From the NCBI GenBank assembly GCA_009391835.1, contig QWJF01000001.1, positions 2,726-66,725 of the forward strand: a DNA stretch of 64,000 bases, given 5' to 3'. Numbering within the stretch: position 1 is the first letter of the stretch; every line of letters begins with the position of its first letter. The notes under the pieces are model-generated. The model made no database searches and was not told the origin of the DNA. It saw nothing but the letters and a program-made list of their open reading frames with translations. Source of the stretch: Chloroflexota bacterium (GTDB taxonomy: Bacteria; Chloroflexota; Anaerolineae; Anaerolineales; UBA11579). A program made the translations under genes and the position numbers. This document shows, piece by piece, positions 1 to 64,000 of this stretch.

Positions 1-588
1 GTCCCCGTGTACGACGACAACATTGATAATATTCAGGGGCTGCTCTACACCAAGGATATGCTCAAGGTGTGGCAGGAAGGCAGCAAATACGAGTCGTTGC
101 GCGAGCTCCTGCGTCCCGCCAATTACATCCCCGAATCCAAAAAAGTGGACGAACTTCTCGCCGAAATGCAGGCCCAGCGCATCCATATCGCCATCGTGGC
201 CGATGAATATGGCGGCGTAGCTGGCCTCGTCACGCTGGAGGATATCGTCGAAGAAATTGTCGGTGAAATTCACGATGAATATGATCAGGGCGAAGAAGCG
301 CTTTATCAAAAAATCAACGACGACGAATATCTCTTCCACGGCCGCGTGGATCTCGACGATGTCAACGATCTGATGGGCGTTTCGCTTAGTACCGAAGAAG
401 CAGACACTCTGGGCGGCTACATCTATAGCCGGGTGGGCCGCGTCCCGCGCGCTGGAGAAAGTCTCCAGGAAGATGATTTGATTCTCACCATTGAGCAGAT
501 CACGGCTCGCCGCATCCGCAAAGTGCGTGCCAAGCGCTTGGAAATTATTGAGCCGAGTGAAGAGGAAGTTGGCGATGCTAACGGATAA
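1..588 (+). CDS. CorC/HlyC-family protein (CBS pair + CorC_HlyC transporter-associated domain), 5'-truncated by the window edge
   Basis: The frame is open from nt 1 (VPVYDDNIDNIQGLLY...). CBS-like segment ...IHIAIVADEYGGVAGLVTLEDIVEEIVGEI is followed by a CorC_HlyC-like C-terminus (GYIYSRVGRVPRAGE...). Confidence 0.8.
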   Translation, partial: VPVYDDNIDNIQGLLYTKDMLKVWQEGSKYESLRELLRPANYIPESKKVDELLAEMQAQRIHIAIVADEYGGVAGLVTLEDIVEEIVGEIHDEYDQGEEALYQKINDDEYLFHGRVDLDDVNDLMGVSLSTEEADTLGGYIYSRVGRVPRAGESLQEDDLILTIEQITARRIRKVRAKRLEIIEPSEEEVGDANG

Positions 589-982
589 GCAACGCAAATC
601 ATTGGTGGAAGCGGCTCGCAAAGCACAGGATGGTGCGTATGCACGCTATTCAAATTACAAGGTCGGCGCAGCCTTACTCACTGACTCCGGCAGCGTCTAT
701 ACCGGCTCCAATATCGAAAATGCCGTTTATCCGCTGTCTATCTGCGCCGAGCGCGTGGCCGCCTTCAAAGCGGTGAGCAATGGCGATCTCAAGTTTGAAG
801 CCATTGCCGTCGTTACTCGCGATGGCGGCAGCCCCTGCGGCTCCTGCCGCCAGGTGCTCTCCGAATTTGGCCTAGACGCTCAGGTTTTGATCGCCAACCA
901 ACAGGGAGAAATTATTCAGGAAACCACGGTCAGTGAATTGCTGCCCGGCGCTTTCGGACCCGCAAACCTGGATAACGATTAA
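575..982 (+). CDS. cdd: Cytidine deaminase
   Basis: Motifs YSNYKVGAALL...CAERVA...SPCGSCRQVL (zinc-binding CAE / PCGxCRQ). Start refined to ATG 575 (MLTDKQ), overlapping the upstream gene by 14 nt. Confidence 0.88.
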   Translation: MLTDKQRKSLVEAARKAQDGAYARYSNYKVGAALLTDSGSVYTGSNIENAVYPLSICAERVAAFKAVSNGDLKFEAIAVVTRDGGSPCGSCRQVLSEFGLDAQVLIANQQGEIIQETTVSELLPGAFGPANLDND

Positions 983-991
983 CGCCCATTC

Positions 992-1720
992 ATGCGTGTC
1001 CTCATCCTCAGCGACATCCACGCCAACCGCACTGCTCTTGAAGCTGTCCTGCACGCCGCTGGGCAGGTAGACGCCACTTGGTGCCTTGGGGATGTCGTGG
1101 GCTACGGCCCCAGCCCCAACGAGTGTGTCGCCTTGCTCAAAGAGCAGCCAAACCTGGTCTGCTTGCGAGGCAACCATGATGCTGCCGCCATTGGCGATTT
1201 AGCGCTGGATTCATTCAACCCCGAAGCCCGCGCCTCACTCGAATGGATGCGCGATCTTCTGGATGAGGCGACCGTCAAGTTCCTCAAAAGTTGTCCCTCT
1301 CACACGAGTGCAGAAGGTTTTACCCTGGTGCATGCCAGCCCGCGGCAGCCCATGCTGGAGTATTTGCTGGATACCCACGCTGCTGCCGAGAATTTCGACT
1401 ACTTCGATACCGACCATTGTTTCGTCGGCCACACCCACGTTCCCGTTGAATTCAAGATGAATCCCAACACAAATCGCGTGAGCCTCCACACGCTCATCCC
1501 AAACACCGCCTATGCACTCAAGCCCCGCTCGATCATTAATCCCGGCTCGGTGGGCCAGCCTCGTGATCGCGACCCACGCGCTGCCTTCGCCATCCTGGAT
1601 ACAGGGCAAGGCAAATGGCATCACCAGCGCGTGGAATACGATATTCCCAGCGTGCAAAAACTTATGCGCGCCGCCCACTTGCCACAGCGCCACGTCCAAC
1701 GCCTTGAAACCGGTTGGTAG
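992..1720 (+). CDS. Metallophosphoesterase family protein (YfcE/MJ0936-like)
   Basis: MRVLILSDIHAN...LGDVVGYGP...GNHD...GHTH...NPGSVGQPRD calcineurin-like motif series. Confidence 0.78.
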   Translation: MRVLILSDIHANRTALEAVLHAAGQVDATWCLGDVVGYGPSPNECVALLKEQPNLVCLRGNHDAAAIGDLALDSFNPEARASLEWMRDLLDEATVKFLKSCPSHTSAEGFTLVHASPRQPMLEYLLDTHAAAENFDYFDTDHCFVGHTHVPVEFKMNPNTNRVSLHTLIPNTAYALKPRSIINPGSVGQPRDRDPRAAFAILDTGQGKWHHQRVEYDIPSVQKLMRAAHLPQRHVQRLETGW

Positions 1721-1734
1721 GCTGAAGACATAGC

Positions 1735-2628
1735 GTGCGTTCAAAAGTAGCCTTTATCACCAGCCTGTCCCATTCCGGCTCCACACTGCTTGATCTGTTG
1801 CTCGGCGCCCACCCGCGCATCATTGGCTTGGGTGAGATTTTCCGCGTGATCGACTCGTCCCCGCAAGAGCTTGCAAGCGAGAAGCGTATGGTCTGCTCCT
1901 GTGGGGATCGTGTGGGCGATTGCGCATTTTGGAAGCCAACAGTTGGCCGCCTTGAGAAACTTGGGGAAGCATCCTCCGCTCAACGCTACCAGGCTGTGCT
2001 TGAAAGCTTTGAGCGGGTATTTGGTGAAGGCTATGTCTTGGTGGATTCGTCCAAATACCCCGACACTCTCAAAATGGTCAACAGCCTTGAGACCATTGAT
2101 CTCAAGGCCATCCACCTTATCAAAGATGTGCGCGGTTTCACGGTTTCGCAACGTGAGGCGCTAGACCCCGAACTAAAATACGGCTTCCTGCCTCGCATCC
2201 TGAATTCAATTCCCCTAAGTCGTCTCGTCTATTCGGTCAGCATCAAGCAGCCTCTCTATCTGTTTTTGAAATGGTATCTGCGCAACAAGGACACCGAGCG
2301 CATCTTGCAGGATCTCGCGATTGAGCAAATGCATTTAAGCTACGAAGAATTATGCGCCCAGCCACAAACAATCATGGAGGCTGTTTTTCGCTTTTTAGAG
2401 GTTCCGGCTCTTGCCGAGACACCCCTCGCGCCGAACAAAAGCCACAGCCATATTTTCATGGGTAACCAGATGATTGCAGACGAAAAGAAAATGGCTGAAA
2501 TCAAATACGATGATCGCTGGACCCAACAAGAAGACTGGCGCAGGGCTGCCAAATTGTTGCCATTTGTCATGCGCTACAACCGGGCCGTAGTGTATAACAA
2601 TCTGAACGAGCCGGAGTTGGCTCCCTAG
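1735..2628 (+). CDS. Sulfotransferase family protein
   Basis: N-terminal PAPS-binding-like loop SLSHSGSTLLDLLL, followed by IHLIKDVRG. GTG start. Confidence 0.55.
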   Translation: MRSKVAFITSLSHSGSTLLDLLLGAHPRIIGLGEIFRVIDSSPQELASEKRMVCSCGDRVGDCAFWKPTVGRLEKLGEASSAQRYQAVLESFERVFGEGYVLVDSSKYPDTLKMVNSLETIDLKAIHLIKDVRGFTVSQREALDPELKYGFLPRILNSIPLSRLVYSVSIKQPLYLFLKWYLRNKDTERILQDLAIEQMHLSYEELCAQPQTIMEAVFRFLEVPALAETPLAPNKSHSHIFMGNQMIADEKKMAEIKYDDRWTQQEDWRRAAKLLPFVMRYNRAVVYNNLNEPELAP

Positions 2629-2694
2629 CCACCTGGAACTTTTTTACACTGGGCTGCGTCTTAGGGGAGAACTAACTTTACACAGAGAAACGCC

Positions 2695-3663
2695 ATGAAG
2701 AACGAGAATTTACTCAAGCCCCTCGCCCTACTCCTCACTTTGAGCCTGCTGCTTTCCGCCTGCGGCACCTTCGCAGCTTCCGGCGATAAGTCTGAATCAG
2801 ATGCTTATTACTTCGGTGAAACCAGCGGTTCCCCCGTTGTGGCAGATTCATTCGCCGAGCAACCCCAGGCTGATTTCGCAGCCGACAGTGGCTTTGCCGC
2901 CGAAGAAGGCGCCCGCAGCGCCGACCTCAACGCCACCAAAACGGAACGCCTCGTCATCAAGAACGCCGATATCGCCATCGTGGTTGATAAACCCGAAGAC
3001 GTAATTGACGAGATCGCCGAGCTCGCCGAAAATCTTGGCGGCTTCGTGGTCAGTTCAAATCTTTACCAAAGCACCAATGCTTCCGGTGTGCAGTTCCCGG
3101 GAGCCAGCATCACCATCCGCGTCCCTGCCGAATCCCTCCAGGATGCCCTCGCCCAAATCGAAGAAAAGGCTGTGCGCGTAGATCACCGCAGCCAATCCGG
3201 GCAGGATGTCACCGCCCAATACACCGACTTGCAATCCCGCCTCCGCAACCTGGAGGATGCCGAAGAACTCCTGCGCCAGATCATGGATGAGGCCCGCGAC
3301 ACGGAAGACGTGCTCAATGCCTTCAACCAGCTCAACTACATCACCGAGCAGATTGAAGTGCTTAAGGGCCAGATTCAGTATTTCGAAGAGTCCGCTGCCT
3401 TGTCAGCGATCAGCGTGCAGCTCATTGCCAGCGCTGCTGATCAACCCATTACCATCGGGGGCTGGGAGCCGGTTGGTGTGGCCAAAGATGCTATCCAGGC
3501 CCTGGTCAACGCTTTCCAGGCCCTCGTGAACGCACTGATCTGGATCGCACTTTACTTGCTGCCCATCCTGTTGGTTATCGGTGTTCCGCTCTTCTTCCTG
3601 CTGCGCGGCTTGCGCCGCTGGTGGGCCAAGCGTGAAAAACCGAAAAAAGCCGACAAGAAATAA
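2695..3663 (+). CDS. DUF4349-like lipoprotein with C-terminal TM anchor
   Basis: Lipobox LLLSAC. Central segments RLVIKNADIAIVVD... and coiled-coil-like YTDLQSRLRNLEDAEE. C-terminal hydrophobic helix plus a basic tail. Confidence 0.6.
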   Translation: MKNENLLKPLALLLTLSLLLSACGTFAASGDKSESDAYYFGETSGSPVVADSFAEQPQADFAADSGFAAEEGARSADLNATKTERLVIKNADIAIVVDKPEDVIDEIAELAENLGGFVVSSNLYQSTNASGVQFPGASITIRVPAESLQDALAQIEEKAVRVDHRSQSGQDVTAQYTDLQSRLRNLEDAEELLRQIMDEARDTEDVLNAFNQLNYITEQIEVLKGQIQYFEESAALSAISVQLIASAADQPITIGGWEPVGVAKDAIQALVNAFQALVNALIWIALYLLPILLVIGVPLFFLLRGLRRWWAKREKPKKADKK

Positions 3664-3681
3664 GCCTCCTTACGCCGAACA

Positions 3682-3711
3682 AAAAAGCCGCTGCGATCGC
3701 AGCGGCTTTTT
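3682..3711. terminator. Bidirectional rho-independent terminator between convergent genes
   Basis: AAAAAGCCGCTGC-GATC-GCAGCGGCTTTTT: perfect GC-rich stem flanked by an A-run and a T-run. Confidence 0.8.
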
Positions 3712-3712
3712 C

Positions 3713-4645
3713 TTACCCCAACCTCTCCATATAGGGCTTGATCCAGCCGTCAAAATATCCCTCCAGATCCGTCAGCATGCGTTCCCGGTGAGCGCCCGGC
3801 TCGCCGTCAAAAATTTCGCGAAAATAGTGCAGCAGCGCGTAAAAATAGTAAATCAACACGCCGTATTGCCGAGCCGATTCATTGACCTCCGCCTCTGGAA
3901 ACACGTTTCGATAACCCTCCAAAAAGCCCTCCTTGCGCTCCAGAGTCCAAAGGTCTCGCTCCTTGGGGGCCAGCCTGTTCTCATCCCAATCCACAATGGT
4001 TAGATCTTTCGCCGACTTAACCAGCACGTTGCCCGCGATATCCCCGTGGGTAAACACCAGTTCATGGTCTTCAGGCTTGATTTGCTGGATCAGGGAATTT
4101 AACTTATTGTAATAGCCGCTAATTTTAGGTTCGCGCCCCTGCATCAATACTCGAAACTTTAGATGCAGTTCGCTCTGATCCCCGCCTGCCAGCGCCGCCT
4201 CGAATTGGCGTTCAAACAGGCTGCGATGCTCAAACTGAAAACGCTCGCGCGGAATATCGGCTCTTATCCGCGGGCTGAGCGCATGCATCTCCCCGATCAA
4301 TGCACCGAGAGTAAAGAAATCATAGTCATAACTGGGTTCGGCTTGGATATAGGTATACACAATAATAAGTTTGGGATTCAACCAAACAAACAAATCCCCA
4401 CTGCTTGTTTGGATCGGGAAGCAAGCTCGCTCGAAGCCCAGTGCCTGCAAATTACTCAGCGCCGCCGTCCCAGCCATGATCGATTCCACGAAAAGCGGTT
4501 TCTCCACCACTTTGCAGAAATAGCGCTCGCCGGCCTCGCTGTCAATGAAGTAGGTGTCCGCCACAAACTGACGCGGCGCATCCGAAATTTGCTTAACCTC
4601 AAAACCATACTCGGCTTCGAGAATGGCTTTGAGCTCAATTTTCAT
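3713..4645 (-). CDS. Phosphotransferase enzyme family protein (APH/choline-kinase fold)
   Basis: Catalytic loop FTHGDIAGNVLV and IVDWDE (Brenner/DxD-type motifs of APH-like kinases). Confidence 0.7.
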   Translation of the reverse strand: MKIELKAILEAEYGFEVKQISDAPRQFVADTYFIDSEAGERYFCKVVEKPLFVESIMAGTAALSNLQALGFERACFPIQTSSGDLFVWLNPKLIIVYTYIQAEPSYDYDFFTLGALIGEMHALSPRIRADIPRERFQFEHRSLFERQFEAALAGGDQSELHLKFRVLMQGREPKISGYYNKLNSLIQQIKPEDHELVFTHGDIAGNVLVKSAKDLTIVDWDENRLAPKERDLWTLERKEGFLEGYRNVFPEAEVNESARQYGVLIYYFYALLHYFREIFDGEPGAHRERMLTDLEGYFDGWIKPYMERLG

Positions 4646-4657
4646 TCGCCCAAAAAA

Positions 4658-5482
4658 TCACTCAGCCTGGGTCCGCGCCAACACCCGCTGAGCCGCCTTC
4701 ACCACCGGCATATCCACCATCTTGCCGTCCAACGCAAAGGCTCCTTTGCCCGCCTGGAGGCTCGCCTCGTAAGCCTCCACCACCCGCCGCGCCGCCGCCA
4801 CCTCATCCTTGCTGGGTGTGAACGAGCGTTGCACCGGCTCGATCTGGTCGGGATGAATGATCTGCATCCCGCTGTAACCCAGCCGCGCCCCTTGCTGCGC
4901 CAGCCGCGTCAAGCCCGCCGCATCTTTGAAATCCACCCACAACATATCAATCGCCTGCAGCCCATAAGCCGCCGCGTGCGCCACCACTATACTGCGCGCC
5001 ACAAACACTTCATCCGCTTCAATGCTGCGGACCGCGCCCAAATCTGCCGCGTAATCCTCGGCCCCAAAGATCAGCGCCTCCAGGCCCACAACCGCCGCGA
5101 TCTCCTTCCCATTCACCAGCCCCAACGCGCTCTCGATCTGAGCGATCAGCGTCATCCCCGCCGGAATGTTAAGCGCCGCCAATCCCTCCGGCGACCCCAC
5201 CTTTGGAACCACAATACCATCCGGCTTTGCAGCCAACACTGCGTCTAAATCCGCCTCTGCAAGCCCAGATTCCGGTGCATTGATGCGCACAAGGCGCTCG
5301 CTGCGCCCAAAATCCAGCTCGCTGAGCGCACGAACCACCATCGCCCGCGCCTCGTCTTTGCGCTCCGGCGCCACCGCATCTTCCAAATCCAGGCACACGC
5401 AATCCACGTTCAACCCGGCCGCCTTCTCGATCTTGCGCCAGTCGTTACCCGGCATATAAAGCAAGGCCCGCCGCGCTCTCAT
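4658..5482 (-). CDS. HpcH/HpaI aldolase / CitE-like beta-hydroxyacyl-CoA lyase
   Basis: CitE-like sequence LYMPGN...DLEDAV...GAEDYAADLG...IHPDQI. ATGA overlap with the upstream MaoC gene (5479-5482). Confidence 0.8.
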   Translation of the reverse strand: MRARRALLYMPGNDWRKIEKAAGLNVDCVCLDLEDAVAPERKDEARAMVVRALSELDFGRSERLVRINAPESGLAEADLDAVLAAKPDGIVVPKVGSPEGLAALNIPAGMTLIAQIESALGLVNGKEIAAVVGLEALIFGAEDYAADLGAVRSIEADEVFVARSIVVAHAAAYGLQAIDMLWVDFKDAAGLTRLAQQGARLGYSGMQIIHPDQIEPVQRSFTPSKDEVAAARRVVEAYEASLQAGKGAFALDGKMVDMPVVKAAQRVLARTQAE

Positions 5483-5940
5483 TGCGCGCCCCGTGGTTTC
5501 TTCAAAAACATCACCGTGCGCTCCAGATCCACCACCACCTCATCCTTTTGATTAAAGCCGGTCTGGCGCAGCCGCACGATCCCTCGATCCGGCTTGCTCT
5601 TCGATTCGCGCTTATCCAGCACCTCGGTCTCGGCGCGAATACTATCTCCCGGAAACGCTGGCGTCGGGTGTTGCACGTTGTCGTAGCCCAAATTCGCCAC
5701 AATCGTGCCCGCCGTCAAATCCTCCACGCTCAGCCCCACCACCACGCCCAGCGTCAGCAGCCCGTTCACAATCGGCCGTCCAAACGGCGTCTGTGCCGCG
5801 AACACCTCGTCCAGATGCAGCGGCTGCGTGTTGTGTGTCATCTCGCAAAAAGCGCGGTTCTCCTCCTGCGAAATCGTGTGCCGCGCCGCGTGCGTCATCC
5901 GCTCGCCAACGCTCAATTCTTCATAATATTTTCCGGGCAT
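5479..5940 (-). CDS. MaoC-like (R)-specific enoyl-CoA hydratase (hot-dog fold)
   Basis: 153 aa with ...MTHNTQPLHLDEVFA...IVNGLLTLG..., typical of the MaoC dehydratase family. The start codon directly abuts the stop of the upstream ORF (5941). Confidence 0.75.
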   Translation of the reverse strand: MPGKYYEELSVGERMTHAARHTISQEENRAFCEMTHNTQPLHLDEVFAAQTPFGRPIVNGLLTLGVVVGLSVEDLTAGTIVANLGYDNVQHPTPAFPGDSIRAETEVLDKRESKSKPDRGIVRLRQTGFNQKDEVVVDLERTVMFLKKPRGAQ

Positions 5941-6438
5941 TTAGGCGTCCTCGCCATCCAGTTCTACCAGAATTTGGTCTTTCTCAACACTTTCCCCCGC
6001 CGCCACTGCCACCTGCGCAACCGCGCCCGCTCGCGGTGCCTGGATGCGGATTTCCATCTTCATTGCTTCCAGCAGCAACAGCACATCTCCCGCTTCGACC
6101 GTCTGACCCGTCTTCACCAGCACCTCGCGCACCTGGCCCGGCATCGGTGTACGCAGCACCCGCTCCCCGAAACCAGATCTTCCGGCCGCGCCGCCCCCTC
6201 CCGCGCTTTTTTCCAGATGATAGCTGCGCCCGTTAACGTGCAGCCACACATCCCGACCAGCCTTGGCCCAATCCACGTGCTGCACTTCGCCATTCACCTC
6301 GAAATGCAGTTCGCCCTGCTCGCGATCCAATTCCAATAGCTCAAAGGCCGCCCCGTTCAGCAGCGCCCGCAGGCCGCCATCCCCCGTCAGCAGCTCCACT
6401 TCATGGTCACGATCCCCTTGTCGATACGTATATTTCAT
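5941..6438 (-). CDS. Biotin carboxyl carrier segment (BT-like linker + biotinyl domain) of an acyl-CoA carboxylase alpha subunit, encoded as a separate ORF
   Basis: Biotinylation motif EAMKME in ...GDVLLLLEAMKMEIRIQAP.... Start refined to ATG 6438 (MKYTYRQ), which overlaps the biotin carboxylase stop as ATGA. Confidence 0.75.
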   Translation of the reverse strand: MKYTYRQGDRDHEVELLTGDGGLRALLNGAAFELLELDREQGELHFEVNGEVQHVDWAKAGRDVWLHVNGRSYHLEKSAGGGGAAGRSGFGERVLRTPMPGQVREVLVKTGQTVEAGDVLLLLEAMKMEIRIQAPRAGAVAQVAVAAGESVEKDQILVELDGEDA

Positions 6439-7949
6439 TGCCCGGCCCCCATCCGGAATCCATCTGCGCGCGCCCAGGGCGAATAGCGGTCCAACCCTGG
6501 CTCGTCCTCCGCATCCAATAAACTTGGCTGCGATTCCAGCAGGGCCGCGGCGAGCAAAACCACATCCGGCAAGTCGCCGGGTGGCTGCCAATCCGCCAGT
6601 TCACGCGCCACAAAGTTGGTGTCCACCCGACCCTGCTCAAAAGCTTCATGCGCCAACACCGCCCCCATGAACTCAATATTGGTCGTCAGCCCCAGAAAAG
6701 CCGCCTCGCGCAGCGCATGCTGCATCTTGGCAATCGCGCCTGCTCGGTCATCCGCATGCACGATCAGCTTGGCCAGCAAGGGATCGTAATGCGCGCTGAT
6801 CAGTTGCCCGTCGGCCACGCCGCTATCCACCCGCACGCCCAATCCCTCCGGCTCCACCACCCGCTGCAACCTGCCCGCTTGCGGTAGGAATCCGCTGGCC
6901 GGGTCTTCGGCATACACCCGGCATTCAATCGCGTGCCCCCGCGCCTGCACGTCCTCCTGCGTGAAATCCAGCGCTTCGCCCGCCGCGATGCGCAGTTGCC
7001 ACTGCACCAGGTCCAGCCCCGTAATGAACTCCGTCACCGGATGCTCCACCTGCAAACGTGTGTTCATCTCCAGGAAATAGAATTCGCCGCTCGCCGGCTC
7101 CAACAAAAATTCCACCGTTCCCGCATTGGTGTAGTCCACCGCCGCGGCCACCTTCAGCGCCGCCGCGCCCATCCGCGCCCGCAAATCCTCGTCCACGTTC
7201 GGTGAGAGCGCTTCCTCGATAATTTTTTGATGTCGTCGTTGGGTCGAGCACTCACGCTCAAACAGGTGCACCAGATTGCCCTGCGTATCCCCCAGCACCT
7301 GGATCTCCACATGATGCGCCCGCGGCAGATATGTCTCGAGCAGCAGGCGTCCGTCACCAAATGCGCTCTGCGCCGCTCGCCGCGCCGCCGCGATCGCCTC
7401 ATCCAGCCCCCCGTCCGCTTCCACCACCTGCATGCCCACGCCCCCGCCGCCCGCCGCCGCCTTCACCAGCAGCGGGTAACCGATCTCTTTGGCCGCCTTC
7501 TTCAGCGACGCCGCATCATCCTTGCCCTGATAACCGGGCAGCACCGGCACCCCCGCCTCCAGCATCAGAGCCCGTGCCCCGGCCTTGTCGCCCATCGCCC
7601 GCATTGCCTCCGGCAGCGGCCCCACCCACACGAGACCCGCGTCCAGCACCGCCTCAGCGAAATCGGCGTTCTCAGCCAGGAAGCCGTAGCCCGGATGCAC
7701 GGCCTTGGCCCCGCTGCTCTTGGCCGCAGCCAGAATTCGCTCACTATTCAAATAGGACTGGCTCGCCTCAGCCGGCCCGATGGGCAGCGCCTCATCCGCC
7801 ACCAACGTATGCGGCGCGCCCGCGTCCGCCTCGGAATACACCGCCACCGTATGCAGCCCCAGCGCCCTAGCGGTGCGGATGATCCGCACGGCGATCTCGC
7901 CACGGTTAGCGATTAGGAGTGGGGAACTTAGAATTATTTTGGATGTCAG
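6435..7949 (-). CDS. Biotin carboxylase (ATP-grasp) part of an acyl-CoA (methylcrotonyl-CoA-type) carboxylase alpha subunit
   Basis: Strong biotin carboxylase similarity (GYGFLAEN, GGGGVGMQVV, EMNTRLQVEHPVTE). The conserved N-terminal LLIANRGEIA lies upstream of the first GTG (7889). The 5' end is therefore extended to a near-cognate CTG at 7949, so the exact start is uncertain. Confidence 0.85.
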   Translation of the reverse strand: MTSKIILSSPLLIANRGEIAVRIIRTARALGLHTVAVYSEADAGAPHTLVADEALPIGPAEASQSYLNSERILAAAKSSGAKAVHPGYGFLAENADFAEAVLDAGLVWVGPLPEAMRAMGDKAGARALMLEAGVPVLPGYQGKDDAASLKKAAKEIGYPLLVKAAAGGGGVGMQVVEADGGLDEAIAAARRAAQSAFGDGRLLLETYLPRAHHVEIQVLGDTQGNLVHLFERECSTQRRHQKIIEEALSPNVDEDLRARMGAAALKVAAAVDYTNAGTVEFLLEPASGEFYFLEMNTRLQVEHPVTEFITGLDLVQWQLRIAAGEALDFTQEDVQARGHAIECRVYAEDPASGFLPQAGRLQRVVEPEGLGVRVDSGVADGQLISAHYDPLLAKLIVHADDRAGAIAKMQHALREAAFLGLTTNIEFMGAVLAHEAFEQGRVDTNFVARELADWQPPGDLPDVVLLAAALLESQPSLLDAEDEPGLDRYSPWARADGFRMGAGQ

Positions 7950-7988
7950 TAGCGATTACTCCTCATCCGTCTTCCGCGGTCAAGCTCC

Positions 7989-9599
7989 TCACATCCTGAA
8001 CACACCGAAGCCGCCCTCCGGCCGCGGCGCCCTCAGCGCCACCGAAAGCGCCAGCCCCAGCACCTGCCGCGTCTCCGCCGGAGCCAGGATGCCATCATCC
8101 CAGAGCCGCGCCGTTGAATAATAAGGATTACCCTCGTGCTCGTATTTCTCCAGGATTGGCGCCATCAAGTCTTCCTGCCCCTTCTTGCTCAGCGCTTTCT
8201 TGCCTTCGCGCTCCAGTTGCTCCTGCTTGATCGTCAGCATCACGGTCGCCGCCTGCTCGCCGCCCATCACGCTGATGCGCGCATTCGGCCACATCCACAG
8301 GAAGCGTGGATCGTAAGCCCGCCCCGCCATTCCGTAATTGCCCGCCCCAAACGAGCCCCCCACAATCACAGTCAGCTTGGGCACCGTGGCATTCGCCACC
8401 GCATGCACCATCTTGGCTCCGTCCTTGGCGATGCCGCCCGCCTCATATTCGCGCCCCACCATAAAGCCCGTGATGTTCTGCAGGAATAGCAGTGGAATGC
8501 CGCGCTGCTCGCAGAGTTCAATAAAATGGGCGCCCTTCAACGCGCTTTCGCTGAACAGCACCCCGTTATTGCCCAGCACCCCCACCGGATAGCCCTGGAT
8601 GCGCGCAAAGCCACACACCAGCGTTTCCCCATAGCGCGCCTTGAATTCACGCAAGCGGCTGCCATCCACCAATCGAGCAATGATCTCGCGCACGTCATAG
8701 GCTTCGCGGAAGCTGGTCGGCAGGATCCCGTAAATCTCCTCCGACGAGTAGAGCGGCTCTTCCGGTGGTGCGACCCCCACATTCACGCGCGGCTGTGTGT
8801 TCAGCGTTTCCACGATCTCGCGCAGGATCCGGATGGCATCCTCGTCGTCCTCCGCAAAGTGATCCGCCACACCCGAGAGCCGCGTATGCACATCCGCCCC
8901 GCCCAAATCTTCCGCGCTCACGTCTTCCCCGGTTGCCGCTTTGACCAGCGGCGGCCCACCCAAAAAGATCGTCCCCGTGCCCTTCACGATAATCGCTTCA
9001 TCGCTCATCGCCGGCACGTAGGCGCCGCCCGCTGTGCACGAACCCATCACGGCCGCGATCTGCGGGATGCCGCGCGCGCTCATCTGCGCTTGGTTGTAGA
9101 AGATGCGCCCGAAGTGCAGTTCGTCCGGGAAAACTTCGTCCTGTAGCGGCAGGAAAGCGCCGCCCGAATCCACTAGATACAGGCAAGGCAAATGGTTCTG
9201 CACCGCCACCTGTTGTGCACGCAAATGCTTTTTCACCGTCAGCGGATAATAGGAGCCGCCCTTCACCGTGGCGTCGTTGGCCACGATCATTACTTCGCGC
9301 CCGCTCACCCGCCCAATCCCGGTCACAATCCCAGCGCCCGGCGCGTCCCCTTCGTAAAGCTCCCAGGCGGCCAGCGGCGAAAGTTCGAGGAAGGGCGACC
9401 CCGCATCCAGCAGTCTGTCAATCCGCTCGCGCACGAAGAGTTTGCCGCGCCCCGCGTGCCGCTGGCGCGCATCCTCCCCGCCTCCGCCGCGCACCAGCTC
9501 CAGGCGGCCGCGCAATTCCAAAGCCAATGCGCGGTGATGCTTGGCATTGGCTTTGAATTGCTTGCTATCGGGGGAGATTGAACTGTAAATGGCGGCCAT
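7989..9599 (-). CDS. Acyl-CoA carboxylase carboxyltransferase (beta) subunit, methylcrotonyl-CoA carboxylase-like
   Basis: 536 aa. [14 protein letters not shown]...[14 protein letters not shown]...[17 protein letters not shown]... is typical of the MccB/AccD1 family. Confidence 0.88.
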
Positions 9600-9669
9600 A
9601 ATGTGTCCAGCCGATTATACGTCAATGAATATAATGAGGGCCTCTACGTGATATTCGTGAGGAGGTCTC

Positions 9670-10116
9670 ATGTATCTGTTGCTCAAATGGATCCACATTC
9701 TCTCTGCAATCGTTGGTGTGGGGGCGAATGCCACCTACGCCATTTGGATGCGCGCCGCCGAGGAGGAGAAAGCTGCGACTCCCTTCGCAGTCCGAGGTAT
9801 TGCTCGCCTGGAGACCTATGCCCTTTACAGTTACATTCTTCTGCTTCTTACCGGCCTCGCCATGCTCTTTGTGGGAAGCATCCCTTGGACTACCCCCTGG
9901 GTACTGGTTTCCCTTATCCTATATGTTTTGATGGCGATGCTTGGCGGCCGCGGCTACAGTCCAGCCCTAAAGCGTCAGACGGAATTCGCCAATCAGCCCG
10001 ATAGCTCCGAATACCTCGCGGCAAAAGAGCGTGCCACCCATATCGGTGTTCTTATCCTGTTAATAGCTATTCTGATCGAATATTTGATGACCGTCAAACC
10101 TGTTCTCTGGACATAA
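9670..10116 (+). CDS. Small integral membrane protein (4 predicted TM helices, DUF2269-like)
   Basis: Hydrophobic profile with N-terminal MYLLLKWIHILSAIVGVG. GGAGG Shine-Dalgarno (SD) upstream. Confidence 0.4.
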   Translation: MYLLLKWIHILSAIVGVGANATYAIWMRAAEEEKAATPFAVRGIARLETYALYSYILLLLTGLAMLFVGSIPWTTPWVLVSLILYVLMAMLGGRGYSPALKRQTEFANQPDSSEYLAAKERATHIGVLILLIAILIEYLMTVKPVLWT

Positions 10117-10130
10117 ATCTGCCTGTCATA

Positions 10131-10161
10131 AAAAGGCCCGCGTCGACGACGCGGGCCTTTT
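10131..10161. terminator. Bidirectional rho-independent terminator
   Basis: AAAAGGCCCGCGTCG-ACGACGCGGGCCTTTT hairpin between convergent genes. Confidence 0.8.
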
Positions 10162-10179
10162 GCAACGCGGTCAATTGCG

Positions 10180-11217
10180 CTAAGGAGAAGAGATCGTCAA
10201 CGTCGCCGTGCCAATTCCGTAGGAGCCCTGCCCATACACGAAATATATGTGATATTGGTCCCCCACCTTGATCGCCGACATGTAGGGGTAGCCTTCCTCT
10301 TCCGGAATCTGCATCACCGGATTGTTCGGGTCGCGCGCCCAGCTTAACCCATCCGCGCTGGTAGCGTAACCTACCCAAAGGTTGTAGCCGTCATAGCTGG
10401 TGAGGCGGCCCGAGTTACTGCGCGTCAGCCCCAGGTAGAGCATCTCATAGCCAGTATCGGTGGCGAAGAGCATCGGCGCACTGACTCCGTCCTGATCCCA
10501 TGCACCCTCCGTTCCTTTTGTGAAAACCGGCTCCTCAGAGACCAACTCAAAGGCCAGGCCATCGCTCGAACGCATCAAACCGATATCAATCGTATCGTCG
10601 TGATGCGCATCGAACGCGATCAAGAGGCCCTCTTCGCTGCGTAGCAGCGACCGGATCACAATCTCGTGCGTCCAATGGTCAGCGTTCGGCGCCTGATAGA
10701 CCACTTCGCCCCCGGTCCAAGGGCCTTCGAACGCTGGTGCCGAGTAGCGCACCACCTGGTCGCCAGACAGGCCGCTGCGGCGTTCATCGCTCACCATATA
10801 CAGCACCCAACTTCCATCCTCTGCTTTGTAAACCAACGGTGAAAACAGTTCCCGTTCGCCGCGCTCCCAATCCAGTACTGGCTCCGCACCCACCCGGGTA
10901 AAGCGGATCCCATCCTGTGAGGAAGCCAGTCCCACACCGCGGCTCTCGGAACTGTAGCCGTTGTAAAACAGGTAATACGTGCCATTTTCGTGGACCACGA
11001 AAGGCGTCCAGATATAGCCGCCTTCCCAGGTGATGCCGGTGAGCCGCTCCAAGGCCGCATCTCCGCGGCGAGTGTGCACGGTGTAGTCAAACTGGGCGGC
11101 CTCAGGGGTCGCCGTTGGCAGGGGAGTGGCCGTGGCTGCTGGCGGAGCGGGGGCGCAGCTAGCCAGCGCCAGGAGCAGCAGCGCGAAAAACAAGGTGAAT
11201 GATTTTGAGTTCGCCAT
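10180..11217 (-). CDS. Secreted lipoprotein with beta-propeller glycosidase-like repeats (GH43/GH32/GH130-clan-like)
   Basis: Lipobox LALASC after start MANSKS (ATG 11217, GGAGGT SD). Repeated blade-like segments (GTYYLFYNG, GSWVLYMVSD, GYEMLYLG, GDQYHIYFVYG). Confidence 0.4.
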   Translation of the reverse strand: MANSKSFTLFFALLLLALASCAPAPPAATATPLPTATPEAAQFDYTVHTRRGDAALERLTGITWEGGYIWTPFVVHENGTYYLFYNGYSSESRGVGLASSQDGIRFTRVGAEPVLDWERGERELFSPLVYKAEDGSWVLYMVSDERRSGLSGDQVVRYSAPAFEGPWTGGEVVYQAPNADHWTHEIVIRSLLRSEEGLLIAFDAHHDDTIDIGLMRSSDGLAFELVSEEPVFTKGTEGAWDQDGVSAPMLFATDTGYEMLYLGLTRSNSGRLTSYDGYNLWVGYATSADGLSWARDPNNPVMQIPEEEGYPYMSAIKVGDQYHIYFVYGQGSYGIGTATLTISSP

Positions 11218-11301
11218 AAGTACCTCCATCTTCAATACGCAAAACCGGATAAATATGTTCATGTGGATTATGTGCATTGTATAATATTCGTGGAGGTAAA
11301 C

Positions 11302-11886
11302 ATGTCGCTCTCACACATTATTCTGGGCATGCTACACAGGGGTCCGCAAACCGGCTACGACCTTGACAAGCAGATCAACCAATACATCCACTACGCCTGG
11401 ACCACCAATCGCAGCGCCGTGTATCGCAATCTACACAAACTACGCGACCTAGATCTTGTAGAGTTTGAACGTGTTGAGCAGGATGACAGCCCGGACAAAA
11501 AAGTGTACGCGCTTACGGATAAGGGGCTTGCTGAATTAAAAAGCTGGCTTGCCACGCCCGGCCTTGAGCGCCAAACGCGTAATCCCTTCCTGATCCAGTT
11601 GCTCTGGGGCCATCTTATTGACCTGCCTCAACAAATCCTGATATTGGAAGAGCGCCTTTCGCAGGTCGAAGAGAATTTGCGCATCCTGGAGCAACGCGCC
11701 AATTTCCCCGACCAGATTGGCATCCCTCTGCCAAAAGACGCCCTGCGACGCGGCCTTCCGCGCAATGCGCTCTCACTGGATTACGGCGTGCGCAGTTACC
11801 ACTTTGAGAAGGAGTGGCTGCAGGATACGCTCGCCCTGCTGAAGCACACTCTCCAAATGGATCCAACATCGAATGGGGACCATTAA
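11302..11886 (+). CDS. PadR family transcriptional regulator
   Basis: Winged-helix PadR signature ILGMLHRGPQTGYDL...VYRNLHKLRDLDLVE...KKVYALTDKG. GGAGG SD before ATG 11302. Confidence 0.8.
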   Translation: MSLSHIILGMLHRGPQTGYDLDKQINQYIHYAWTTNRSAVYRNLHKLRDLDLVEFERVEQDDSPDKKVYALTDKGLAELKSWLATPGLERQTRNPFLIQLLWGHLIDLPQQILILEERLSQVEENLRILEQRANFPDQIGIPLPKDALRRGLPRNALSLDYGVRSYHFEKEWLQDTLALLKHTLQMDPTSNGDH

Positions 11887-11948
11887 AAAATTGATTGCGG
11901 GAACGCCATTGTTTTGGCGGGTGTATTAAGGGTGAGGTGCGAAACATT

Positions 11949-12455
11949 ATGAAACCAATACATTCCCTGTATCTAGCGGCTCTCCTCTTGCTTACTGCCT
12001 GCGCCCCGCAAACGGCTGCAGCAAGCGCCGGGACCTGCCCGGTTACACAAGCTCCATCGGGCGCGTTTGCATTTCCCGAGAGCTACGATGGACAAACAGC
12101 CTCTGCCTACCCGGGCATGTTCTGGTATGGCGACCAATCGCTATGGACCATGCTCTCTGTAGATGGCAGCTGGGAAGCACTGCCCAAGGATGAGCACGGC
12201 TACACCCAGAAAACCTTCTGGTGGGCTGATGGCTACCTCTGGAATGAGGAGCCGCAACCTGAGTTTTTACTCACCGCTGAGCGCCTGGATGCCAAGGCAC
12301 TCCTTATCGAGAGCGGCGAGATCACTAACGCCTACACCGACGAAACCGGATCGTCTATACTTACCGGCATCCTAATTTCGGACGTGGGCTGTTGGCAAAT
12401 CACGGGCTATTATCGCGGCCACGAATTAAGTTTTGTGGTGGATGTGAAACCCTAG
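11949..12455 (+). CDS. Hypothetical lipoprotein
   Basis: Signal peptide plus lipobox LLLLTAC. No recognisable domain. Confidence 0.45.
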   Translation: MKPIHSLYLAALLLLTACAPQTAAASAGTCPVTQAPSGAFAFPESYDGQTASAYPGMFWYGDQSLWTMLSVDGSWEALPKDEHGYTQKTFWWADGYLWNEEPQPEFLLTAERLDAKALLIESGEITNAYTDETGSSILTGILISDVGCWQITGYYRGHELSFVVDVKP

Positions 12456-14833
12456 GCATCCAGAAAGAATGCCACAGTAACGCCTTCGCCGCCTTCGTAG
12501 GACTGGGCTTCTTCAAAGCGCTCCACATAGGGGCGCTTTTTTAATTCTTCTCGCACCAATTCGCGCAGCTTGCCGGTGCCTTTTCCATGGATGATGCGCG
12601 CCGACGACAATCCGGCCGCGTAGGCCTGGTCCAGATAGCGGTCTAAGTTCTCCATCGCCTCCTCGGCCCGCTGCCCACGCAGCGAAACTTCGCCGCCCGG
12701 TGAGGACACCTGGGCGCTTACCCGCACAGGTTCAAAATTCGCTTCCTCGAGCGCCTTGATCGCTTCATCGGAAAGCAACTCAAGATCGCCCAGCCGCGCT
12801 CGTACTCGCAAAGCTCCCACCTGCACCTCGGCATCTGCCTCGCTCAATGCGGTGACGATGCCGCTGCGTGCCAGGCTGCGCACCTGCACCATATCGCCCA
12901 GGCGCAAGGCCCGCGTAGGCGCCGATTCGGGCACCTGCTTGCGTGCTGCCGGCTGCTCAATTTTGGCCTCCAACTCCTCGAGCGCTTGTTTGGCCTCTTC
13001 TAAAGCCTCCAGCGGTTGGCGCGCTTTGCTCAATTCGGCCCGCAGCTCACCCAATTCCTTGCGCAATCCCTGCAATTCTTCCTCAGCCTTGGCCCGGGCG
13101 CGCGCCAGCACATCCAAGCGCTCATCTTCAATCCCCTCAAGGCGTTCGGCCAGCTCCTTTCGGTTGGCTTGCGCCGTCTTTTGCGCCTCCTCGGCCCTTT
13201 GCCGCGCCTCGCGAGAGCGCTCCCGCTCGCGATGAATTTCATCCAGCAAGTCTTCGGCCTTCAAATCAGACGGGTCAATACTGGCGCGCGCGGCCTCAAT
13301 AACATCCTCGCGCAGGCCCAGGCGTTTGGCGATCGCCAGCGCATTCGAGCGGCCGGGCAGCCCGACCATGAGGTGGTAGGTGGGCGCCAGCGTCTTTAAA
13401 TCAAATTCCACGCTGGCATTCACCACGCCAGGTGTGCCGTGCGCGTAGGCTTTCAACTCAGGATAATGGGTGGCTACCAGCGTGGTGATCCCGCGCCGCA
13501 CAAGATGATCCAGCAGCGCGTTGGCCAACGCGGCGCCCTCCTGAGGATCGGTACCGGCGCCCAATTCATCCAAAATGACCAGCGATTCCTGACCGGCCTC
13601 CTCCAGCACGCGAATGATATTGGCGATGTGCCCTGAAAAGGTGGACAGCGATTGCTCAATGGACTGCTCGTCGCCAATATCAGCGTACACACTTTTGAAG
13701 AGGCTCAGTTGGCTGCCAGCCTCCGCTGGAATGTGCAGCCCGCTTTGCGCCATCAGCACCATCAGCCCAACGGTCTTGAGTGTCACCGTTTTGCCACCGG
13801 TGTTCGGGCCGGTGATCACCAGGCAGTAATTCTCCGGATACAGTTCAACATCCAGGGCCACCACACTTTCGGGATCCAGCAGCGGATGGCGCGCGCCAAA
13901 CAAACGTAACACCACACCGGGGTGCACACCGTCTTTCCTAATTTTCATCGCCAGCATTTCGGGCGGCGCGGCGCGCAGATCATTTGCATAGCGTGCTCGC
14001 GCCAGCGCCAGGTCAAAGGTGGCCAGCTCTTCAAGCGTCAATCGGATCTCGCCGGCCTGCTCGCCAACCAGCGTGGACAGCTCCTTCAATATGCGCTGCT
14101 CTTCGTCACGCTCGGCAAGCTGCAGCTCACGCCATTCGTTGTTCAGGTCCACCACTTGCAGCGGCTCCACAAACAAAGTAGCCCCGGAGGACGATTGATC
14201 GTGCACCACCACTTTGACCCGCGAACGCGCTTCTGCCCGGATGGGCAGCACATAGCGCCCATCCCGCTGTGTCACAATCGGTTCTTGCAAGAACTTGGCG
14301 AACTGCGCGCTGGTGAGCAGCTTTTGCATGCGCGCCAGCAAACGATCGTGCGTGACGCCCAGCTTTCCGCGGATTTCGCCCAGCCTAGCAGATGCTGAAT
14401 CCAGCACGTCGCCGCGGTCTGAGATCGCCTTGCTAATCGCATCCACGACGCCAGCCGGATTGGGCAGTCGCGCCGCGATGGCGCTGAGCAACGGGTAGGT
14501 CACCGCTTCTTTCTCGAAGCGCCGGGCCAGCGTGCGGGCCGCCACCAGTGTGCTCTTCACATCCAGCAAATCCGTGGCCGGCAGAATGTGGCCGTGTTCC
14601 GCATTGTCCAGCACGGCGCGCACATCCCGCACCCCGCCAATCCCAAATTGTGGCTGGTCCTGGATCAGTTGCCGGGCTTCCTGCGTCTCCGCCAATAGAT
14701 GCAGTGCCTCGTCCAGGTCTGTGCTGGGCCGCAATGCCCGCGCCCGTTCCGCAGACAGCGCAAAGACAGTGCGGCCAGCCAGCCGTTCCAGAACCTTGGG
14801 ATATTCAAGCGTGTTCAGGGCTTTCTCATTCAT
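12452..14833 (-). CDS. mutS2: Endonuclease MutS2 (MutS domain V ATPase + C-terminal Smr)
   Basis: Walker A GPNTGGKT, DELGAGTDP, long coiled-coil, and Smr end IIHGKGTGKLR. Start refined to MNEKALNTLEY (14833). Confidence 0.9.
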   Translation of the reverse strand: MNEKALNTLEYPKVLERLAGRTVFALSAERARALRPSTDLDEALHLLAETQEARQLIQDQPQFGIGGVRDVRAVLDNAEHGHILPATDLLDVKSTLVAARTLARRFEKEAVTYPLLSAIAARLPNPAGVVDAISKAISDRGDVLDSASARLGEIRGKLGVTHDRLLARMQKLLTSAQFAKFLQEPIVTQRDGRYVLPIRAEARSRVKVVVHDQSSSGATLFVEPLQVVDLNNEWRELQLAERDEEQRILKELSTLVGEQAGEIRLTLEELATFDLALARARYANDLRAAPPEMLAMKIRKDGVHPGVVLRLFGARHPLLDPESVVALDVELYPENYCLVITGPNTGGKTVTLKTVGLMVLMAQSGLHIPAEAGSQLSLFKSVYADIGDEQSIEQSLSTFSGHIANIIRVLEEAGQESLVILDELGAGTDPQEGAALANALLDHLVRRGITTLVATHYPELKAYAHGTPGVVNASVEFDLKTLAPTYHLMVGLPGRSNALAIAKRLGLREDVIEAARASIDPSDLKAEDLLDEIHRERERSREARQRAEEAQKTAQANRKELAERLEGIEDERLDVLARARAKAEEELQGLRKELGELRAELSKARQPLEALEEAKQALEELEAKIEQPAARKQVPESAPTRALRLGDMVQVRSLARSGIVTALSEADAEVQVGALRVRARLGDLELLSDEAIKALEEANFEPVRVSAQVSSPGGEVSLRGQRAEEAMENLDRYLDQAYAAGLSSARIIHGKGTGKLRELVREELKKRPYVERFEEAQSYEGGEGVTVAFFLDA

Positions 14834-14959
14834 CGGCGAGAGTCTATCACGGGGGCCATTGCTTGATTCGTCAGATGAAATCTTGTACAATAATTTTTGG
14901 AGGCTGCGCCGCTGGCGAGGCACCCAAGCCAGGCTGTTGCGGCGCAAAACACGGCAAAC

Positions 14960-15232
14960 ATGGATATTATCAAGGTGTCTGGTACCTCTCGCACCTCTGC
15001 CGTAGCTGGGGCGATTGCAGGTGTTTTCCGGGAAAACAAGCGCGCAGAAGTCCAGGCCATCGGGGCAGGCGCCGTTAATCAGGCCATCAAGGCCTTGGTG
15101 CTGGCCCGAGGTTATCTGGCTGAAGATGGCTACGATGTGATTTGCGCCCCCGAATTTGCCGACGTAGAAATCGACGACAAGGTGCGCACTGCCATCAAAT
15201 TAGTGGTCGAAGAACGCATCCCTGCAGCCTAA
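14960..15232 (+). CDS. spoVS: Stage V sporulation protein S homolog
   Basis: About 90 aa: MDIIKVSGTSRTSAVAGAIAG...AIGAGAVNQAIKA.... Confidence 0.85.
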   Translation: MDIIKVSGTSRTSAVAGAIAGVFRENKRAEVQAIGAGAVNQAIKALVLARGYLAEDGYDVICAPEFADVEIDDKVRTAIKLVVEERIPAA

Positions 15233-15245
15233 GCAACAATAAAAA

Positions 15246-15270
15246 AAGCGCCGCACAATGTGCGGCGCTT
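15246..15270. terminator. Rho-independent terminator (better T-run for the minus-strand kinase operon)
   Basis: AAGCGCCGCAC-AAT-GTGCGGCGCTT, preceded by A7 on the + strand (T7 on the - strand). Confidence 0.75.
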
Positions 15271-15284
15271 AGCGCGTCAATCAA

Positions 15285-15947
15285 CTAGTCGGAAAAACTG
15301 CTGACTTCCTCTTTGGTAATGACCACCTCATCGTTACCGAGTAATTTCTCTTTTAACTTCGAGACAATCAATTCAAGGTGCCCGTTGTGGGCTACAAAAT
15401 CCAGGTGGTCAGTGGGCACAGTTAACACCGGACACAACGAGAAGCGCCCGATCCATTCGTTGTATAGCTTGTTGAGCTGCTCCAGATAGCTGGCATCGAT
15501 CCCGCTTTCAAAATCGCGCCCGCGCAGCGCAATTCTTCGCTGCAGAGTGGGCACGCTGGCCTCTAAATAGATCACCAGATCAGGAGGGCGCACCATGTCA
15601 GAGAGCAGGGCATACAGCTTGCGGTAGGAAGCGAAATCACGGGCCCCCATTTGGCTTTGCCGCGCCAGGTTGGTAGCAAAAATCTCGGCATCCTCATACA
15701 CGGAACGGTCTTGGATCACCGAAGAGGGATTTTCCAGCATCTCGAGATGCATGCGCAAGCGATGGGTAAGAAAGAAGACCTGTGATTGGAAGGCCCAGCG
15801 CTTCATCTCCCCGTAGAAATCTTCAAGATATGGGTTCTCCGCAACGGGCTCGAAATAGGGTTCCCATTCGAGATGTTCGGCGAGCTTGCTCACCAGCGTA
15901 GATTTCCCCACACCGATATTTCCAGCCACCGCCACAAAATACTTCAA
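15285..15947 (-). CDS. Deoxynucleoside kinase (dAK/dGK/dCK family), paralog 1
   Basis: P-loop AGNIGVGKST plus ENPYLEDFY and FQSQVFFL motifs. TTG start overlapping the upstream stop (TTGA). Confidence 0.85.
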   Translation of the reverse strand: MKYFVAVAGNIGVGKSTLVSKLAEHLEWEPYFEPVAENPYLEDFYGEMKRWAFQSQVFFLTHRLRMHLEMLENPSSVIQDRSVYEDAEIFATNLARQSQMGARDFASYRKLYALLSDMVRPPDLVIYLEASVPTLQRRIALRGRDFESGIDASYLEQLNKLYNEWIGRFSLCPVLTVPTDHLDFVAHNGHLELIVSKLKEKLLGNDEVVITKEEVSSFSD

Positions 15948-18274
15948 CCTGCACTCTCCTCATTGTGAACGAAAGCCAGCGCTTTGCCTTCGTTCGAGTC
16001 CATTATAAGCCTCATCGTTGCCCCGCGCAGATAGTCGTCAACTGCAATCACCCGCAAACTATCTTTTAACTGCTTAGAATCAGGCAGCCAATTCTTCAAC
16101 CGATTGGGCGTTGCATAAAAGAAGTCCCGGTTGAAGGCGGCGTCCGCATCATCCAGGTGCACAGCAAGCGGGTAGATCTTCGATTCGATCAAATCCTGGA
16201 AGAAGTGAGTCCCGTACGAAGGCTCCGGTTCGGGGCCAACGCCCTCGCCGGAAATCTCAACCAGGGCGCGTGTGTTGTAGATATCCGCGTAGCGCACGCT
16301 GACGCCCAGATCGGGGTTTACGGTGCCCCAGCGCCCAGGCCCCACACAGATAAACCTCTCTCCTTCCAGCGCTTTGTTAAGCTTACCTACCGCCCGCGTC
16401 AGTTGGCCACGCGCCTCGACGCTGGGTAGCGCGTAATAGCCTTCGTGGGGCACGAAAAGCACGTAGCGGATGCCCTCCACCTGTCCATGCGGCGCCACTT
16501 TGCGCGTGCTAAAGACGATCTGCTTTTCATCCAGCTTATCGGGCAAGCGCACTTGTTGATCCTGCAAATAGCTTTGCGGGCGGCATTGCAAAATAAACAT
16601 TTTGATCTCCGCTTTGCCCCCCTCTTGGCGGAATTGTATGGTGAATTCCATATCCACCGGCGATTTATAATGCTCCTCGAGATGCGCCAAGGCCCGTCGC
16701 ATGCGGTCGGCAAAGGGTGTCTTACGCAGGACTCCGTCCAATGTCAGCACCAAGTCGCCACCTTCGGGAATTAATTTGGAGCGAAGCGGCGAGATGTCGT
16801 CGCCCTTGTAGACCGAGGCCAACAGGCGCACTTGTGGATGCTGGGTATCCAGCACCTCGTTCACTGGTAGGCTCCTGAATTTATTTGCCTTGATATCAAT
16901 CAGGTCCACCTGATGTTGCGAATAAGTGCGAACGCTGCGGCTATCGGCCTGGGCGCGCAATTCCGGATGGCTAAGCGCCACCAACCGTGGATAATCATTG
17001 CCCACCCGGTCCACGGCTCGCGTCCCCAAGCCCCACACCAGCCGCAGAAAGCCATCCTCCTGCCGGATTTGGGGCGACCAGCGAAAGAGGTTGCGGCTGA
17101 AGGCGACCCCAGCCAGATGCGGCAAATAGTAATCGCCCAGTCGCTCGCCCTGCACCACCTGGATTAACACAGCCAGCCGCTCATCGTAATCCTGCAATCC
17201 GTTGGCCCGCCGGTAGAGCAGCGCATCTGGGTTCAATCCGCTGGCATACACCTTAGCGATCGCCTCGGTCAGCTCGTGTAAGTTCTCTTCTGGGCTGCCC
17301 TGGTTGGCGCAGAAGTAGCTCTCGTACTTTCCGGCAAAGGCCGAGCCGAAGTTATCCTCCAGTAGGCTCGAGGACCGCACGATGATCGGATAGTCGCTTA
17401 CTTTTACGAGCAGCAGTCTCAGTTCATCGAGCACGTCTTCAGGAAATTCCCCCGCCATGTAATCAGCCAGAATGCGTGGATAATCCGCACGGATTTCCTC
17501 ATCGTCTTTGTATTTTTGATCCCCCCAATGCATCAGACCGTTGTTTGCCATGAAAGCATACATCACGTCTGCACCCAAATAATAGGATTCGGGGATGGTC
17601 ACATTCTGGACGATATCCTCCTCGGCCACCCCTTGCAATATGCGCAGCGCCAGCAGCATGCCCGCCGCCTTGCCGCCTATACGCCCCTTGCCAATCTTGT
17701 GGCGACGGATAGCGATCAAATCGTCCAGTGAGAACCAATCTTTGGCGATGTTCAGGTAGGCCAATTGGTCCGAAATCGTTGAGCGAATTAACACGACTTT
17801 GATCTCGCGCTCACGGGCTTCATATTTCACGCGTTCTTTGGGGCTGAGCCGGGCAATCGCCTTGGCTTGTTCGAACAACGCCCCCTGGGGTGCCAATTCG
17901 GGGTTGAAAGAACGGAGCAAATCGTCGCTTTCCGCTCCTTGCACTGCCAGCGCTTTGCGCACCAATTCCTCGAACAGATCATAGGGGAGGTTGTTGGCAA
18001 AATGCAGGTCAGTGAGTTGGCTGCGCACGGCATCCAGGCGCACCGTCCACTCCTCATGGGGTTCCTCGGCGTATGGGTCCTTTAAGCCTTCTCGCGCTTG
18101 CGAATCAATGGCCTGCTGGCGCACGTAATCCTCAAAATTATCGGACGAAAGGATGCCTCGCTCAAACAACTCCTTGCGCATCATGCTGCGGATACGCCGT
18201 TGCAGTATCGGATATTGAGTTAGCGCCAGATAGATGCGGAAGGCGGGGTCAACAGAAGTCAGCGGTAAGGTCAT
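15944..18274 (-). CDS. PEP/pyruvate-binding (PPDK_N ATP-grasp) domain protein with uncharacterised N- and C-terminal regions
   Basis: IGGKAAGMLLA near residue 200 and ...FILQCRPQS at the end of the ATP-grasp-like region. I saw no phosphohistidine swivel motif. Confidence 0.6.
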   Translation of the reverse strand: MTLPLTSVDPAFRIYLALTQYPILQRRIRSMMRKELFERGILSSDNFEDYVRQQAIDSQAREGLKDPYAEEPHEEWTVRLDAVRSQLTDLHFANNLPYDLFEELVRKALAVQGAESDDLLRSFNPELAPQGALFEQAKAIARLSPKERVKYEAREREIKVVLIRSTISDQLAYLNIAKDWFSLDDLIAIRRHKIGKGRIGGKAAGMLLALRILQGVAEEDIVQNVTIPESYYLGADVMYAFMANNGLMHWGDQKYKDDEEIRADYPRILADYMAGEFPEDVLDELRLLLVKVSDYPIIVRSSSLLEDNFGSAFAGKYESYFCANQGSPEENLHELTEAIAKVYASGLNPDALLYRRANGLQDYDERLAVLIQVVQGERLGDYYLPHLAGVAFSRNLFRWSPQIRQEDGFLRLVWGLGTRAVDRVGNDYPRLVALSHPELRAQADSRSVRTYSQHQVDLIDIKANKFRSLPVNEVLDTQHPQVRLLASVYKGDDISPLRSKLIPEGGDLVLTLDGVLRKTPFADRMRRALAHLEEHYKSPVDMEFTIQFRQEGGKAEIKMFILQCRPQSYLQDQQVRLPDKLDEKQIVFSTRKVAPHGQVEGIRYVLFVPHEGYYALPSVEARGQLTRAVGKLNKALEGERFICVGPGRWGTVNPDLGVSVRYADIYNTRALVEISGEGVGPEPEPSYGTHFFQDLIESKIYPLAVHLDDADAAFNRDFFYATPNRLKNWLPDSKQLKDSLRVIAVDDYLRGATMRLIMDSNEGKALAFVHNEESAG

Positions 18275-18348
18275 TTTGAAAGATGAAATCAGCCTATAGG
18301 GCGTTGCGAGAGAATTATGCGATTGTAATCGTTCGGTGGGGCTGTTGC

Positions 18349-19482
18349 TTATTTGCCCAGATGCATCGGCATGATCACATGCAGGAAGCGGTCGTCGTCC
18401 ATTGGCCGCACCACGCCTGGAGCCGCGGCGGCCGAGGTCTCCAGCGCCACATTGGCGCCGTTCACCACCTCGAGCACTTCCCGCAAATAACGCACGTTGA
18501 AGGCGATCAACACCGCATCACCCTCCACGGTAGCGTCCACTTTGGCTTCGTTGGAGCCGGTTTCATCCGATTGCGCCGAAACCACCATCGTGCCCGGTTC
18601 TTTGCCTTCGCCCGGGGTGATGTTAAGCCGCGCAATATGCGAACTTTCGCGGGCGAATATCTCCGCCTGCTTAGCGCCTTTGAGGAAAGCGTCGGTGGCC
18701 AGGATCGTGCGCGTTTTGTGGCCTGCCGGGATGATCTGCTGGTATTCGGGGAAGCTGCCCTCCACCAACTGGCAGCGCACTTCTACATCCTTCAGTGTGA
18801 ACACCACCTGGCCGCGGCCGGGCGGCAGCACCATGCGCACTTTTTCCTTGCCATCACCTACCACACGGGCCAGTTCATTCAAAGCCCGTGAAGGCACAAT
18901 CGCTCGGATGGCCTCTTCCACCGGGGCACTCAGCTCGTAGGTTCTCACGGAAAGCCGGAATCCGTCGGCGGCGGCCATCGTCATCGTGCTGCCCTCAACC
19001 GTGATTAGCACGCCGGTCAACACGGGTCGAGCATCGTCGCGCGAAGCAGCAAACACCACTTGCCGAATCATCTCTTTCAAATCGTCAACCGGCAATTCGA
19101 TGCCCCCATCCCCATCTGGTTCGGGCATCGGCGGGAATTCCTGCGCGTCGATGCCTTTGATCTCGGCGGTGGAACGGCCCGCGCTGAGTTGCAGTGTTTG
19201 GGTGCGCACCACCAATTCCATATCAATGGTATCGCTGGGTAGTGTGCTCACCAAATCGGTGAAGGTGCGCGCCGGCACTGTCGTTGCGCCCGCTTCCTCA
19301 ACCTTGGCGCCGATCCATGAGGTGATCCCCAGTTCGCGGTCAGTGGCCGAGAGCCGCAGTCGCCCATCTTCTGCCGAGACCAGCACATTTGCCAGAATCG
19401 GATACGTGCTGCGCGCGGAAACAGCGCGTGAAACCACGCTCAGGCCGTGTGCGAGATTCTCTTGTAGAACAGAAACCTTCAT
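18349..19482 (-). CDS. dnaN: DNA polymerase III beta sliding clamp
   Basis: 377 aa: MKVSVLQENLAHGLS...YPILANVL...; three-domain clamp length and sequence. Confidence 0.9.
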   Translation of the reverse strand: MKVSVLQENLAHGLSVVSRAVSARSTYPILANVLVSAEDGRLRLSATDRELGITSWIGAKVEEAGATTVPARTFTDLVSTLPSDTIDMELVVRTQTLQLSAGRSTAEIKGIDAQEFPPMPEPDGDGGIELPVDDLKEMIRQVVFAASRDDARPVLTGVLITVEGSTMTMAAADGFRLSVRTYELSAPVEEAIRAIVPSRALNELARVVGDGKEKVRMVLPPGRGQVVFTLKDVEVRCQLVEGSFPEYQQIIPAGHKTRTILATDAFLKGAKQAEIFARESSHIARLNITPGEGKEPGTMVVSAQSDETGSNEAKVDATVEGDAVLIAFNVRYLREVLEVVNGANVALETSAAAAPGVVRPMDDDRFLHVIMPMHLGK

Positions 19483-19579
19483 GGGTGGGGAACTCCCTAG
19501 ATTTCTTTTGAGTATAACACTGAGGTCGCCCCTTTTTTCGCCAAAAGCCGACCTCTCGCGTTAAAACCCTGTCGCGTCG

Positions 19580-20866
19580 CTAAATCCAACCGCGCAATTC
19601 CATCGCTTTGACCACCGCGCCAATCGCCACCATGTAGGCCGCGTCGCGCATGCCAACGCCTTCGCCGGCAGAGAGGGCCAACACCTTGTTGAAGGCTGCC
19701 GTGATTTTGGTATCCAGTCGGCCTAGGACTTCTTCCTCGGTCCAGTAATAGTTCATGTCGTTTTGTACCCCCTCAAAATATGAAACTGTCACTCCGCCCG
19801 CATTGCACAGGAAATCCGGAATCACAAACACGCCGCGCCCCGCAAGCACTTCATCCGCCTCGGGTGTGGTTGGGCCATTGGCGCCTTCAGCCACAACTTT
19901 CACTTTTTCGCTCATCTTGGTAACGCTCTCAGCATTGATCTGGCCTTCAAGCGCCGCCGGAATAATGATGTCCACGTCTCTTTCGATCCACAATTCCCCA
20001 GCTTCCAGTGTGTAGCCCGCCTCGCGCGCCTGGTTCTTGTCAATGGTTCCGTATTCATCCGTAATGCCTTGCAAGAAGGCCACATTCAGCCCGTCTTTGC
20101 CACACAAGGTGTATGAAGTTTTGTCTTCATGATCCCAAAATGAGACGCAGTCCACTTTGCCACCCAATTGCTGCGAAAAAGCCAGGGCTGCGTATTGGGC
20201 TACGTTGCCAAATCCCTGGAAGGCCGCGCTGGTCTTGGCTGGGTCCAACTTGAGGTGTTTCATTGCTTCACGTAATGTATAAATGACGCCGTAGCCGGTG
20301 GCCTCTTTGCGACCATGCGAGCCGCCGCTGCCCACCGGCTTACCGGTGATCACTCCCGGTGTAAATTCACCCACAGCCTTAGAGTATTGGTCCATCATCC
20401 AGCTCATCATTTGCGGCGAGGTGCCTACATCGGGCGCCGGAACGTCCAGTCGTGGCCCCAAATTGCGGTAAAGCTGGTCAATCCAGCCGCGGCACAGCCG
20501 CTCCTTTTCATCTCGCGCCAGCGACGCCGAATCCACGGCCACGCCCCCCTTGGCGCCGCCCAGTGGCAAATCCGCCACCGCGCATTTCCAGGTCATCCAC
20601 ATCGCCAGCGCCCGCACCGTATCCATTGTTTCCGAGGGGTGAAAGCGGATGCCGCCCTTGGAAGGGCCGCGGGCATCATTGTGCTGCACCCGGTAGCCAA
20701 AAAACACTTTCGTGCTCCCGTCTTCCATCTTGACCGGGATTTGAAATTTGAATTCCCGCGTGGGCCAGCGCAACATTTCTGCAACCTGCGGTTCGAGCTG
20801 CAACCGGTTCGCCACATGGTCGAATTGCCTTTGGGCCATCTTGAAAGCATTGGTGATCTCAGTCAT
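19580..20866 (-). CDS. gdhA: Glutamate dehydrogenase (Glu/Leu/Phe/Val dehydrogenase family)
   Basis: GPSKGGIRFHP, LPLGGAKGG, and Rossmann GFGNVAQY. Confidence 0.88.
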   Translation of the reverse strand: MTEITNAFKMAQRQFDHVANRLQLEPQVAEMLRWPTREFKFQIPVKMEDGSTKVFFGYRVQHNDARGPSKGGIRFHPSETMDTVRALAMWMTWKCAVADLPLGGAKGGVAVDSASLARDEKERLCRGWIDQLYRNLGPRLDVPAPDVGTSPQMMSWMMDQYSKAVGEFTPGVITGKPVGSGGSHGRKEATGYGVIYTLREAMKHLKLDPAKTSAAFQGFGNVAQYAALAFSQQLGGKVDCVSFWDHEDKTSYTLCGKDGLNVAFLQGITDEYGTIDKNQAREAGYTLEAGELWIERDVDIIIPAALEGQINAESVTKMSEKVKVVAEGANGPTTPEADEVLAGRGVFVIPDFLCNAGGVTVSYFEGVQNDMNYYWTEEEVLGRLDTKITAAFNKVLALSAGEGVGMRDAAYMVAIGAVVKAMELRGWI

Positions 20867-21037
20867 GCAATCTCCTGAAATTTGTGCTTTAAAAAATTAT
20901 GCGAGCATCTCGGTCTGATGCCCGCATTGGGTTAAGCAAAGATATGCCTCGCGGTCGCTTGATGGACCCTTGCTCTTGCTTTGGCATTGGGCGCTAACGA
21001 TAACGCACTCCAACAGCAGCGTCAAGGGAGGGGGCCG

Positions 21038-21598
21038 CTAGGCGTATTGCGGCAGGTGAACACGCACCTCATCCCCCTTGCGAATCCTTCCAGGCCGTTC
21101 CACCCAGCCAACCACACCGCGCTTGCCAATGGCTCGTTTGGGAAAGGACTTTGTCAGGTCTTCGTGGTGCGGATAATTTTCCTGGATCACACGCCCTGCC
21201 GTTGTGCAGGGCATATTTTCTTCTTCGACAACCAACCCCACCTCGTCGCCAATCGTTAGTCGAGAACCGATGGGAAGTTTCGATAACTCCAGTATTCCTG
21301 AAACCAGCAGGTTGGCGCTTACCCAGCTGGCTTCTATCTTGGGCAGGCCCATAGTGCCCGCAACTTCATCCATTTCCTCGACCGAAATGATCGAAATCTG
21401 GCGCGTGTTGCGCACTTCCGTTCCCTTGGGATAGCGCTTCTGGCTGCCGCCAGCTTTCATCGTGGCCCCAAAATGCTTGTCGCCCACGAAGCCGTCAAAG
21501 GTCACTTCGACCTCGGGCAATTCATGCCCGCCTGAGCCGTTTTCCTTCGGGATAACAAACACACCTTCGATCTTCCCGGTCATCACTTTTGCGTTCAT
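21038..21598 (-). CDS. MOSC domain-containing protein
   Basis: SANLLVSG...IGSRLTIGDEVGLVVEEENMPCTT resembles the MOSC beta-barrel with a conserved Cys. ATGA overlap with gatB. Confidence 0.6.
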   Translation of the reverse strand: MNAKVMTGKIEGVFVIPKENGSGGHELPEVEVTFDGFVGDKHFGATMKAGGSQKRYPKGTEVRNTRQISIISVEEMDEVAGTMGLPKIEASWVSANLLVSGILELSKLPIGSRLTIGDEVGLVVEEENMPCTTAGRVIQENYPHHEDLTKSFPKRAIGKRGVVGWVERPGRIRKGDEVRVHLPQYA

Positions 21599-23073
21599 GA
21601 GGCCTCCTTTTGCGCGCGCGCCGCATCCAGCTGGACGCGTAATGCCTGCCGTAGCAATGTGGGGTTGGCCTTGCCCTGGCTGGCCAGCATCGCCTGGCCA
21701 AAGAACCAGTTGAGCACTTCGTCCTTGCCCGCCACGTAATCGGCCACCTGCTGGCTATTTTTCTGGATCACACGCTCGGCCAACTCACCAATATCTGTTT
21801 CGCTGGAGATTTGTGCCAGTCCGCGCGCCTGCACAAGCTCCTTTGGTTTTTTGCCATTTGCCGCCATTTCACTCAACACGCTCCGCGCACTGCTTGCGTT
21901 GATCTCACCACTGGCCACCATATCTACCAGTTCAGCGAACGGCTCTGGGCCAAAGGGCAGGCTTTCAATGCTGTAGCCATCCTTGTTGAGTAGTTCAAAT
22001 AGCGGACCCGTAATCCAGTTTGCCAGCATTTTCGCGTCCGCCTTGTGGATTGCCCCAAGCGCGGCGTCAAAAAACTCAGCAACGCTGCGCTCGGCCACCA
22101 GCAATCCGGCATCGTAATCGCTCAACCCGACCATTTCAACAAAGCGTTTGCGTTTCTCCTGTGGCAATTCGGGCAAATCGGCCTCGATCTCCCGCACCCA
22201 TTTGTCGTCCACCACCAGCGGCGGCAGGTCGGGTTCCGGAAAATAACGGTAGTCCTCCGCAACTTCCTTGGAACGCTGCGCTTGTGTGCTGCCGCGTACG
22301 TCGTCCCAACCCAAGGTTTGCTGCTGCACTGCACCGCCCGCGTCCACCAGTTCTGCTTGTCTGGCCAATTCAAATTCCAGGGCCCGCTCCAGCGAGCGGA
22401 AACTGTTCAGGTTTTTGATCTCCACCCGCGTGCTTAATGCCTGGCTGCCGCGTTCCCGGATCGAAATATTTGGCTCGATTCGCAGTAATCCCTTTTCTAG
22501 GTTCCCTGAATTGACCTCCAGATAGCGCATGATGCTGCGCAGCGCGTAGGCGCAATTGCGCACTGCCTCCACCGTGTGTAAATCCGGTTCGGTGACGATC
22601 TCCAGCAGCGGGACCCCGGATCGGTTGAGATCCACCAGGGTGCGTCGATCGCCGTCCTCGCCCAAATGGGTTAGCTTGCCGGTGTCTTCCTCCAAATGCA
22701 CTCGCCGGATGCCGACCCGCAGCTCGCCTGATTCAGTGGGTATCCGGAGCCAGCCATTGACCGCCAGCGGCTGCTCATATTGCGAGATTTGGAAGCCCTT
22801 GGGCAGGTCGGGGTAAAAATAACTTTTGCGCGCAAAAATGCTGGTCGAATTGATCTCACAATGCAGCGCCAGGGCCACGCGCAGCGCGAATTCCACTGCG
22901 GCCTTATTCAGCACCGGCAGCATCCCGGGCATGCCAGCGCACACCGGGCACACGGCCACATTAGGCTCGTGATGTGTGGAATCCACCACCGGGCAGTCGC
23001 AAAACATCTTGGACTGCGTCTCCATCACCGCATGCACTTCCAGGCCGACCACGGCCTCATATTGTGTAGTCAT
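21595..23073 (-). CDS. gatB: Asp/Glu-tRNA amidotransferase subunit B
   Basis: YEAVVGLEVH...KMFC.C...HLEEDTGK...GatB/YqeY tail. Confidence 0.92.
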   Translation of the reverse strand: MTTQYEAVVGLEVHAVMETQSKMFCDCPVVDSTHHEPNVAVCPVCAGMPGMLPVLNKAAVEFALRVALALHCEINSTSIFARKSYFYPDLPKGFQISQYEQPLAVNGWLRIPTESGELRVGIRRVHLEEDTGKLTHLGEDGDRRTLVDLNRSGVPLLEIVTEPDLHTVEAVRNCAYALRSIMRYLEVNSGNLEKGLLRIEPNISIRERGSQALSTRVEIKNLNSFRSLERALEFELARQAELVDAGGAVQQQTLGWDDVRGSTQAQRSKEVAEDYRYFPEPDLPPLVVDDKWVREIEADLPELPQEKRKRFVEMVGLSDYDAGLLVAERSVAEFFDAALGAIHKADAKMLANWITGPLFELLNKDGYSIESLPFGPEPFAELVDMVASGEINASSARSVLSEMAANGKKPKELVQARGLAQISSETDIGELAERVIQKNSQQVADYVAGKDEVLNWFFGQAMLASQGKANPTLLRQALRVQLDAARAQKEAS

Positions 23074-23088
23074 CGAATGATGATGGCC

Positions 23089-24102
23089 CTACTCGCCCTC
23101 AACCTGTGAATCATCCCCCACGTTCACCTTGCCGCGCACCCCGCGCACCAGGCTGCGCTCCCCCAGCAGTGAGGCATGCAGGGTGGATTGCTCCACCTGC
23201 GCACCTGCTTCCAGTACGCTATCGGCAATCTGGCTATCGCGCACCACGCAGTCCCTGCCAATGGAAACGTGCGGTCCAAGCGTGGAGTTCTCGACCTTGG
23301 CGCTGGGGTGCACGAAGACTGGTGCGTTTACCGTGATCCCGGGGCGCTTGGACACCTCATCCGAATTGTCGCGGCCATTGGCCAGCAAGTGCCGGTTGGT
23401 GTGCAGCACGGTTTCAGGCATGCCGGCATCCAGCCATACATCCACCGTTTCCGGGCGCAGTTTCAAGCCCTTCTTCAACATCAAATCAATGGCATCGGCC
23501 AGGAAAAATTCATTCCTGGTCTGCATATCCTGGCCGATCTGCTCATCAATGGCGGCCAGCAAATCTTCTCCCCGCTTGAAGTAATAAATGCCCACGATGG
23601 CCAGCTTGTTGCGGTCGTTGTCGGGCTTCTCGATCAAGCCCTGCACCCAGCCATCTTCGCCCACATCCACCACGCCGAAACGTCGCGGGTCTTCCACCTC
23701 TTTGACCCAAATCACCGCATCCACCTCCTCGTCCGCGAGGAACGAAAAATCGGTGTCAATCAAGGTGTCCACGAAAACGATCAGCATCGGTCCGTGCATG
23801 TGCTCGCGCGCCATCGCGATGGCATGTGATTGGCCGCGCAATTCAGTCTGCTGCACATAATGCGCCTTAATCTGCGGATAGTTGGCCGCCATGTAGGCCT
23901 TCACCTGCTCGCCCAGGTAGCCCACGATAAATACCATCTCTGCCGAATCGGCATCCGGCACGCTTTCCAACACATGCAGCACGTGCCCGAGCACTGTGTT
24001 GCCCGCCGCGCTGACCAGCGGCTTGGGCCGGCTCCAGGTATGCGGGCGCATGCGCGTGCCAAAGCCGGCCATCGGCACGATGATCTTAAAGGGATCAGCC
24101 AT
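23089..24102 (-). CDS. Sugar-phosphate nucleotidyltransferase (NTP_transferase + left-handed beta-helix C-terminus)
   Basis: IIVPMAGFGTRMRP...KPL N-terminal signature. Hexapeptide-like C-terminal repeats. Confidence 0.75.
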   Translation of the reverse strand: MADPFKIIVPMAGFGTRMRPHTWSRPKPLVSAAGNTVLGHVLHVLESVPDADSAEMVFIVGYLGEQVKAYMAANYPQIKAHYVQQTELRGQSHAIAMAREHMHGPMLIVFVDTLIDTDFSFLADEEVDAVIWVKEVEDPRRFGVVDVGEDGWVQGLIEKPDNDRNKLAIVGIYYFKRGEDLLAAIDEQIGQDMQTRNEFFLADAIDLMLKKGLKLRPETVDVWLDAGMPETVLHTNRHLLANGRDNSDEVSKRPGITVNAPVFVHPSAKVENSTLGPHVSIGRDCVVRDSQIADSVLEAGAQVEQSTLHASLLGERSLVRGVRGKVNVGDDSQVEGE

Positions 24103-24706
24103 CTGGCTCCAGCTTGCGGCACACCAACAGGCCTTTGCCCACCGGCAGCACTACGGCGTCCACTGTCTTATCTTTGCGGGCCTGCTTTAGCAGCGGCGCC
24201 AGCGTCTCCGCGTGGCTGGTGAAGTTATCTGCTACCAAGAGCCCCCCCGGGATCAACTTGGGCACCAGCAGTTCATAAAACTCCACGTACATTTCTTTTT
24301 CGGCATCCAGGAAGCAAAACGCGATTTCTTCAAGTTCTGACAAATGCCCGCGCGCGTCCCCGTGCACAAGTTCAATGGCATCCTCAACCGCCGCTTTTTT
24401 GAATGTTTCGCGCGCCATTTCGGCTTTCTCGGGCAACAGTTCATAGGTCACGAGCCGGCTGCCCCGCAGTTTGCTCGCAAGTGAAAGCCAAAGGGCAGAA
24501 TATCCTGCGCTAGTGCCAATCTCGAGCAAAGGTCCCGGTGGAGAGCTTGAGGCTAGCAGCGCCAAAAACATGCCCGTTTCCGGGGGAATCTGGCGCAGCC
24601 GTTTCAAATCAGAGGTTCCGTCGGAGCGATCGCGCGCGTCCTGTTCTTCCATCGCCTGCATCCGATCCAAGATTGGCTTGGGGATATCACTAAACAGTGT
24701 CTTCAT
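24095..24706 (-). CDS. Class I SAM-dependent O-methyltransferase (family 3, CCoAOMT-like)
   Basis: LLEIGTSAGYSALWL SAM-binding motif and DAEKEMY. Confidence 0.72.
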   Translation of the reverse strand: MKTLFSDIPKPILDRMQAMEEQDARDRSDGTSDLKRLRQIPPETGMFLALLASSSPPGPLLEIGTSAGYSALWLSLASKLRGSRLVTYELLPEKAEMARETFKKAAVEDAIELVHGDARGHLSELEEIAFCFLDAEKEMYVEFYELLVPKLIPGGLLVADNFTSHAETLAPLLKQARKDKTVDAVVLPVGKGLLVCRKLEPDG

Positions 24707-24737
24707 GGTTTCCTCACCTAATTTTACCTTTCGGTCA

Positions 24738-26198
24738 TTAAACGCTAGGCCGCTTTAAATGCCAGTCTGTGGTCATTTGGTAGGCATGCGCGGCTTGCAA
24801 CAATTTTGTCTCTGCGAAGTGCGGTGCGAACAACTGCATGCCAATCGGCAGGCCGCCTTCATCAAAGCCCACTGGCACCGAGATGCCCGGGATGCCTGCC
24901 AGGCTGGAGGGCAGCGTAAACACATCTTGCAAATACATCTCCAGCGGATCATCACTATGCTCGCCAATGCGGAAGGCCGTCGTGGGCGTAGTGGGCCCGG
25001 CAATCAAATCAACCTGCTCAAAGGCCGCTTCAAAGTCGCGCTGGATAAGCGTACGCACCTTTTGCGCCTGCCCGTAATACGTATCGTAATAGCCGGCCGA
25101 TAAAGCGTAGGTTCCGATCATAATGCGGCGTTTCACTTCCGGGCCAAAGCCTTCGCCGCGCGTGCGTTTAAACATTTCGATCACGTCTGCATCCTTCACT
25201 CGCAGCCCATAGCGCACCCCGTCAAAGCGGGCCAGGTTGGCCGAGGCTTCCGCCGGCGCCAAAATATAGTACACCGGCAGGGCATATTCCGTATGCGGCA
25301 GACTAATCTCGCGCACCGCGGCGCCCATGTCTGCCAGCGCCTGAATCGCCGCCCGCACCGCGGCCTCCACCGCCGGCTGCACGCCCGCAATAAAGTACTC
25401 GTTCGGCACCCCAATCGTTAGGCCTTTCAGATCTGCCTTTTTTTGTAGCACGGCAGTTTCCACGGGCCGATCAGATGTGCTGGCGTCTTTGGGATCGCGC
25501 CCCGCCATCACGTTCTGCAAGATGGCGATATCCGCCACGCTGCGCCCCAGCACTCCGACGCAATCCAGCGAGGAGCCGAAGGCAATCAGGCCATAGCGCG
25601 AGTTGCGTCCATAGGTGGGCCGCAGCCCGCTTACCCCGGAGAGCGCCGCCGGTTGACGCACACTGCCGCCTGTATCCGTGCCCAATGCAATCGGCGCCAA
25701 TCCACCGGCCACCGCGGCAGCGCTGCCCCCGCTCGAGCCGCCCGGCACCCGCTCCAGATCCCAAGGGTTATGTGTGGTGAAATAGGCTGAATTCTCTGTG
25801 GATGAGCCCATCGCGAATTCGTCTGTGTTGGTTTTTCCGAGCACCAGCATGCCTGCATCAAGCAATCTTTGCACGCTGGTTGCCGTATAGCTCGGCAAGA
25901 AACCCTCCAGGATACGCGAGCCTGCCGTCGCGGGCATATCTGCCACGGCCAGCACGTCTTTGACCGCCAGGGGTACGCCAAGAAGCGGCGGCGCTTCCCG
26001 GTTTTCGCCGCGCTGTTTATCCGCCTGGTCGGCTTGCGTCAAAGCCTGCTCTCCGGCCACATGCAGGAAGGCTTGCAGCGCCCCGTCAAGCTGCTCAATT
26101 CGTTGGAGGAAGGCCGCAGTCAACTCACGGCTGCTAAAGTCCCCCTGCTTTAAGCCTTCGATTGCCTGCCTTAGATCCAGTTCATGCAGCTCGGCCAA
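24738..26198 (-). CDS. gatA: Glu-tRNA(Gln) amidotransferase subunit A
   Basis: Amidase signature GGSSGGSAAAVA. Start refined to TTG 26198 (MAELHELDL...), 4 nt after the gatC stop, giving a typical ~486 aa. Confidence 0.9.
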   Translation of the reverse strand: MAELHELDLRQAIEGLKQGDFSSRELTAAFLQRIEQLDGALQAFLHVAGEQALTQADQADKQRGENREAPPLLGVPLAVKDVLAVADMPATAGSRILEGFLPSYTATSVQRLLDAGMLVLGKTNTDEFAMGSSTENSAYFTTHNPWDLERVPGGSSGGSAAAVAGGLAPIALGTDTGGSVRQPAALSGVSGLRPTYGRNSRYGLIAFGSSLDCVGVLGRSVADIAILQNVMAGRDPKDASTSDRPVETAVLQKKADLKGLTIGVPNEYFIAGVQPAVEAAVRAAIQALADMGAAVREISLPHTEYALPVYYILAPAEASANLARFDGVRYGLRVKDADVIEMFKRTRGEGFGPEVKRRIMIGTYALSAGYYDTYYGQAQKVRTLIQRDFEAAFEQVDLIAGPTTPTTAFRIGEHSDDPLEMYLQDVFTLPSSLAGIPGISVPVGFDEGGLPIGMQLFAPHFAETKLLQAAHAYQMTTDWHLKRPSV

Positions 26199-26202
26199 GG
26201 GT

Positions 26203-26490
26203 TCAGTCCAGCACCGGCGGTACCCGGAATTGGTTGTTTTCGCGGTCCGGAGCGTTGCGCAGCAAATCCTCACGCGGCATGGCGTCGCCCGCTATATCTT
26301 CTCGCAGCCGGCTGCCCTCAAAGATCGCCCCGCTCATCGCCGGCACATCCGTCGTGTCCAGGCTTTGCAGCGCGTCCACATGCGCCAAAATGTCGGAAAG
26401 TTGCTTGCGGAAACGCGCTTTTTCCGCGTCCGAAAGGTGCAACCGGGCCAAATGGGCGATGTGGTCAACGTCTTTCTTGCTTAAGGCCAT
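26203..26490 (-). CDS. gatC: Asp/Glu-tRNA amidotransferase subunit C
   Basis: 95 aa: MALSKKDVDHIAHLARLHLSDAE.... Confidence 0.88.
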   Translation of the reverse strand: MALSKKDVDHIAHLARLHLSDAEKARFRKQLSDILAHVDALQSLDTTDVPAMSGAIFEGSRLREDIAGDAMPREDLLRNAPDRENNQFRVPPVLD

Positions 26491-26529
26491 AGCGGCGGAA
26501 TTATATCATCGCGGCCCCACCCGGCTTTT

Positions 26530-27435
26530 TTACCAATTTTGCGCGTACCAGCGCAAATAGGTCTCGGTGTGGCTCATCCAATAGGATTCCGTATGCGCGC
26601 CGGGGAAGAGATGCCATTCATGCGGGATGCCTTTCTCGTTCAGCAGCCCCTCAAACCACAGCGCCGAATTCAGGATTTCGGGACGGTCGCGCTCGCCGAT
26701 GTCCAGCCAAATGCGCGGCATCTGCGTCGCATCAATCCCGTCCAGCCAGCCGCGCACCTTGCCGGCGTCTTCCACGAACACCGGTGGGCTGTGACCGGCC
26801 ATCGCCCCAAATAACTGCGGGTACAACATTCCAAAGTGCAGTGCCCAGGAAGCCCCGCGCGACAAACCACCTACCGCCCGATAATCCCTTTCTTCAAGCG
26901 TCCGGTAATTCTCCGCTATCCAGGGCAATAATTCCTCAATCACCGCCTCGCCGAATTGGTCCACCGCGGGTTGCGCCGAGGAGCGGTCGTAGGGCATCAC
27001 AATCAGAAAGGGCGCTATGTCGCCGGCGGAAATTAGCTGATCGGCTGTTTCGTCTGCGCCCAGGCGGTCCCATTGGTCATCATTGAAGGTCTGTCCGTGG
27101 ATTAGATAGAGCACCGGGAAGGAGCGCTGCGCCTGCTCAGCATAACAGGGCGGTGTGTACACGCGAAAGCGCAGACCCGCATCAAGAAATTGCGACTCGA
27201 TCTCAAGGATTTCTACCTCTCCGCGGCGCGCCAGGCAATCCCCGCGCTGCATGGTTGGCGAGGGAGCGTCTTTTTCTGGCGTGCGGGGTGTGGCGCTCGC
27301 CGCCGCGGGAATCGACTGGTTGGTTTCTGAGGCGTGGGCCGGTGGAGACTCGGCGCCCGCGTCTGGAGTTATGCCGCACGACGACAGCAATCCCGCAGCC
27401 AGCCATACACCCCAAGCCATTCGTTTCATTCGCAT
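26530..27435 (-). CDS. Secreted alpha/beta hydrolase (putative esterase / esterase-D-like family)
   Basis: Signal peptide plus lipobox LLSSCG. Nucleophile elbow GLSRGA. YLIHGQ.... Confidence 0.68.
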   Translation of the reverse strand: MRMKRMAWGVWLAAGLLSSCGITPDAGAESPPAHASETNQSIPAAASATPRTPEKDAPSPTMQRGDCLARRGEVEILEIESQFLDAGLRFRVYTPPCYAEQAQRSFPVLYLIHGQTFNDDQWDRLGADETADQLISAGDIAPFLIVMPYDRSSAQPAVDQFGEAVIEELLPWIAENYRTLEERDYRAVGGLSRGASWALHFGMLYPQLFGAMAGHSPPVFVEDAGKVRGWLDGIDATQMPRIWLDIGERDRPEILNSALWFEGLLNEKGIPHEWHLFPGAHTESYWMSHTETYLRWYAQNW

Positions 27436-27446
27436 GCATGCACCTT

Positions 27447-27480
27447 AAACAAAAGCGGTGGACTCCGCTTCGTCCACCGC
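27447..27480 (-). terminator. Rho-independent terminator after the molybdoenzyme gene
   Basis: On the minus strand: GCGGTGGAC-8 nt-GTCCACCGC followed by TTTTGTTT. Confidence 0.7.
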
Positions 27481-27499
27481 CCGTTTCCTGTTTATTGGC

Positions 27500-28141
27500 C
27501 TATCGAGAGAAGCGTTCTTCTTTCCATATATCGGCTCGATTGTGATAGCCAGCCTGCTCCCAGAAACCCAGGCGATCTTCCTTTAAGAATTCCAGGCCGC
27601 GCAACCATTTGGCGCCCTTCCAAAAGTAGGGCGATTCAAGCTCGTCGCGCCCCGGTATATGCCCTACTGCGCCGCGCAAGGGATAGCCGTGATCCGGCGT
27701 GATCGGTTCGCCATTGAAATGCGTGGCAAAAAGGAAATTATCGGCCAGCGCCACCTCAACCGGCACATTCACCGTGAAGCCATATTCGGCATGTTGCAGC
27801 AAAAAATTGGCATCTTTGGTCAGTTTGATGAGGCCTTCATCTACCAGGGTCTTCAGCGAGACCCCCTCCCAGGAGGTATCGAACTTGCTCCAGCGGGTAA
27901 CGCAATGAATATCCATCGCCACGGAACTGCGCGGCAGCTTGTTGAATTCGTCCCAACTCCAGCGCAGTTCCTCCTCCACCTCGCCCCAGACCCTCAAATC
28001 CCAGGTGGCAGGATCGAAGCGCGGCACGGGGCCGTAATGCAACACCGGGAATTTTTGAGTCAGCGCCTGTCCGGGTGGTAAGCGCCCTTCACTACGGATC
28101 CGTTCTTCTTCGTCGCGGCGTCTCGTCAAATTGTCGAACAT
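27500..28141 (-). CDS. Sulfite-oxidase-like molybdopterin oxidoreductase (small soluble form)
   Basis: HCVTRWS, NGEPITPDHGYPLR, GAKWLRGLEF (Oxidored_molyb motifs). Confidence 0.78.
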   Translation of the reverse strand: MFDNLTRRRDEEERIRSEGRLPPGQALTQKFPVLHYGPVPRFDPATWDLRVWGEVEEELRWSWDEFNKLPRSSVAMDIHCVTRWSKFDTSWEGVSLKTLVDEGLIKLTKDANFLLQHAEYGFTVNVPVEVALADNFLFATHFNGEPITPDHGYPLRGAVGHIPGRDELESPYFWKGAKWLRGLEFLKEDRLGFWEQAGYHNRADIWKEERFSR

Positions 28142-28206
28142 AGCATCTCCATAATCAGTATATCAGCGCCTTGGTTTAGCCAGAATGAACGTTGTCTAAT
28201 AATACG

Positions 28207-28890
28207 CTACAAGCTGAATACCTCTCCGGGTTGCAGCACGTGCGCCGCGGTATTGGTTTCTTTTCGAACCCGCGCAGCCCAGGCCTCCGCGTCTTGCTCA
28301 ATCACGGCCCAGGAGTTGTAATGCACCGGAATCACATGCTTGGGCTCGATCAATTTCACCGCACGCAGTGCATCGTCCGGCCCCATCGTGAAGGTGTCCC
28401 CAATCGGCAGGAGCGCCAAATCAATCCCTTCCTCGCCGATCAACCGCATGTCGCCAAATAGGCCCGTGTCGCATGCAAAGTAAATTTTTTCTCCCTCAAG
28501 GGATGTCAGCAGAAAACCAGCCTCTATACCTCCATAACTGCCGTCCGGTAAGCCCGAACCGTGGTGAGCTTGAGTCAATTTCAGGTAACCGAATGGATGC
28601 TGGTAGCCACCGCCGATTTGCTGCCCCTGGGTAACGACGCCCTGCTTGGCCAGCCAGGCGCATACTTCGGTAGTCGCTATTCAGGGCGCTCCTGTGCGAA
28701 GGGCAATGCGTGCCGCATCAGCGATATGGTCGTGGTGACCGTGGCTTACCAACACGTAATCAGCCTCAACCTCATCGGGGTCTTGTTCGGTGACTGGATT
28801 GTCGACAAAAAAGGGATCGATCACCAACGTATGCTTTCCCGTAGTTAGTCCAAAGGTTCCGTGGCCGTACCATTTAAGGTCAAATGACAT
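28207..28890 (-). pseudogene. UPF0173-type metal-dependent hydrolase (metallo-beta-lactamase fold) interrupted by one in-frame TGA at 28681-28683
   Basis: The N-part (SHGHHDH motif) and C-part (...FACDTGLF...LPIGDTFTMGP...PVHYN) are in the same frame. Translation across the gap reads ...RTGAP*IATTEVCAWLAKQGVVTQGQQIGGGYQHPFGYLKLTQAHHGSG. Confidence 0.8.
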
Positions 28891-29255
28891 GCTGTCTCCT
28901 TTTTGTTGTTTCAGTTACAACCATAATCTATATAGTTTGATTAATAAATAGTAGTACTACTAGGGCGGTGGATATCTCGGAGAACGATTTCTCGCGCTCC
29001 TTTCTGGCTTCTATATCAAGGATTATCCTCTACCTCCGCTGGATTTTTTCAAAAGAACAAAATTATTTTCTCCACAACTCCTTGTTGAGCATTCAGGAAA
29101 ACAGTCTAGTTATTATCCTAAAAAAGAGAGTCAATTGAGCACACTCATTTCATCCCTCTTTGTAGACACCGTTCCCCAGTCTATCCACAAGCTTGTCCAC
29201 TGCCCAATGATAGAATTCCGACGACAAAGGAATACTCCTTTAGCCACAATTACTA
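28891..29255. other. AT-rich divergent intergenic region with DnaA-box-like 9-mers (candidate oriC or complex regulatory region)
   Basis: Hand count gives about 32-50% G+C per 60-nt line, against GC-rich flanks. It contains six >=7/9 matches to TTATCCACA and the 14-bp palindrome TAGTAGTACTACTA (28949-28962). It sits at a gene-orientation switch. Confidence 0.4.
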
Positions 29256-30146
29256 ATGACCTCTTCGATTCTTCAAGCCCTTATTGTGACCTTTCTCTGG
29301 TCAACCTCCTGGGTGTTGATCAAGATAGGCCTAGGAAATCTTCCTCCCCTAACCTTTGCTGGCCTGCGTTACACAATGGCCTTTCTGATCCTAGTGCCAC
29401 TGCTCTTGGGCAAAGAGCGCCGCCGCGAACTTCAGTCGCTCACGCGCCAGCAATGGGGCAGCCTCTTGCTGCTTGGCATCGTTTACTATACGCTTACCCA
29501 AGGATCCCAGTTCGTCGGGCTCGCCTACCTGCCAGCCAATACTCTCAGCCTCCTGTTGACTCTTAGCGGAATCTCCATTGCCCTGTTTGGACGGCTTTTT
29601 TTGGATGAGCGACTCCGTCCGCATCAGTGGCTCGGGGTCTTCGTCTCTGTGGCAGGCGCGCTGGTCTATTTCGGCGATGTGGGCCCGCTACCTTTCATTG
29701 GCCTGCTTGTGGGCCTGTTTACCGTGTTATCCAATTCCGTTGGCGCTATCATGGGCCGCGCCGTGAACCGTGCGGCGACGATATCGCCGCTGCTGGTCAC
29801 CGTCGTGAGTATGGGCTTTGGTTCGCTGCTGCTCCTTCTTTCCGGCCTGCTCACTGAACCCTTCCCGACCTTTTTAGTTCGCGATTGGCTCATCATCCTT
29901 TGGCTGGCGGCGGCCAACACGGCCTTCGCCTTCACCCTCTGGAATCACACGCTGCGCACCCTAACAGCGGCGCAATCCAGCGTAATCAACAACACGATGC
30001 TGATCCAGATCGCCATCCTGGCCTGGGTCTTTCTCGGTGAGCGCCTTGGTCCAGTCGAAATCCTGGGCTTGGTTATCGCTTCGGCCGGTTCGGTGCTGGT
30101 TCAGCTACAGCGCAAGCCATTAGCCGCCCAGAAGTCACTTAGTTGA
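29256..30146 (+). CDS. EamA/DMT-superfamily transporter
   Basis: About 10 TM helices with two EamA-like halves (ALIVTFLWSTSWVLIK...; ...ANTAFAFTLWNHTLR...). Confidence 0.78.
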   Translation: MTSSILQALIVTFLWSTSWVLIKIGLGNLPPLTFAGLRYTMAFLILVPLLLGKERRRELQSLTRQQWGSLLLLGIVYYTLTQGSQFVGLAYLPANTLSLLLTLSGISIALFGRLFLDERLRPHQWLGVFVSVAGALVYFGDVGPLPFIGLLVGLFTVLSNSVGAIMGRAVNRAATISPLLVTVVSMGFGSLLLLLSGLLTEPFPTFLVRDWLIILWLAAANTAFAFTLWNHTLRTLTAAQSSVINNTMLIQIAILAWVFLGERLGPVEILGLVIASAGSVLVQLQRKPLAAQKSLS

Positions 30147-30167
30147 CCACTCACGCAGCCATTGAGT

Positions 30168-30803
30168 TTACAGATGTGCGCTGTGCTCGGCCATGAAGTC
30201 TAAAATCCCAGTGGCCCGCGCCCCCATAGCTAATATTCTTTCGCTCAGGGACATTTCTGAAACGTACTTTCTAAGGCCTCTACTGAATTGAAGGGAGTTA
30301 AGGGGTTCCCCTTCAATCCTAATGCGGCTGGGCTTTTCTAAAAAGAGAGTTTCACTACTGAAAGCGTCCGAGTGGAGTTTTCCTTCGGCGTTCACCAAAG
30401 CAATCGCTGAGATCCACACCCCCGTTGTTTCGCCACCTAATGAAGCAAATAAACCTGCATAGTAATCAAGCATTTCGTTATCAGAAAGTCGCTTGCCTTC
30501 GGGCCCCTCTCGGCGCACGAACACCCCAGGTTGGTCCGATTCTGTTAAGCCCTCAACAAAAAAGGCTGTGTCTATGGCAAAGCTTTGCACGCCTAGTCGC
30601 TCATACGCGTGCACCGCTTTTTGCTGAGCATTCCCCTCCGGTGTAGGCTCATTTTCTGGCGCTTGTTCCACATTGGGATAGTCAAGCAAGCTGGCAAGGT
30701 TCAGTTCGAGTGGGCTTAACAGCGCGTTGAAGAAACTGAACTTTGCTGGGTTTTTGGTCGCGAAGACAAAATTGCTATCTGGCATGCTTCCAGAGTACAA
30801 CAA
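30168..30803 (-). CDS. Divergent Ham1/ITPase-like non-canonical NTP pyrophosphatase
   Basis: FVFATKNPAKF (cf. ATgNxgK), GNAQQKA, and AIDTAFFVEGL...PGVF (cf. aDDSGL..PGV). G+C is visibly lower than in neighbouring genes. The start could be 30803 or 30785. Confidence 0.4.
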   Translation of the reverse strand: MLYSGSMPDSNFVFATKNPAKFSFFNALLSPLELNLASLLDYPNVEQAPENEPTPEGNAQQKAVHAYERLGVQSFAIDTAFFVEGLTESDQPGVFVRREGPEGKRLSDNEMLDYYAGLFASLGGETTGVWISAIALVNAEGKLHSDAFSSETLFLEKPSRIRIEGEPLNSLQFSRGLRKYVSEMSLSERILAMGARATGILDFMAEHSAHL

Positions 30804-30828
30804 AAAAACGACCGCGCAAGCGATCGTT
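30802..30828 (-). terminator. Rho-independent terminator downstream of tRNA-Leu
   Basis: On the minus strand: ACGATCGC-TTGC-GCGGTCGT followed by T7. Confidence 0.75.
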
Positions 30829-30838
30829 TAATTTTTAG

Positions 30839-30920
30839 TGCCGAAGGTGGGAGTCGAACCCACACTCCCGAAGGAACACGAGTTTGAGTCGTGCGCGTCT
30901 GCCAGTTCCGCCACTTCGGC
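30839..30920 (-). tRNA. tRNA-Leu (anticodon CAA), class II with long variable arm; CCA not encoded
   Basis: Hand-folded cloverleaf: acceptor GCCGAAG/CTTCGGC; D-stem GCG/CGC; anticodon stem CACGA/TCGTG with loop CTCAAAC; variable arm TCC-TTCG-GGA; T-arm GTGGG-TTCGACT-CCCAC; discriminator A. Confidence 0.9.
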
Positions 30921-31011
30921 CTTTTTGGTTGGGGCAAAAGTATAATCTCTGGGCTAGTCAGGGTCAAGCAAAGCCCAAAATTCACGCGTAGCCGCAAGGA
31001 AAACGAAGCTT

Positions 31012-32073
31012 ATGAAGTTAGCCATTATTGGCCTGCCCCAATCCGGCAAAACCACCACTTTCAACGCACTCACCGGTAGCGATCTGGCCCCTACAATGAG
31101 CGCTGGTCGCATTGAGATTCACAAAGCCGTCGTGGATGTGCCCGATGCCCGCCTCCTCGATTTGGCCCGCCTCTTCGAATCCAAAAAAATTGTCCACGCC
31201 CAGATCACCTTTGCCGATGTCGCCGGCCTTGAAACTGCCGGGGCCGGCGAAGGTCTCCCTGGACAGCTGCTCAATGCCCTCAGTGGCATGGACGGCCTTT
31301 TGCTCGTACTGCGCGCTTTCGAGGACGACTCTGTGCCGCACGCCAAAGGCAACGTAGACGCCGCCCGTGACCTGGCCGCGCTGCTCGACGAATTGCTCCT
31401 CAACGACCTCATCGCCGTCGAGCGCAAAATCACACGTCTTGCTGAAGAACGCCAGAAGAGCGGCCGGGATGTGGCGGCTATCGAGCGCGAGCAGGCTTTT
31501 TTCCAGCGCCTGCAGGAAAAGCTCGGCGATGGACAGGCCCTGCGCGACATGCAACTGAGTGACGAAGAACAAGAAGCCCTTTCCGGCTTAGGCCTGCTCA
31601 CCCACAAGCCGCTGCTCATTCTGCTTAACCTGGGTGAAGGCCAGGCCGCGCCCACGCTGGATGCCGGCGCGCTGCCGGTGCTCAATTTGCAGGGCAAGCT
31701 CGAAATGGAGCTGGCTCAATTGCCAGCCGATGAGGCTGCCGAGTTTCTGCAGGAATATGGCCTTGAAGAGAGCAGCGCCCAACGCGCCATCCAGGCCGCC
31801 TTCGATCTACTCAACACGCAAACCTTCTACACCGTGGGCGAGCCCGAAGCGCATGCCTGGATGCTGCCTCGCGGCGCCAGCGCCCTCGAATCCGCCGCTA
31901 CCATCCACAGCGATATCGCCCGCGGCTTCATTCGCGCCGAAATTATTGGAGGGAGCGAACTGCTCGAGTTTGGCGGCATGGCTCCTGCCCGCGATAAGGG
32001 CAAGCTACGCCTCGAAGGCAAAGACTACACCATGCAGGATGGCGATGTGATCAACGTGCGCTTTAACGTATAG
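31012..32073 (+). CDS. ychF: YchF/OLA1-family P-loop GTPase/ATPase
   Basis: MKLAIIGLPQSGKTTTFNALTG, with a TGS-like C-terminus ...YTMQDGDVINVRFNV. Confidence 0.82.
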   Translation: MKLAIIGLPQSGKTTTFNALTGSDLAPTMSAGRIEIHKAVVDVPDARLLDLARLFESKKIVHAQITFADVAGLETAGAGEGLPGQLLNALSGMDGLLLVLRAFEDDSVPHAKGNVDAARDLAALLDELLLNDLIAVERKITRLAEERQKSGRDVAAIEREQAFFQRLQEKLGDGQALRDMQLSDEEQEALSGLGLLTHKPLLILLNLGEGQAAPTLDAGALPVLNLQGKLEMELAQLPADEAAEFLQEYGLEESSAQRAIQAAFDLLNTQTFYTVGEPEAHAWMLPRGASALESAATIHSDIARGFIRAEIIGGSELLEFGGMAPARDKGKLRLEGKDYTMQDGDVINVRFNV

Positions 32074-32235
32074 GATTTTGCGGGGCTGCGCGTCGCACGA
32101 ATCTACTGAAACAGTTCAAATAATCTGAGCCAGGCACTTTTTACATTAGTGAACTGCTGGCCTTGATAGCAAGCCACTAAAAATCCATCGAGTCCAGCAC
32201 CTGCGAAAAATCCCGGCATCCGCATAATTAAGCAT

Positions 32236-33324
32236 ATGCCTGAAAACAAGCTGCCGCTCGATAGCGTCCTGCAAGGCGATTGCGTTGAGCGCCTCGCCGA
32301 ACTACCCCCCGAATCGGTTGATCTTATCTTTGCCGATCCACCCTACAACCTCCAACTCCAAAAGGAGCTGCGCCGCCCCAACAACTCCAAGGTCAATGGC
32401 GTGGACGAGGACTGGGATCGTTTTGATGATTACGCCGCCTACGATGAATTCACGCGCACCTGGCTCGCCGCCTGCCGCCGGGTGCTTAAACCAACCGGCA
32501 CGCTCTGGGTCATCGGCAGTTATCACAACATCCACCGCGTTGGCACCATGCTCCAAAACCTGGACTTCTGGATCCTCAACTCGGTAGTCTGGGTGAAGAG
32601 CAACCCCACGCCCAATTTTCGCGGCGTGCGCTTTACGAACGCTCACGAAGAACTGCTCTGGGTCCAAAAAGAGCAGGGTGCGCCTTACACCTTCAACCAT
32701 CACGCCATGAAGCAACTCAACGAAGAAAAACAAATGCGCAGTGATTGGGTTCTCCCCATCGCCAATGGACATGAACGTCTGCGCAGCAATGGGCACTCCG
32801 CACACCCCACGCAGAAACCCGAAGCGCTGCTCTATCGCGTGATCGCCTCCAGCAGCAATCCCGGCGATGTCGTCCTTGATCCCTTCTTTGGCACCGGGAC
32901 CACGGGCGCGGTGGCAAAACGCTTGCATCGCCGCTGGATCGGCATCGAACAGCAGTCTGATTACATAAAGCTTGCTAAGCAGCGCATTGCTGCGATTGTG
33001 CCCGGCGAATACGAAGAGGAAAACTATCTGAGTCACGAGCCGCGCCGTCTACCGCGCGTCCCCTTCGGGCGTCTGCTGGAATCGGACATGCTGGCTGTCG
33101 GTCAAAAGCTCTATTGGGGCGAACGCGGCCGGGAGACGGCCCGCGTCCTGGCGGACGGGGCCCTCAAGTATAATGGCCGCCGCGGTTCGATCCACCAGAT
33201 CGCAAAACACATTCAATCCGCCCCCGCCAATGGTTGGCAAACCTGGTATTTTGAAGACCCAAAAACGGGTGAGCGCCGTTCGATAGACGAACTGCGCCAG
33301 CAAATTCGCAAGATGGAGAATTAA
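32236..33324 (+). CDS. Beta-class N6-adenine DNA methyltransferase, CcrM-like (DPPY motif, C-terminal RAMA-like domain); no adjacent endonuclease
   Basis: IFADPPYNL (motif IV) precedes VLDPFFGTGTTG (motif I). This beta-class order, the length (362 aa) and the C-terminal ...GSIHQIAKHIQSAPANGWQTWYF all resemble CcrM / M.HinfI-type enzymes. Confidence 0.8.
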   Translation: MPENKLPLDSVLQGDCVERLAELPPESVDLIFADPPYNLQLQKELRRPNNSKVNGVDEDWDRFDDYAAYDEFTRTWLAACRRVLKPTGTLWVIGSYHNIHRVGTMLQNLDFWILNSVVWVKSNPTPNFRGVRFTNAHEELLWVQKEQGAPYTFNHHAMKQLNEEKQMRSDWVLPIANGHERLRSNGHSAHPTQKPEALLYRVIASSSNPGDVVLDPFFGTGTTGAVAKRLHRRWIGIEQQSDYIKLAKQRIAAIVPGEYEEENYLSHEPRRLPRVPFGRLLESDMLAVGQKLYWGERGRETARVLADGALKYNGRRGSIHQIAKHIQSAPANGWQTWYFEDPKTGERRSIDELRQQIRKMEN

Positions 33325-33327
33325 TTC

Positions 33328-35115
33328 ATGGCAGAAGCAAGCACCAAAACCAAGCACGAACTTGGCCCCTGGAGCCTCGACGATCTGTTTCCTGGCCACA
33401 AAAGCAAAGAGGCTAAAACTGCCTTCGACAACCTCGAAGCCAACGTAGCTGCTATTGAAAAAGCCCGCGATCAGCTCACTGCGAAGATTAGCGAGAAAGT
33501 CTTTCTCGCTCTGATAGATAAGATTGAAGCCAACAATCGCCTAGCCTCACGAGTCGCGCAATTTGCCAGCCTCTGGTATTCCGCGGATACACAAAACCAG
33601 GATGCTCAGAGCTTCCAGGCCAAGATCGACCAACTCATGGCGGGCCTCCAAAACCGCACGCTGTTTTTTAGCTTGTGGTGGAAGGCCCTCGACGAAACCA
33701 ACGCCGAACGCCTTATGACTGCCAGTGGAGAGTATGCTTATTGGCTGCGCCAGATTCGAAATTTCAAACCCTACACGCTGACCGAATCCGAAGAGAAAAT
33801 AATCAACATTAAGGATGTCACCGGCGCCAACGCGCTACAAACTATTTACAGTGCAATAACCAATCGCTACACCTACAAGATTAAAATTGACGGGGAGGAG
33901 AAGGAACTTACCCGCGAAGAACTTATGAAGCAGGTCTATAGCACCAATCCTGATATGCGTGCCGCTGCGTATCAGGAGCTTTACCGAATCTACGGCGAAG
34001 AAGCGCCTATTCTTGGCCAGTTGTATCAGGCGTTGATGCGCGATTGGCACAACGAGAATGTGGACCTGCGTAACTTTGCCAGCCCCATCGCTGTGCGCAA
34101 CCTACACAACGATATCCCAGACGAAGTTGTGGACACCTTGCTTGAAGTCGCCGAAGAGAGCAGCAGCGCCTTTCAAAGTTTTTTCAAACTCAAAGCCAAG
34201 CTGCTCGGTATGGAAAAGCTTCGTCGCTATGATATCTATGCGCCGGTTTCTGAATCCAAGAAAGAATATTCCTGGCAGGAAGCTGTGGAAATGACGATGG
34301 CCGCCTTCGCGGATTTCGATCCCAAGGTTGAACAATTGGCCTGGCGCGTGCTGAAGGAAGACCATCTGGATAGCGAAGTGCGCAAGGGCAAACGCGGCGG
34401 CGCCTTTTGTTCATCCGGGGATCCCGCGCTAACACCCTGGGTGCTGATGAATTACACGGGTGGCGCACGCGATATCTCCACGCTGGCCCACGAACTCGGC
34501 CATGCCGTGCACGCCATGTTGGCCGACGACAAGAACTCGCTCAACTACCACGCATCATTGCCCCTGGCCGAAACCGCCTCCACGTTCGCCGAAATGCTGC
34601 TTGTGGAGCGCCTGCTCGAAAACGAAGAAGACGAGTCGGTGCGCCGCGATCTGCTCTTTAGCCAGGTGGATAATGCCTATGCCACGATCATGCGCCAGGT
34701 TTTCTTTGCGCTCTTTGAGCGCCAGGCCCACGCGATGATCCAGGAAGGCGCTTCGGTGGATGAGCTCTCCGCTGCCTACATGAAGAACCTTGAAACCCAA
34801 TTTGGTGATTCTCTCGAAATTGGTGAAGAGTTCAAGTGGGAGTGGGTCTCCATTCCCCACATCTTCTATTACCCCTTCTACGTCTACGCTTACTCTTTCG
34901 GCCAATTGCTAGTCTTTGCGCTATACCAGCAATACAAGGCCGAGGGGGATGCCTTTATTCCGCGCTATCTCGAATTGCTGTCCGCTGGCGGCTCGATGTC
35001 TCCTGAGGAGATCCTAACCCGGGCGGGTGTGGATATGCGCGATCCAACTTTTTGGCAGGGCGGCTTCGATTTCGTAGCGGGCCTCGTCAAAGAGCTAGAG
35101 AAGCTTGCTAATTAA
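33328..35115 (+). CDS. pepF: Oligoendopeptidase F family (M3B metallopeptidase)
   Basis: HELGHAVH zinc motif. 595 aa, typical M3B length. Confidence 0.85.
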   Translation: MAEASTKTKHELGPWSLDDLFPGHKSKEAKTAFDNLEANVAAIEKARDQLTAKISEKVFLALIDKIEANNRLASRVAQFASLWYSADTQNQDAQSFQAKIDQLMAGLQNRTLFFSLWWKALDETNAERLMTASGEYAYWLRQIRNFKPYTLTESEEKIINIKDVTGANALQTIYSAITNRYTYKIKIDGEEKELTREELMKQVYSTNPDMRAAAYQELYRIYGEEAPILGQLYQALMRDWHNENVDLRNFASPIAVRNLHNDIPDEVVDTLLEVAEESSSAFQSFFKLKAKLLGMEKLRRYDIYAPVSESKKEYSWQEAVEMTMAAFADFDPKVEQLAWRVLKEDHLDSEVRKGKRGGAFCSSGDPALTPWVLMNYTGGARDISTLAHELGHAVHAMLADDKNSLNYHASLPLAETASTFAEMLLVERLLENEEDESVRRDLLFSQVDNAYATIMRQVFFALFERQAHAMIQEGASVDELSAAYMKNLETQFGDSLEIGEEFKWEWVSIPHIFYYPFYVYAYSFGQLLVFALYQQYKAEGDAFIPRYLELLSAGGSMSPEEILTRAGVDMRDPTFWQGGFDFVAGLVKELEKLAN

Positions 35116-35132
35116 TCCCGTTTCCGCAAAAC

Positions 35133-35161
35133 AAAAAGCCCGCCACCAGGCGGGCTTTTTT
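35133..35161. terminator. Bidirectional rho-independent terminator
   Basis: AAAAAGCCCGCC-ACCA-GGCGGGCTTTTTT. Confidence 0.8.
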
Positions 35162-35186
35162 ATGATCCAAAATATTTGCTAAGGGG

Positions 35187-36062
35187 CTAGGGCGAATCCC
35201 AGAAAGACAGTTCGTTCACGCTATACGTGTAATTGCCCGCCGAGCCACCATTGACGAAGAAACCGAAGCGTCCTGAAATGTAATTGCCATCCGTTACCTG
35301 CGCAATCTGCTTGCCGTTAGCGTAGATCGTAATTGTGCTGCCCTTCAAATGCACGCCCAGAATGTTTGTCTTGTCCGAGCCACTGTTTATTTCGGTGCTT
35401 GCTGTCCAGGAAATAATGTCTTCGGTCTTGTAGGGGCTGGTGTTGTCCAAACGCTCTAAACGGTAGTTTCCATCGCAGGAGAAATGCAGCAGGTAGCCGC
35501 GCGCAAAATCACCGGACGGTGGCCCTCGAAGAATCAAGCCATACGATTGCTTGCCGCTGCAGGTGTCCGTTTCTACCTGCATTTGGACGAACATATCCTT
35601 GGCGCTAAGCCAGGTGAACCACCATGTGTCAAAGGCAGCCAGCTTGCCAGTCACTTCCATCTGGCCGCTGTTCAATGCCAGTTTGATGAATTCAGAATTG
35701 GGCAGCTTCCCGCTTCCATCTTCCCAGTAGCGCGAGCTGTCAAAGCTGTCAAAAATAGTGGGGCTGCCAAATGCGCTATTCGGGTCAAAGTTCAGTGGCG
35801 TGGCGGTTGGTGTTCCGGCCCCCACCGTGATCGTGGCTGTTGCGGTTTCGGTCGGGCAGGGTGTTGGGGATTGGGTTTCCGTTTCCGTAGCTGCCGCCTC
35901 GGTAGCCGTCGGGGGGCTGGTTGCAGTCGTTGAAGCGGTTTGGCTGGCCACCACGATCTCGGTCGCCGTCTCGTTGGCCACGTTAATTGTCAGCGAGCGC
36001 GTGCAGCCTACGGCCGCCAGGGCCAAAATTAGGAACAAAAAGACAAATTGCTTGCGGTTCAT
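35187..36062 (-). CDS. Lipoprotein with T/A/P-rich linker and concanavalin-A-like (LamG/DUF1080-like) C-terminal domain
   Basis: Lipobox LAAVGC, low-complexity ATSPPTATEAAATETETQSPTP, and beta-sandwich-like C-terminal sequence. Confidence 0.4.
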   Translation of the reverse strand: MNRKQFVFLFLILALAAVGCTRSLTINVANETATEIVVASQTASTTATSPPTATEAAATETETQSPTPCPTETATATITVGAGTPTATPLNFDPNSAFGSPTIFDSFDSSRYWEDGSGKLPNSEFIKLALNSGQMEVTGKLAAFDTWWFTWLSAKDMFVQMQVETDTCSGKQSYGLILRGPPSGDFARGYLLHFSCDGNYRLERLDNTSPYKTEDIISWTASTEINSGSDKTNILGVHLKGSTITIYANGKQIAQVTDGNYISGRFGFFVNGGSAGNYTYSVNELSFWDSP

Positions 36063-36155
36063 TGCCTAAATTTTACACTTTTGCTTGCTCATGCACAACA
36101 ACAGCGGTATCCTAATAATCTACAAGTCATATTCTTTGAGGAGCGCCCTTAATTC

Positions 36156-36803
36156 ATGTATATCTCTATAGAAGGCGTCATTGGCGTCGGGAAAACCACG
36201 CTTGCGCGCCTGCTCCAGGATCGCTTCGATGCCCAGGTGCTCCTTGAGGTTTTTGAAGAAAATCCCTTCCTCGCCAATTTTTATGAAGACCGCGAGCGTT
36301 ACGCCTTCCAAACCCAGATGTTCTTCCTGCTGAGCCGCTACCACCAGCAGCGCGAATCTATTCCAGCTGCTCTCAAAGCCAGCGCAAGCCTGATCTCAGA
36401 TTACACTTTCGCCAAGGACGCGCTTTTTGCCGGCATCAATTTGCAGGGCGATGAACTCGAAATGTATGAACGCGTTCACGAAGCCCTCGCTGAAAAAATC
36501 CCTTTACCCGATCTGATCGTTTACTTACGCGCCGACACTGAGGTGCTCATGCATCGCATCGCCAAGCGCGATCGGCCTTACGAGCGCAACATGCAGCAGG
36601 ACTACATCGCTACACTGAATGAGGCTTACGAAGATTTTTTCGACGATTTCAACCGTGGAGTCCCCGTTTTGTCGATTGATTCGAACACAATTGATTTTGT
36701 TAGCAGCCCAGATGATTTGGACGTGGTGGTCAAGCGCATTGCGCAGGCCCTGGAAGAAACGCCCCGCCAGGCCACGCTTCCCCTTGACGTTAACCCCGGG
36801 TAA
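36156..36803 (+). CDS. Deoxynucleoside kinase, paralog 2
   Basis: MYISIEGVIGVGKTTL, ENPFLANFY, FQTQMFFLLSR. Confidence 0.85.
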   Translation: MYISIEGVIGVGKTTLARLLQDRFDAQVLLEVFEENPFLANFYEDRERYAFQTQMFFLLSRYHQQRESIPAALKASASLISDYTFAKDALFAGINLQGDELEMYERVHEALAEKIPLPDLIVYLRADTEVLMHRIAKRDRPYERNMQQDYIATLNEAYEDFFDDFNRGVPVLSIDSNTIDFVSSPDDLDVVVKRIAQALEETPRQATLPLDVNPG

Positions 36804-36814
36804 TCCCCCGCCGC

Positions 36815-37561
36815 CTAACTTTCGTATTGACTGTCGTCGATTTGACGGCGAAGACTTTCTTTGCTGTCCTGGGCGCTTGCTTGCCCACTCTGCTCCATAA
36901 GCGCCAACTCGGCTTCGGCGGTTTCCAGCCTGTCGGGATGGGCCCGTGCGGCCAGCGACCATTTGCCGCAATGCGGACAACGGGCCAGCTTGCCCACAAC
37001 GAGATTTGGCATCCAACTATTTCTAGCGAAGGGTTTCCCGCAATGATTGCAGATTGCGCCACCTGCCATTCCATAGTTTCCTGGTCTGTGTTGCTGATTT
37101 CGCCAGAGCAGTCGCGGTAGCAACGCGCTCGCCGCGCCTAGCGCGGCTAAAATCACCAGCAGCGGCACCACCAGCCCAATTGTCGCGGCGCGCGCCCCGG
37201 AAGCGGTCAGGAATACGCGTGTGAACTCTACGGATCGGAGCATCGCGCCGGAATTGGTCTCGCCAATCGCGTAAAGCCGGTGCGTACCTGGCGAAAAATC
37301 GTTGGTGTTGAAATTGAAGCGATATGGCGATGTATCCTGACTATGCACCAATTGATCGTCAATATAGAAGTCCACGCGCACAACACTTGGGGAAGTCTCT
37401 GCGCGCATACTAAAACGCCCCTGAATCTCATTGTTACGACCCCCGTAACCGAAATCGCGCGACAAGCGTAGCACCAGGCCAGGCTCGTTGCTCTGGGCGC
37501 GCGCCTTGCCTGGCGTAGCCAATAGAACCACCAACAACGCGAAAAGAATAAGCTGTCTCAT
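36815..37561 (-). CDS. Membrane protein: signal peptide, Ig-like ectodomain, one TM helix, cytoplasmic zinc-ribbon (CxxC...CxxC)
   Basis: CNHCGKPF...CPHCGKW pair after a hydrophobic helix. It is the last gene of the GntR/ABC operon. Confidence 0.45.
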   Translation of the reverse strand: MRQLILFALLVVLLATPGKARAQSNEPGLVLRLSRDFGYGGRNNEIQGRFSMRAETSPSVVRVDFYIDDQLVHSQDTSPYRFNFNTNDFSPGTHRLYAIGETNSGAMLRSVEFTRVFLTASGARAATIGLVVPLLVILAALGAASALLPRLLWRNQQHRPGNYGMAGGAICNHCGKPFARNSWMPNLVVGKLARCPHCGKWSLAARAHPDRLETAEAELALMEQSGQASAQDSKESLRRQIDDSQYES

Positions 37562-37577
37562 TGAGGAACCCCTTGCC

Positions 37578-38372
37578 TTATTTCCAGCGTGTCAGGATCG
37601 TTTCGCGCTGGAAAAGCTGGGTGGCAAAGAAAAGCAGGGCCGCATCGACCACGATAAAAGCCAGTGCAATCAAGCCCATCAGTCGTAAATTCAGGACCAC
37701 CGCGCCGAATATTTGCCCCATGAACACAGCCATCACTGGTAGCAGTACCAGCGCCGAGACTTGCTCCGCGACGCGCGGATCGTTCACTCGAGATGAAATC
37801 ATCACCGCCATGCTCACCCCCGCAATGGAAAGCAAAGGACCCACGCCGAAAATGCCCAGCATCCACAAGGGCGAGAACAAATGCAAAGCGACAGCGGGGC
37901 TGGCCGCCAAAAACGAAGTTCCCACTGCGAAGATCCCAAAGGCAATCAGTGTGGCCACAATTGCCGGAAGGGCTGCCGCGATGGCTTTGCCAGCCAGCAA
38001 CTGCGCAGTTGTAATCGGCGTGGCCAAGAGCGGTTCCAGGGTATGCGTCGTTTTTTCGCCGACAATACTATAGGAGGCAATCGTCACCGGGATAATTGCC
38101 GGCAATAGCAGGAAGAGCACCATAAATTGCTGCAACACCAAGTACTGGCCGCATTCGATTCCGACCAAATCTCCGCAAAATTGACTGGCCAGGCCCATCA
38201 GATCGCTGAATTCACTTAGGGCGCTCAAATCAGTAAACCCGCGAATGCTATACAGCATCACCAACGGGATGGCGCTAAAGATCAGGGGCATGAAGGCCAC
38301 TGAGAATAACACCAGGCGGTGACGAAAAACCTCACCCCACTCCTTGCGTGCGATGACCCAAATTTTCTTCAT
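37578..38372 (-). CDS. ABC-2 type transporter permease
   Basis: Six hydrophobic helices. 4-nt overlap with the upstream ATPase gene. Confidence 0.7.
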   Translation of the reverse strand: MKKIWVIARKEWGEVFRHRLVLFSVAFMPLIFSAIPLVMLYSIRGFTDLSALSEFSDLMGLASQFCGDLVGIECGQYLVLQQFMVLFLLLPAIIPVTIASYSIVGEKTTHTLEPLLATPITTAQLLAGKAIAAALPAIVATLIAFGIFAVGTSFLAASPAVALHLFSPLWMLGIFGVGPLLSIAGVSMAVMISSRVNDPRVAEQVSALVLLPVMAVFMGQIFGAVVLNLRLMGLIALAFIVVDAALLFFATQLFQRETILTRWK

Positions 38373-40267
38373 ACTTCAACCTCCGCGCCCTTACCACGCA
38401 CCAATTGCAGGTACACATCTTCAAGGCTTTGGCGCAATTCCCCTACGAATTGCAACTCGGCGCCCAGGCCGACCAACTCACGCACTAACTCGGGGTTGCG
38501 CTTTTCAGGATCATCCAGCGTCACCACCAATTTATTGTCCACCGTTTTTACTTCGCGAACAAAGGATTTTTGCTCCATCGCTTCAGCGAAGGCGGGGTTT
38601 AGTGCCTCAAAATGAAAAACAACCGCTCGGCCGTATAATTGGCGCCGCAAATTGGTGGGCGAATCGAGCGCCAGAAGACTGGTTCTAAACACGGCGATCC
38701 GATCACATAGCCGGTCGGCTTCATCGAGGTTGTGTGTGGTCAGCACGATGGTGCGCCCCTCGCTGCGCAGCTCGCTCACAAATTCGCGAACGATTTTGGA
38801 GGCCTCGGGATCCAGGCCGGCCGTGGGTTCGTCCAGAAAGAGCACCTTGGGTTCGTGTAGGAGGGCCCGAGCAATCGCTAATTTCTGGCGCATGCCCTTG
38901 GAAAAGGTGCCCACCGGCTCGCTACGGCGACCCCAAAGACCCAGCATGCGCAGATAGCGCTCCACCTGCCCTGAAATATCTTCCACATCATACAGTTCGG
39001 CAAAAAAGGCCAGATTGCGCTCAGCACTGATCTGCTGATACATACCCGGCGTTTCCGTCAGAATTCCTACATCTTTGCGCAGGAGATTGTCCTCATCGCC
39101 AAGCCGGTGCCCGGCCACGACCGCCTGCCCAGCACTCGGCTCGATTAACGCAGTCAGCATTCGGATGGTTGTCGTTTTTCCGGCGCCGTTGGGACCCAAA
39201 AGGCCAAATACTTCACCCGACGGAATGTCCAGGTCCAGCCCATCTACCGCCAGCACCTCCCCGAAGGATTTGGTCAGCCCTTGAGCAAAGATCATGCTTT
39301 TCGCCGAGGGCGAAGAAGCCCGCGGGGGTGATGTTTCACGTGAAACCTTGGCGTCGGCGCGCGGATCTCCGCGCTGCAGCAGCCAAACAGCCAGTAATAT
39401 CCAGGGCAGGCCGCCTAGAATACCGATTGGCAGCGGGCCAAGCAGGTCGTTGGTGATGGCATCTGGATGGGTAAAGAGAATCGCGCTCGCCGCTAGACCG
39501 TTGATCGTAGCGTGTGCGATCACGGCCGGCCAGACGCTTTTTCCCTGGATAGTCAGCCATCCAAAAACCACGCCGGTTGCCATCGTGAAGATGATCATCC
39601 CAAGCATTCCCGCCCAGGGGAACCCGGCATAATCAAAGCCATAATTCAACCCCATCGCAATCAACGGCGCGTGCCAGAGGCCCCAGATGGCCCCGGTGGC
39701 CAGCAGGCCGCGGCGGTAGCCAAGGGGCAGTAACTTGGGCTGCAGGTAGGCGCGCCAGCCAAACTCTTCCCCAAAGGTGAACAAACTGTTGATCACGGGC
39801 GCCAGCAAGATTGCCTGAGCCAATTGGATGAGAACAAGAATTTCAGGGGCCAGGGGCAAAGGATTTCCCTGCGCTGCATACGTGGCGATAGTCTGTCGCA
39901 TAAAGGTAAAGGTGGGGTCGAAGTGCTCGGGAAAGACGAGAAAATAGATCCCTGCCCCAACGAATGTTAAAAGTGGAGGTAGTAGCCAGGCCAGCAACCA
40001 AAAGCGGCCGCGGCCCTCGAATTGCAGCGGCAACCAGGTGTTCTTCCAGCCCTCTTTGGTAACGAGACGGGTGAACACGTTGGCCAGCGCCGGCGACCAC
40101 ATATAGATTGTGGCGATCAGTGCGGTAGCCACGGAAATGCCGGGCAAGAGCTGGGGGCTATCCACTATCCCGCCGCTCAAATAGAGATAGAGGGCCACAG
40201 CCCAGGAAATGCCGAAGGCAAAGCCCAAAAAAATCAGGACGCGACGGGTGTCAATTGTTTTGCTCAT
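38369..40267 (-). CDS. Fusion protein: N-terminal CPBP (CAAX-type/Abi) intramembrane protease domain + C-terminal ABC transporter ATP-binding domain
   Basis: CPBP motifs FGEEFGWRAYL, WGLWHAP and IAHATINGL are followed by a disordered linker, then ABC motifs GLLGPNGAGKTT, LSKGMRQKLAIA and LFLDEPTAGLD, all in one uninterrupted 632-codon ORF. Confidence 0.8.
   Translation of the reverse strand: MSKTIDTRRVLIFLGFAFGISWAVALYLYLSGGIVDSPQLLPGISVATALIATIYMWSPALANVFTRLVTKEGWKNTWLPLQFEGRGRFWLLAWLLPPLLTFVGAGIYFLVFPEHFDPTFTFMRQTIATYAAQGNPLPLAPEILVLIQLAQAILLAPVINSLFTFGEEFGWRAYLQPKLLPLGYRRGLLATGAIWGLWHAPLIAMGLNYGFDYAGFPWAGMLGMIIFTMATGVVFGWLTIQGKSVWPAVIAHATINGLAASAILFTHPDAITNDLLGPLPIGILGGLPWILLAVWLLQRGDPRADAKVSRETSPPRASSPSAKSMIFAQGLTKSFGEVLAVDGLDLDIPSGEVFGLLGPNGAGKTTTIRMLTALIEPSAGQAVVAGHRLGDEDNLLRKDVGILTETPGMYQQISAERNLAFFAELYDVEDISGQVERYLRMLGLWGRRSEPVGTFSKGMRQKLAIARALLHEPKVLFLDEPTAGLDPEASKIVREFVSELRSEGRTIVLTTHNLDEADRLCDRIAVFRTSLLALDSPTNLRRQLYGRAVVFHFEALNPAFAEAMEQKSFVREVKTVDNKLVVTLDDPEKRNPELVRELVGLGAELQFVGELRQSLEDVYLQLVRGKGAEVEV
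39331..39346. repeat. Palindromic motif ATGTTTCACGTGAAAC, copy 2 (inside the CPBP-ABC linker coding region)
   Basis: Identical 16-mer to 40276-40291. Core GTTTCACGTGAAAC is a perfect palindrome. It lies about 45 nt upstream of internal ATG 39295 (MIFAQGLTKSFG). Confidence 0.85.
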
Positions 40268-40274
40268 GCGCGTA

Positions 40275-40294
40275 AATGTTTCACGTGAAACATT
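40275..40294. promoter_or_regulatory. Perfect 20-bp palindrome AATGTTTCACGTGAAACATT, 7 nt upstream of the CPBP-ABC start codon (candidate operator)
   Basis: Read directly from the sequence. It lies between the GntR stop (40363) and ATG 40267. Confidence 0.6.
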
Positions 40295-40362
40295 CGGGTG
40301 AGCGGGCGTGAATTGGTTGAATTGGGCACAGATGCTCCTTTTTGATGTGCGATTTACTGTGA

Positions 40363-40746
40363 TCAGGTTCTCGAATCTTTCCCTTTTTCTCTCACAATGT
40401 CACTGATTTCTCGCCATGTGAAACCCAATTTCTGCGCCTCAATCAGGAAGTTTTCTGCGAGCAGGGCGAGTCGCTGCTCACGGAGGCGCTTGCTCTGTGC
40501 GGGCGAACCCGCCCCCAGAATGAAAGTGCCGCGGCCGTGTTGGGTCGAGATGATGCCCTCCCCATCCAACAGGCGGTAGGCCCGAGCGATGGTATTGAAG
40601 TTCACTTGCAGGTCGTCGGCCAACTGCCGAACCGTGGGGAGCTGGTCGTTGGGCTGCAGCTCACCCGTGGCCACCGCATGCTTCACCTGACCCATCACCT
40701 GAACATAGATAGGTTTATGGGTGGTAAGGTCAAGCGCAAACTTCAT
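40363..40746 (-). CDS. GntR family transcriptional regulator (short YtrA-like subfamily)
   Basis: PIYVQVMGQVKHAVATGELQPNDQLPTVRQLADDLQVNFNTIARAY wHTH region. Only 127 aa. Confidence 0.82.
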   Translation of the reverse strand: MKFALDLTTHKPIYVQVMGQVKHAVATGELQPNDQLPTVRQLADDLQVNFNTIARAYRLLDGEGIISTQHGRGTFILGAGSPAQSKRLREQRLALLAENFLIEAQKLGFTWREISDIVREKGKDSRT

Positions 40747-40756
40747 GAGCCTTATT

Positions 40757-40807
40757 TTGTATCATTGTATCTTTGTACAATTGTATATAGTTTTTGACGG
40801 TTGTCAA
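40757..40807 (-). promoter_or_regulatory. Putative sigma70-type promoter of the GntR operon (TTGACA-16-TACAAT) overlapping four tandem 8-bp TTGTA repeats
   Basis: Minus strand: -35 TTGACA at 40807-40802 and -10 TACAAT at 40785-40780. Plus strand: TTGTATCA TTGTATCT TTGTACAA TTGTATAT at 40757-40788. TTGACGGTTGTCAA inverted repeat at 40794-40807. Confidence 0.5.
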
Positions 40808-40885
40808 GATCGCTCTGTCTGCAGTTTCCTCGGATCGGCGCATGGTAGAATCGCGCGCTAACGATCATTCGCCATCAGGAGTGCT

Positions 40886-41776
40886 GTGATGGAAAAACAA
40901 GTGGCTACATTTGAAGTCAAAAAGGGGCTGGCCCAGATGCTCAAGGGCGGCGTGATCATGGATGTGGTCACTGCCGAGCACGCCAGGATCGCTGAAGACG
41001 CGGGGGCCGTAGCAGTGATGGCACTGGAACGAGTGCCCGCGGATATCCGGGCGGACGGGGGCGTGGCGCGTATGAGCGATCCGGGCTTGATCGAAGAGAT
41101 CATGAATACGGTCAGCATCCCGGTGATGGCCAAAGTGCGCATTGGCCATTTTGTGGAAGCGCAAATTCTTGAATCGCTGGGCGTGGATTACGTGGATGAG
41201 TCGGAAGTGCTCACGCCTGCCGACGAAGAGCATCACATCAACAAGCACGATTTCAAGATCCCATTCGTATGCGGCTGCCGCAATTTGGGCGAGGCCCTTC
41301 GGCGGGTGGGTGAAGGCGCGGCTATGATCCGCACCAAGGGTGAAGCGGGCACCGGCGACGTGGTGGAAGCCGTGCGGCACGCCCGCTCGGTGTTGGGCGA
41401 TATCAGGCGCTTGCAGACAATGCCGGATGAAGAATTGATGGCCTTTGCCAAGCATTTGGGCGCGCCCTACGAATTATTGAAAGAGACAAAAGAACTGGGC
41501 CGGCTTCCGGTGGTGAATTTCGCCGCGGGCGGCCTGGCCACTCCAGCAGATGCAGCGCTCATGATGCAGCTGGGCGTGGACGGCGTTTTCGTGGGCTCAG
41601 GAATTTTCAAATCAGGCGACCCAGCCAAGCGGGCGGAAGCCATCGTGAAAGCCACAACCCATTTTGAGGACGCCGCGATTTTGGCCGATGTGAGCCGCAA
41701 TTTAGGCGAACCAATGGTGGGCCGCCAGGTGACGGATATTCCCGAAGCGGAACTAATCGCCCAGCGCGGTTGGTAG
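40886..41776 (+). CDS. pdxS: Pyridoxal 5'-phosphate synthase lyase subunit
   Basis: [15 protein letters not shown]...[12 protein letters not shown]... is highly conserved PdxS. The start is GTG 40886 or ATG 40889. Confidence 0.93.
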
Positions 41777-41795
41777 CTCACCCCCCTACGTTTTT

Positions 41796-42419
41796 ATGAA
41801 GATTGGCGTATTGGCCCTGCAGGGCGATTTCGCCGAGCACCAGTCCATGCTGGAAGGGCTGGGCGTCCAGGTTTCGCAGGTGCGGCTCCCGGGACAGCTC
41901 GAGGCGATTGACGGCCTGATCATTCCGGGTGGCGAATCCACCACGATTGGCAAGCTGGCGGTGGATTTCAACTTGATGGAACCGTTGATCTCATTTGGCG
42001 AGGCCAAGCCGATCTGGGGCACCTGCGCAGGGGCGATCTTGTTATCCAAGGATGCACGCCGACCACAACCGCTGCTGGGGCTGATGGATATCAGCGTGGA
42101 GCGCAATGCGTTTGGTCGGCAGGTGGAAAGCTTTGAAGCGGACCTGGATGTGCCCGCGCTCAGCGAGTCGCGAAAGGGAGAGCAGCGGCCCTTTCATGCC
42201 GTGTTTATCCGGGCTCCGCTGATTCAAGAGGTGCGTGGCGAGGCCAAAACGCTGAGCACGTTACCCGACGGGCGCATCGTAGCGGCGCAGGAGGGTCATC
42301 TACTGGCGACGTCCTTCCATCCAGAGCTAACCGGAGACGATCGTTTCCACCGTTATTTCCTGCAACTGGTAGAGATCAGTAAGGCCGAGACAGACCCTAT
42401 GGCGGGTGTTGTAGAATAG
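41796..42419 (+). CDS. pdxT: Pyridoxal 5'-phosphate synthase glutaminase subunit
   Basis: MKIGVLALQGDF.EH...GLIIPGGESTT...WGTCAG...FHPE. Confidence 0.9.
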   Translation: MKIGVLALQGDFAEHQSMLEGLGVQVSQVRLPGQLEAIDGLIIPGGESTTIGKLAVDFNLMEPLISFGEAKPIWGTCAGAILLSKDARRPQPLLGLMDISVERNAFGRQVESFEADLDVPALSESRKGEQRPFHAVFIRAPLIQEVRGEAKTLSTLPDGRIVAAQEGHLLATSFHPELTGDDRFHRYFLQLVEISKAETDPMAGVVE

Positions 42420-42424
42420 GGGAA

Positions 42425-43414
42425 ATGAGCCGATCACTGGGCCCAAGGGATTGGGCGCTCCTCAACCGATATCGCAAACAAGGCCTCTTTTTAGATAGCG
42501 CTCCGACGCTGCTTTGGGGCCGCCGGATCGTGCCCGCCGGTGCGCTGCTATCGATGTTTTCCAGTATGACGGGTGTGTTCAGTGCGGTGGCGCAGGGCCA
42601 GGATGGGGAGGCACCTTTGATTGGGCAGATCGCCCACACCCATGGCTCAGCATTTGCCCACTTCACTTTTCTGGCGCCGGAAGCAGCCATGCACTCGCGA
42701 TTAATTCCAGAACTTTTCGAGCACCTTATTCAACGGGTGGGGCAACGCGGGGCGCACAGCCTGATTGCCGAAGTGGATGAAAGCAGCCCGGCGCTGCCTG
42801 CGCTGCGCGAAGCAGGTTTTAGCATTTATGCACGGCAACGCATCTGGCGATTAACCCGAGTCCCGAAAGGCAGTCCATCCGGGGCTTGGCGAAGAGCTAC
42901 CTACGAAGATGGGCTCGCGGCCGACTTGTTTTGCAGCAGCCTGGTGCCAGGCCTGGTGCAGCAAGTGGAACCATCGCCCTGGGATGGGTTGAATGGATAC
43001 GTGTGTTTTCGGGCAGGTGAATTAGTTGCTTACGCAGCCCTGCGCAGTGGGCCGCGCGGCCAATGGCTGCAGCCCTTCGTGCACGAGGACATAAATCCGG
43101 ATGAAGCGGGCCAGATGATGGCAGATCTTTTCAGGCAACTGCAACCCAGTAAGCGCAGGCCACTCTTTATTTGTCTGCGGTCCTATCAGGCTTGGTTGGA
43201 GACGAGCTTGCGCGAACTGCGTGCGGAACCGGGAGCGCACCAGGCGGTGGTGGTCAAGCGAACGGCGCGACTAGTCAAAGCGAAGCAAGCGCTGAAGCTA
43301 CGCTCGGTGGAAGGCCGCCGCGCGGAACCGACGACCCCAATACATGTTCCGACCCAACCGTTGGGCCGGGAATTGGAATTATCGACATATGACCAGACGC
43401 CAAATTACCGATGA
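42425..43414 (+). CDS. Hypothetical protein (possibly tandem GNAT-like folds)
   Basis: Only weak acetyltransferase-like segments (AHSLIAEVDESSPALPALREAGF). Confidence 0.3.
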   Translation: MSRSLGPRDWALLNRYRKQGLFLDSAPTLLWGRRIVPAGALLSMFSSMTGVFSAVAQGQDGEAPLIGQIAHTHGSAFAHFTFLAPEAAMHSRLIPELFEHLIQRVGQRGAHSLIAEVDESSPALPALREAGFSIYARQRIWRLTRVPKGSPSGAWRRATYEDGLAADLFCSSLVPGLVQQVEPSPWDGLNGYVCFRAGELVAYAALRSGPRGQWLQPFVHEDINPDEAGQMMADLFRQLQPSKRRPLFICLRSYQAWLETSLRELRAEPGAHQAVVVKRTARLVKAKQALKLRSVEGRRAEPTTPIHVPTQPLGRELELSTYDQTPNYR

Positions 43415-44990
43415 CCTGGATGCCCTTCTGGCGGTTTTGCCAGAAGACATTCGGACGTCGGTAAGCAAAAGCAACCACAGCAGCGATCTACTTGAAGTGA
43501 TAATGGATCTGGGCCGGGTTCCCACGGCGCGGTTAACAACGGGCGAAATTGTGCTGTTAGACCGCGAGGTGACCCCGAAGGATATCCAGCATGTGGTGGA
43601 TGGACTCGGCGATTTTGATGAGGATAACCGGGCAGGCATTGAGCGCACCTTGCACCGCATTTCGGGGATACGTAACCGGCGCGGCGATGTGGTGGGGCTT
43701 ACGCTGCGGGTGGGGCGGGCCGTGTATGGCACGATTGACATCATTCAGGATTTGATTGAAGAGGGCAAGAGCCTATTGCTACTGGGGCGGCCCGGGGTGG
43801 GCAAGACAACCATGCTGCGCGAGGTGGCCCGTATTCTGGCGGAAAAGAATCGGGTCGTGGTAGTGGATACGTCGAATGAGATCGGCGGAGACGGCGACGT
43901 GCCGCATCCAGCCGTGGGCCGTGCGCGGCGCATGCAGGTGGCGACGCCCTCTATGCAGCACGAAGTGATGATTGAAGCAGTGGAAAACCACAGCCCGGAA
44001 GTCATCGTAATTGATGAAATCGGGCGCGAGCTCGAGGCGATGGCGGCGCGTACGATTGCTGAACGGGGCGTGCAATTAATCGGCACAGCGCACGGTAACT
44101 CTCTGGAGAATCTACTGCTTAACCCGACGCTTTCCGATCTGGTAGGCGGGATTGAATCGGTGACATTATCGGATGAGGAAGCAAGGCGGAGAGGCACCCA
44201 AAAGACGGTGCTGGAGCGGCGATCGCCGCCGACCTTTGACGTGCTGATCGAGTTAAGGACGCGCGACCAACTGGCTGTGCATAGGGATGTGGGCGCGGCG
44301 GTGGATGCCTTGCTGCGCGGCTTCCCGCAACCCGCAGAAATCAGGACGCGGGACGAGAAGGGTGAAATCCAAATTGAGCAACCCCCTGCCCCACGCACAC
44401 GCGGCCGCCAGACCAGCAATGGCGGACCGCTGCGGCGCAATATGACTGCGGAACTACCCACCGCCACGGCATCTGCGCCGGTTGTACCGGCACAAACCGT
44501 GACACCGCGCAGTGGAAGCAAAATGGAAACAATGCGCGTGTTCCCGTTTGGCGTGGCGCGCAACCGGCTAAGCAACGCGGCCAAGCGGCTGGGCGTGCCG
44601 GTGAATGCAGTGAAAGACGTTAGCGAGGCCGACGTGCTGGTAACGCTGCGCTCGTATTATCGCAAGCGGCAACGCACGATCGTGGACGCTGAACAGCGCG
44701 GCATGCCGGTCTATGTGCTGCGGGCGAATACGGTAGCGCAAATGGAGCGCTTCCTGAGCGGCCTGTTTGATCTGCCCTCCACCAGTGAAGGACCGGGCAA
44801 CGTGGATAACCAATTGCAAAGCACTCAGGAGGCGATTGAAGCGGTGTTAAATGGTGAACGCTGGGTGGAATTGCCGGCGGCCTCATCGTATATTCGGCGC
44901 TTGCAGCATGAAATGGCGCAGCAATCCAACTTGGTCTCCCACTCCTACGGGCGCGAACCGAACCGGCGCGTGCGCATCTTTCGCGAATAG
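43389..44990 (+). CDS. Ycf45/SpoIIIAA-like P-loop ATPase with C-terminal R3H nucleic-acid-binding domain
   Basis: DNRAGIERTLHRISGIRNR, LLLLGRPGVGKTT, VVDTSNEIGGDGDVPHPAVGRARRMQV and IDEIG, with an R3H-like tail ...SHSYGREPNRRVRIF. Confidence 0.78.
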   Translation: MTRRQITDDLDALLAVLPEDIRTSVSKSNHSSDLLEVIMDLGRVPTARLTTGEIVLLDREVTPKDIQHVVDGLGDFDEDNRAGIERTLHRISGIRNRRGDVVGLTLRVGRAVYGTIDIIQDLIEEGKSLLLLGRPGVGKTTMLREVARILAEKNRVVVVDTSNEIGGDGDVPHPAVGRARRMQVATPSMQHEVMIEAVENHSPEVIVIDEIGRELEAMAARTIAERGVQLIGTAHGNSLENLLLNPTLSDLVGGIESVTLSDEEARRRGTQKTVLERRSPPTFDVLIELRTRDQLAVHRDVGAAVDALLRGFPQPAEIRTRDEKGEIQIEQPPAPRTRGRQTSNGGPLRRNMTAELPTATASAPVVPAQTVTPRSGSKMETMRVFPFGVARNRLSNAAKRLGVPVNAVKDVSEADVLVTLRSYYRKRQRTIVDAEQRGMPVYVLRANTVAQMERFLSGLFDLPSTSEGPGNVDNQLQSTQEAIEAVLNGERWVELPAASSYIRRLQHEMAQQSNLVSHSYGREPNRRVRIFRE

Positions 44991-45007
44991 CGCGGCGAAT
45001 CGAAGCC

Positions 45008-45622
45008 ATGTTTATTACATTAGAAGGGCCAGAGGGCAGTGGAAAGACCTCGCAGATGCCACGGCTAGCGGCGCGGCTTGAAGCGAAGGGCTTTCACGTA
45101 GTTCAGACGCGGGAGCCGGGGGGCACGCCGATTGGAGACCAAATCCGCGAAGTGCTCTTTGATTTAGAGAACACTGCAATGCATCCGCGCAGCGAGATTC
45201 TGTTGTTTCAGGCTTCCCGATCGCAATTGGTGGAGCAGGTGATCAAGCCGGCGCTGAGTGCCGGGCACGTTGTGCTTTGCGACCGCTATGCGGATTCGAC
45301 ACTGGCCTATCAGGGTTATGGGCACGGAGTGGATTTGGAGCAACTTTCTGAAATCGTCAACTTTGCCACCGGGGGCTTGAAACCCGACCTGACCCTTTTT
45401 CTGGATGTGGATGTGCGCGACGGGCTGGATCGGCGCGGTTCGGATGGGGACTGGAACCGGTTGGATGATTATGATGTTGCGTTTCATCAACGGGTCTACA
45501 AGGGATACAAGAAGCTGATGGCGGCGGAACCTCAACGCTGGGTAAAGGTGGATGCCTCAGCGGATCCAGAGGCAGTGGCAGAGGCCTTGCAGGCGGCCGT
45601 CCTCGAACGACTAAAGACCTGA
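45008..45622 (+). CDS. tmk: Thymidylate kinase
   Basis: MFITLEGPEGSGKTSQ...DRYADSTLAYQG. Confidence 0.9.
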   Translation: MFITLEGPEGSGKTSQMPRLAARLEAKGFHVVQTREPGGTPIGDQIREVLFDLENTAMHPRSEILLFQASRSQLVEQVIKPALSAGHVVLCDRYADSTLAYQGYGHGVDLEQLSEIVNFATGGLKPDLTLFLDVDVRDGLDRRGSDGDWNRLDDYDVAFHQRVYKGYKKLMAAEPQRWVKVDASADPEAVAEALQAAVLERLKT

Positions 45623-45774
45623 TTGTTGCAGAGGGGGCTTTACCAAGCAAAGGACAATTGTCCTTCTATAGTGTGAAGAATGCCCCTCGTTTGCAAGGTT
45701 TCCCAATCTTATACTTTCGTCAAGATGTTCTCCAATTCACGAGAACTGAAGACAAATCGCAAAAGGAGTATTTC

Positions 45775-46341
45775 ATGGACGCTATTGTTACTCGCAAAGG
45801 CACAATCATTTCCGATCCACCTTTCGCAACCAAGATTTTTGACAGCAAGCATGCGGCTTGGGTGTGGGCCGTGCTGCGCATCTGGGTAGGACTCAAATGG
45901 CTGGATGCCGGGCGGCACAAAATCGAAGACCCGGCGTGGTCCAAGACCGGCGAAGCACTGTTGGGCTTCTGGAACCGCATCGTTGAGATCCCAGCCGAAG
46001 GCCGACCAGCGATTTCCTTCGATTGGTATCGCAGCTTTATCCAATCGATGATTGATGCAGGTTCGCACAGTTGGTTTGGCCCGCTGGTGGCCTACGGCGA
46101 AACCCTGATCGGCATCGCGCTGATCCTGGGCGCCTTCACTGGCATCGCAGCTTTCTTCGGTGCTTTCATGAATTGGAATTTCATGATGGCCGGTTCGGCG
46201 AGCACCAACCCGATGCTCTTCGTGATTTCCATCGGGCTGATCCTGGCCTGGAAAGTGGCGGGCTACGTAGGCCTGGACTACTTCCTGCTGCCCTGGCTGG
46301 GCACACCCTGGAAAGGGAAGCCCACAAAAGCGAAAAAGTAG
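45775..46341 (+). CDS. DoxX/DoxD-like membrane protein
   Basis: Four TM helices (RIWVGLKWLDAG...). AAGGAG SD before ATG 45775. Confidence 0.5.
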   Translation: MDAIVTRKGTIISDPPFATKIFDSKHAAWVWAVLRIWVGLKWLDAGRHKIEDPAWSKTGEALLGFWNRIVEIPAEGRPAISFDWYRSFIQSMIDAGSHSWFGPLVAYGETLIGIALILGAFTGIAAFFGAFMNWNFMMAGSASTNPMLFVISIGLILAWKVAGYVGLDYFLLPWLGTPWKGKPTKAKK

Positions 46342-46363
46342 CTAGCTCTGCAGAACACGATAA

Positions 46364-46392
46364 ATAGGCGCCGTTCGGCGCCTATTTTTTTG
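46364..46392 (+). terminator. Rho-independent terminator
   Basis: ATAGGCGCC-GTTC-GGCGCCTAT followed by T7. Confidence 0.85.
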
Positions 46393-46460
46393 ACGGAGAT
46401 GGTGAAGAAGAGGGCTAGGTATAATACGCCAACTCACCCAAAATTCAATATGAGATTCGA

Positions 46461-47084
46461 TTGAACCAAGAGAGACCTGATTTCGGCCCCATCCAACACC
46501 CGCTATTGATCGTCATTTCGGGACCTTCGGGCGTTGGTAAGGACAGCGTTGTGCGCGGGTTGAAAGACAGCGGGCTGCCACTGCATTTTGTCGTGACGGT
46601 GAACACGCGATCGCCGCGAGCCGATGAGAAGGAAGGAGTGGACTACATTTTTATCGGGCGCGCGGAATTTGAACGCATGCGTGAGGCGGGCGAATTACTG
46701 GAAGATGCCAAGGTGTACAACGATTACAAGGGCGTACCGCGCGAACAGGTGCGGGCGGCGATGGCCAGCGGCAAGGACGTATTGATGCGGCTGGATGTTC
46801 AGGGGGCGGAGACGATCCGGGAAGTGGCGCCCGACGCACTGTTGATCTTTTTGACCACAGCGAGCGAAGACGAGTTGATTGAACGCTTGCGGGGGCGAAA
46901 GACAGAAAGCGCTGAGGATCTGGCGCTGCGGCTGGAGACGGCCCACGAGGAATTCAGCCACTTGGACAACTTCGATTACGTGGTAGCAAATCGCGAGGAC
47001 GCCCTCGAGGAGACCGTGGCTGCAGTGGTGGGGATCATCCGGGCCGAGCACCAACGCGTGCTTCCTCGCCGAGTGCAGTTGTGA
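46461..47084 (+). CDS. gmk: Guanylate kinase
   Basis: LLIVISGPSGVGKDSV...YNDYKGVPRE.... TTG start. Confidence 0.88.
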   Translation: MNQERPDFGPIQHPLLIVISGPSGVGKDSVVRGLKDSGLPLHFVVTVNTRSPRADEKEGVDYIFIGRAEFERMREAGELLEDAKVYNDYKGVPREQVRAAMASGKDVLMRLDVQGAETIREVAPDALLIFLTTASEDELIERLRGRKTESAEDLALRLETAHEEFSHLDNFDYVVANREDALEETVAAVVGIIRAEHQRVLPRRVQL

Positions 47085-47920
47085 GCGAAATTCACGAAGA
47101 AGCGAAAAGGGAATATCCGGTCAGCCAATCGGGGGCTGAGGCCAGCGCGCCGCCCCCCGAGGCGTTGCCGCGGCGCTTCTTCGTGCGAATGCCGGAGCGA
47201 CAGCCCTACGCAGTGTGGGGGCTGCTGATCGTGACCATCGGCGTTTTCCTGCTGCAAATGCTGACTCAGAGCGGGGCGTTGGACCTGGGAAACTGTCCTT
47301 ACTTCTTTTCGCCGGACTTGCCAGCTTGTTATGGCTTGAAGGTAAATGAATTTATTGTCCGGGGCCAGTACTGGCGTCTGCTGGCGCCGATACTGTTGCA
47401 TGGGTCCCTGCTGCACGTGGGCTTCAACATGTACGCGCTGTATGTGCTGGGGCCGGAGCTTGAGCGGCACCTTGGGCACGCCTCCTTCTTGGCGCTGTAT
47501 GTGATCAGCGGATTCGCGGGTTTCGTGGTGTCGTTCCTGCTGACGCCGGCGGCTTCGTTGGGCGCGTCCACAGCAGTGTTTGGGCTGCTGGCGGCGCAGG
47601 CCGTGTTCATTTACCGTAACCAACATATCTTTGGGGAGCGGGCGCGCTTGGCACTGCGCAACATCCTGAATATCGCAGTGATTAACTTTGTGATCGGACT
47701 AAGCCCCGGGATTGACAACTGGGGGCATCTAGGTGGCTTTCTGGGGGGGGCGCTATTTGCCTGGCTGGCGGCGCCCGATTACCGGGTGGTGGGGGAAGGG
47801 CCGCAGTTTGATCTGGACGACCAGATGCCGGCGGGCCGCTACGTGGTGGCGGGGCTGGCTACAGCTATAGTGTTTGGGGCGCTGGCGGCAGTGCGTATTT
47901 GGGGTGCAGCCAGCGCGTAG
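47081..47920 (+). CDS. Rhomboid family intramembrane serine protease
   Basis: HGSLLHVGFNMYAL (HxxxN) and GASTAVFGLL (GxSxxxF). GTGA overlap with gmk. Confidence 0.85.
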   Translation: MSEIHEEAKREYPVSQSGAEASAPPPEALPRRFFVRMPERQPYAVWGLLIVTIGVFLLQMLTQSGALDLGNCPYFFSPDLPACYGLKVNEFIVRGQYWRLLAPILLHGSLLHVGFNMYALYVLGPELERHLGHASFLALYVISGFAGFVVSFLLTPAASLGASTAVFGLLAAQAVFIYRNQHIFGERARLALRNILNIAVINFVIGLSPGIDNWGHLGGFLGGALFAWLAAPDYRVVGEGPQFDLDDQMPAGRYVVAGLATAIVFGALAAVRIWGAASA

Positions 47921-47925
47921 GGCGC

Positions 47926-48747
47926 TTAGCTGATCTCTTCCAGGAGCCCGGCCCATTCGAGCGGCTCCTGCCAATCCTTCTGATTATCCTCATAGGCCCA
48001 CCAGGCGGAGAGCACGGCCTGGGAGAAGGCCCAGCCTAAGACGCGTTCGCGATCCAGGCCAAGTTCGTGAACGAAGATATCCACGCGGCGCGCAAGCACA
48101 GTCTCAGGCGATGTGAGCCGGCTCATCTGGTGCACGGGGTTGCGAAGACAGGCGCCAACTTCGTAGGCAGGCTCGCCGAGGACACCTTTAGGATCGATGG
48201 CCAACCAGGGCTGGCGTTGGGCGGAAAGCACATTGCCGTGGTGGAGATCGCCATGCAGCAGGATGGGCTTATCGGATGATGTGACCAGGAGGCCGTAGAG
48301 ACTTTCGGCGCGGGCAACGAGATCTTCTGGAAATGGGCCGTGGCCATCCACAAACTGGGCGCGCAGGCGCGCGAAACCCTGGCCCCAATCGGCGACACTG
48401 GGGAAGATCGATTGGGCGACTTGAATTTTGGACAGGCGCTGGATGACATCGCACAGGATGGTAGTGGCCTGCCGGTCGTCTTCGATCTGGATGAGCGGAC
48501 CGCCGGGCTCCAAACGTTCAAGGAGCAGCGCCCCGCGGGCTTCGTCGGCGTCGATTAGTTTGACTGCGCCGCGGCCGTTGAAGGCTCGCAAAGCCATGAT
48601 CTCGATACTTAATTCTTTGTTAGGGAAACCGAGCTTGAGCACCACCGGGTGGCCGTCGGCCGTGGCGGCTGGTGCGGCGTAGTTGTAGCTGAGCTGGGTG
48701 TAGGGTGGCTCAAGGGTAAGCTGCCAATGGGCGGCCAACTCGTCCAA
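47926..48747 (-). CDS. Aminoglycoside/hydroxyurea-resistance-kinase-like phosphotransferase (APH(6)-like)
   Basis: LLHGDLHHGNVL...AIDPKG catalytic motifs. Confidence 0.7.
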   Translation of the reverse strand: MDELAAHWQLTLEPPYTQLSYNYAAPAATADGHPVVLKLGFPNKELSIEIMALRAFNGRGAVKLIDADEARGALLLERLEPGGPLIQIEDDRQATTILCDVIQRLSKIQVAQSIFPSVADWGQGFARLRAQFVDGHGPFPEDLVARAESLYGLLVTSSDKPILLHGDLHHGNVLSAQRQPWLAIDPKGVLGEPAYEVGACLRNPVHQMSRLTSPETVLARRVDIFVHELGLDRERVLGWAFSQAVLSAWWAYEDNQKDWQEPLEWAGLLEEIS

Positions 48748-48838
48748 CAGTTGGGGAAGCCGAGCTAACCAGTCAGTGCCCCGCTCTAGATGGAGTGTTT
48801 TGGTGCGCTCTAAGAAGGCTGGGTTTAGGTCAGTGATG

Positions 48839-49633
48839 TCAACTCACTTTTTTTGTGGCTTTGGCGTAATCGGGATCTCGCTTTTCGAGGAAGGCCGCAA
48901 GGCCCTCCTGATGGTCGCTGCTGAGCCCGGCGATCTCCTGGTTGTGGGCCTCGTAATCAAGGATTTCGTCCAGGTTGGAAAGCACGGCGCGGTTGAAATC
49001 GCGTTTCGTGAGGCCGAATGCGCCAATGGGTCCGGCTGCTAATTTGGCGGCCCAGGCCTGGGCGGTTTCAGCCAGTTGCTCGGCGGCTATCACTGCGTTG
49101 ACTAAGCCCCAATCCAGGGCTTGCGCTGCGCTAATCGGTTCGTTGAAGAAGGCGGCTTGTGTGGCGCGGCCCAGGCCAATCAGCGTGGGCAACATGAGGG
49201 AGACGGCTGAATCTGGGGCGAGGCCAATGCCGCCAAAGCCAACCACGAAGCGGGCCTCCTGCGCGGCAATGCGCAGATCGCAGGCCATGACAATGCCGAG
49301 GGCGGCACCCGCTGCGGCGCCATTGATGGCGACCAGGACGGGCTTTTCCAAATAGCGGATTTGCTTAATGAGCGGATTGTAGTTTTTGAGCAAGTGGGCG
49401 CGGAAGGAAATGTGTTCTCCCCCGCCGAAAGCGCCCACATCCTGACCGGCGCTGAATAGTTTGCCATTGGCCTGGAGGAGCACGCAGCGCACGGCTTCTT
49501 CGCGCTTGGCCTCCTTGAGTGCCTCTTGCAGGGCAGCGATGAGGGCATCGTCGAACGCGTTGGCCTTGGGGCGGTTAAGGGTGAGGGCAAGCACACCGCC
49601 CTTGAGGGAACGCAGCAAACTATCGTCAGCCAT
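48839..49633 (-). CDS. Enoyl-CoA hydratase/isomerase (crotonase) family protein
   Basis: LTLNRPKANAF...FSAGQD...VAINGAAAGAG-like oxyanion-hole motifs. Confidence 0.8.
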   Translation of the reverse strand: MADDSLLRSLKGGVLALTLNRPKANAFDDALIAALQEALKEAKREEAVRCVLLQANGKLFSAGQDVGAFGGGEHISFRAHLLKNYNPLIKQIRYLEKPVLVAINGAAAGAALGIVMACDLRIAAQEARFVVGFGGIGLAPDSAVSLMLPTLIGLGRATQAAFFNEPISAAQALDWGLVNAVIAAEQLAETAQAWAAKLAAGPIGAFGLTKRDFNRAVLSNLDEILDYEAHNQEIAGLSSDHQEGLAAFLEKRDPDYAKATKKVS

Positions 49634-49745
49634 AGAGACCTCCGTGGTCGTTATTCCATTGTATTCAGATGGTTGGGCTGGGGCTATTTAAGTGAGGAGC
49701 GAATTGGGTTGTCGGCGCTACGCGCCTCTTCGGAGTGACGAGGAT

Positions 49746-50120
49746 TCAGGCGAGCGGGCCGTAATCGTCGCCGTCGTCATCGGGGTCGTCATCGAAATCA
49801 ATGGCGAGTTCGATTTCTTCGTCGGGTAAGCGCACCCAGAGCAGAAGCACCTGACCTTCCTCGGTCTCGGTGGCGCGGGCAGCCACAATGGGAGCCTCTT
49901 TGTTTAGCCCGTCATCTGATTTAAATTCAAGGGTGATGATTTCGCCGCGCTTCCAGGCTTTATAGCAGCGCTCAACAAGCTCGTCCCCGTTGAAGGTACG
50001 CAACTGGGTCAGGGCCACGTTGAAAAGCGAGGGGCCTTCCAGCACGCCAGTAAGCCAGCCCTCGTCCACCAATTCAAAGGTTGGCGGCGGGCCTTCGATG
50101 ATTGTGATCTTATCGTCCAT
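49746..50120 (-). CDS. Hypothetical acidic protein
   Basis: 124-aa ORF with plausible codon usage and an Asp-rich tail. No recognisable domain. Confidence 0.4.
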   Translation of the reverse strand: MDDKITIIEGPPPTFELVDEGWLTGVLEGPSLFNVALTQLRTFNGDELVERCYKAWKRGEIITLEFKSDDGLNKEAPIVAARATETEEGQVLLLWVRLPDEEIELAIDFDDDPDDDGDDYGPLA

Positions 50121-50223
50121 TGGTTAGCAGATGTCTCTTACGGGCAAAATATTACCATACCTTCAACGCACAAGTTGCGGCGCGGAGCGCGCAAAACACG
50201 GCGGGTATAATGCCGCGGCGCCC

Positions 50224-50589
50224 ATGTATAAACTGATTATTTTGATCGAAAGCGAAGCCATCCGCGAGGAACTGGAACGGCGCTGGCCCGAATTTCTAGC
50301 GGTGGCCGAGCAAATGCCGGGCCTGTTGCGCGAGACGACCAGCCGTGTGGATCGCGTGGTGCACGGAGGCTATGGCGCCCAACTGGTGCACGAGTTATTT
50401 TTTGAATCCCTAAAAGCCGCGGCTGAAGCGATGGGTTCTCCCGAGGGAGAACGCGCTGGCCAGTTGTTGCAGGAGATCAGCGGGGGCAAAGTGAGCCTGC
50501 TGCTGGCGGACCACACCCAAGACGAATTAAGTAATATCCGCCGCCATTCGCAAGCCAGCGACGATATTCCACCGGGGGACCGCGCATGA
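50224..50589 (+). CDS. Hypothetical protein (EthD / ferredoxin-like fold suspected)
   Basis: Start refined to MYKLIILIESE. Weak resemblance only. Confidence 0.35.
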   Translation: MYKLIILIESEAIREELERRWPEFLAVAEQMPGLLRETTSRVDRVVHGGYGAQLVHELFFESLKAAAEAMGSPEGERAGQLLQEISGGKVSLLLADHTQDELSNIRRHSQASDDIPPGDRA

Positions 50590-51374
50590 GAAAATTCGTC
50601 CCGATTGCGCTGAAGACACCAGAGGGCGCATGGCGAAAATGGGCGTTGGCTCTTGGGGTGCCGCTGGCGCTGGCCCTAGGAGTTCTTTTGTATCTGTATT
50701 TCGGGCCGCGCAGCAGTTCAGGACGCTGGGCCTACTTCCGGGCTTTGCTGCTGGATCGGGCGACCTTTGAGAAATTTACAATCCAGCCGGGCAGCCGCTG
50801 CGACGATGCACCGTTTGCCTTTCCGACCGCCGGAGCCGTAATTGGATTGTGGGACCAATCGTATCGGCCTGGGCACAGGCATTCAGGGTTGGATATTTTT
50901 CCGGGCACCTAACGGGGCCAGACGCCAGTCTATGCAGCCTATTCGGGTTATCTGAGCCGATTGCCGGATTGGACCGCGACCGTGATCATCCGCATTCCAG
51001 AGGATCCACTGTACTCACGACGCCAAATTTGGACCTATTACACACATATGGCGGACCAGCAGGGTGAAAGTTTTATCTCGGAAAATTTCCCCTCAGGCAC
51101 TTTTGGGGTGTATGTGGAGGAAGGCACTTTTCTGGGCTACATAGGCAATTACTCCGGAGACGTGAACAACCCAACCGGATTGCATTTGCATTTTTCAGTG
51201 GTGAAAGATGATGGGGACGGGGATTTTTTGAATGAGCTGGATATTCGCAACACGCGCGACCCGACTCCTTACTTCAACATGGCAGTGAACCACAATATCA
51301 ATCCGAATGAGATTCCGCTTTGCCAGGAAGAGATTACGCTGGCGGATTGGGCATTGGTGGCAGATGGCGGCTGA
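50586..51374 (+). pseudogene. M23 family metallopeptidase interrupted by one in-frame TAA at 50910-50912
   Basis: HSGLD (HxxxD) lies upstream of the stop, and GQTPVYAAYSGYL and GLHLHF (HxH) lie downstream, all in the same frame: ...HSGLDIFPGT*RGQTPVYAAYSGYLSRLPDW.... Confidence 0.78.
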
Positions 51375-51975
51375 GTTGCACGAGCGCGTGGCGCTGGTGA
51401 TCGGGGCGGGATCGCCTCTGGGCGAAGCGGCGGCGAAGGCGCTGGCCGCCGCGGGGTCGCGAGTCGCGGTTTGCGATTGGTCGCCGGATGCGGCCGAACG
51501 AGTGGCGAACGGATTAGGCGAAGCTGGGGGCCATGCAATGGCGGTGGCCGCGGATGCCTCCAAGAAGCTGGCGTTGCAGAGTGCCATCCAGGCCGTGTTG
51601 GAGCGCTGGGAGCGAATTGACGTGCTGGTAAACGCCAGCGCGGTGCAGCCGCTAGCGGCCTTGCTGGATATGGACGAATGGGATTGGCACCGGGCGCTGG
51701 ATCTCAACCTGGGGGCCGCATTTATGGCTACGCAATCCGTGGGGCGGGTGATGCGCGAGCTAGGCGGCGGGCTGATCGTGTTCCTGGTGGATGCGAGCGT
51801 GAAAGCCATTGATTCACCGGCCTACATGGCAGCAGCCGGCGGGGTGCGTGCGCTTTGTGAGGCCGTGCAGCGCGAGTTGGCTAACGCCGAAATTGTGGTT
51901 GAATTGCTGGAAATTGAAGGCGGCGCCGACGAAGTTGGCAAGCGGCTAACGAACCTGACGAGCGGGCTGGAATAG
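51364..51975 (+). CDS. Short-chain dehydrogenase/reductase (short form)
   Basis: VALVIGAGSPLGEAAAKALAAAGSRV Rossmann motif and VLVNAS. Confidence 0.65.
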   Translation: MAAELHERVALVIGAGSPLGEAAAKALAAAGSRVAVCDWSPDAAERVANGLGEAGGHAMAVAADASKKLALQSAIQAVLERWERIDVLVNASAVQPLAALLDMDEWDWHRALDLNLGAAFMATQSVGRVMRELGGGLIVFLVDASVKAIDSPAYMAAAGGVRALCEAVQRELANAEIVVELLEIEGGADEVGKRLTNLTSGLE

Positions 51976-52001
51976 GCCTCGGTCGAATTGGAGCGAGACT
52001 G

Positions 52002-52775
52002 ATGACGGAAACATTGATCCTGACGGAGATCGAAGACGGTGTGGCGTTGGTGCGGCTGAACCGGCCAAAAGCGATGCACGCATTGAACACAGCGCTGATA
52101 GTGGCATTGATGGATGCATTGGATGTGCTGGACAAAGATGATGACGTGGGGGCGATTGTGCTGACCGGGGACGTGCGGGCCTTCGCGGCAGGCGCGGATA
52201 TTAAAGAGATGCAGGATGCTTCCGCGGTGGAGATGCTGCAAAAAGATCACATTGCGCCTTTTGACCGCATCCGCAAGATTGGCAAGCCAGTGATCGCGGC
52301 GGTGTCGGGCTGGTGCCTGGGGGGCGGAAACGAGCTGGCGATGTCCTGCGACATTATCGTGGCTTCTGAGAGCGCTAAATTTGGGCAACCCGAGATCAAT
52401 TTGGGCGTAATGCCCGGAGCCGGGGGTACGCAGCGCCTGACGCGGGCCGTGGGCAAAGCGGTGGCGATGGAAATGGTCCTGAACAACCGTACGCTAAGCG
52501 CCGACGAGGCGCTGCATTATGGGTTGGTAAACCGAGTGGTGCCGGTGGAACGATACTTAGAAGAAGCACGCGCCCTGGCCAAAGAGATTGCCACACGTGC
52601 GCCACTGGCGATCCGGGCGGGCAAGAAAGCGGTGAACCGGGCGCTTGAAACCCATCTAGCCGACGGGATAACTGAAGAACGGCAGTCCTTTTATTCCTTG
52701 TTCTCCACGGATGATCAGAATGAGGGCATGAAAGCCTTCGCGGAGAAACGCAAGGCGAAATGGAAAGGGAAATAA
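52002..52775 (+). CDS. Enoyl-CoA hydratase (crotonase)
   Basis: LNRPKAMHALN...FAAGADIKEM...GGGNELAMSCD...GQPEINLG. Confidence 0.85.
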   Translation: MTETLILTEIEDGVALVRLNRPKAMHALNTALIVALMDALDVLDKDDDVGAIVLTGDVRAFAAGADIKEMQDASAVEMLQKDHIAPFDRIRKIGKPVIAAVSGWCLGGGNELAMSCDIIVASESAKFGQPEINLGVMPGAGGTQRLTRAVGKAVAMEMVLNNRTLSADEALHYGLVNRVVPVERYLEEARALAKEIATRAPLAIRAGKKAVNRALETHLADGITEERQSFYSLFSTDDQNEGMKAFAEKRKAKWKGK

Positions 52776-53410
52776 GGGGACAGTTGGACAAAGCGAAAGC
52801 GATTTTCATGGAGCTCAAGCGTATCGGGCTCCTTTTGCAAACAGACCGGCATTTCCCGAATGTGACGGAGATGGTGGTGGGGGAAGCGGTGAGCGGTTCG
52901 TGGTGGGGGCATTCTAAAGGCAAGCAAATCTACGAGACATTGAACACCTTGTTTGGGCGCGAGGATGTGTTAGTGGTGAAGCTGCTTTCGGGTAAAGTGA
53001 CCCTGGTGCACAAGGCGCTCTGGCCGGCATTGCTAGCTGTGGCCAGGGAGCGGAACAGATGGCAAATGGAAGGGCTGAACGAGGTGGCGAGCGGCCTACT
53101 AGCTAAGCTGGATCGGGACGAGGAGTTAGAAACGGATTGGTTGGCAACGGTGGGGGGTTTTGAATCCAAAGTGCTGCGGGAAGCAGTGAATGAACTCGAG
53201 AAGCGACTATTGATTTACAGCGAACAATTTCATACGGACCGTGGCAAGCACGCCAAGCGACTGAAGAGCTGGGCGTGCTGGGTGGACCACGCGACACTTG
53301 AGGTGGGGGCGCTGGCGGCCAGTGACGCGCAGCAGCAGTTGATGGGCAGAGTGGCTGAGATTAACCGCAAGTTCGGGGCGAGGGCGCGGCTGCCGTGGGG
53401 CAGGGGCTAG
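52760..53410 (+). CDS. Hypothetical protein
   Basis: 216-aa ORF overlapping the crotonase stop. No recognisable motif. Start uncertain (52760 or 52808). Confidence 0.35.
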   Translation: MEREIRGQLDKAKAIFMELKRIGLLLQTDRHFPNVTEMVVGEAVSGSWWGHSKGKQIYETLNTLFGREDVLVVKLLSGKVTLVHKALWPALLAVARERNRWQMEGLNEVASGLLAKLDRDEELETDWLATVGGFESKVLREAVNELEKRLLIYSEQFHTDRGKHAKRLKSWACWVDHATLEVGALAASDAQQQLMGRVAEINRKFGARARLPWGRG

Positions 53411-53412
53411 GG

Positions 53413-55104
53413 CTATTCCTTACCGCGACGGCCGTTGTCCTCGTTGATCGAGACCCAGGCGGCCATTTCGCCGATCTCAAAGTGCTCGTCCTCGGTCCAT
53501 TGGCGCAGCGATGGGTAGCCGCGATCAAAGTGGGAACTGGAGTCGCCAGTGAGCTGTTCTTTTAGCATCTCGCGGATGCCCTGGATGCGGGTTTGCCAGC
53601 GCTTCATATTCTCGGGAGTGAGGTCCACCCAGCCGCCATGCGCGTTCTCGGATTTGATCACCGGACCGCGCAGCATGCGCTTGCCATCCGGGAGCAGAAT
53701 AGGCAGGCCGACGGAGATGATTTGGCGGCGAAGCTTGCCATTGTTGGTGAGCAGCTTCATGATCTTGCCGGCCATCTGGTCGGGCTTGTCTTTGAGGGGT
53801 TTATCCAGCGTTTCGTAGACTTGCTTGAGGAGGAAAGCTTCGTAGAGCAACTTGGACATGCGCGGCGGGCCGAGAATTTCAAAGGCCACTGATTCGCCGT
53901 GGCGATCACTGAGTTGCTTCAGCCGGCTCAATGCAGCTTCGCGCAGGGTGCCGGCGCGGAAGGTGGGGCCCATGACGGCGCCATCCAGAGCGCTGATAAT
54001 GTCTTTGCCCGTGTTGCCCCCGAGAATCTCATCAACCACGTTGCGGGCGATCTCTTCGGGCGTGACAAATTCCATCTGTCCGAGAGCGGTAATCGCGGCA
54101 AAATCACCGGCGGCGAAAAGGCCGTTTTCGCCCGTGTTAATGTAGACCGCTTCAAGCACCTTGCCGGTGCGCTTGCCGAACTCGCCCTGAGGAGCCAGGC
54201 TGCCTGCTTCTTTGATGTAGACAGCGTCTTCAGGACTGCAATCGTACAATTCAAAATCTTTGCCGTTGCGGCGGATTGGCCCGTAGCCGATTTCTTTCCA
54301 GGCGATAAGGGCGCTGGGCTTTATCTCCTTGACGATCTTGGGGCCGCCGGGTGTGCGCGCCATAAGGAAAGTGAGCAAAGTCTGCGCGCCAGCCAGGGCC
54401 GCCTTGGACATCAATACGCGCGAGGGCTTTTCCTCCCCGTGGGTGTAGGGAATGTTGAGGCCCATACCACCCGTTCCGCTGGTGCCTACCTTGATGTAGG
54501 CCTGCGTGCCGGCGCGTTGCAGCGCCTCGTGAAGGATCTGAATATGGCGAACAAGCTGGGGGATGTATAAGGATGCCAGCAGGTTTTCAACTTCTTCCTG
54601 CCAAGGAGTTTCCTTGTTGCCCTCGGCAATCAAGCCGCGCATCTTGTTGGCCGAGGCAAAAACGTTTTGATAGGCAACGGCGGTGGAGGTGTTGATGCAA
54701 TCAATCACGATATCAGCTGCAGGGCTCTTGAAGCTTTTGGCTTTGCCCAGGATGAGCTGGCTAAGCAGGGACGAGGTGAGGATATCTTCGTCCATCTCAC
54801 CAATTACGTCAGCGAGAAGGCGCTGGCGTTTTTCCGGGTCTGCAAGCACGCCGGGGCGCGGGAAGCCATTTTCGTCGTTTTGCCATTCGGCGCGCAGGAA
54901 GATATCTCCCCACACGGGGATGAACTTGGTTTTGCTTTTGGGGAACGCGGATTTGAGGTTAGCAACAGCCTGTTCGGCCTCGCCTTTGTGGAGCGAGGCA
55001 ACGATGAGGCTTGCCGGATCATGGGCCATCATTGTGCGACAAACGGCGCTGCCCACCAAGCCAAATCCGCCCAGCACCAAGGCATTTTTCCCGCGTATAT
55101 CCAT
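53413..55104 (-). CDS. Large uncharacterised protein with N-terminal NAD(P)-binding Rossmann motif
   Basis: KNALVLGGFGLVGSAV (GxGxxG) at the N-terminus. I do not recognise the remaining ~480 aa. Confidence 0.45.
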   Translation of the reverse strand: MDIRGKNALVLGGFGLVGSAVCRTMMAHDPASLIVASLHKGEAEQAVANLKSAFPKSKTKFIPVWGDIFLRAEWQNDENGFPRPGVLADPEKRQRLLADVIGEMDEDILTSSLLSQLILGKAKSFKSPAADIVIDCINTSTAVAYQNVFASANKMRGLIAEGNKETPWQEEVENLLASLYIPQLVRHIQILHEALQRAGTQAYIKVGTSGTGGMGLNIPYTHGEEKPSRVLMSKAALAGAQTLLTFLMARTPGGPKIVKEIKPSALIAWKEIGYGPIRRNGKDFELYDCSPEDAVYIKEAGSLAPQGEFGKRTGKVLEAVYINTGENGLFAAGDFAAITALGQMEFVTPEEIARNVVDEILGGNTGKDIISALDGAVMGPTFRAGTLREAALSRLKQLSDRHGESVAFEILGPPRMSKLLYEAFLLKQVYETLDKPLKDKPDQMAGKIMKLLTNNGKLRRQIISVGLPILLPDGKRMLRGPVIKSENAHGGWVDLTPENMKRWQTRIQGIREMLKEQLTGDSSSHFDRGYPSLRQWTEDEHFEIGEMAAWVSINEDNGRRGKE

Positions 55105-55180
55105 TCACACTCTCCATCTCAGGGGTTTTCTTTGCAAGAGAGCTAAGCATACCGCAATCGGCTGGGGCTAGCAATCCGAC

Positions 55181-55212
55181 AAAAAACGCCCGGATCACTC
55201 CGGGCGTTTTTT
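55181..55212. terminator. Bidirectional rho-independent terminator
   Basis: AAAAAACGCCCGGA-TCAC-TCCGGGCGTTTTTT. Confidence 0.85.
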
Positions 55213-55214
55213 GA

Positions 55215-56201
55215 TTAGCTTGCACTGAGGCTGGCGCGCCGCCAGGGTGGGGTGCGCCCTGGAAAAAAGAGACGGAAGGTCTTGGCGATCAGATCAATGC
55301 TTGCGACGACAAGCACCACCCAGATGGAGCCCCTGGCAATCATATCTACGATGGGAAGATCGAGGATCGTGGCTTCCGTGATGATGCGGTAGAGCAGATA
55401 GATGCTCGCTGCAGAGAGGACGACCTCACCAGCGCGCGTCCAGGTTTGCCAGTGGCTGCGTACGAGTACGATGGTCTTGAGGGCCAGTTCGCTTGCCCAT
55501 AGAATGCTAAGCAAGGGCACAAAGGTTTTGAAATCGTCGGAGATACGCGTGAGGAAGGTGGGTTGGCCAACGTGGATCACAGGGATGCCGATGTTGTCCA
55601 GAAAGGCGTTGAAGACGACGAGGGCCGCGGCGGTGAAGAAGACCTCAACGATCATTTCACCGCGCTTGATGCGCTCGGGGTCTTTGACTGCGGGAAGCTT
55701 GAGCGGATCCCACTCCTTTTCCTCAGCGAGATCCTTTTCAAGGACGCTGGTGCGTTCCAAGGCGAAAAAGACAGCGGTGATGATACCCAGCGTGTAGAGC
55801 AGAGTGTGGCTGTAGCTTTCAAAGAAGCTTATGATCTGCTGCCAGATGCTGCCGCCCTGGATGCCACCGATCAATATGCCGAGAGCATAAAGAGCAGTCA
55901 TAAGGCCCCAGACAATCTTCACAACCGACGTGTAGATTGGGAAGAGTTGAGGGCCAATCAGGTAGCGCGAGGGGCGGTAGGAGGTGGCAATCTTTTCAGG
56001 ATGGCCAAATTCTTTGAGGCGGGCGGCGATCTTCTGCTCGTCGGCCTTCTTGTCGGGGTCGAGGCCGTGCTCTTCGAGCATGTCGTGCAGGGCGGAGCGA
56101 AGCTCCATCTGCACATCGTCGCGGCCGGCTCGCGGCAAGTGGTTGCCCACCTCGAATACATATCGGTCAATTAAATTGTTTTCACTCATTCTTTTCTCCA
56201 T
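55215..56201 (-). CDS. PadR-associated membrane protein (DUF1700/HAAS-like N-terminal helix + multi-TM region)
   Basis: N-terminus LIDRYVFEVGNHLPRAGRDDVQMELRSALHDMLEE, followed by hydrophobic helices. It lies immediately downstream of PadR. Confidence 0.5.
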   Translation of the reverse strand: MEKRMSENNLIDRYVFEVGNHLPRAGRDDVQMELRSALHDMLEEHGLDPDKKADEQKIAARLKEFGHPEKIATSYRPSRYLIGPQLFPIYTSVVKIVWGLMTALYALGILIGGIQGGSIWQQIISFFESYSHTLLYTLGIITAVFFALERTSVLEKDLAEEKEWDPLKLPAVKDPERIKRGEMIVEVFFTAAALVVFNAFLDNIGIPVIHVGQPTFLTRISDDFKTFVPLLSILWASELALKTIVLVRSHWQTWTRAGEVVLSAASIYLLYRIITEATILDLPIVDMIARGSIWVVLVVASIDLIAKTFRLFFPGRTPPWRRASLSAS

Positions 56202-56204
56202 TAG

Positions 56205-56555
56205 TTATAAGATGTCGTTGATGGCCTTGGAAATGCTTTGCCATTCGTCGCCCAAATCCTTGAGCGCCTTTTGGCCAAGATCGCTGATGCGGTAGTAGCG
56301 GCGGGGGCGCGCCTCGTCGATAACGCGCCATTCGCTATCTAGAAACCCCTGCGATTCAAGGCGGCGCAGTAGCGGATAGAGGGTGCCCTCATTGATGTCT
56401 AAGCCGGCATCAGCCAGGTCCTGCTTCAGGAAATAGCCATAGGCTTCCTGCTGCAGGCGACTGAGCACAGCGAGGACCAACGCACCGCGCCGCAGCTCCA
56501 TGCGCAGGTTTTCAGCCAATTCGGGGTAATCATTTTTTGTTACTATGTCCGACAC
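56205..56555 (-). CDS. PadR family transcriptional regulator
   Basis: VLAVLSRLQQEAYGYFL...EGTLYPLLRRLESQGFL...RRYYRISDLG. Confidence 0.85.
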   Translation of the reverse strand: MSDIVTKNDYPELAENLRMELRRGALVLAVLSRLQQEAYGYFLKQDLADAGLDINEGTLYPLLRRLESQGFLDSEWRVIDEARPRRYYRISDLGQKALKDLGDEWQSISKAINDIL

Positions 56556-56664
56556 TATACCATGTGCTACACAGTAATGTCAAGGGAAAGTAAATTCGCG
56601 TTGTATCGCCCAGTCGGGACGGAGAGTAGAATAATCGAATGCCAACACTGGAAGCCGCGCGCTG

Positions 56665-58113
56665 ATGTTTCCGCGCATTCCGTCTTACCTCCCAACCACG
56701 CTTCCGGATCTGCTTACAACAGTCCGGGTGCGACTACTGTTCCTGTGGCGCAGGTTGCTGCCGCCGCCGGACCGCGAGCGCCGCGCCGAAGTGCAACTGC
56801 AATTGCGGGATGCCTCCGAGCCGGATTTTGATTACTTTGTGATGGTGCTGCTCTCGTGTACGATTGCAACCCTTGGGCTGCTGATCGACTCAGCGGCAAC
56901 CATCATTGGGGCGATGCTGGTGGCGCCGCTGATGTCGCCGATTTTGGGTTTGGGACTGGCATCGATTCGGGGGGATACGATCCTGCTGCGCAATGCGGCG
57001 GCGGCTCTGATTCGAGGGGCGCTGCTGGCAGTGGCGCTATCGGTAGTGATCACCTGGGTCAATTCCAAGCTACCCTTCATCAGTTTGCAGGAGCTGCCGC
57101 TTGAAATCGTGGCGCGCACGCGGCCCAGCCCGATTGATCTGGGAGTGGCGGTGGCGGGTGGGCTGGCGGCAACGTTTGCGCTCGTGCAACCCAATCTTTC
57201 GGCAGCGCTGCCCGGCGTGGCGATTGCCACGGCCTTGATGCCACCGCTGTGTACGATCGGAATTGGGCTGGCGTTGGGCGATTGGGAGGTAGCTTCAGGG
57301 GCGACGCTGCTCTTTATCACCAACGCAGTGACCATCGCCGCCTCGGCGATTGCGCTGTTCTTTGCGATGGGGTTTAGCCCGCGGCGTAAAGAAGGCGAAG
57401 GGCTGCTGCCGCACAGCCTAGTGATTTCTGCGATCCTGACCGCGGTCCTGCTGGCCCCGCTAGGCTACCAGAGCTATCAGTTTGTGCAGCAAGCGCAGCG
57501 CAGCGCGCTGATTAACGACGTGCTGCGCGAGGAAGTGGCCAAAATTGCAGACGTGGAACTGGTGAGCGTGAGTTCGAATCAGGTGGGGGACACGCTGGAG
57601 ATCGAAATGACGGTACGTACGATCGAGCCGCTAAACTACCAAGACAGCGTGGCGCTGCGCGAGGCAATTGACGTTCAGTTGCAGCAGCCGGTGCAGCTGC
57701 GTATTAATCAGGTATTCGCCGCGCGGTTGGACCCGCGCATCCCGCCCACCCAAACGCCGACGCCGCAGCTCTCGATCACGCCCACGCTGACGCCAACCAG
57801 CACGGCAACGTCCGCCCCTACACTGACCGCCAGCTCGACGGCTACGGCCTCCCCAACACCTACACCTGCGCTGGCAGTGCTCTCGAATACATATGGGCAG
57901 GCCAGCATCAGCCTGCGGCAATCGCCCGGAGGGCCAACGATTGGCTACCTGAGCCGGGGGGCCATCTTGACGGTGCTTTACGGCTATGAGATTGTGGATG
58001 GTTGGGTGTGGATCGAAGTGCAGGATGCGGGCGGGCGGATCGGTTGGATCCCGCAGTTTTACACAGAACTGCTGGTGGCGCCCGCTACCGCCACGGCAAC
58101 AGTTGCCCAATGA
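56665..58113 (+). CDS. DUF389 (TIGR00341-like) membrane protein with T/P-rich linker and C-terminal SH3b-like domain
   Basis: FVMVLLSCTIATLGLL...GAMLVAPLMSPILG is DUF389-like. TPTPQLSITPTLTPTSTATS linker. C-terminal ...GWVWIEVQDAGGRIGWI. Confidence 0.6.
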   Translation: MFPRIPSYLPTTLPDLLTTVRVRLLFLWRRLLPPPDRERRAEVQLQLRDASEPDFDYFVMVLLSCTIATLGLLIDSAATIIGAMLVAPLMSPILGLGLASIRGDTILLRNAAAALIRGALLAVALSVVITWVNSKLPFISLQELPLEIVARTRPSPIDLGVAVAGGLAATFALVQPNLSAALPGVAIATALMPPLCTIGIGLALGDWEVASGATLLFITNAVTIAASAIALFFAMGFSPRRKEGEGLLPHSLVISAILTAVLLAPLGYQSYQFVQQAQRSALINDVLREEVAKIADVELVSVSSNQVGDTLEIEMTVRTIEPLNYQDSVALREAIDVQLQQPVQLRINQVFAARLDPRIPPTQTPTPQLSITPTLTPTSTATSAPTLTASSTATASPTPTPALAVLSNTYGQASISLRQSPGGPTIGYLSRGAILTVLYGYEIVDGWVWIEVQDAGGRIGWIPQFYTELLVAPATATATVAQ

Positions 58114-58302
58114 ATTAGAGAACCAAATCAGGTCGCATATTCCTGCTTTCGCTCCACCCCTTCTGAATGACGATTAATTTCGGGTTTGGAGCGTTTATCT
58201 GAGTCCAACAACTTTCTAACGCTTTTCTAGCACTTGCCATAGGGGCCTTCCTATATAATCGCACTATTACTCCTGCGCGAGTAACGAAGGCAGGTAATAG
58301 CT

Positions 58303-60783
58303 ATGATGCGATTTGATCGTTTTACAGAACGTGCCCAGGAGGCCGCGCAGCGCGCAGCCGAGATTATTCAACGTTACGGGCACAACCAAATAGATACAGA
58401 ACATATTTTGCTGGCGTTGATCGAACAGCCTGAGGGCGTGATCGGCCAGTTGCTTGAGATTCTCAAGGTGGATGCCGACAACCTCAAGGAGCGGCTCGAT
58501 TACATCCTGCGCACCAGCCCGAAAGCGAACATCTTCGGCGGCGGCGCGGGACAGATCTTTATTACCCCGCGGGTCAAACGAATCATTGACCTGGCGAATG
58601 AAGAAGCCAACCGGCTCAAAGACGAATACATTTCCACCGAGCACATTTTCCTGGCGATCCTGAGCGAGCGCAGTACTCCTGCAGCGCGCCTCCTGGACGG
58701 CGCGGGCATTACCCGCGAGCGGGTATATGACTCTGTGCAGCAATTGCGCGGCGGCCAGCGTGTCACCGACCCACAAGCTGAGACGCGTTACCGTACGCTC
58801 GAAAAATACTCTCGAGACCTTACCCAAATGGCGCGCGAGGGCAAGCTGGACCCGGTGATCGGACGCGACACGGAAATTTTGCGGGTCATCCAATTGCTGT
58901 CACGGCGCACCAAGAACAACCCGGTGTTGATCGGTGAGGCGGGCGTAGGGAAAACCGCGATCGTGGAGGGCTTGGCCCAAAAGATCGCTACCAACGACAT
59001 CCCTGAAATCCTTAGTGGGAAGAAAGTGATATCGCTGGATCTGGGCGCCATGATCGCTGGCTCGCGTTTCCGCGGCGAATTTGAAGAGCGGCTCAAGGCC
59101 GCGCTGGAAGAAATCGAGCGCGCTGAGGGCGAGATCATCCTCTTTATTGACGAGCTGCATACCGTGGTGGGGGCCGGCGCGGCGCAGGGCGCGATGGACG
59201 CTTCAAACATGCTGAAGCCGGCGTTGTCACGCGGTGAACTGCACGCCATCGGTGCCACCACGTTGGACGAATACCACAAGCATATTGAGAAGGACGCGGC
59301 TTTGGAACGACGTTTCGCGCCCGTGTACGTGGAAGAGCCCAACGTGGAAGATTCGATCCAGATGCTTTTCGGGCTGCGCGACCGCTACGAAGCGCACCAC
59401 AATGTGAGCTTCTCGGATGAGTCGCTGGTTGAAGCCGTGAAGCTTTCCCACCGTTATGTGACCGACCGGCACTTGCCGGATAAGGCGATTGACCTGATGG
59501 ACGAAGCGGCTGCCAAACTGCGCGTGGCACTCTATTCGCTGCCGGACGATTTAAAAGTAATGAAAACCGAATTGGATCGACTGCAAGCCGAAGAAGAGCA
59601 GGCCGGCATTGAACGCAATTACGAGCGGGCGGCCGAGAAGAAATCGGAGCGTCTGCGCTTGAAAGAAGAATTCGACGAGAAGCGCGCCAAATGGGAAGGC
59701 GAGCACGAGCTGGATGAAGTAGTGGATGTGAACGACATTGCAGAAGTCATCGCGATGTGGACCGGTATCCCAGTAAGCCAGATGATGGAAACAGAGGCCG
59801 AAAAGCTCCTGCAGATGGAAGACCGGCTGCACGAGCGCCTGGTTGGCCAGGATGAGGCCATCGCGGCGATCTCCGACGCCATCCGTCGAGCGCGCTCGGG
59901 TTTGAAAGATCCGAAACGGCCGATTGGATCCTTTGTATTTATCGGGCCCTCAGGCGTGGGCAAGACTGAGCTGGCCAAAGCGCTGGCAGAGTTCATGTTC
60001 GACGATGAGGATGCGCTGGTGCGCATTGATATGTCCGAGTATCGCGAGCAGCACACGACGGCGCGGCTGTTTGGCGCCCCTCCGGGATACGTGGGCTATG
60101 AGGAAGGTGGCCAGCTTACCGAGGCTGTGCGCCGCCGTCCTTACCGCGTGATCCTGTTCGACGAGATCGAAAAGGCGCATCCTGATGTTTGGAACGCCCT
60201 GCTGCAAATCCTGGACGATGGCCGCCTGACCGATGGCCAGGGCCGCACCGTGGATTTCCGCAATACAGTGCTGATCATGACTAGCAACCTGGGCACGGAG
60301 TTTGTGCGCAAATCTGGCTCCCTGGGCTTTTTGGTGGACAAGGGCGACGACGAGGACCGTGCCGCGCACCAGAAGATCGAAAAAGCGCTCAAGGATACCT
60401 TCCGGCCGGAATTCCTCAACCGCATTGACGAGATCATTACCTTCTCGCCGCTTTCGGTAGACGACATGAAAGAAATCGTGGACCTGCAGATGCAGGAAGT
60501 TTCCGACCGAGTCTCCGAGCAGGGCCTGACGGTGGAATTGACCCCGGCGGCGCGCTCTTGGCTGGCAGAAGAGGGTTACGATGCGGCCTTTGGAGCACGA
60601 CCATTGAAACGGGCCTTGCAGAAACACGTGGAAAGCCCGCTTTCTAAGCAGTTGCTTGCCGGCGATTTCAAAGACGGGAATACCGTGATCGTGGATGTGG
60701 ATGAAGCCGGCGAGAATATCGTTTTCAAGAGCGGGAAATCATCCCCAGTGAAAACAGACAAGAATGCCGAGGTAGATGCGTAA
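58303..60783 (+). CDS. clpC: Clp/Hsp100 class I AAA+ chaperone, ClpC-type (two NBDs, short UVR-like middle domain)
   Basis: Clp_N repeats, [18 protein letters not shown] and a short M-domain (...[23 protein letters not shown]...). 826 aa. Confidence 0.85.
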
Positions 60784-60806
60784 GCTTCTACTCGAAATCG
60801 ATAGAG

Positions 60807-60835
60807 AAAGCGCCCGATCCAATCGGGCGCTTTTT
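60807..60835. terminator. Rho-independent terminator between clpC and the convergent VWA gene
   Basis: AAAGCGCCCGAT-CCAA-TCGGGCGCTTTTT. Confidence 0.85.
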
Positions 60836-60887
60836 GATTCTTTCGCCCTTGCACTGCATACTGCGCAACTATGTATGCAGCGCGAGT

Positions 60888-61868
60888 TCAGCCGCGGTCG
60901 ATTTCGGCCTTGACGGCACGGTAGAGATTTTCGGCTTTGAGTTCCTGGAGGGTATAGCAGGGAGCTTTGAGGTGCTCAGCGAGAGCGTTGGCGAGGCCCT
61001 GATCAAAGGCGGCGTGCTCCATGTTGATCACCACGCTGCGAATTTCCTGGTCGGCAATCTGGTCGGCAAGCAGGTGGGCCTCTTCCTGGGGGGCGACATC
61101 ATTAATGGCAACATTGCCAGCGCCGTCGGTCAGCAGGATCATGAGCGGCATTACTTCGGGGTGCAAACGTTTCTCGCGGCCGATGACTTCGTTGGCAAGG
61201 AATAAACCAGCCGAGAGCGGGGTCTTGCCCCCCACAGGGATATCCCCCAGGGCGCGCTGGGCGAGTTGTACGGAATTGGTGGGAGACAAAATGAGGTTGG
61301 CGCGATCCTTTTGGAAGACGACCAGGCCCACGCGATCGCGGCGCTGGTAGGCATCGGTGAGCAAAGAGAGGATGGCGCCCTTGGTGGCGGCCATGCGCTC
61401 CGCCACGGCCATGGACCAGGAGGCATCCACCACGAAAAGCACCAGATTGGCGGCGCGGCGGACGCGCACCTTGCGCTGGAGATCCTGCTTTTCGATGGCG
61501 AAGGCGACATCTTTGCGTTGCTCAGCGCGGTTCACCTGATGGGGCGCGGCGGCGCGTAGGGTGGCGTCGAAGGCGATATCGCGATCCTGAGCGCGGGCGG
61601 GCCGAGCCTGGATATAGCGGCCGCGTTTGCGATCCGTGCGGGTGCGCGAGCGCCGGCCGCTCTGCCGGCGGGTGATCTTATCGAGCGGATTATCAATTTT
61701 GCGGGGAGCGAATTCTTCGGTGGGGTTGACCTGCTGGCCGCCATCCCACCAACGGGCATCACCGGATTCAAAGACTTCTTGCGGGCTTGGCTCTACCGGC
61801 CCATTCTGTTCCTGCGTCTCACTGATGCGCGGATTTAGGTCGTCTTTTTTTTTACGGGCTCCGGCTCG
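60888..61868 (-). CDS. ChlD/BchD-type linker + VWA (integrin-I-like) domain ORF; frame open from 61868, with no ATG/GTG/TTG before the GTG at 61535
   Basis: VWA MIDAS motif VVDASWSM. The ChlD-type motif FDATLRAAAPHQ is encoded at 61536-61571, upstream of the first canonical start. The frame is bounded by TGA at 61869-61871. Confidence 0.75.
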   Translation of the reverse strand, partial: RAGARKKKDDLNPRISETQEQNGPVEPSPQEVFESGDARWWDGGQQVNPTEEFAPRKIDNPLDKITRRQSGRRSRTRTDRKRGRYIQARPARAQDRDIAFDATLRAAAPHQVNRAEQRKDVAFAIEKQDLQRKVRVRRAANLVLFVVDASWSMAVAERMAATKGAILSLLTDAYQRRDRVGLVVFQKDRANLILSPTNSVQLAQRALGDIPVGGKTPLSAGLFLANEVIGREKRLHPEVMPLMILLTDGAGNVAINDVAPQEEAHLLADQIADQEIRSVVINMEHAAFDQGLANALAEHLKAPCYTLQELKAENLYRAVKAEIDRG

Positions 61869-62941
61869 TCACCGGCTTCGGGGCTGGGCTCGGCTTCGCC
61901 CTGGGTGGCGGCCTGGCCCTGGAGTTCGGAAATGCGCTCCTCGAGTTCAGTGACCGTGACCTCAGCCTGGTTGAAAGGGCCGCGCTTGATGCGGTGGGCG
62001 AGGGCCAGTTCTGCGGCGATGGCAATATCCAGATCGCTAATTTGCTTGCGGCCATCGAAAGCTGCCTGGGCGCGCGCCGCCTTAAGGATGACCAGATCGC
62101 CGCGATGGCCGTCCACGTGCAGGGACGAGGTAAGCGCGGCTATGGAAATGAGATCGCGTGAGGTGTAGCTGATTTTCTCGATGAGTTCCCGGGCGGCCAT
62201 GATCTTCTCGGCCAGTTCCTCTTCTTTGGGGAACCACTCCTTATAAAAGGCTTCTGCGTCGGCTTCAAAGGCCAAATTGCGCTCCATGATCTGGACGCGT
62301 TGGCGCGAATCGCGGATGCCGCGAATTTCCACAGCGAGCGCGAAGCGATCGAGAAGCTGCGGGCGAAGGTCGCCCTCTTCGGGGTTCATGGTGCCGATAA
62401 GAATGAAGCGGGCGGGGTGGGTGAAGGAAATGCCCTCCCGTTCGACAATGTTAATGCCCATCGCGGCGGAATCGAGCAGGAGGTCTACGACGTGATCGTC
62501 GAGGAGATTGACCTCGTCAATGTAGAGCAGGCCTCGGTTGGCGCCAGCGAGGACGCCGGGATCAAAATGGCGTTCTCCCTTTTTGATGGCGCGTTCGATA
62601 TCCAGGGTGCCGACCACGCGATCTTCGGTGGCGCTGACGGGGAGATCGACAAAGCTGATCTTGCGCTTGGCAATATCCAGCTTGCCATTTGCTGCTTGCC
62701 GCTCACGGACCCAATCGGACCAGGTCTCGGGGGCGTTCGGGTCGTCGTTGAAGGGCGATTCAGCGAAAACTTCAATCTCGGGGAGCAGGGCTGCTAGGGC
62801 GCGGGCGGCTGTGGATTTGGCAGTGCCGCGCTCGCCGCGGATGAGCACCCCGCCGATGCGCTGATCGATGGCGTTAAGGGTCAGCGCCCGCTTCATGCGT
62901 TCCTGCCCAACGATGGCTGTAAAGGGATAAATGGCCTGCAT
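61835..62941 (-). CDS. ChlI/BchI-type AAA+ ATPase (Mg-chelatase I-subunit family)
   Basis: YPFTAIVGQERMKRAL...VLIRGERGTAKST...YIDEVNLL...ARFILIGTMNPEEG... Confidence 0.88.
   Translation of the reverse strand: MQAIYPFTAIVGQERMKRALTLNAIDQRIGGVLIRGERGTAKSTAARALAALLPEIEVFAESPFNDDPNAPETWSDWVRERQAANGKLDIAKRKISFVDLPVSATEDRVVGTLDIERAIKKGERHFDPGVLAGANRGLLYIDEVNLLDDHVVDLLLDSAAMGINIVEREGISFTHPARFILIGTMNPEEGDLRPQLLDRFALAVEIRGIRDSRQRVQIMERNLAFEADAEAFYKEWFPKEEELAEKIMAARELIEKISYTSRDLISIAALTSSLHVDGHRGDLVILKAARAQAAFDGRKQISDLDIAIAAELALAHRIKRGPFNQAEVTVTELEERISELQGQAATQGEAEPSPEAGDEPEPVKKKTT
61845..61853 (-). other. A9 homopolymer containing the -1 slippery heptamer A_AAA_AAG at the end of the ChlI-like ORF
   Basis: mRNA sense reads GAG CCC GUA AAA AAA AAG ACG ACC UAA. 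The -1 frame reads CGU AAA AAA AAA GAC GAC CUA... and continues into the VWA ORF. Confidence 0.6.
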
Positions 62942-62996
62942 TAGAAATCGATTATGTATGAATTTTCTCGAACGAGGGGCAATCTTATCACATAGG

Positions 62997-63025
62997 TTGT
63001 CAAGTGCCTCCTAAGACCTTATAAT
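62997..63025 (+). promoter_or_regulatory. Putative sigma70-type promoter of rpsA (TTGTCA-17-TATAAT)
   Basis: -35 TTGTCA at 62997-63002, a 17-nt spacer, and -10 TATAAT at 63020-63025. It lies about 35 nt upstream of the GGAG SD and ATG. Confidence 0.55.
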
Positions 63026-63059
63026 ACACGCCATCTTATTGACTGGAGTTACAAACTAT

Positions 63060-64000
63060 ATGGAGCAAAACGATCCCCCAATGAATGGGGAGGAGGCCGC
63101 GGAGAAGCAAGAGGAACCAAAGAACCAAAACACCGGCCTTTCAATGGAAGACCTGCTTAACATGGGGGACTTGAACCTTGATATGCCAAAACAGGGCGAG
63201 GTTCGTACTGGCACAATCGCGAGCATTAGCGACAACGAAATACTGGTAAGCATTGGTGCAAAATCTGAAGGGTTGATTCCCTCCAGAGAGCTAGACCAGA
63301 TGAGCGACGAAGAACGCGCCGGGTTGAAACTCGGTGACGATATTGAAGTCTACGTCGTAAGCCCCGAAAGCCAACGCGGAACCGTGCTGCTTTCTTATAC
63401 GCGCTCGCTTGAAGAGGGCGATTGGGAAGAAGCCGAGAATCTGTTGAAATCCAAGGACCCTTACGAAGGCACTGTGGATGGCTTCAACAAGGGTGGCCTG
63501 ATCGTGCGCCTTGGACGTCTGCGCGGCTTCGTGCCAGCATCGCAGGTGAGCCAGGCGCGCCGTATGCGCTACCAGGGCGATACGCCTGAACAGCGCTGGG
63601 GTGAAATGAAGGGCGAACCTTTGGTTGCGCGCGTAATTGAGGTGGATCGCGAACGCCGGCGATTGATCCTGTCTGAGCGAGCCGCATCGCAGGAATCGCG
63701 CGAGGCGATGAAAGACAAACTACTGGAAGAACTGGGCGTTGGCGAGACCCGAACAGGCCGCGTAACCAGCCTGGCGGATTTTGGCGCTTTCGTGAATATC
63801 AACGGCGCAGACGGCCTCGTTCACCTTTCCGAACTTTCCTGGGAACGCGTGGACCACCCGAGCGAAATGCTGGCTGTAGGTGACGAAGTTAAAGTTAAAG
63901 TGATCAGCGTGGATTACGACCGCAAACGCATCGGACTCTCACTGCGACAATTGCAAAATGATCCCTGGGAAGATCACATCCACGAATACAAAGTGGGTCA
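63060..64000 (+). CDS. rpsA: 30S ribosomal protein S1, 3'-truncated by the window edge
   Basis: Repeated S1 domains (GEVRTGTIASISDNEILVSIG..., GTVDGFNKGGLIVRLG..RGFVPASQ, GRVTSLADFGAFVNINGADGLVHLSE). The frame stays open to the end of the window. Confidence 0.9.
   Translation, partial: MEQNDPPMNGEEAAEKQEEPKNQNTGLSMEDLLNMGDLNLDMPKQGEVRTGTIASISDNEILVSIGAKSEGLIPSRELDQMSDEERAGLKLGDDIEVYVVSPESQRGTVLLSYTRSLEEGDWEEAENLLKSKDPYEGTVDGFNKGGLIVRLGRLRGFVPASQVSQARRMRYQGDTPEQRWGEMKGEPLVARVIEVDRERRRLILSERAASQESREAMKDKLLEELGVGETRTGRVTSLADFGAFVNINGADGLVHLSELSWERVDHPSEMLAVGDEVKVKVISVDYDRKRIGLSLRQLQNDPWEDHIHEYKVG

Follow-up and report, generated by a model that had tools for sequence, protein, structure and literature searches.

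The locus described here was read within a 64,000-nucleotide stretch of DNA from a Chloroflexota bacterium (the window). From 5' to 3' on the minus strand, it consists of a promoter-like site, a gene for a short GntR-type regulator, one long open reading frame encoding both a CPBP-type intramembrane protease domain and an ABC transporter ATPase, a gene for an ABC-2 permease, and a gene for a membrane protein with an Ig-like domain and a zinc ribbon (Table 1). The initial annotation had recognized the fused reading frame and its neighborhood, and the YtrA-like GntR gene upstream, the permease gene with its 4-nt overlap, and the zinc-ribbon/Ig-like gene beyond it were all found as it had described them.

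Table 1. Features of the fusion locus (window positions)
Feature	Position	Strand	Basis or remark
Promoter-like site TTGACA-16-TACAAT	40780..40807	-	11/12 consensus match only; upstream of the GntR gene
YtrA-type short GntR regulator, PmtR/Rv1152-like, 127 aa	40363..40746	-	PF00392, 59.5 bits
parS site 1, GTTTCACGTGAAAC	40278..40291		Exact match; 10 nt ahead of the start codon of the fusion
CPBP::ABC-ATPase fusion ORF, 632 aa	38369..40267	-	632 codons, open; profile matches, 31-sequence alignment, structure model
CPBP/Rce1-like glutamic intramembrane protease domain	39368..40267	-	Residues 1-300, about 8 predicted TM helices; PF02517
Disordered Pro/Ser/Arg-rich linker	39296..39376	-	Residues 298-324; pLDDT, alignment
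parS site 2	39333..39346		Within the linker codons; in-frame reading gives VSRET
DrrA/NosF-like ABC nucleotide-binding domain with C-terminal DrrA1-3_C-like domain	38369..39295	-	Residues 325-632; PF00005
ABC-2 permease, 264 aa	37578..38372	-	PF12679; start overlaps fusion stop by 4 nt (ATGA)
Big_7/TM/zinc-ribbon protein, 248 aa	36815..37561	-	PF17957, 35.5 bits; CxxC...CxxC

The CPBP motifs and transmembrane (TM) helices initially ascribed to the fused frame were all located in its N-terminal part. The Rce1-like Pfam family PF02517 matched the fusion at 55.8 bits (cut-off, 22.4) over residues 153 to 257, and the CPBP domain alone at 57.5 bits, while the YhfC profile PF10086 found no match on the fusion. 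The motifs lie at residues 167 to 172 (EEFGWR), 195 to 201 (WGLWHAP), and 250 to 258 (IAHATINGL). CPBP motifs 1 to 3 have been defined as EExxxR, aromatic-xxx-H, and HxxxN/D (PMC4602095, PMC6588880), each in a separate TM helix; the fusion carries them in this arrangement as EEFGWR, WGLWH (195 to 199), and HATIN (252 to 256). The predicted catalytic residues, E167/E168/R172, H199, and H252/N256, are unchanged in all 31 aligned fusion homologues. The claim of a complete ABC nucleotide-binding domain held for PF00005 (108 bits, residues 342 to 483), for Walker A (GPNGAGKTT, 358 to 366), for Walker B with its catalytic Glu (VLFLDEPT, 475 to 482), and for the H-loop (TTHNL, from 510); the signature, which had been given as LSKGMRQK, reads FSKGMRQK (455 to 462). 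Most positions of Walker A, the signature, and Walker B are invariant across the same 31 sequences, and both halves of the fusion thus look functional as judged from their motifs. The tail of the fusion matched DrrA1-3_C at 26.2 bits, slightly below the 27.4-bit cut-off, and the DrrA subfamily model TIGR01188 scored 258.7 bits on the ATPase, under its cut-off of 312.45; the ATPase appears to resemble DrrA and is not filed here as a member of that subfamily. Neither a C39 domain nor an exporter TM domain was found by Pfam in the fusion chain.

Because matches to the ATPase dominated the fold search with the full-length protein, the CPBP domain was folded separately. The domain model (pLDDT 90.1, pTM 0.88) had only two confident fold matches, SpdC (6u0o_A) and Rce1 (4cad), each with a probability of 1.00 and with TM-scores of 0.56 to 0.67, and the CPBP sequence profile also matched 4CAD Rce1 (E = 1e-10). 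The predicted Rce1-type fold of the CPBP part is confirmed by the sequence profile and the domain model together. The ATPase, including its C-terminal domain, matched TM_1403 and NosF with target TM-scores of 0.80 to 0.83 at 30 to 33% identity, and the integrative model of RasP-EcsA (PDB 9a6w) was also among the fold matches. The full-length model reached a pTM of 0.50, so that it does not predict how the protease is placed with respect to the ATPase.

We searched for the co-occurrence of PF02517 with an ABC ATPase domain, and more than 35 clusters with PF02517 and PF00005 were listed, of which 31 homologues were aligned. The fusion forms one 50%-identity cluster among 1.84 billion representatives, which makes the architecture rare, and the named members of the cluster all come from Anaerolineales. 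The aligned homologues share 59 to 72% identity overall (48 to 65% for CPBP domains in a wider set) and read in one frame through linkers of different lengths; they derive from NCBI, JGI, ENA, and Logan assemblies, with some contigs of up to 2.4 Mb. An assembly or sequencing artefact, in which a frameshift error near positions 39300 to 39400 had joined two genes, gained no supporting point and retains hardly any probability, because the frame is kept in 31 homologues from independent assemblies. Moreover, Met 325, the old start of the ATPase, is replaced by Ile, Val, or Ala in many homologues (for example, DAIIASGL), and in these the ATPase can be made only as part of the fusion. The lack of conservation of Met 325 also ruled out an internal start giving a free ATPase. 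On this alignment evidence, the gene is a genuine, clade-specific, and rare fusion.

The two halves are joined by residues 298 to 324, QRGDPRADAKVSRETSPPRASSPSAKS, a Pro-, Ser-, and Arg-rich linker that had been estimated at about 30 aa and comes to roughly 25. In the full-length model residues 305 to 317 have pLDDT values below 50, and among the 31 homologues the linker varies in length and sequence except for VS[RH]ET. The linker probably represents former intergenic DNA. Two exact copies of a palindromic 14-nt core, GTTTCACGTGAAAC, bracket the CPBP part; the genome contains no other exact copy. This core is identical to the canonical parS DNA of PMC7383237. A ParB_N match (119.8 bits) was found on contig 27 of the same genome. 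In the order as a whole, 145 of 201 genomes hold one to five copies of the core, versus 3 of 201 for a reversed control, and the core adjoins unrelated genes (rtcA, pdxS, SdpI-like, MgtC). Among the five related fused loci that were read, four have a copy 20 to 26 nt ahead of the start codon, and the fifth has one close to the start. Judged by their match to the canonical element, the 14-nt palindromes flanking the CPBP part are chromosomal parS sites. We had also considered them as GntR operators or as partners in long-range RNA pairing that would loop out the CPBP part; both were ruled out because the sites are canonical parS and stand beside unrelated genes across the order, and Rfam gave no match at the palindromes. 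By lying inside the coding linker, a parS site dictates five residues in a stretch that is otherwise free to vary, a small case of DNA constraint acting on a protein.

The neighboring genes are conserved along with the fusion. The TTGACA-16-TACAAT site is likely the promoter of the operon by its resemblance to the consensus. The PmtR model NF047563 aligned to the GntR regulator over its full length at 64.6 bits, below the 200-bit cut-off, and GntR orthologues (45 to 66% identity) head the same locus in relatives. Orthologues of the permease, at 46 to 71% identity, occur in every related locus. The 248-aa protein is laid out as a signal peptide, a Big_7 Ig-like domain, a TM helix, a cytoplasmic CxxC...CxxC zinc ribbon, and an acidic tail that ends in IDDSQYES; it is conserved 3' of the permease both where the protease is fused and where it is not, one of these loci having a different genomic setting, and its C-terminal tail motif is the same as that of YhfC. 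In one fused relative (L068), the only trace found of the protein was a C-terminal remnant. The module is present in a single copy within an origin-proximal, syntenic housekeeping block (pdxST, dNK, PepF, parS), and its synteny holds across the order. A lipoprotein gene at 35187 to 36062 was rejected as a part of the system: its synteny is limited to the family, a dNK gene on the opposite strand lies between, and it is missing from an unfused locus (L065).

A survey of fused versus split forms, of the kind that the initial annotation had called for, found the fusion in six genomes and unfused orthologues of the ATPase, at 59 to 76% identity, in 35 of 41 related genomes. Most of these 41 genomes have a separate gene for a YhfC-family protease ahead of the orthologous ATPase, permease, and Big_7 genes. 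The YhfC gene was directly upstream of the ATPase gene in 12 of 12 unfused loci fetched, its stop overlapped the ATPase start in both loci whose junction was read, and PF10086 matched the two upstream proteins scanned with E values of 2e-30 and 1e-32. Within the same family, PF10086 was found in 19 of 24 genomes; in every case with listed coordinates for both genes, the match adjoined the ATPase orthologue. The genomes in which it was not found were precisely those with the fusion, six in all (G000, G003, G011, G017, G020, and G023), and the window's own genome gave no match anywhere; several of the genomes searched are incomplete MAGs (G000 is 83% complete), for which "not found" is not the same as "absent." This pattern suggests that the CPBP domain displaced YhfC and became fused to the ATPase. 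In the ATPase tree, the fused proteins form one clade (SH-aLRT 96) nested among unfused ATPases of the same family, which points to a single origin of the fusion in one clade that comprises three genera of one family. The gene order in these genomes indicates that the four-part membrane module is order-wide and ancestral, with the protease encoded separately in the unfused form.

The CPBP and YhfC profiles align weakly (hhalign probability of 25%, at the HxxxN motif only), so that the equivalence of the two proteases rests on position, shared motifs, and family descriptions. Genomes of one genus (g11) carry both the YhfC-ATPase pair and an unlinked standalone CPBP orthologue, which indicates that this CPBP family also exists independently of the transporter. 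Standalone CPBP orthologues (43 to 53% identity) were considered as split counterparts of the fusion and were not beside an orthologous ATPase or permease. A single-protein search of genome contigs yielded only four loci.

Fusions of a protease to an ABC ATPase also exist outside this clade. Proteins that join YhfC to a nucleotide-binding domain (NBD) were found in at least five 50%-identity clusters, with a 265-aa permease next in the loci looked up; in the one pair compared, this permease was 39% identical to that of the window. On the ATPase tree the YhfC::NBD label needs at least three changes, and a second type of CPBP::NBD fusion, with a different permease, exists elsewhere. Protease::ATPase fusions have thus arisen repeatedly and independently.

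Taken together, these results suggest that the protease and exporter parts of the fusion very probably work together, and the view that an exporter ATPase is tethered to a membrane protease is supported by the covalent and rare CPBP::ABC-ATPase architecture. The best explanation, to which we assign a probability of about 0.6, is a four-part module in which YhfC has been displaced, the linker contains a parS site, and transport is coupled to the protease. The module would comprise a glutamic-type intramembrane protease, a DrrA/NosF-like ATPase, a 6-TM ABC-2 permease, and the Big_7/TM/zinc-ribbon protein. In one clade, a CPBP/Rce1-like domain would have displaced YhfC and joined the ATPase in frame through a linker built from the former intergenic DNA with its chromosomal parS site. 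The transporter would be assembled from two fusion chains and two permeases, each ATPase holding an active 8-TM protease beside the permease dimer. Its substrate may be a membrane-embedded peptide or TM segment that is cut within the bilayer, and ATP hydrolysis would then extract or expel the substrate or its fragments. The fusion would in this way hard-wire a 1:1 association that relatives make noncovalently, and the YtrA/PmtR-like GntR repressor may set expression from the promoter upstream of its own gene.

Several other readings were weighed against this protease-coupled module. CPBP/Abi proteins confer bacteriocin immunity, and the locus could likewise encode a LanFEG- or Pmt-like ABC-2 exporter that is induced through GntR, expels membrane-active peptides, and has an Abi/CPBP immunity protein tethered to it. 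The ATPase does align to the lantibiotic-protection model TIGR03740 (E = 3.6e-46), the GntR protein aligns over its full length to PmtR, the regulator of a PSM exporter, and the permease has a weak match to MutG, but all three scores fall under the curated cut-offs. No peptide precursor or biosynthesis gene was recognized among the neighbors examined in the window and related loci, and the module, which occurs as a single copy in a syntenic, origin-proximal block in most genomes of the order, is more readily understood as serving a core function of the envelope than as an immunity gene particular to individual strains. The immunity proposal of the initial annotation therefore found no direct support, and we regard it as unlikely. 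A lower probability still attaches to regulated intramembrane proteolysis, in which, by analogy with RasP and its documented dependence on EcsAB (PMC9732909), the ABC-aided protease would cut the TM helix of the single-pass Big_7/zinc-ribbon protein and free its cytoplasmic zinc ribbon as a signal. The conservation of this protein 3' of the permease in both types of loci, including one locus set in another genomic context, agrees with such a role, as does a topology similar to that of anti-sigma factors. Against it, no gene for a sigma factor or for any other evident target was recognized beside the Big_7 gene, the remnant in L068 indicates that the protein is dispensable there, and the tail motif that YhfC shares with the Big_7 protein is more suggestive of a pair of subunits that dock onto the same partner than of an enzyme-substrate pair.

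The CPBP part might instead be a noncatalytic membrane anchor or scaffold, or the fusion a neutral rearrangement accident at the parS sites with no functional coupling. Some CPBP-fold proteins serve as noncatalytic partners, among them SpdC, the best fold match, which acts in complex with SagB (6u0o), and the identical parS repeats that bracket the CPBP segment are possible rearrangement breakpoints. Both ideas are very improbable given that every catalytic residue is invariant at these levels of divergence, that YhfC was not found in the six fusion genomes and was found in 19 others of the same family, and that protease::ATPase fusions originated repeatedly.

We also put forward, tentatively, a broader extension of the protease-coupled module: a widespread class of ABC-2 transporters may always require glutamic proteases of the YhfC/CPBP type as subunits, and the proteases and transporters would form a joint, ATP-driven "cleave-and-extract" machine for membrane-embedded peptides or TM segments, and the Big_7/zinc-ribbon protein may be a further subunit docked through its YhfC-like, DSRY-type C-terminal tail. 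If true, this would provide a first functional context for the YhfC family, for which we found no described function in the literature, and would define a novel, protease-coupled type of ABC transporter. Comparative evidence that a glutamic intramembrane protease works within one conserved ABC-2 transporter comes from the fusion, from its YhfC::ATPase counterparts, and from the replacement of YhfC by CPBP; YhfC, and likewise the window's CPBP subgroup, thereby gain a testable partner. The fused protein, with its fixed stoichiometry, is suited to biochemical and cryo-EM work on a possible coupling of ATP hydrolysis to proteolysis in the membrane.

Our literature searches that paired CPBP or YhfC with ABC transporters yielded no account of a protease-ATPase-permease module. 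The coupling of a protease to a transporter, for which the initial annotation knew of no described covalent architecture, nonetheless has precedents: it is represented by NF041647, by one JGI record that already calls the fusion protein an ATPase plus CAAX protease, by the YhfC::ATPase fusions, and by the YhfC-ATPase gene pairs of relatives. Closest to the fusion locus is the Anaerolineales YhfC operon, which shares the orthologous ATPase (59 to 76%), permease (46 to 71%), and Big_7 genes and the same GntR and parS neighborhood, and which has, directly 5' of the ATPase, a glutamic-type protease bearing EExxR and His motifs; there the protease belongs to PF10086 and has its own gene, whereas that of the window belongs to PF02517 and is covalently joined. 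The YhfC::ABC-ATPase proteins (about 560 to 585 aa) resemble the fusion in design, with a polytopic protease at the N terminus connected by a short linker to a DrrA-like ATPase, and in the PF12679 permease gene that follows with an overlapping start (265 aa there), but they involve another protease family, other ATPase clades, and independent fusion events, and no Big_7 gene was recorded downstream in their loci. One of them, from Vulcanimicrobiota, carries the NCBI name "YhfC family glutamic-type intramembrane protease."

In NF041647 (ABC transporter permease subunit/CPBP intramembrane protease), CPBP is also covalently joined to an ABC-2 component, but it sits on the C terminus of the permease, whereas the window's CPBP is on the N terminus of the ATPase. 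This model scored 24.4 bits on the CPBP part of the fusion and 16.7 bits on the window's permease (cut-off, 435), and among 21 genomes searched, the window's own included, none yielded a member scoring above the cut-off. NosDFY, TM_1403, and DrrA-type ABC-2 exporters share the ATPase fold with the fusion, including the C-terminal domain, and have no protease component; NosY, we take it, belongs to the same permease family as the window's permease, PF12679. Bacillus subtilis, too, connects an ABC-2 type transporter with an intramembrane protease: cleavage by RasP needs EcsAB (PMC9732909), and PDB 9a6w adds a physical link to the functional one. RasP, however, is a zinc S2P metalloprotease unrelated to CPBP, and in this system the genes are unlinked and the proteins unfused. 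PCAT1-type transporters, like the fusion, have an N-terminal protease domain on the chain of an ABC exporter, and PCAT couples cleavage to export. In PCAT, this domain is a C39 cysteine peptidase, soluble and attached to a type IV TMD-NBD half-transporter, whereas in the fusion it is an intramembrane glutamic protease on the stand-alone ATPase of an ABC-2 system.

The single 632-codon ORF of the initial annotation, a CPBP intramembrane protease joined to an ABC transporter ATPase, was found to be one uninterrupted frame, and that observation is correct. Pfam matched residues 153-257 to Rce1-like/CPBP (PF02517; 55.8 bits, cut-off 22.4) and residues 342-483 to ABC_tran (PF00005; 108 bits), and the tail was DrrA1-3_C-like at 26.2 bits, slightly below the 27.4-bit cut-off. 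All three CPBP motifs claimed were present (EEFGWR, 167-172; WGLWHAP, 195-201; IAHATINGL, 250-258), as was the Pro/Ser/Arg-rich linker (298-324). The ATPase, described as complete, carried Walker A (358-366) and Walker B (475-482) as well as an H-loop, but its signature is FSKGMRQK and not LSKGMRQK. Both halves were shown by sequence comparison to be under purifying selection for activity.

We searched 5.8 billion protein clusters for homologues. Among the matches listed, more than 35 clusters had the same PF02517 plus PF00005 architecture (60-73% identity, 626-653 aa); these came from NCBI, JGI, ENA, and Logan assemblies (contigs 0.4-2.4 Mb long for some), and all of those named were from Anaerolineales MAGs. 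When 31 fusion homologues were aligned, the frame was continuous across linkers differing in length and sequence, and many lacked a Met at the old ATPase start position. The shared architecture and the frame kept in the 31 aligned proteins effectively rule out an assembly or sequencing artifact. The 1.84 billion 50%-identity representatives included two fusion clusters, one of them full-length and the other truncated. The CPBP::ATPase architecture is real and rare. NCBI names these proteins just "ATP-binding cassette domain-containing protein," and the name in one JGI record covers both halves.

The full-length model (mean pLDDT 80.5, pTM 0.50) had eight long helices and a normal ATPase, with residues 305-317 disordered, and its domain arrangement is unreliable. 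The best fold matches of the ATPase were TM_1403 and NosF (target TM-score ~0.8), and its match list included the RasP-EcsA integrative model 9a6w. Modeled alone (pLDDT 90, pTM 0.88), the CPBP domain had confident fold matches only to SpdC (6u0o) and MmRce1 (4cad), and its sequence profile matched 4cad with an E value of 1e-10. Given the eight predicted helices and positively charged ends, both CPBP termini are probably cytoplasmic, which fits the need of the fused ATPase.

The neighbors agreed with those first proposed. The YtrA-like GntR regulator upstream is a 127-aa protein that aligned over its full length to PmtR and Rv1152-type regulators, with scores below their cut-offs, and a strong promoter-like site (11/12 consensus match) lies 5' of its gene. 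Downstream, a 264-aa PF12679 ABC-2 permease starts within the fusion stop (ATGA, a 4-nt overlap) and is followed by the 248-aa zinc-ribbon/Ig-like protein, which has a signal peptide, a Big_7 Ig-like domain, one TM helix, and a CxxC...CxxC ribbon. The parS1 site lies within a 21-codon ORF (GTG...TGA) that has the Shine-Dalgarno sequence AAGGAG and whose stop forms an ATGA overlap with the fusion start codon; this ORF is not conserved, the upstream frame of relatives stopping before parS. Window positions 33328-44990 were syntenic as a whole block with L068, the locus of a distant fused relative (YchF, CcrM-like methylase, PepF, lipoprotein, dNK, the operon, pdxS, pdxT, SpoIIIAA-like ATPase, and tmk), so that gene neighborhood within the family says little about function. 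In L068, the Big_7 gene is reduced to a C-terminal remnant.

Orthologues of the ATPase were found in 35 of 41 related genomes (59-76% identity), and outside the fused genomes they occupied frames of ~310-400 aa and were thus unfused. Gene order in all 12 unfused loci fetched was YhfC, ATPase, ABC-2 permease, and Big_7 protein, with a GntR orthologue 1-4 kb upstream in 11 and a palindrome pair directly 5' of the first gene in most. In the two unfused loci scanned, PF10086 matched the 320- to 324-aa product of that first gene (E = 2e-30 and 1e-32), identifying a YhfC-family intramembrane protease, and the stop of the gene lies 8-11 nt into an overlap with the ATPase start. When the 41 genomes were searched with PF10086, YhfC turned up in 19 of the 24 genomes of the window's family, adjoining the ATPase orthologue wherever coordinates of both were listed, and there was no match in exactly the six fusion-carrying genomes (G000, G003, G011, G017, G020, and G023). 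In the ATPase-domain tree, the fused proteins grouped as one clade (SH-aLRT 96) inside the unfused ATPases of their family. These patterns are most simply read as a single event, a CPBP domain taking the place of YhfC and being joined to the ATPase; the module around the fusion predates it. Standalone CPBP genes of the donor family (300-370 aa, 43-53% identity) occurred in other Anaerolineales, an uncultured Chloroflexia MAG, and a haloarchaeon, with no orthologous ATPase adjacent. The haloarchaeal copy (Halobacteria archaeon HArc-gm2, locus L002, 5971-6948) shares 41% identity with the fused domain, suggesting that this CPBP subgroup was transferred between domains of life.

The palindrome GTTTCACGTGAAAC is identical to the canonical 14-bp core of the ParB centromere site, parS (PMC7383237), and ParB is encoded in the genome. 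The two sites listed below are its sole exact copies there.

Features in the window
Feature	Position	Strand	Location	Sequence
parS1	40278-40291		before fusion gene	GTTTCACGTGAAAC, exact match
parS2	39333-39346		domain junction/linker	GTTTCACGTGAAAC, exact match
Fusion ORF	38369-40267	-		
21-codon ORF	40264-40329	-	upstream of fusion	
Big_7 gene	36815-37561	-	3' of permease	

In all five related fused loci read, the palindrome likewise occurs twice: at the start codon or slightly 5' of it, and within the linker. Read in frame, parS2 gives VS[RH]ET, the sole conserved linker residues in 31/31 proteins; one parS copy within the coding linker fixes the peptide VSRET. Of 201 genomes of the order, 145 had 1-5 copies (reversed control, 3/201), frequently in tandem pairs spaced 37-150 nt apart and beside unrelated genes (loci L034-L063). 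The canonical copies would place the window in the ParB loading zone near the origin; nothing seen pointed to regulation of the operon by parS. A parS pair lies just 5' of YhfC in unfused relatives, one copy being degenerate in some loci, and on one contig a tandem pair lies just 5' of a standalone CPBP orthologue. We infer, in whatever order the steps took place, the arrival of the CPBP gene between the two parS sites, the loss of YhfC, and the conversion of parS2 and leftover spacer into the linker.

YhfC and the Big_7 protein share a C-terminal motif, [LI]-[DE]-[DEN]-S-[RKQ]-[YF]-[DE], after a disordered tail (e.g., IDDSQYES, IEDSRYDG, and LDDSRFDD; Big_7 in the window, YhfC in L076-L087), which suggests a common cytoplasmic docking site or partner. 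The fused CPBP is without this motif and is tethered covalently in place of the tail. Unfused relatives have GntR, then an SPFH/Band_7 protein, one or two 135- to 171-aa "WEFK(I/M)VRS" proteins, and the parS pair (L076, 7373-8811; L080, 637-2584); L024 (3199-5372) has an SdpI-like membrane protein between two parS sites, then a 76-aa WEYRV-type protein and a standalone CPBP. This recurrent membrane-protein set around centromere sites looks stress related. The core, single-copy, origin-proximal location and the frequent SPFH, SdpI-like, and MgtC neighbors argue less for specific bacteriocin immunity than for a role in envelope maintenance or intrinsic stress resistance.

Protease-ATPase fusion is recurrent. 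YhfC::ATPase proteins (557-586 aa, at least five 50% clusters), with ATPases related at 44-59% identity, fell at several positions on the ATPase tree; in the loci looked up, a 265-aa permease follows with an overlapping start, and in the one pair compared it was 39% identical to the window's, including the C-terminal RETILTRWK. Two clusters (527-529 aa) make up a second CPBP::ATPase type, with a different CPBP subgroup and a PF16949 permease. P0099 and P0104 (551 aa) join a related ATPase C-terminally to an ABC-2 permease as half-transporters, and P0049 (596 aa) has the same form or may instead be a frameshift join. As adjacent gene, YhfC fusion, or CPBP fusion, a protease of this kind is shown, in the sequences compared, to be a constant companion of the transporter.

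We propose that two fusion chains and two permeases would assemble with an active intramembrane protease beside each permease, that the protease would cleave a membrane-embedded peptide or TM segment, and that ATP hydrolysis would move the segment or its fragments. The fusion matters mainly as Rosetta-stone evidence for a seemingly unstudied YhfC/CPBP-ABC-2 machine. The earlier view that no described architecture is known to couple both halves stands for this fusion, of which we found no description in the literature searched, but protease joined to ABC transporter is a known idea, of which the fusion is a lineage-specific variant within a conserved module. On the permease side there is already a curated NCBIfam family, NF041647, named [quoted passage not shown]; the window's proteins are not members. 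The closest functional precedent for a protease-coupled transporter is EcsAB-RasP, in which EcsAB is required for RasP cleavage (PMC9732909); PCATs follow the same logic but with a soluble protease.

Follow-up and report, generated by a model that had tools for sequence, protein, structure and literature searches.

Results

Organization of the locus

The locus lies in the window, by which is meant the whole 64-kb stretch of DNA analyzed, and comprises an open reading frame encoding a ChlI-like AAA+ ATPase (ORF1) and, in the -1 frame relative to it, a continuation encoding a linker and a VWA domain (Table 1). Translation of ORF1 under standard decoding yielded the 368 residues, the stop codon and the C-terminal end ...EPVKKKTT* reported in the earlier note. 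The I/D boundary is marked by a run of nine A residues, the sole A/T homopolymer of at least eight bases in the window, and the TAA stop of ORF1 follows seven bases past it. The positions given previously for the run, for the TGA that opens the -1 frame and for the end of that frame were reproduced. The -1 frame is uninterrupted as described, with the length corrected from 327 codons to 326 sense codons. It overlaps ORF1 by 34 nt with the A-run inside the overlap, and the product proposed to join the ChlI-like domain, linker and VWA domain in one D-type protein has 684 residues rather than ~690, of which the first 366 are identical to those of the short product.

Table 1. Positions of the features of the chlD-like locus within the 64-kb window.
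Feature	Position	Strand	Remarks
ORF1, ChlI-like AAA+ ATPase, 368 aa, standard decoding	61835..62941	-	stop TAA 61835-61837; GenBank MQC25887.1
Walker A, GERGTAKST	62810-62836	-	in ORF1
Walker B, LLYIDEVN	62507-62530	-	in ORF1
TGA opening the -1 frame	61869..61871	-	five codons (RAGAR) ahead of KKK and the run; frame reading
GGAG	61859..61862	-	8 nt upstream of the heptamer; read from sequence; not a conserved family feature
A9 run, slippage and shift site of the I/D boundary	61845..61853	-	read from sequence
Heptamer A_AAA_AAG, in the phase of ORF1	61844..61850	-	zero-frame reading GTA AAA AAA AAG
-1-frame continuation (KKK-DDLNPR...)	60888..61853	-	acidic then Arg-rich linker, AAPxQ motif, VWA domain; stop 60888-60890
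IAFDATLRAAAPHQ motif (AAPxQ) of D-type subunits	61536..61577	-	precedes the first canonical start
VWA / integrin-I-like domain	60990..61442	-	Pfam VWA_2, VWA; PDB 2x31_A
MIDAS motif, DASWS	61413-61427	-	within the VWA domain
LLTDG	61122-61136	-	within the VWA domain
14-bp GC-rich hairpin between convergent chlD-like and ClpC-like genes	60805..60835	.	scored on the + strand

In the -1 frame the earliest canonical start codon (ATG, GTG or TTG) is the GTG at 61535, located 111 codons in and directly after the conserved AAPxQ motif. Upstream of this codon the frame contains only the near-cognates ATC and ATT, in agreement with the earlier note. Only a -1 shift or the insertion of one A gives access to the -1-frame continuation. 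In GenBank the VWA half is filed as a separate gene, MQC25886.1, encoding 262 residues from an ATC codon at 61676.

Since shuffles of the 64 kb gave an expectation of 0.82 occurrences of A8G, the A-run alone is not evidence of recoding; its significance derives from the position inside the 34-nt overlap together with the conservation in relatives described below. The pure-A tract is also not an effect of codon usage, since the Lys codons AAG and AAA are used about equally by the genes of the window (153 versus 133). Off-frame stops occur in the gene at a frequency of 0.024 per codon. The hairpin following the gene is likely a terminator shared with the convergent ClpC-like gene. The reverse-strand tail of this hairpin reads TTTCT.

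Family assignment of the two reading frames

ORF1 matched the Pfam families Mg_chelatase, AAA_5 and AAA_lid_2 and covered positions 1-348 of the NCBIfam profile TIGR02442. Residues 14-307 of the -1 ORF covered positions 354-640 of the same profile, directly continuing the match of ORF1, and the joined protein aligned as a single stretch from 1 to 640 of 641 positions. This comparison supports a coding role for the start-less stretch, about 330 nt which in the earlier note appeared to be coding, the profile match continuing across it. The AAPxQ family (PF26791) was present in homologues according to precomputed Pfam matches. The anatomy is that of a programmed-frameshift chlD (fs-chlD) gene, with an AAA+ ORF and a shifted-frame linker and VWA domain that jointly match one D-type profile.

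The score of the joined protein against TIGR02442 ('putative cobaltochelatase') was 751.8 bits, just under the curated cut-off of 779.45 in spite of the full-length alignment. Scores of 433.6 bits against TIGR02031 (BchD/ChlD) and 424.4 bits against TIGR02030 (BchI/ChlI) were under the equivalog cut-offs of 499.55 and 466.95, respectively, as was the score of 426.6 bits for ORF1 alone against TIGR02030. Since all of these scores are under the cut-offs, the role of the fused protein as a chelatase subunit is only putative. ORF1 aligned with BchI/BchD and ChlI/ChlD structures (PDB 1g8p, 2x31, 6l8d and 8osf) over the full AAA+ module with E values from 1e-104, obtained with ChlI 6l8d, to 5e-98, and the VWA part aligned with the C-terminal integrin-I domain of BchD (2x31_A) with an E value of 4e-19; at the level of sequence the resemblance to ChlI/BchD is unambiguous. 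The motifs of the Mg-chelatase subunits are present, namely Walker A, Walker B and an integrin-I/VWA domain with a MIDAS of the form DxSxS and LLTDG (Table 1). Unlike the Mg-chelatase subunits, each of which has its own gene and start codon, the two domains here share a gene region without chlorophyll genes or an H subunit nearby. The ~40 ORFs of the window included neither a large subunit (ORF of at least 1,200 residues) nor any Pfam family related to tetrapyrroles or cobalamin, which bears out the earlier remark that an H/CobN-type subunit is not adjacent, and cobN/chlH or tetrapyrrole genes were likewise not seen within 10 kb on either side of the locus in 7 relatives.

Conservation of the A-run and frame offset in relatives

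The comparison with orthologs proposed in the earlier note, in which a normal start codon and the lack of an A-run would have spoken against recoding, was carried out and the outcome favors recoding. The genome set consisted of 43 species-representative loci in the -1 configuration, mostly from Anaerolineae/Chloroflexota and with 50-84% amino-acid identity; counts out of 44 given below are these loci plus the window. A metagenome set also contained 43 loci in the -1 configuration. The -1 offset with an A-run at the I/D boundary was common to all of these, about 86 loci in which some of the metagenome contigs are the same as those of the genome set. The run ranged from A7 to A10 among the genome loci and reached A13 (locus L108) among the metagenome loci, in flanks that were otherwise variable. 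The run was at least A9 in 37 of the 43 genome loci (38/44 with the window). The zero-frame stop was located 0-22 nt past the run in 43/43 loci of the genome set, the only set in which this distance was measured. No ATG, GTG or TTG preceded the end of the run in the -1 frame of 39/43 genome loci, the first start after the run was located from 1 to 138 codons downstream at positions that are not conserved among the 43 loci, and in many loci the tblastn matches in the -1 frame start at the run itself. These results place within the overlap a conserved A-rich slippery site followed by a frame lacking an independent start, as is characteristic of fs-chlD genes.

The heptamer A_AAA_AAG was in phase in 24/44 loci of the -1 configuration. 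All A7 and A8 runs were in the phase giving A_AAA_AAA, the three A7 runs in phase 2 and the three A8 runs in phase 1, each set representing only about two independent lineages. The A9 runs were spread over all three phases (16, 7 and 6 loci).

Loci in the -1 configuration outnumbered those in which the two parts are in frame by 43 to 1-2 in the genome set and by 43 to 5 in the metagenome set, and two +1 loci were found in the comparative set. Eight distinct in-frame relatives keep A9 or A10 at the junction, and gaining or losing one A there would truncate their product at residue 360-381; the tract is thus kept regardless of which product is made by default. In this respect the two nearest relatives identified differ from each other. 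The metagenome locus L074 (90% amino-acid identity) carries A9 in the phase seen in the window and is in the -1 configuration, whereas L064 (~90%) has A10 and is in frame, the one A being the only indel between L064 and the window in 2,055 aligned columns. NCBI, ENA and Logan assemblies all contain the identical 368-residue ORF1. Stand-alone chlI and chlD pairs were found in more distant taxa, for example at loci L044-L049 and L059.

Sequence context of the shift site

The predicted fold downstream of the run in the window was no more stable than that of shuffles for either 60 nt (z = +0.35) or 100 nt (z = -0.55), so the downstream stimulatory RNA secondary structure usual for fs-chlD signals (PMC9227772) is lacking there. 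The downstream 60-nt segments of the orthologs had, as a group, a mean z of -1.27 with 19% below -2, which is a tendency only. No significant structure was found upstream, where z was -1.11 for the window and averaged -0.15 over the orthologs. A hairpin in the nascent RNA at that position is a feature of some transcriptional-slippage sites. A scan of 60500-63500 against Rfam gave no match at E <= 1, and a search of the window for tRNA-Lys, which would bear on how readily A_AAA_AAG slips, returned one tRNA-Leu only.

The earlier note had likened the site to that of dnaX. The likeness holds for the heptamer, which is in phase, and for the presence of GGAG 8 nt upstream, and fails for the conservation of GGAG and for a stimulatory structure. 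SD-like cores upstream of the heptamer showed no positional enrichment in the 43 orthologous loci, and a dnaX-type cassette is not supported, given the unenriched GGAG spacing and the lack of a hairpin in the window.

Discussion

Recoding of chlD/Mg-chelatase genes has been published, including reporter tests of poly-A cassettes and, from Chloroflexi, members that lack the large subunit (Antonov et al. 2013, PMC3711429; Atkins et al. 2016, PMC5009743; Kuznetsov et al. 2022, PMC9227772). The locus is a further member of this fs-chlD class and not a discovery, since the frameshift trick of chlD genes has been described since 2013, and the novelty implied in the earlier note does not stand. A 2020 article by Antonov in Mol Biol Evol is reportedly also concerned with programmed-frameshift chlD genes. 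The locus resembles published members in the overlap of ChlI-like and VWA ORFs with a -1 offset, in the A_AAA_AAR or poly-A sequence at the I/D boundary, in the predicted origin of the short product by termination and the long product by frameshifting, and in the occurrence in Chloroflexi (Herpetosiphon and Anaerolineae). Purifying selection on A_AAA_AAR has been reported (PMC5009743). The locus is unlike them in the lack of a significant downstream RNA structure in the window, in the score of the fused protein just under the TIGR02442 cut-off and in the annotation as two separate genes, and the gene itself does not figure in the articles consulted.

The anatomy of the locus and the conservation of the shift site are direct observations. 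We infer from the offset and A-run common to about 86 loci, the lack of a conserved start and the continuous profile match that two proteins would be produced here, as the earlier note had suggested. We assign a probability of roughly 0.85 to the reading that this is one fs-chlD gene with two products, a 368-residue ChlI-like and a 684-residue ChlD-like protein, the latter made by a -1 shift at A9. Standard decoding would end at the TAA past the run and yield the ChlI-like ATPase, while a fraction of expression events would shift by -1 on the run, either by the ribosome slipping back one base on A_AAA_AAG, by the RNA polymerase adding one A to give A10, or by both routes. Reading after the shift would take in the linker, followed by the AAPxQ motif and the VWA/MIDAS domain. 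The trans-frame junction peptide ...EPVKKKDDLNPR... is predicted alike by -1 ribosomal slippage and by a transcript with one added A, whereas a form with two Lys, ...EPVKKDDLNPR..., would be expected solely from transcripts short of two A residues.

Four alternatives to the fs-chlD reading were weighed. The most credible of them, that a homopolymer was miscalled and the true genome has A10 in a plain in-frame chlD of 684 residues, is highly unlikely. The single-indel difference from L064 could reflect an error in either of the two assemblies, and in-frame relatives with A9 or A10 exist; against this, the -1 configuration is the majority in two independent collections, L074 shares it with A9, the same ORF1 was recovered in three sets of assemblies, and two products would be predicted even with A10, given the retained run and the off-frame stops close to it. 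Only a slim chance is given to phase variation at the DNA level, in which A9 and A10 interchange within populations and switch the default between short and long products. The in-frame and -1 states are scattered over close relatives, implying at least about five switches, and the near-identical metagenome sequences L096, L098, L099, L102 and L103 vary in the lengths of both A- and G-runs. Each state is, however, constant between independent samples in the cases open to checking, P0015 having the same sequence in 7 contigs drawn from several samples, and the switches look evolutionary rather than clonal since the sequences that differ are otherwise 10-30% diverged.

That the locus is two ordinary genes, the VWA protein having its own start (GTG 61535 or ATC 61676) or arising from re-initiation past the stop of ORF1, is very improbable. 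This is the arrangement annotated in GenBank, and it has a parallel in the stand-alone pairs of more distant taxa. It does not account for the 111 start-less codons that are conserved as protein and align with TIGR02442 from position 354, for the location of the GTG directly behind a conserved motif, for the 39/43 orthologs with no start before the run and unconserved starts thereafter, or for the matches that begin at the run. Least credible, with next to no chance, is a decaying pseudogene in which a frameshift mutation killed an ancestral in-frame chlD; the interruption is at a mutation-prone homopolymer, but both halves are intact with 60-90% identity and without further stops or indels, and the same site is interrupted in about 86 loci.

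Within the fs-chlD reading, the chance that the RNA polymerase is mainly responsible for the shift is put at somewhat under even. Reiteration on T9 would produce mRNAs with A8, A9, A10 and so on, of which those with A10 (and A7) would encode the long protein in plain frame. The earlier remark that A9 is also a site for transcriptional slippage is apt. An A9 run drives transcriptional slippage in the dnaX gene of Thermus thermophilus (as cited in PMC3711429), where the tract likewise lies between the shared and optional parts of an AAA+ protein, and that mode fits the phase independence of the long runs among the chlD-like orthologs. Also in favor of the polymerase are the conservation of run length rather than context, the retention of the run in in-frame relatives, and the lack of a ribosome-stimulating hairpin in the window and of a conserved SD-like element. 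Moreover, the output of Mg-chelatase fs-gene cassettes in E. coli reporters climbs with the length of the run, 7, 9 and 11 A residues giving 10, 40 and 63% frameshift product (PMC3711429). Several results favor the ribosome instead. The short A7 and A8 runs of the relatives, a point of difference from T. thermophilus dnaX, are all in the phase for tandem-tRNA slippage (3/3 each, from about two lineages each), the in-phase A_AAA_AAG recurs in 24/44 loci, and the folds of the orthologs are stronger downstream (mean z -1.27) than upstream (-0.15), a pattern expected of ribosomal stimulators and not of slippage by the RNA polymerase. For comparison, E. coli dnaX uses the same heptamer in phase for a -1 ribosomal frameshift and produces short (gamma) and long (tau) AAA+ forms with a common N-terminus that assemble in one complex, as is predicted here. 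The polarity is reversed, the frameshift in dnaX yielding the short product, and dnaX relies on an SD-like sequence ahead of the heptamer and a hairpin behind it, in contrast to the unconserved GGAG and the lack of a hairpin in the window.

By homology to BchI/BchD, the 368- and 684-residue products may co-assemble in a mixed AAA+ ring complex. The client may be a CobN whose gene lies outside the window, or a target that is not a tetrapyrrole chelatase. Some published fs-chlD members come without chlH/cobN and without a pathway for B12 or chlorophyll, and their function is given as unknown; Chloroflexi genes lacking the large subunit are among those described (PMC9227772). A tentative and rather doubtful extension is that the Anaerolineae-type I/D pair is a stand-alone AAA+/VWA-MIDAS machine that acts on a non-tetrapyrrole client without CobN/ChlH, and that the poly-A tract is a two-way slippage device whose default product has flipped repeatedly between the A9 and A10 states. 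Such flips would be tolerable because slippage would supply the other product in either state.

The finding matters for annotation. The gene and dozens of orthologs from Chloroflexota metagenome-assembled genomes are filed as 'magnesium chelatase' plus 'VWA domain-containing protein' and should each be a single recoded chlD-type gene. For the biology, little is added beyond the published work on fs-chlD. The comparative set, with about 86 loci in the -1 configuration, eight in-frame loci that keep the tract and two +1 loci, is material for two questions already flagged in the literature, namely the role of the I/D pair without a large subunit and the respective parts of the ribosome and the RNA polymerase in the shift.

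Overlapping frames at the A9 run

The ChlI-like AAA+ frame (ORF1) and the VWA-encoding frame (the -1 ORF) overlap at the only homopolymer of A or T of at least 8 bases in the window; the only other homopolymer of that length is a G8 run within a rhomboid-family ORF. Since the chance expectation of A8G anywhere in 64 kb is 0.82, the A9 run matters only through its position and conservation. The first ATG, GTG or TTG in the -1 frame is its codon 112, the GTG at 61535.

Features of the window and of related loci (L numbers, on genome or metagenome contigs, in their own coordinates)
Feature	Position	Strand	Remarks
ORF1	62941-61835	-	ATG start, 368 aa; 3' end ...GAG CCC GTA AAA AAA AAG ACG ACC TAA
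A9 run	61853-61845	-	
TGA closing the -1 frame	61871-61869	-	RAGAR-KKK-DDLNPR... reads on from there
-1 ORF	to stop 60890-60888	-	326 codons (frame translation)
GGAG	61862-61859	-	8 nt 5' of in-phase A_AAA_AAG
Ribosomal-protein-S1-like gene	63060 to window end	+	divergent from chlD-like gene
ClpC-type ATPase	58303-60783	+	convergent with chlD-like gene
DUF389 protein			neighbour of chlD-like gene
Hairpin	60805-60835		14 bp, GC-rich, A/T runs either side
Sigma-70-like promoter	62997-63025	+	TTGTCA, 17-nt spacer, TATAAT; 11/12
G8 run	47743-47750		in rhomboid-family ORF 47081-47920
N6/N4 DNA methylase	32236-33324	+	C-terminal RAMA domain
In-frame relative L064	3001-5055		
In-frame relative L065	10001-12046		
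In-frame relative L067	10001-12043		
In-frame relative L070	10001-12067		
In-frame relative L071	10001-12073		
In-frame relative L072	10001-12070		
In-frame relative L073	8010-10073		
In-frame relative L029			
Transporter locus in L071	16522-19492		

A domain profile search matched ORF1 to Mg_chelatase, AAA_5 and AAA_lid_2 and the -1 ORF to VWA_2 and VWA, and the Walker A, Walker B, AAPxQ and MIDAS DxSxS motifs were all found in the frames. The nearest solved structures were ChlI/BchI (E ~1e-104) and the BchD integrin-I domain (E = 4e-19). The NCBIfam profile TIGR02442 ("putative cobaltochelatase", 641 positions) was matched at 1-348 by ORF1 and at 354-640 by the -1 ORF, and the 684-aa protein joined at the run (...EPVKKK/DDLNPR...) aligned to positions 1-640 in a single stretch with 751.8 bits, slightly short of the curated cut-off of 779.45. 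The joined protein also scored under the BchD (433.6 vs 499.55) and BchI (424.4 vs 466.95) cut-offs. Since the -1 ORF continues the profile match of ORF1, the 111 start-less codons are coding, in agreement with the earlier note, to which this 330-nt stretch appeared to be coding. The GenBank entry for the contig, a Chloroflexota MAG, holds two genes, with the VWA gene begun at ATC 61676; the deposited protein (MQC25886.1) begins MTRRQSG... where the frame itself reads ITRRQSG, which suggests that no proper start could be found for it in annotation.

Conservation of the -1 configuration and of the tract

One genome per species was scanned with ORF1, yielding 63 loci, mostly from Anaerolineae and other Chloroflexota MAGs. 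With the joined protein as tblastn query, 43 of these showed the VWA part shifted to the -1 frame relative to the N-terminal part; among close relatives only L029 was clearly in frame. All 43 have an A7-A10 run a few codons 5' of the ORF1 stop, with the zero-frame stop 0-22 nt past the run; nucleotides on either side and residues of the linker vary freely. The off-frame stop frequency in the window gene is just 0.024 per codon. No canonical start preceded the run end in the -1 frame in 39 of the 43, and the first start past the run lay 1 to 138 codons downstream, depending on the locus. An independent scan of metagenome contigs, partly the same as those of the genome set, gave 43 further -1 loci (A7-A13, the A13 run in L108), 5 in-frame loci with A9 or A10, and 2 in +1. 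Of the two nearest relatives detected, L074 (90% aa identity) matches the window in both run length (A9) and phase. Five closely related metagenome sequences (L096, L098, L099, L102 and L103) vary in the A-run and the adjoining G-run (A9GGG, A10GG, A10GGG), two of them scoring as +1; these differences may reflect either genuine instability of the tract or noise from assembly.

Searching a protein database with the joined protein as query gave over 120 proteins of 645-736 aa, each from a single ORF and mainly 665-701 aa long, at 62-89% identity; of 120 compared, 87 have KKK at the junction. All eight distinct in-frame genes with DNA examined have A9 or A10 at the I/D junction, where gain or loss of one A would truncate the product at residue 360-381. 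A distance tree scatters the in-frame genes among those in the -1 configuration, which would require at least about five switches. Between the window gene and that of L064, at 82.4% nucleotide identity, the one indel is a single A in the run.

These results indicate that the feature is real and conserved. The earlier note's interpretation as recoding at the A-run was right: a kept offset and tract is the outcome it had named in favour of recoding, and orthologs with normal starts and no conserved A-run, which it had named as evidence against, were not seen. The probability of recoding as such at the window locus is put at about 0.85.

Ribosomal versus transcriptional slippage

The heptamer A_AAA_AAG is in phase in 24 of 44 loci, including the window, and the A7 and A8 runs (3/3 each, each set about two independent lineages) are in phase giving A_AAA_AAA. 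The 60-nt segments downstream of the run in orthologs fold as a group better than shuffles (mean z -1.27, 19% below -2), and the upstream segments show no such advantage (mean z -0.15). Taken from sequence, the phase and downstream folding would favour a ribosomal contribution. A transcriptional contribution would be favoured by run length being the conserved variable (mostly at least A9, maximum A13), by A9 runs in all three phases, by the tract in in-frame genes, and by reporter yields that rise with run length (63, 40 and 10% for 11, 9 and 7 A's; PMC3711429). In the window itself neither the segments 3' of the run (z = +0.35 and -0.55) nor that 5' of it (z = -1.11) show significant structure, and no SD-like element upstream is conserved, which would also speak for transcription. 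Given recoding, a predominantly transcriptional route is possible, at slightly below even odds.

Neighbourhood

The order S1/chlD/ClpC(/RadA) recurs in the window and 6 of 7 relatives examined (L064-L073), often with RadA beside; no functional link to these neighbours was evident. The ClpC-like and chlD-like genes converge on the hairpin, which probably serves both as a bidirectional terminator. The near-consensus promoter in the 118-bp divergent intergenic region faces the S1-like gene, and no comparable match was found on the minus strand for the chlD-like gene. No CobN/ChlH-sized ORF was found in the window, nor tetrapyrrole or cobalamin synthesis members among ~40 scanned ORFs. In a single case, L071, the in-frame chlD-like gene is followed at a distance of ~4.5 kb by a Fur-family regulator together with an ECF cobalt/nickel-type transporter (CbiM/CbiQ/ABC). 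No restriction enzyme adjoining the DNA methylase was identified in scanned window ORFs. Brevefilum fermentans, also of the Chloroflexi, has a programmed-frameshift chlD (fs-chlD) gene without a large subunit or a B12 or chlorophyll pathway, and the function of I/D pairs lacking a large subunit was stated to be unknown (Kuznetsov et al. 2022, PMC9227772).

Relation to known recoding systems

A Mg-chelatase cluster of 23 -1 frameshift genes, Herpetosiphon included, was validated by reporter (PMC3711429), A_AAA_AAR is reviewed as under purifying selection there (PMC5009743), and Chloroflexi fs-chlD cases are published (PMC9227772), the concept of "two subunits from one gene" being that of Antonov 2020 as cited there. 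The window gene has the defining features of this class save downstream structure. The likeness to dnaX drawn earlier holds for the in-phase heptamer and the long/short AAA+ logic; the polarity is reversed, and the accessory signals of dnaX, downstream structure and a conserved SD-like element, are absent. The window gene is an additional, wrongly annotated member of a recoding family already known, and the only aspects not found in the accessible literature, Antonov 2020 lying outside it, are that in-frame relatives keep the tract and that the polarity has switched repeatedly. Since in-frame genes also hold A9 or A10 and a single-A change truncates them, the comparison argues that the tract is kept whichever product is the default, and that its role would be to supply the second product.
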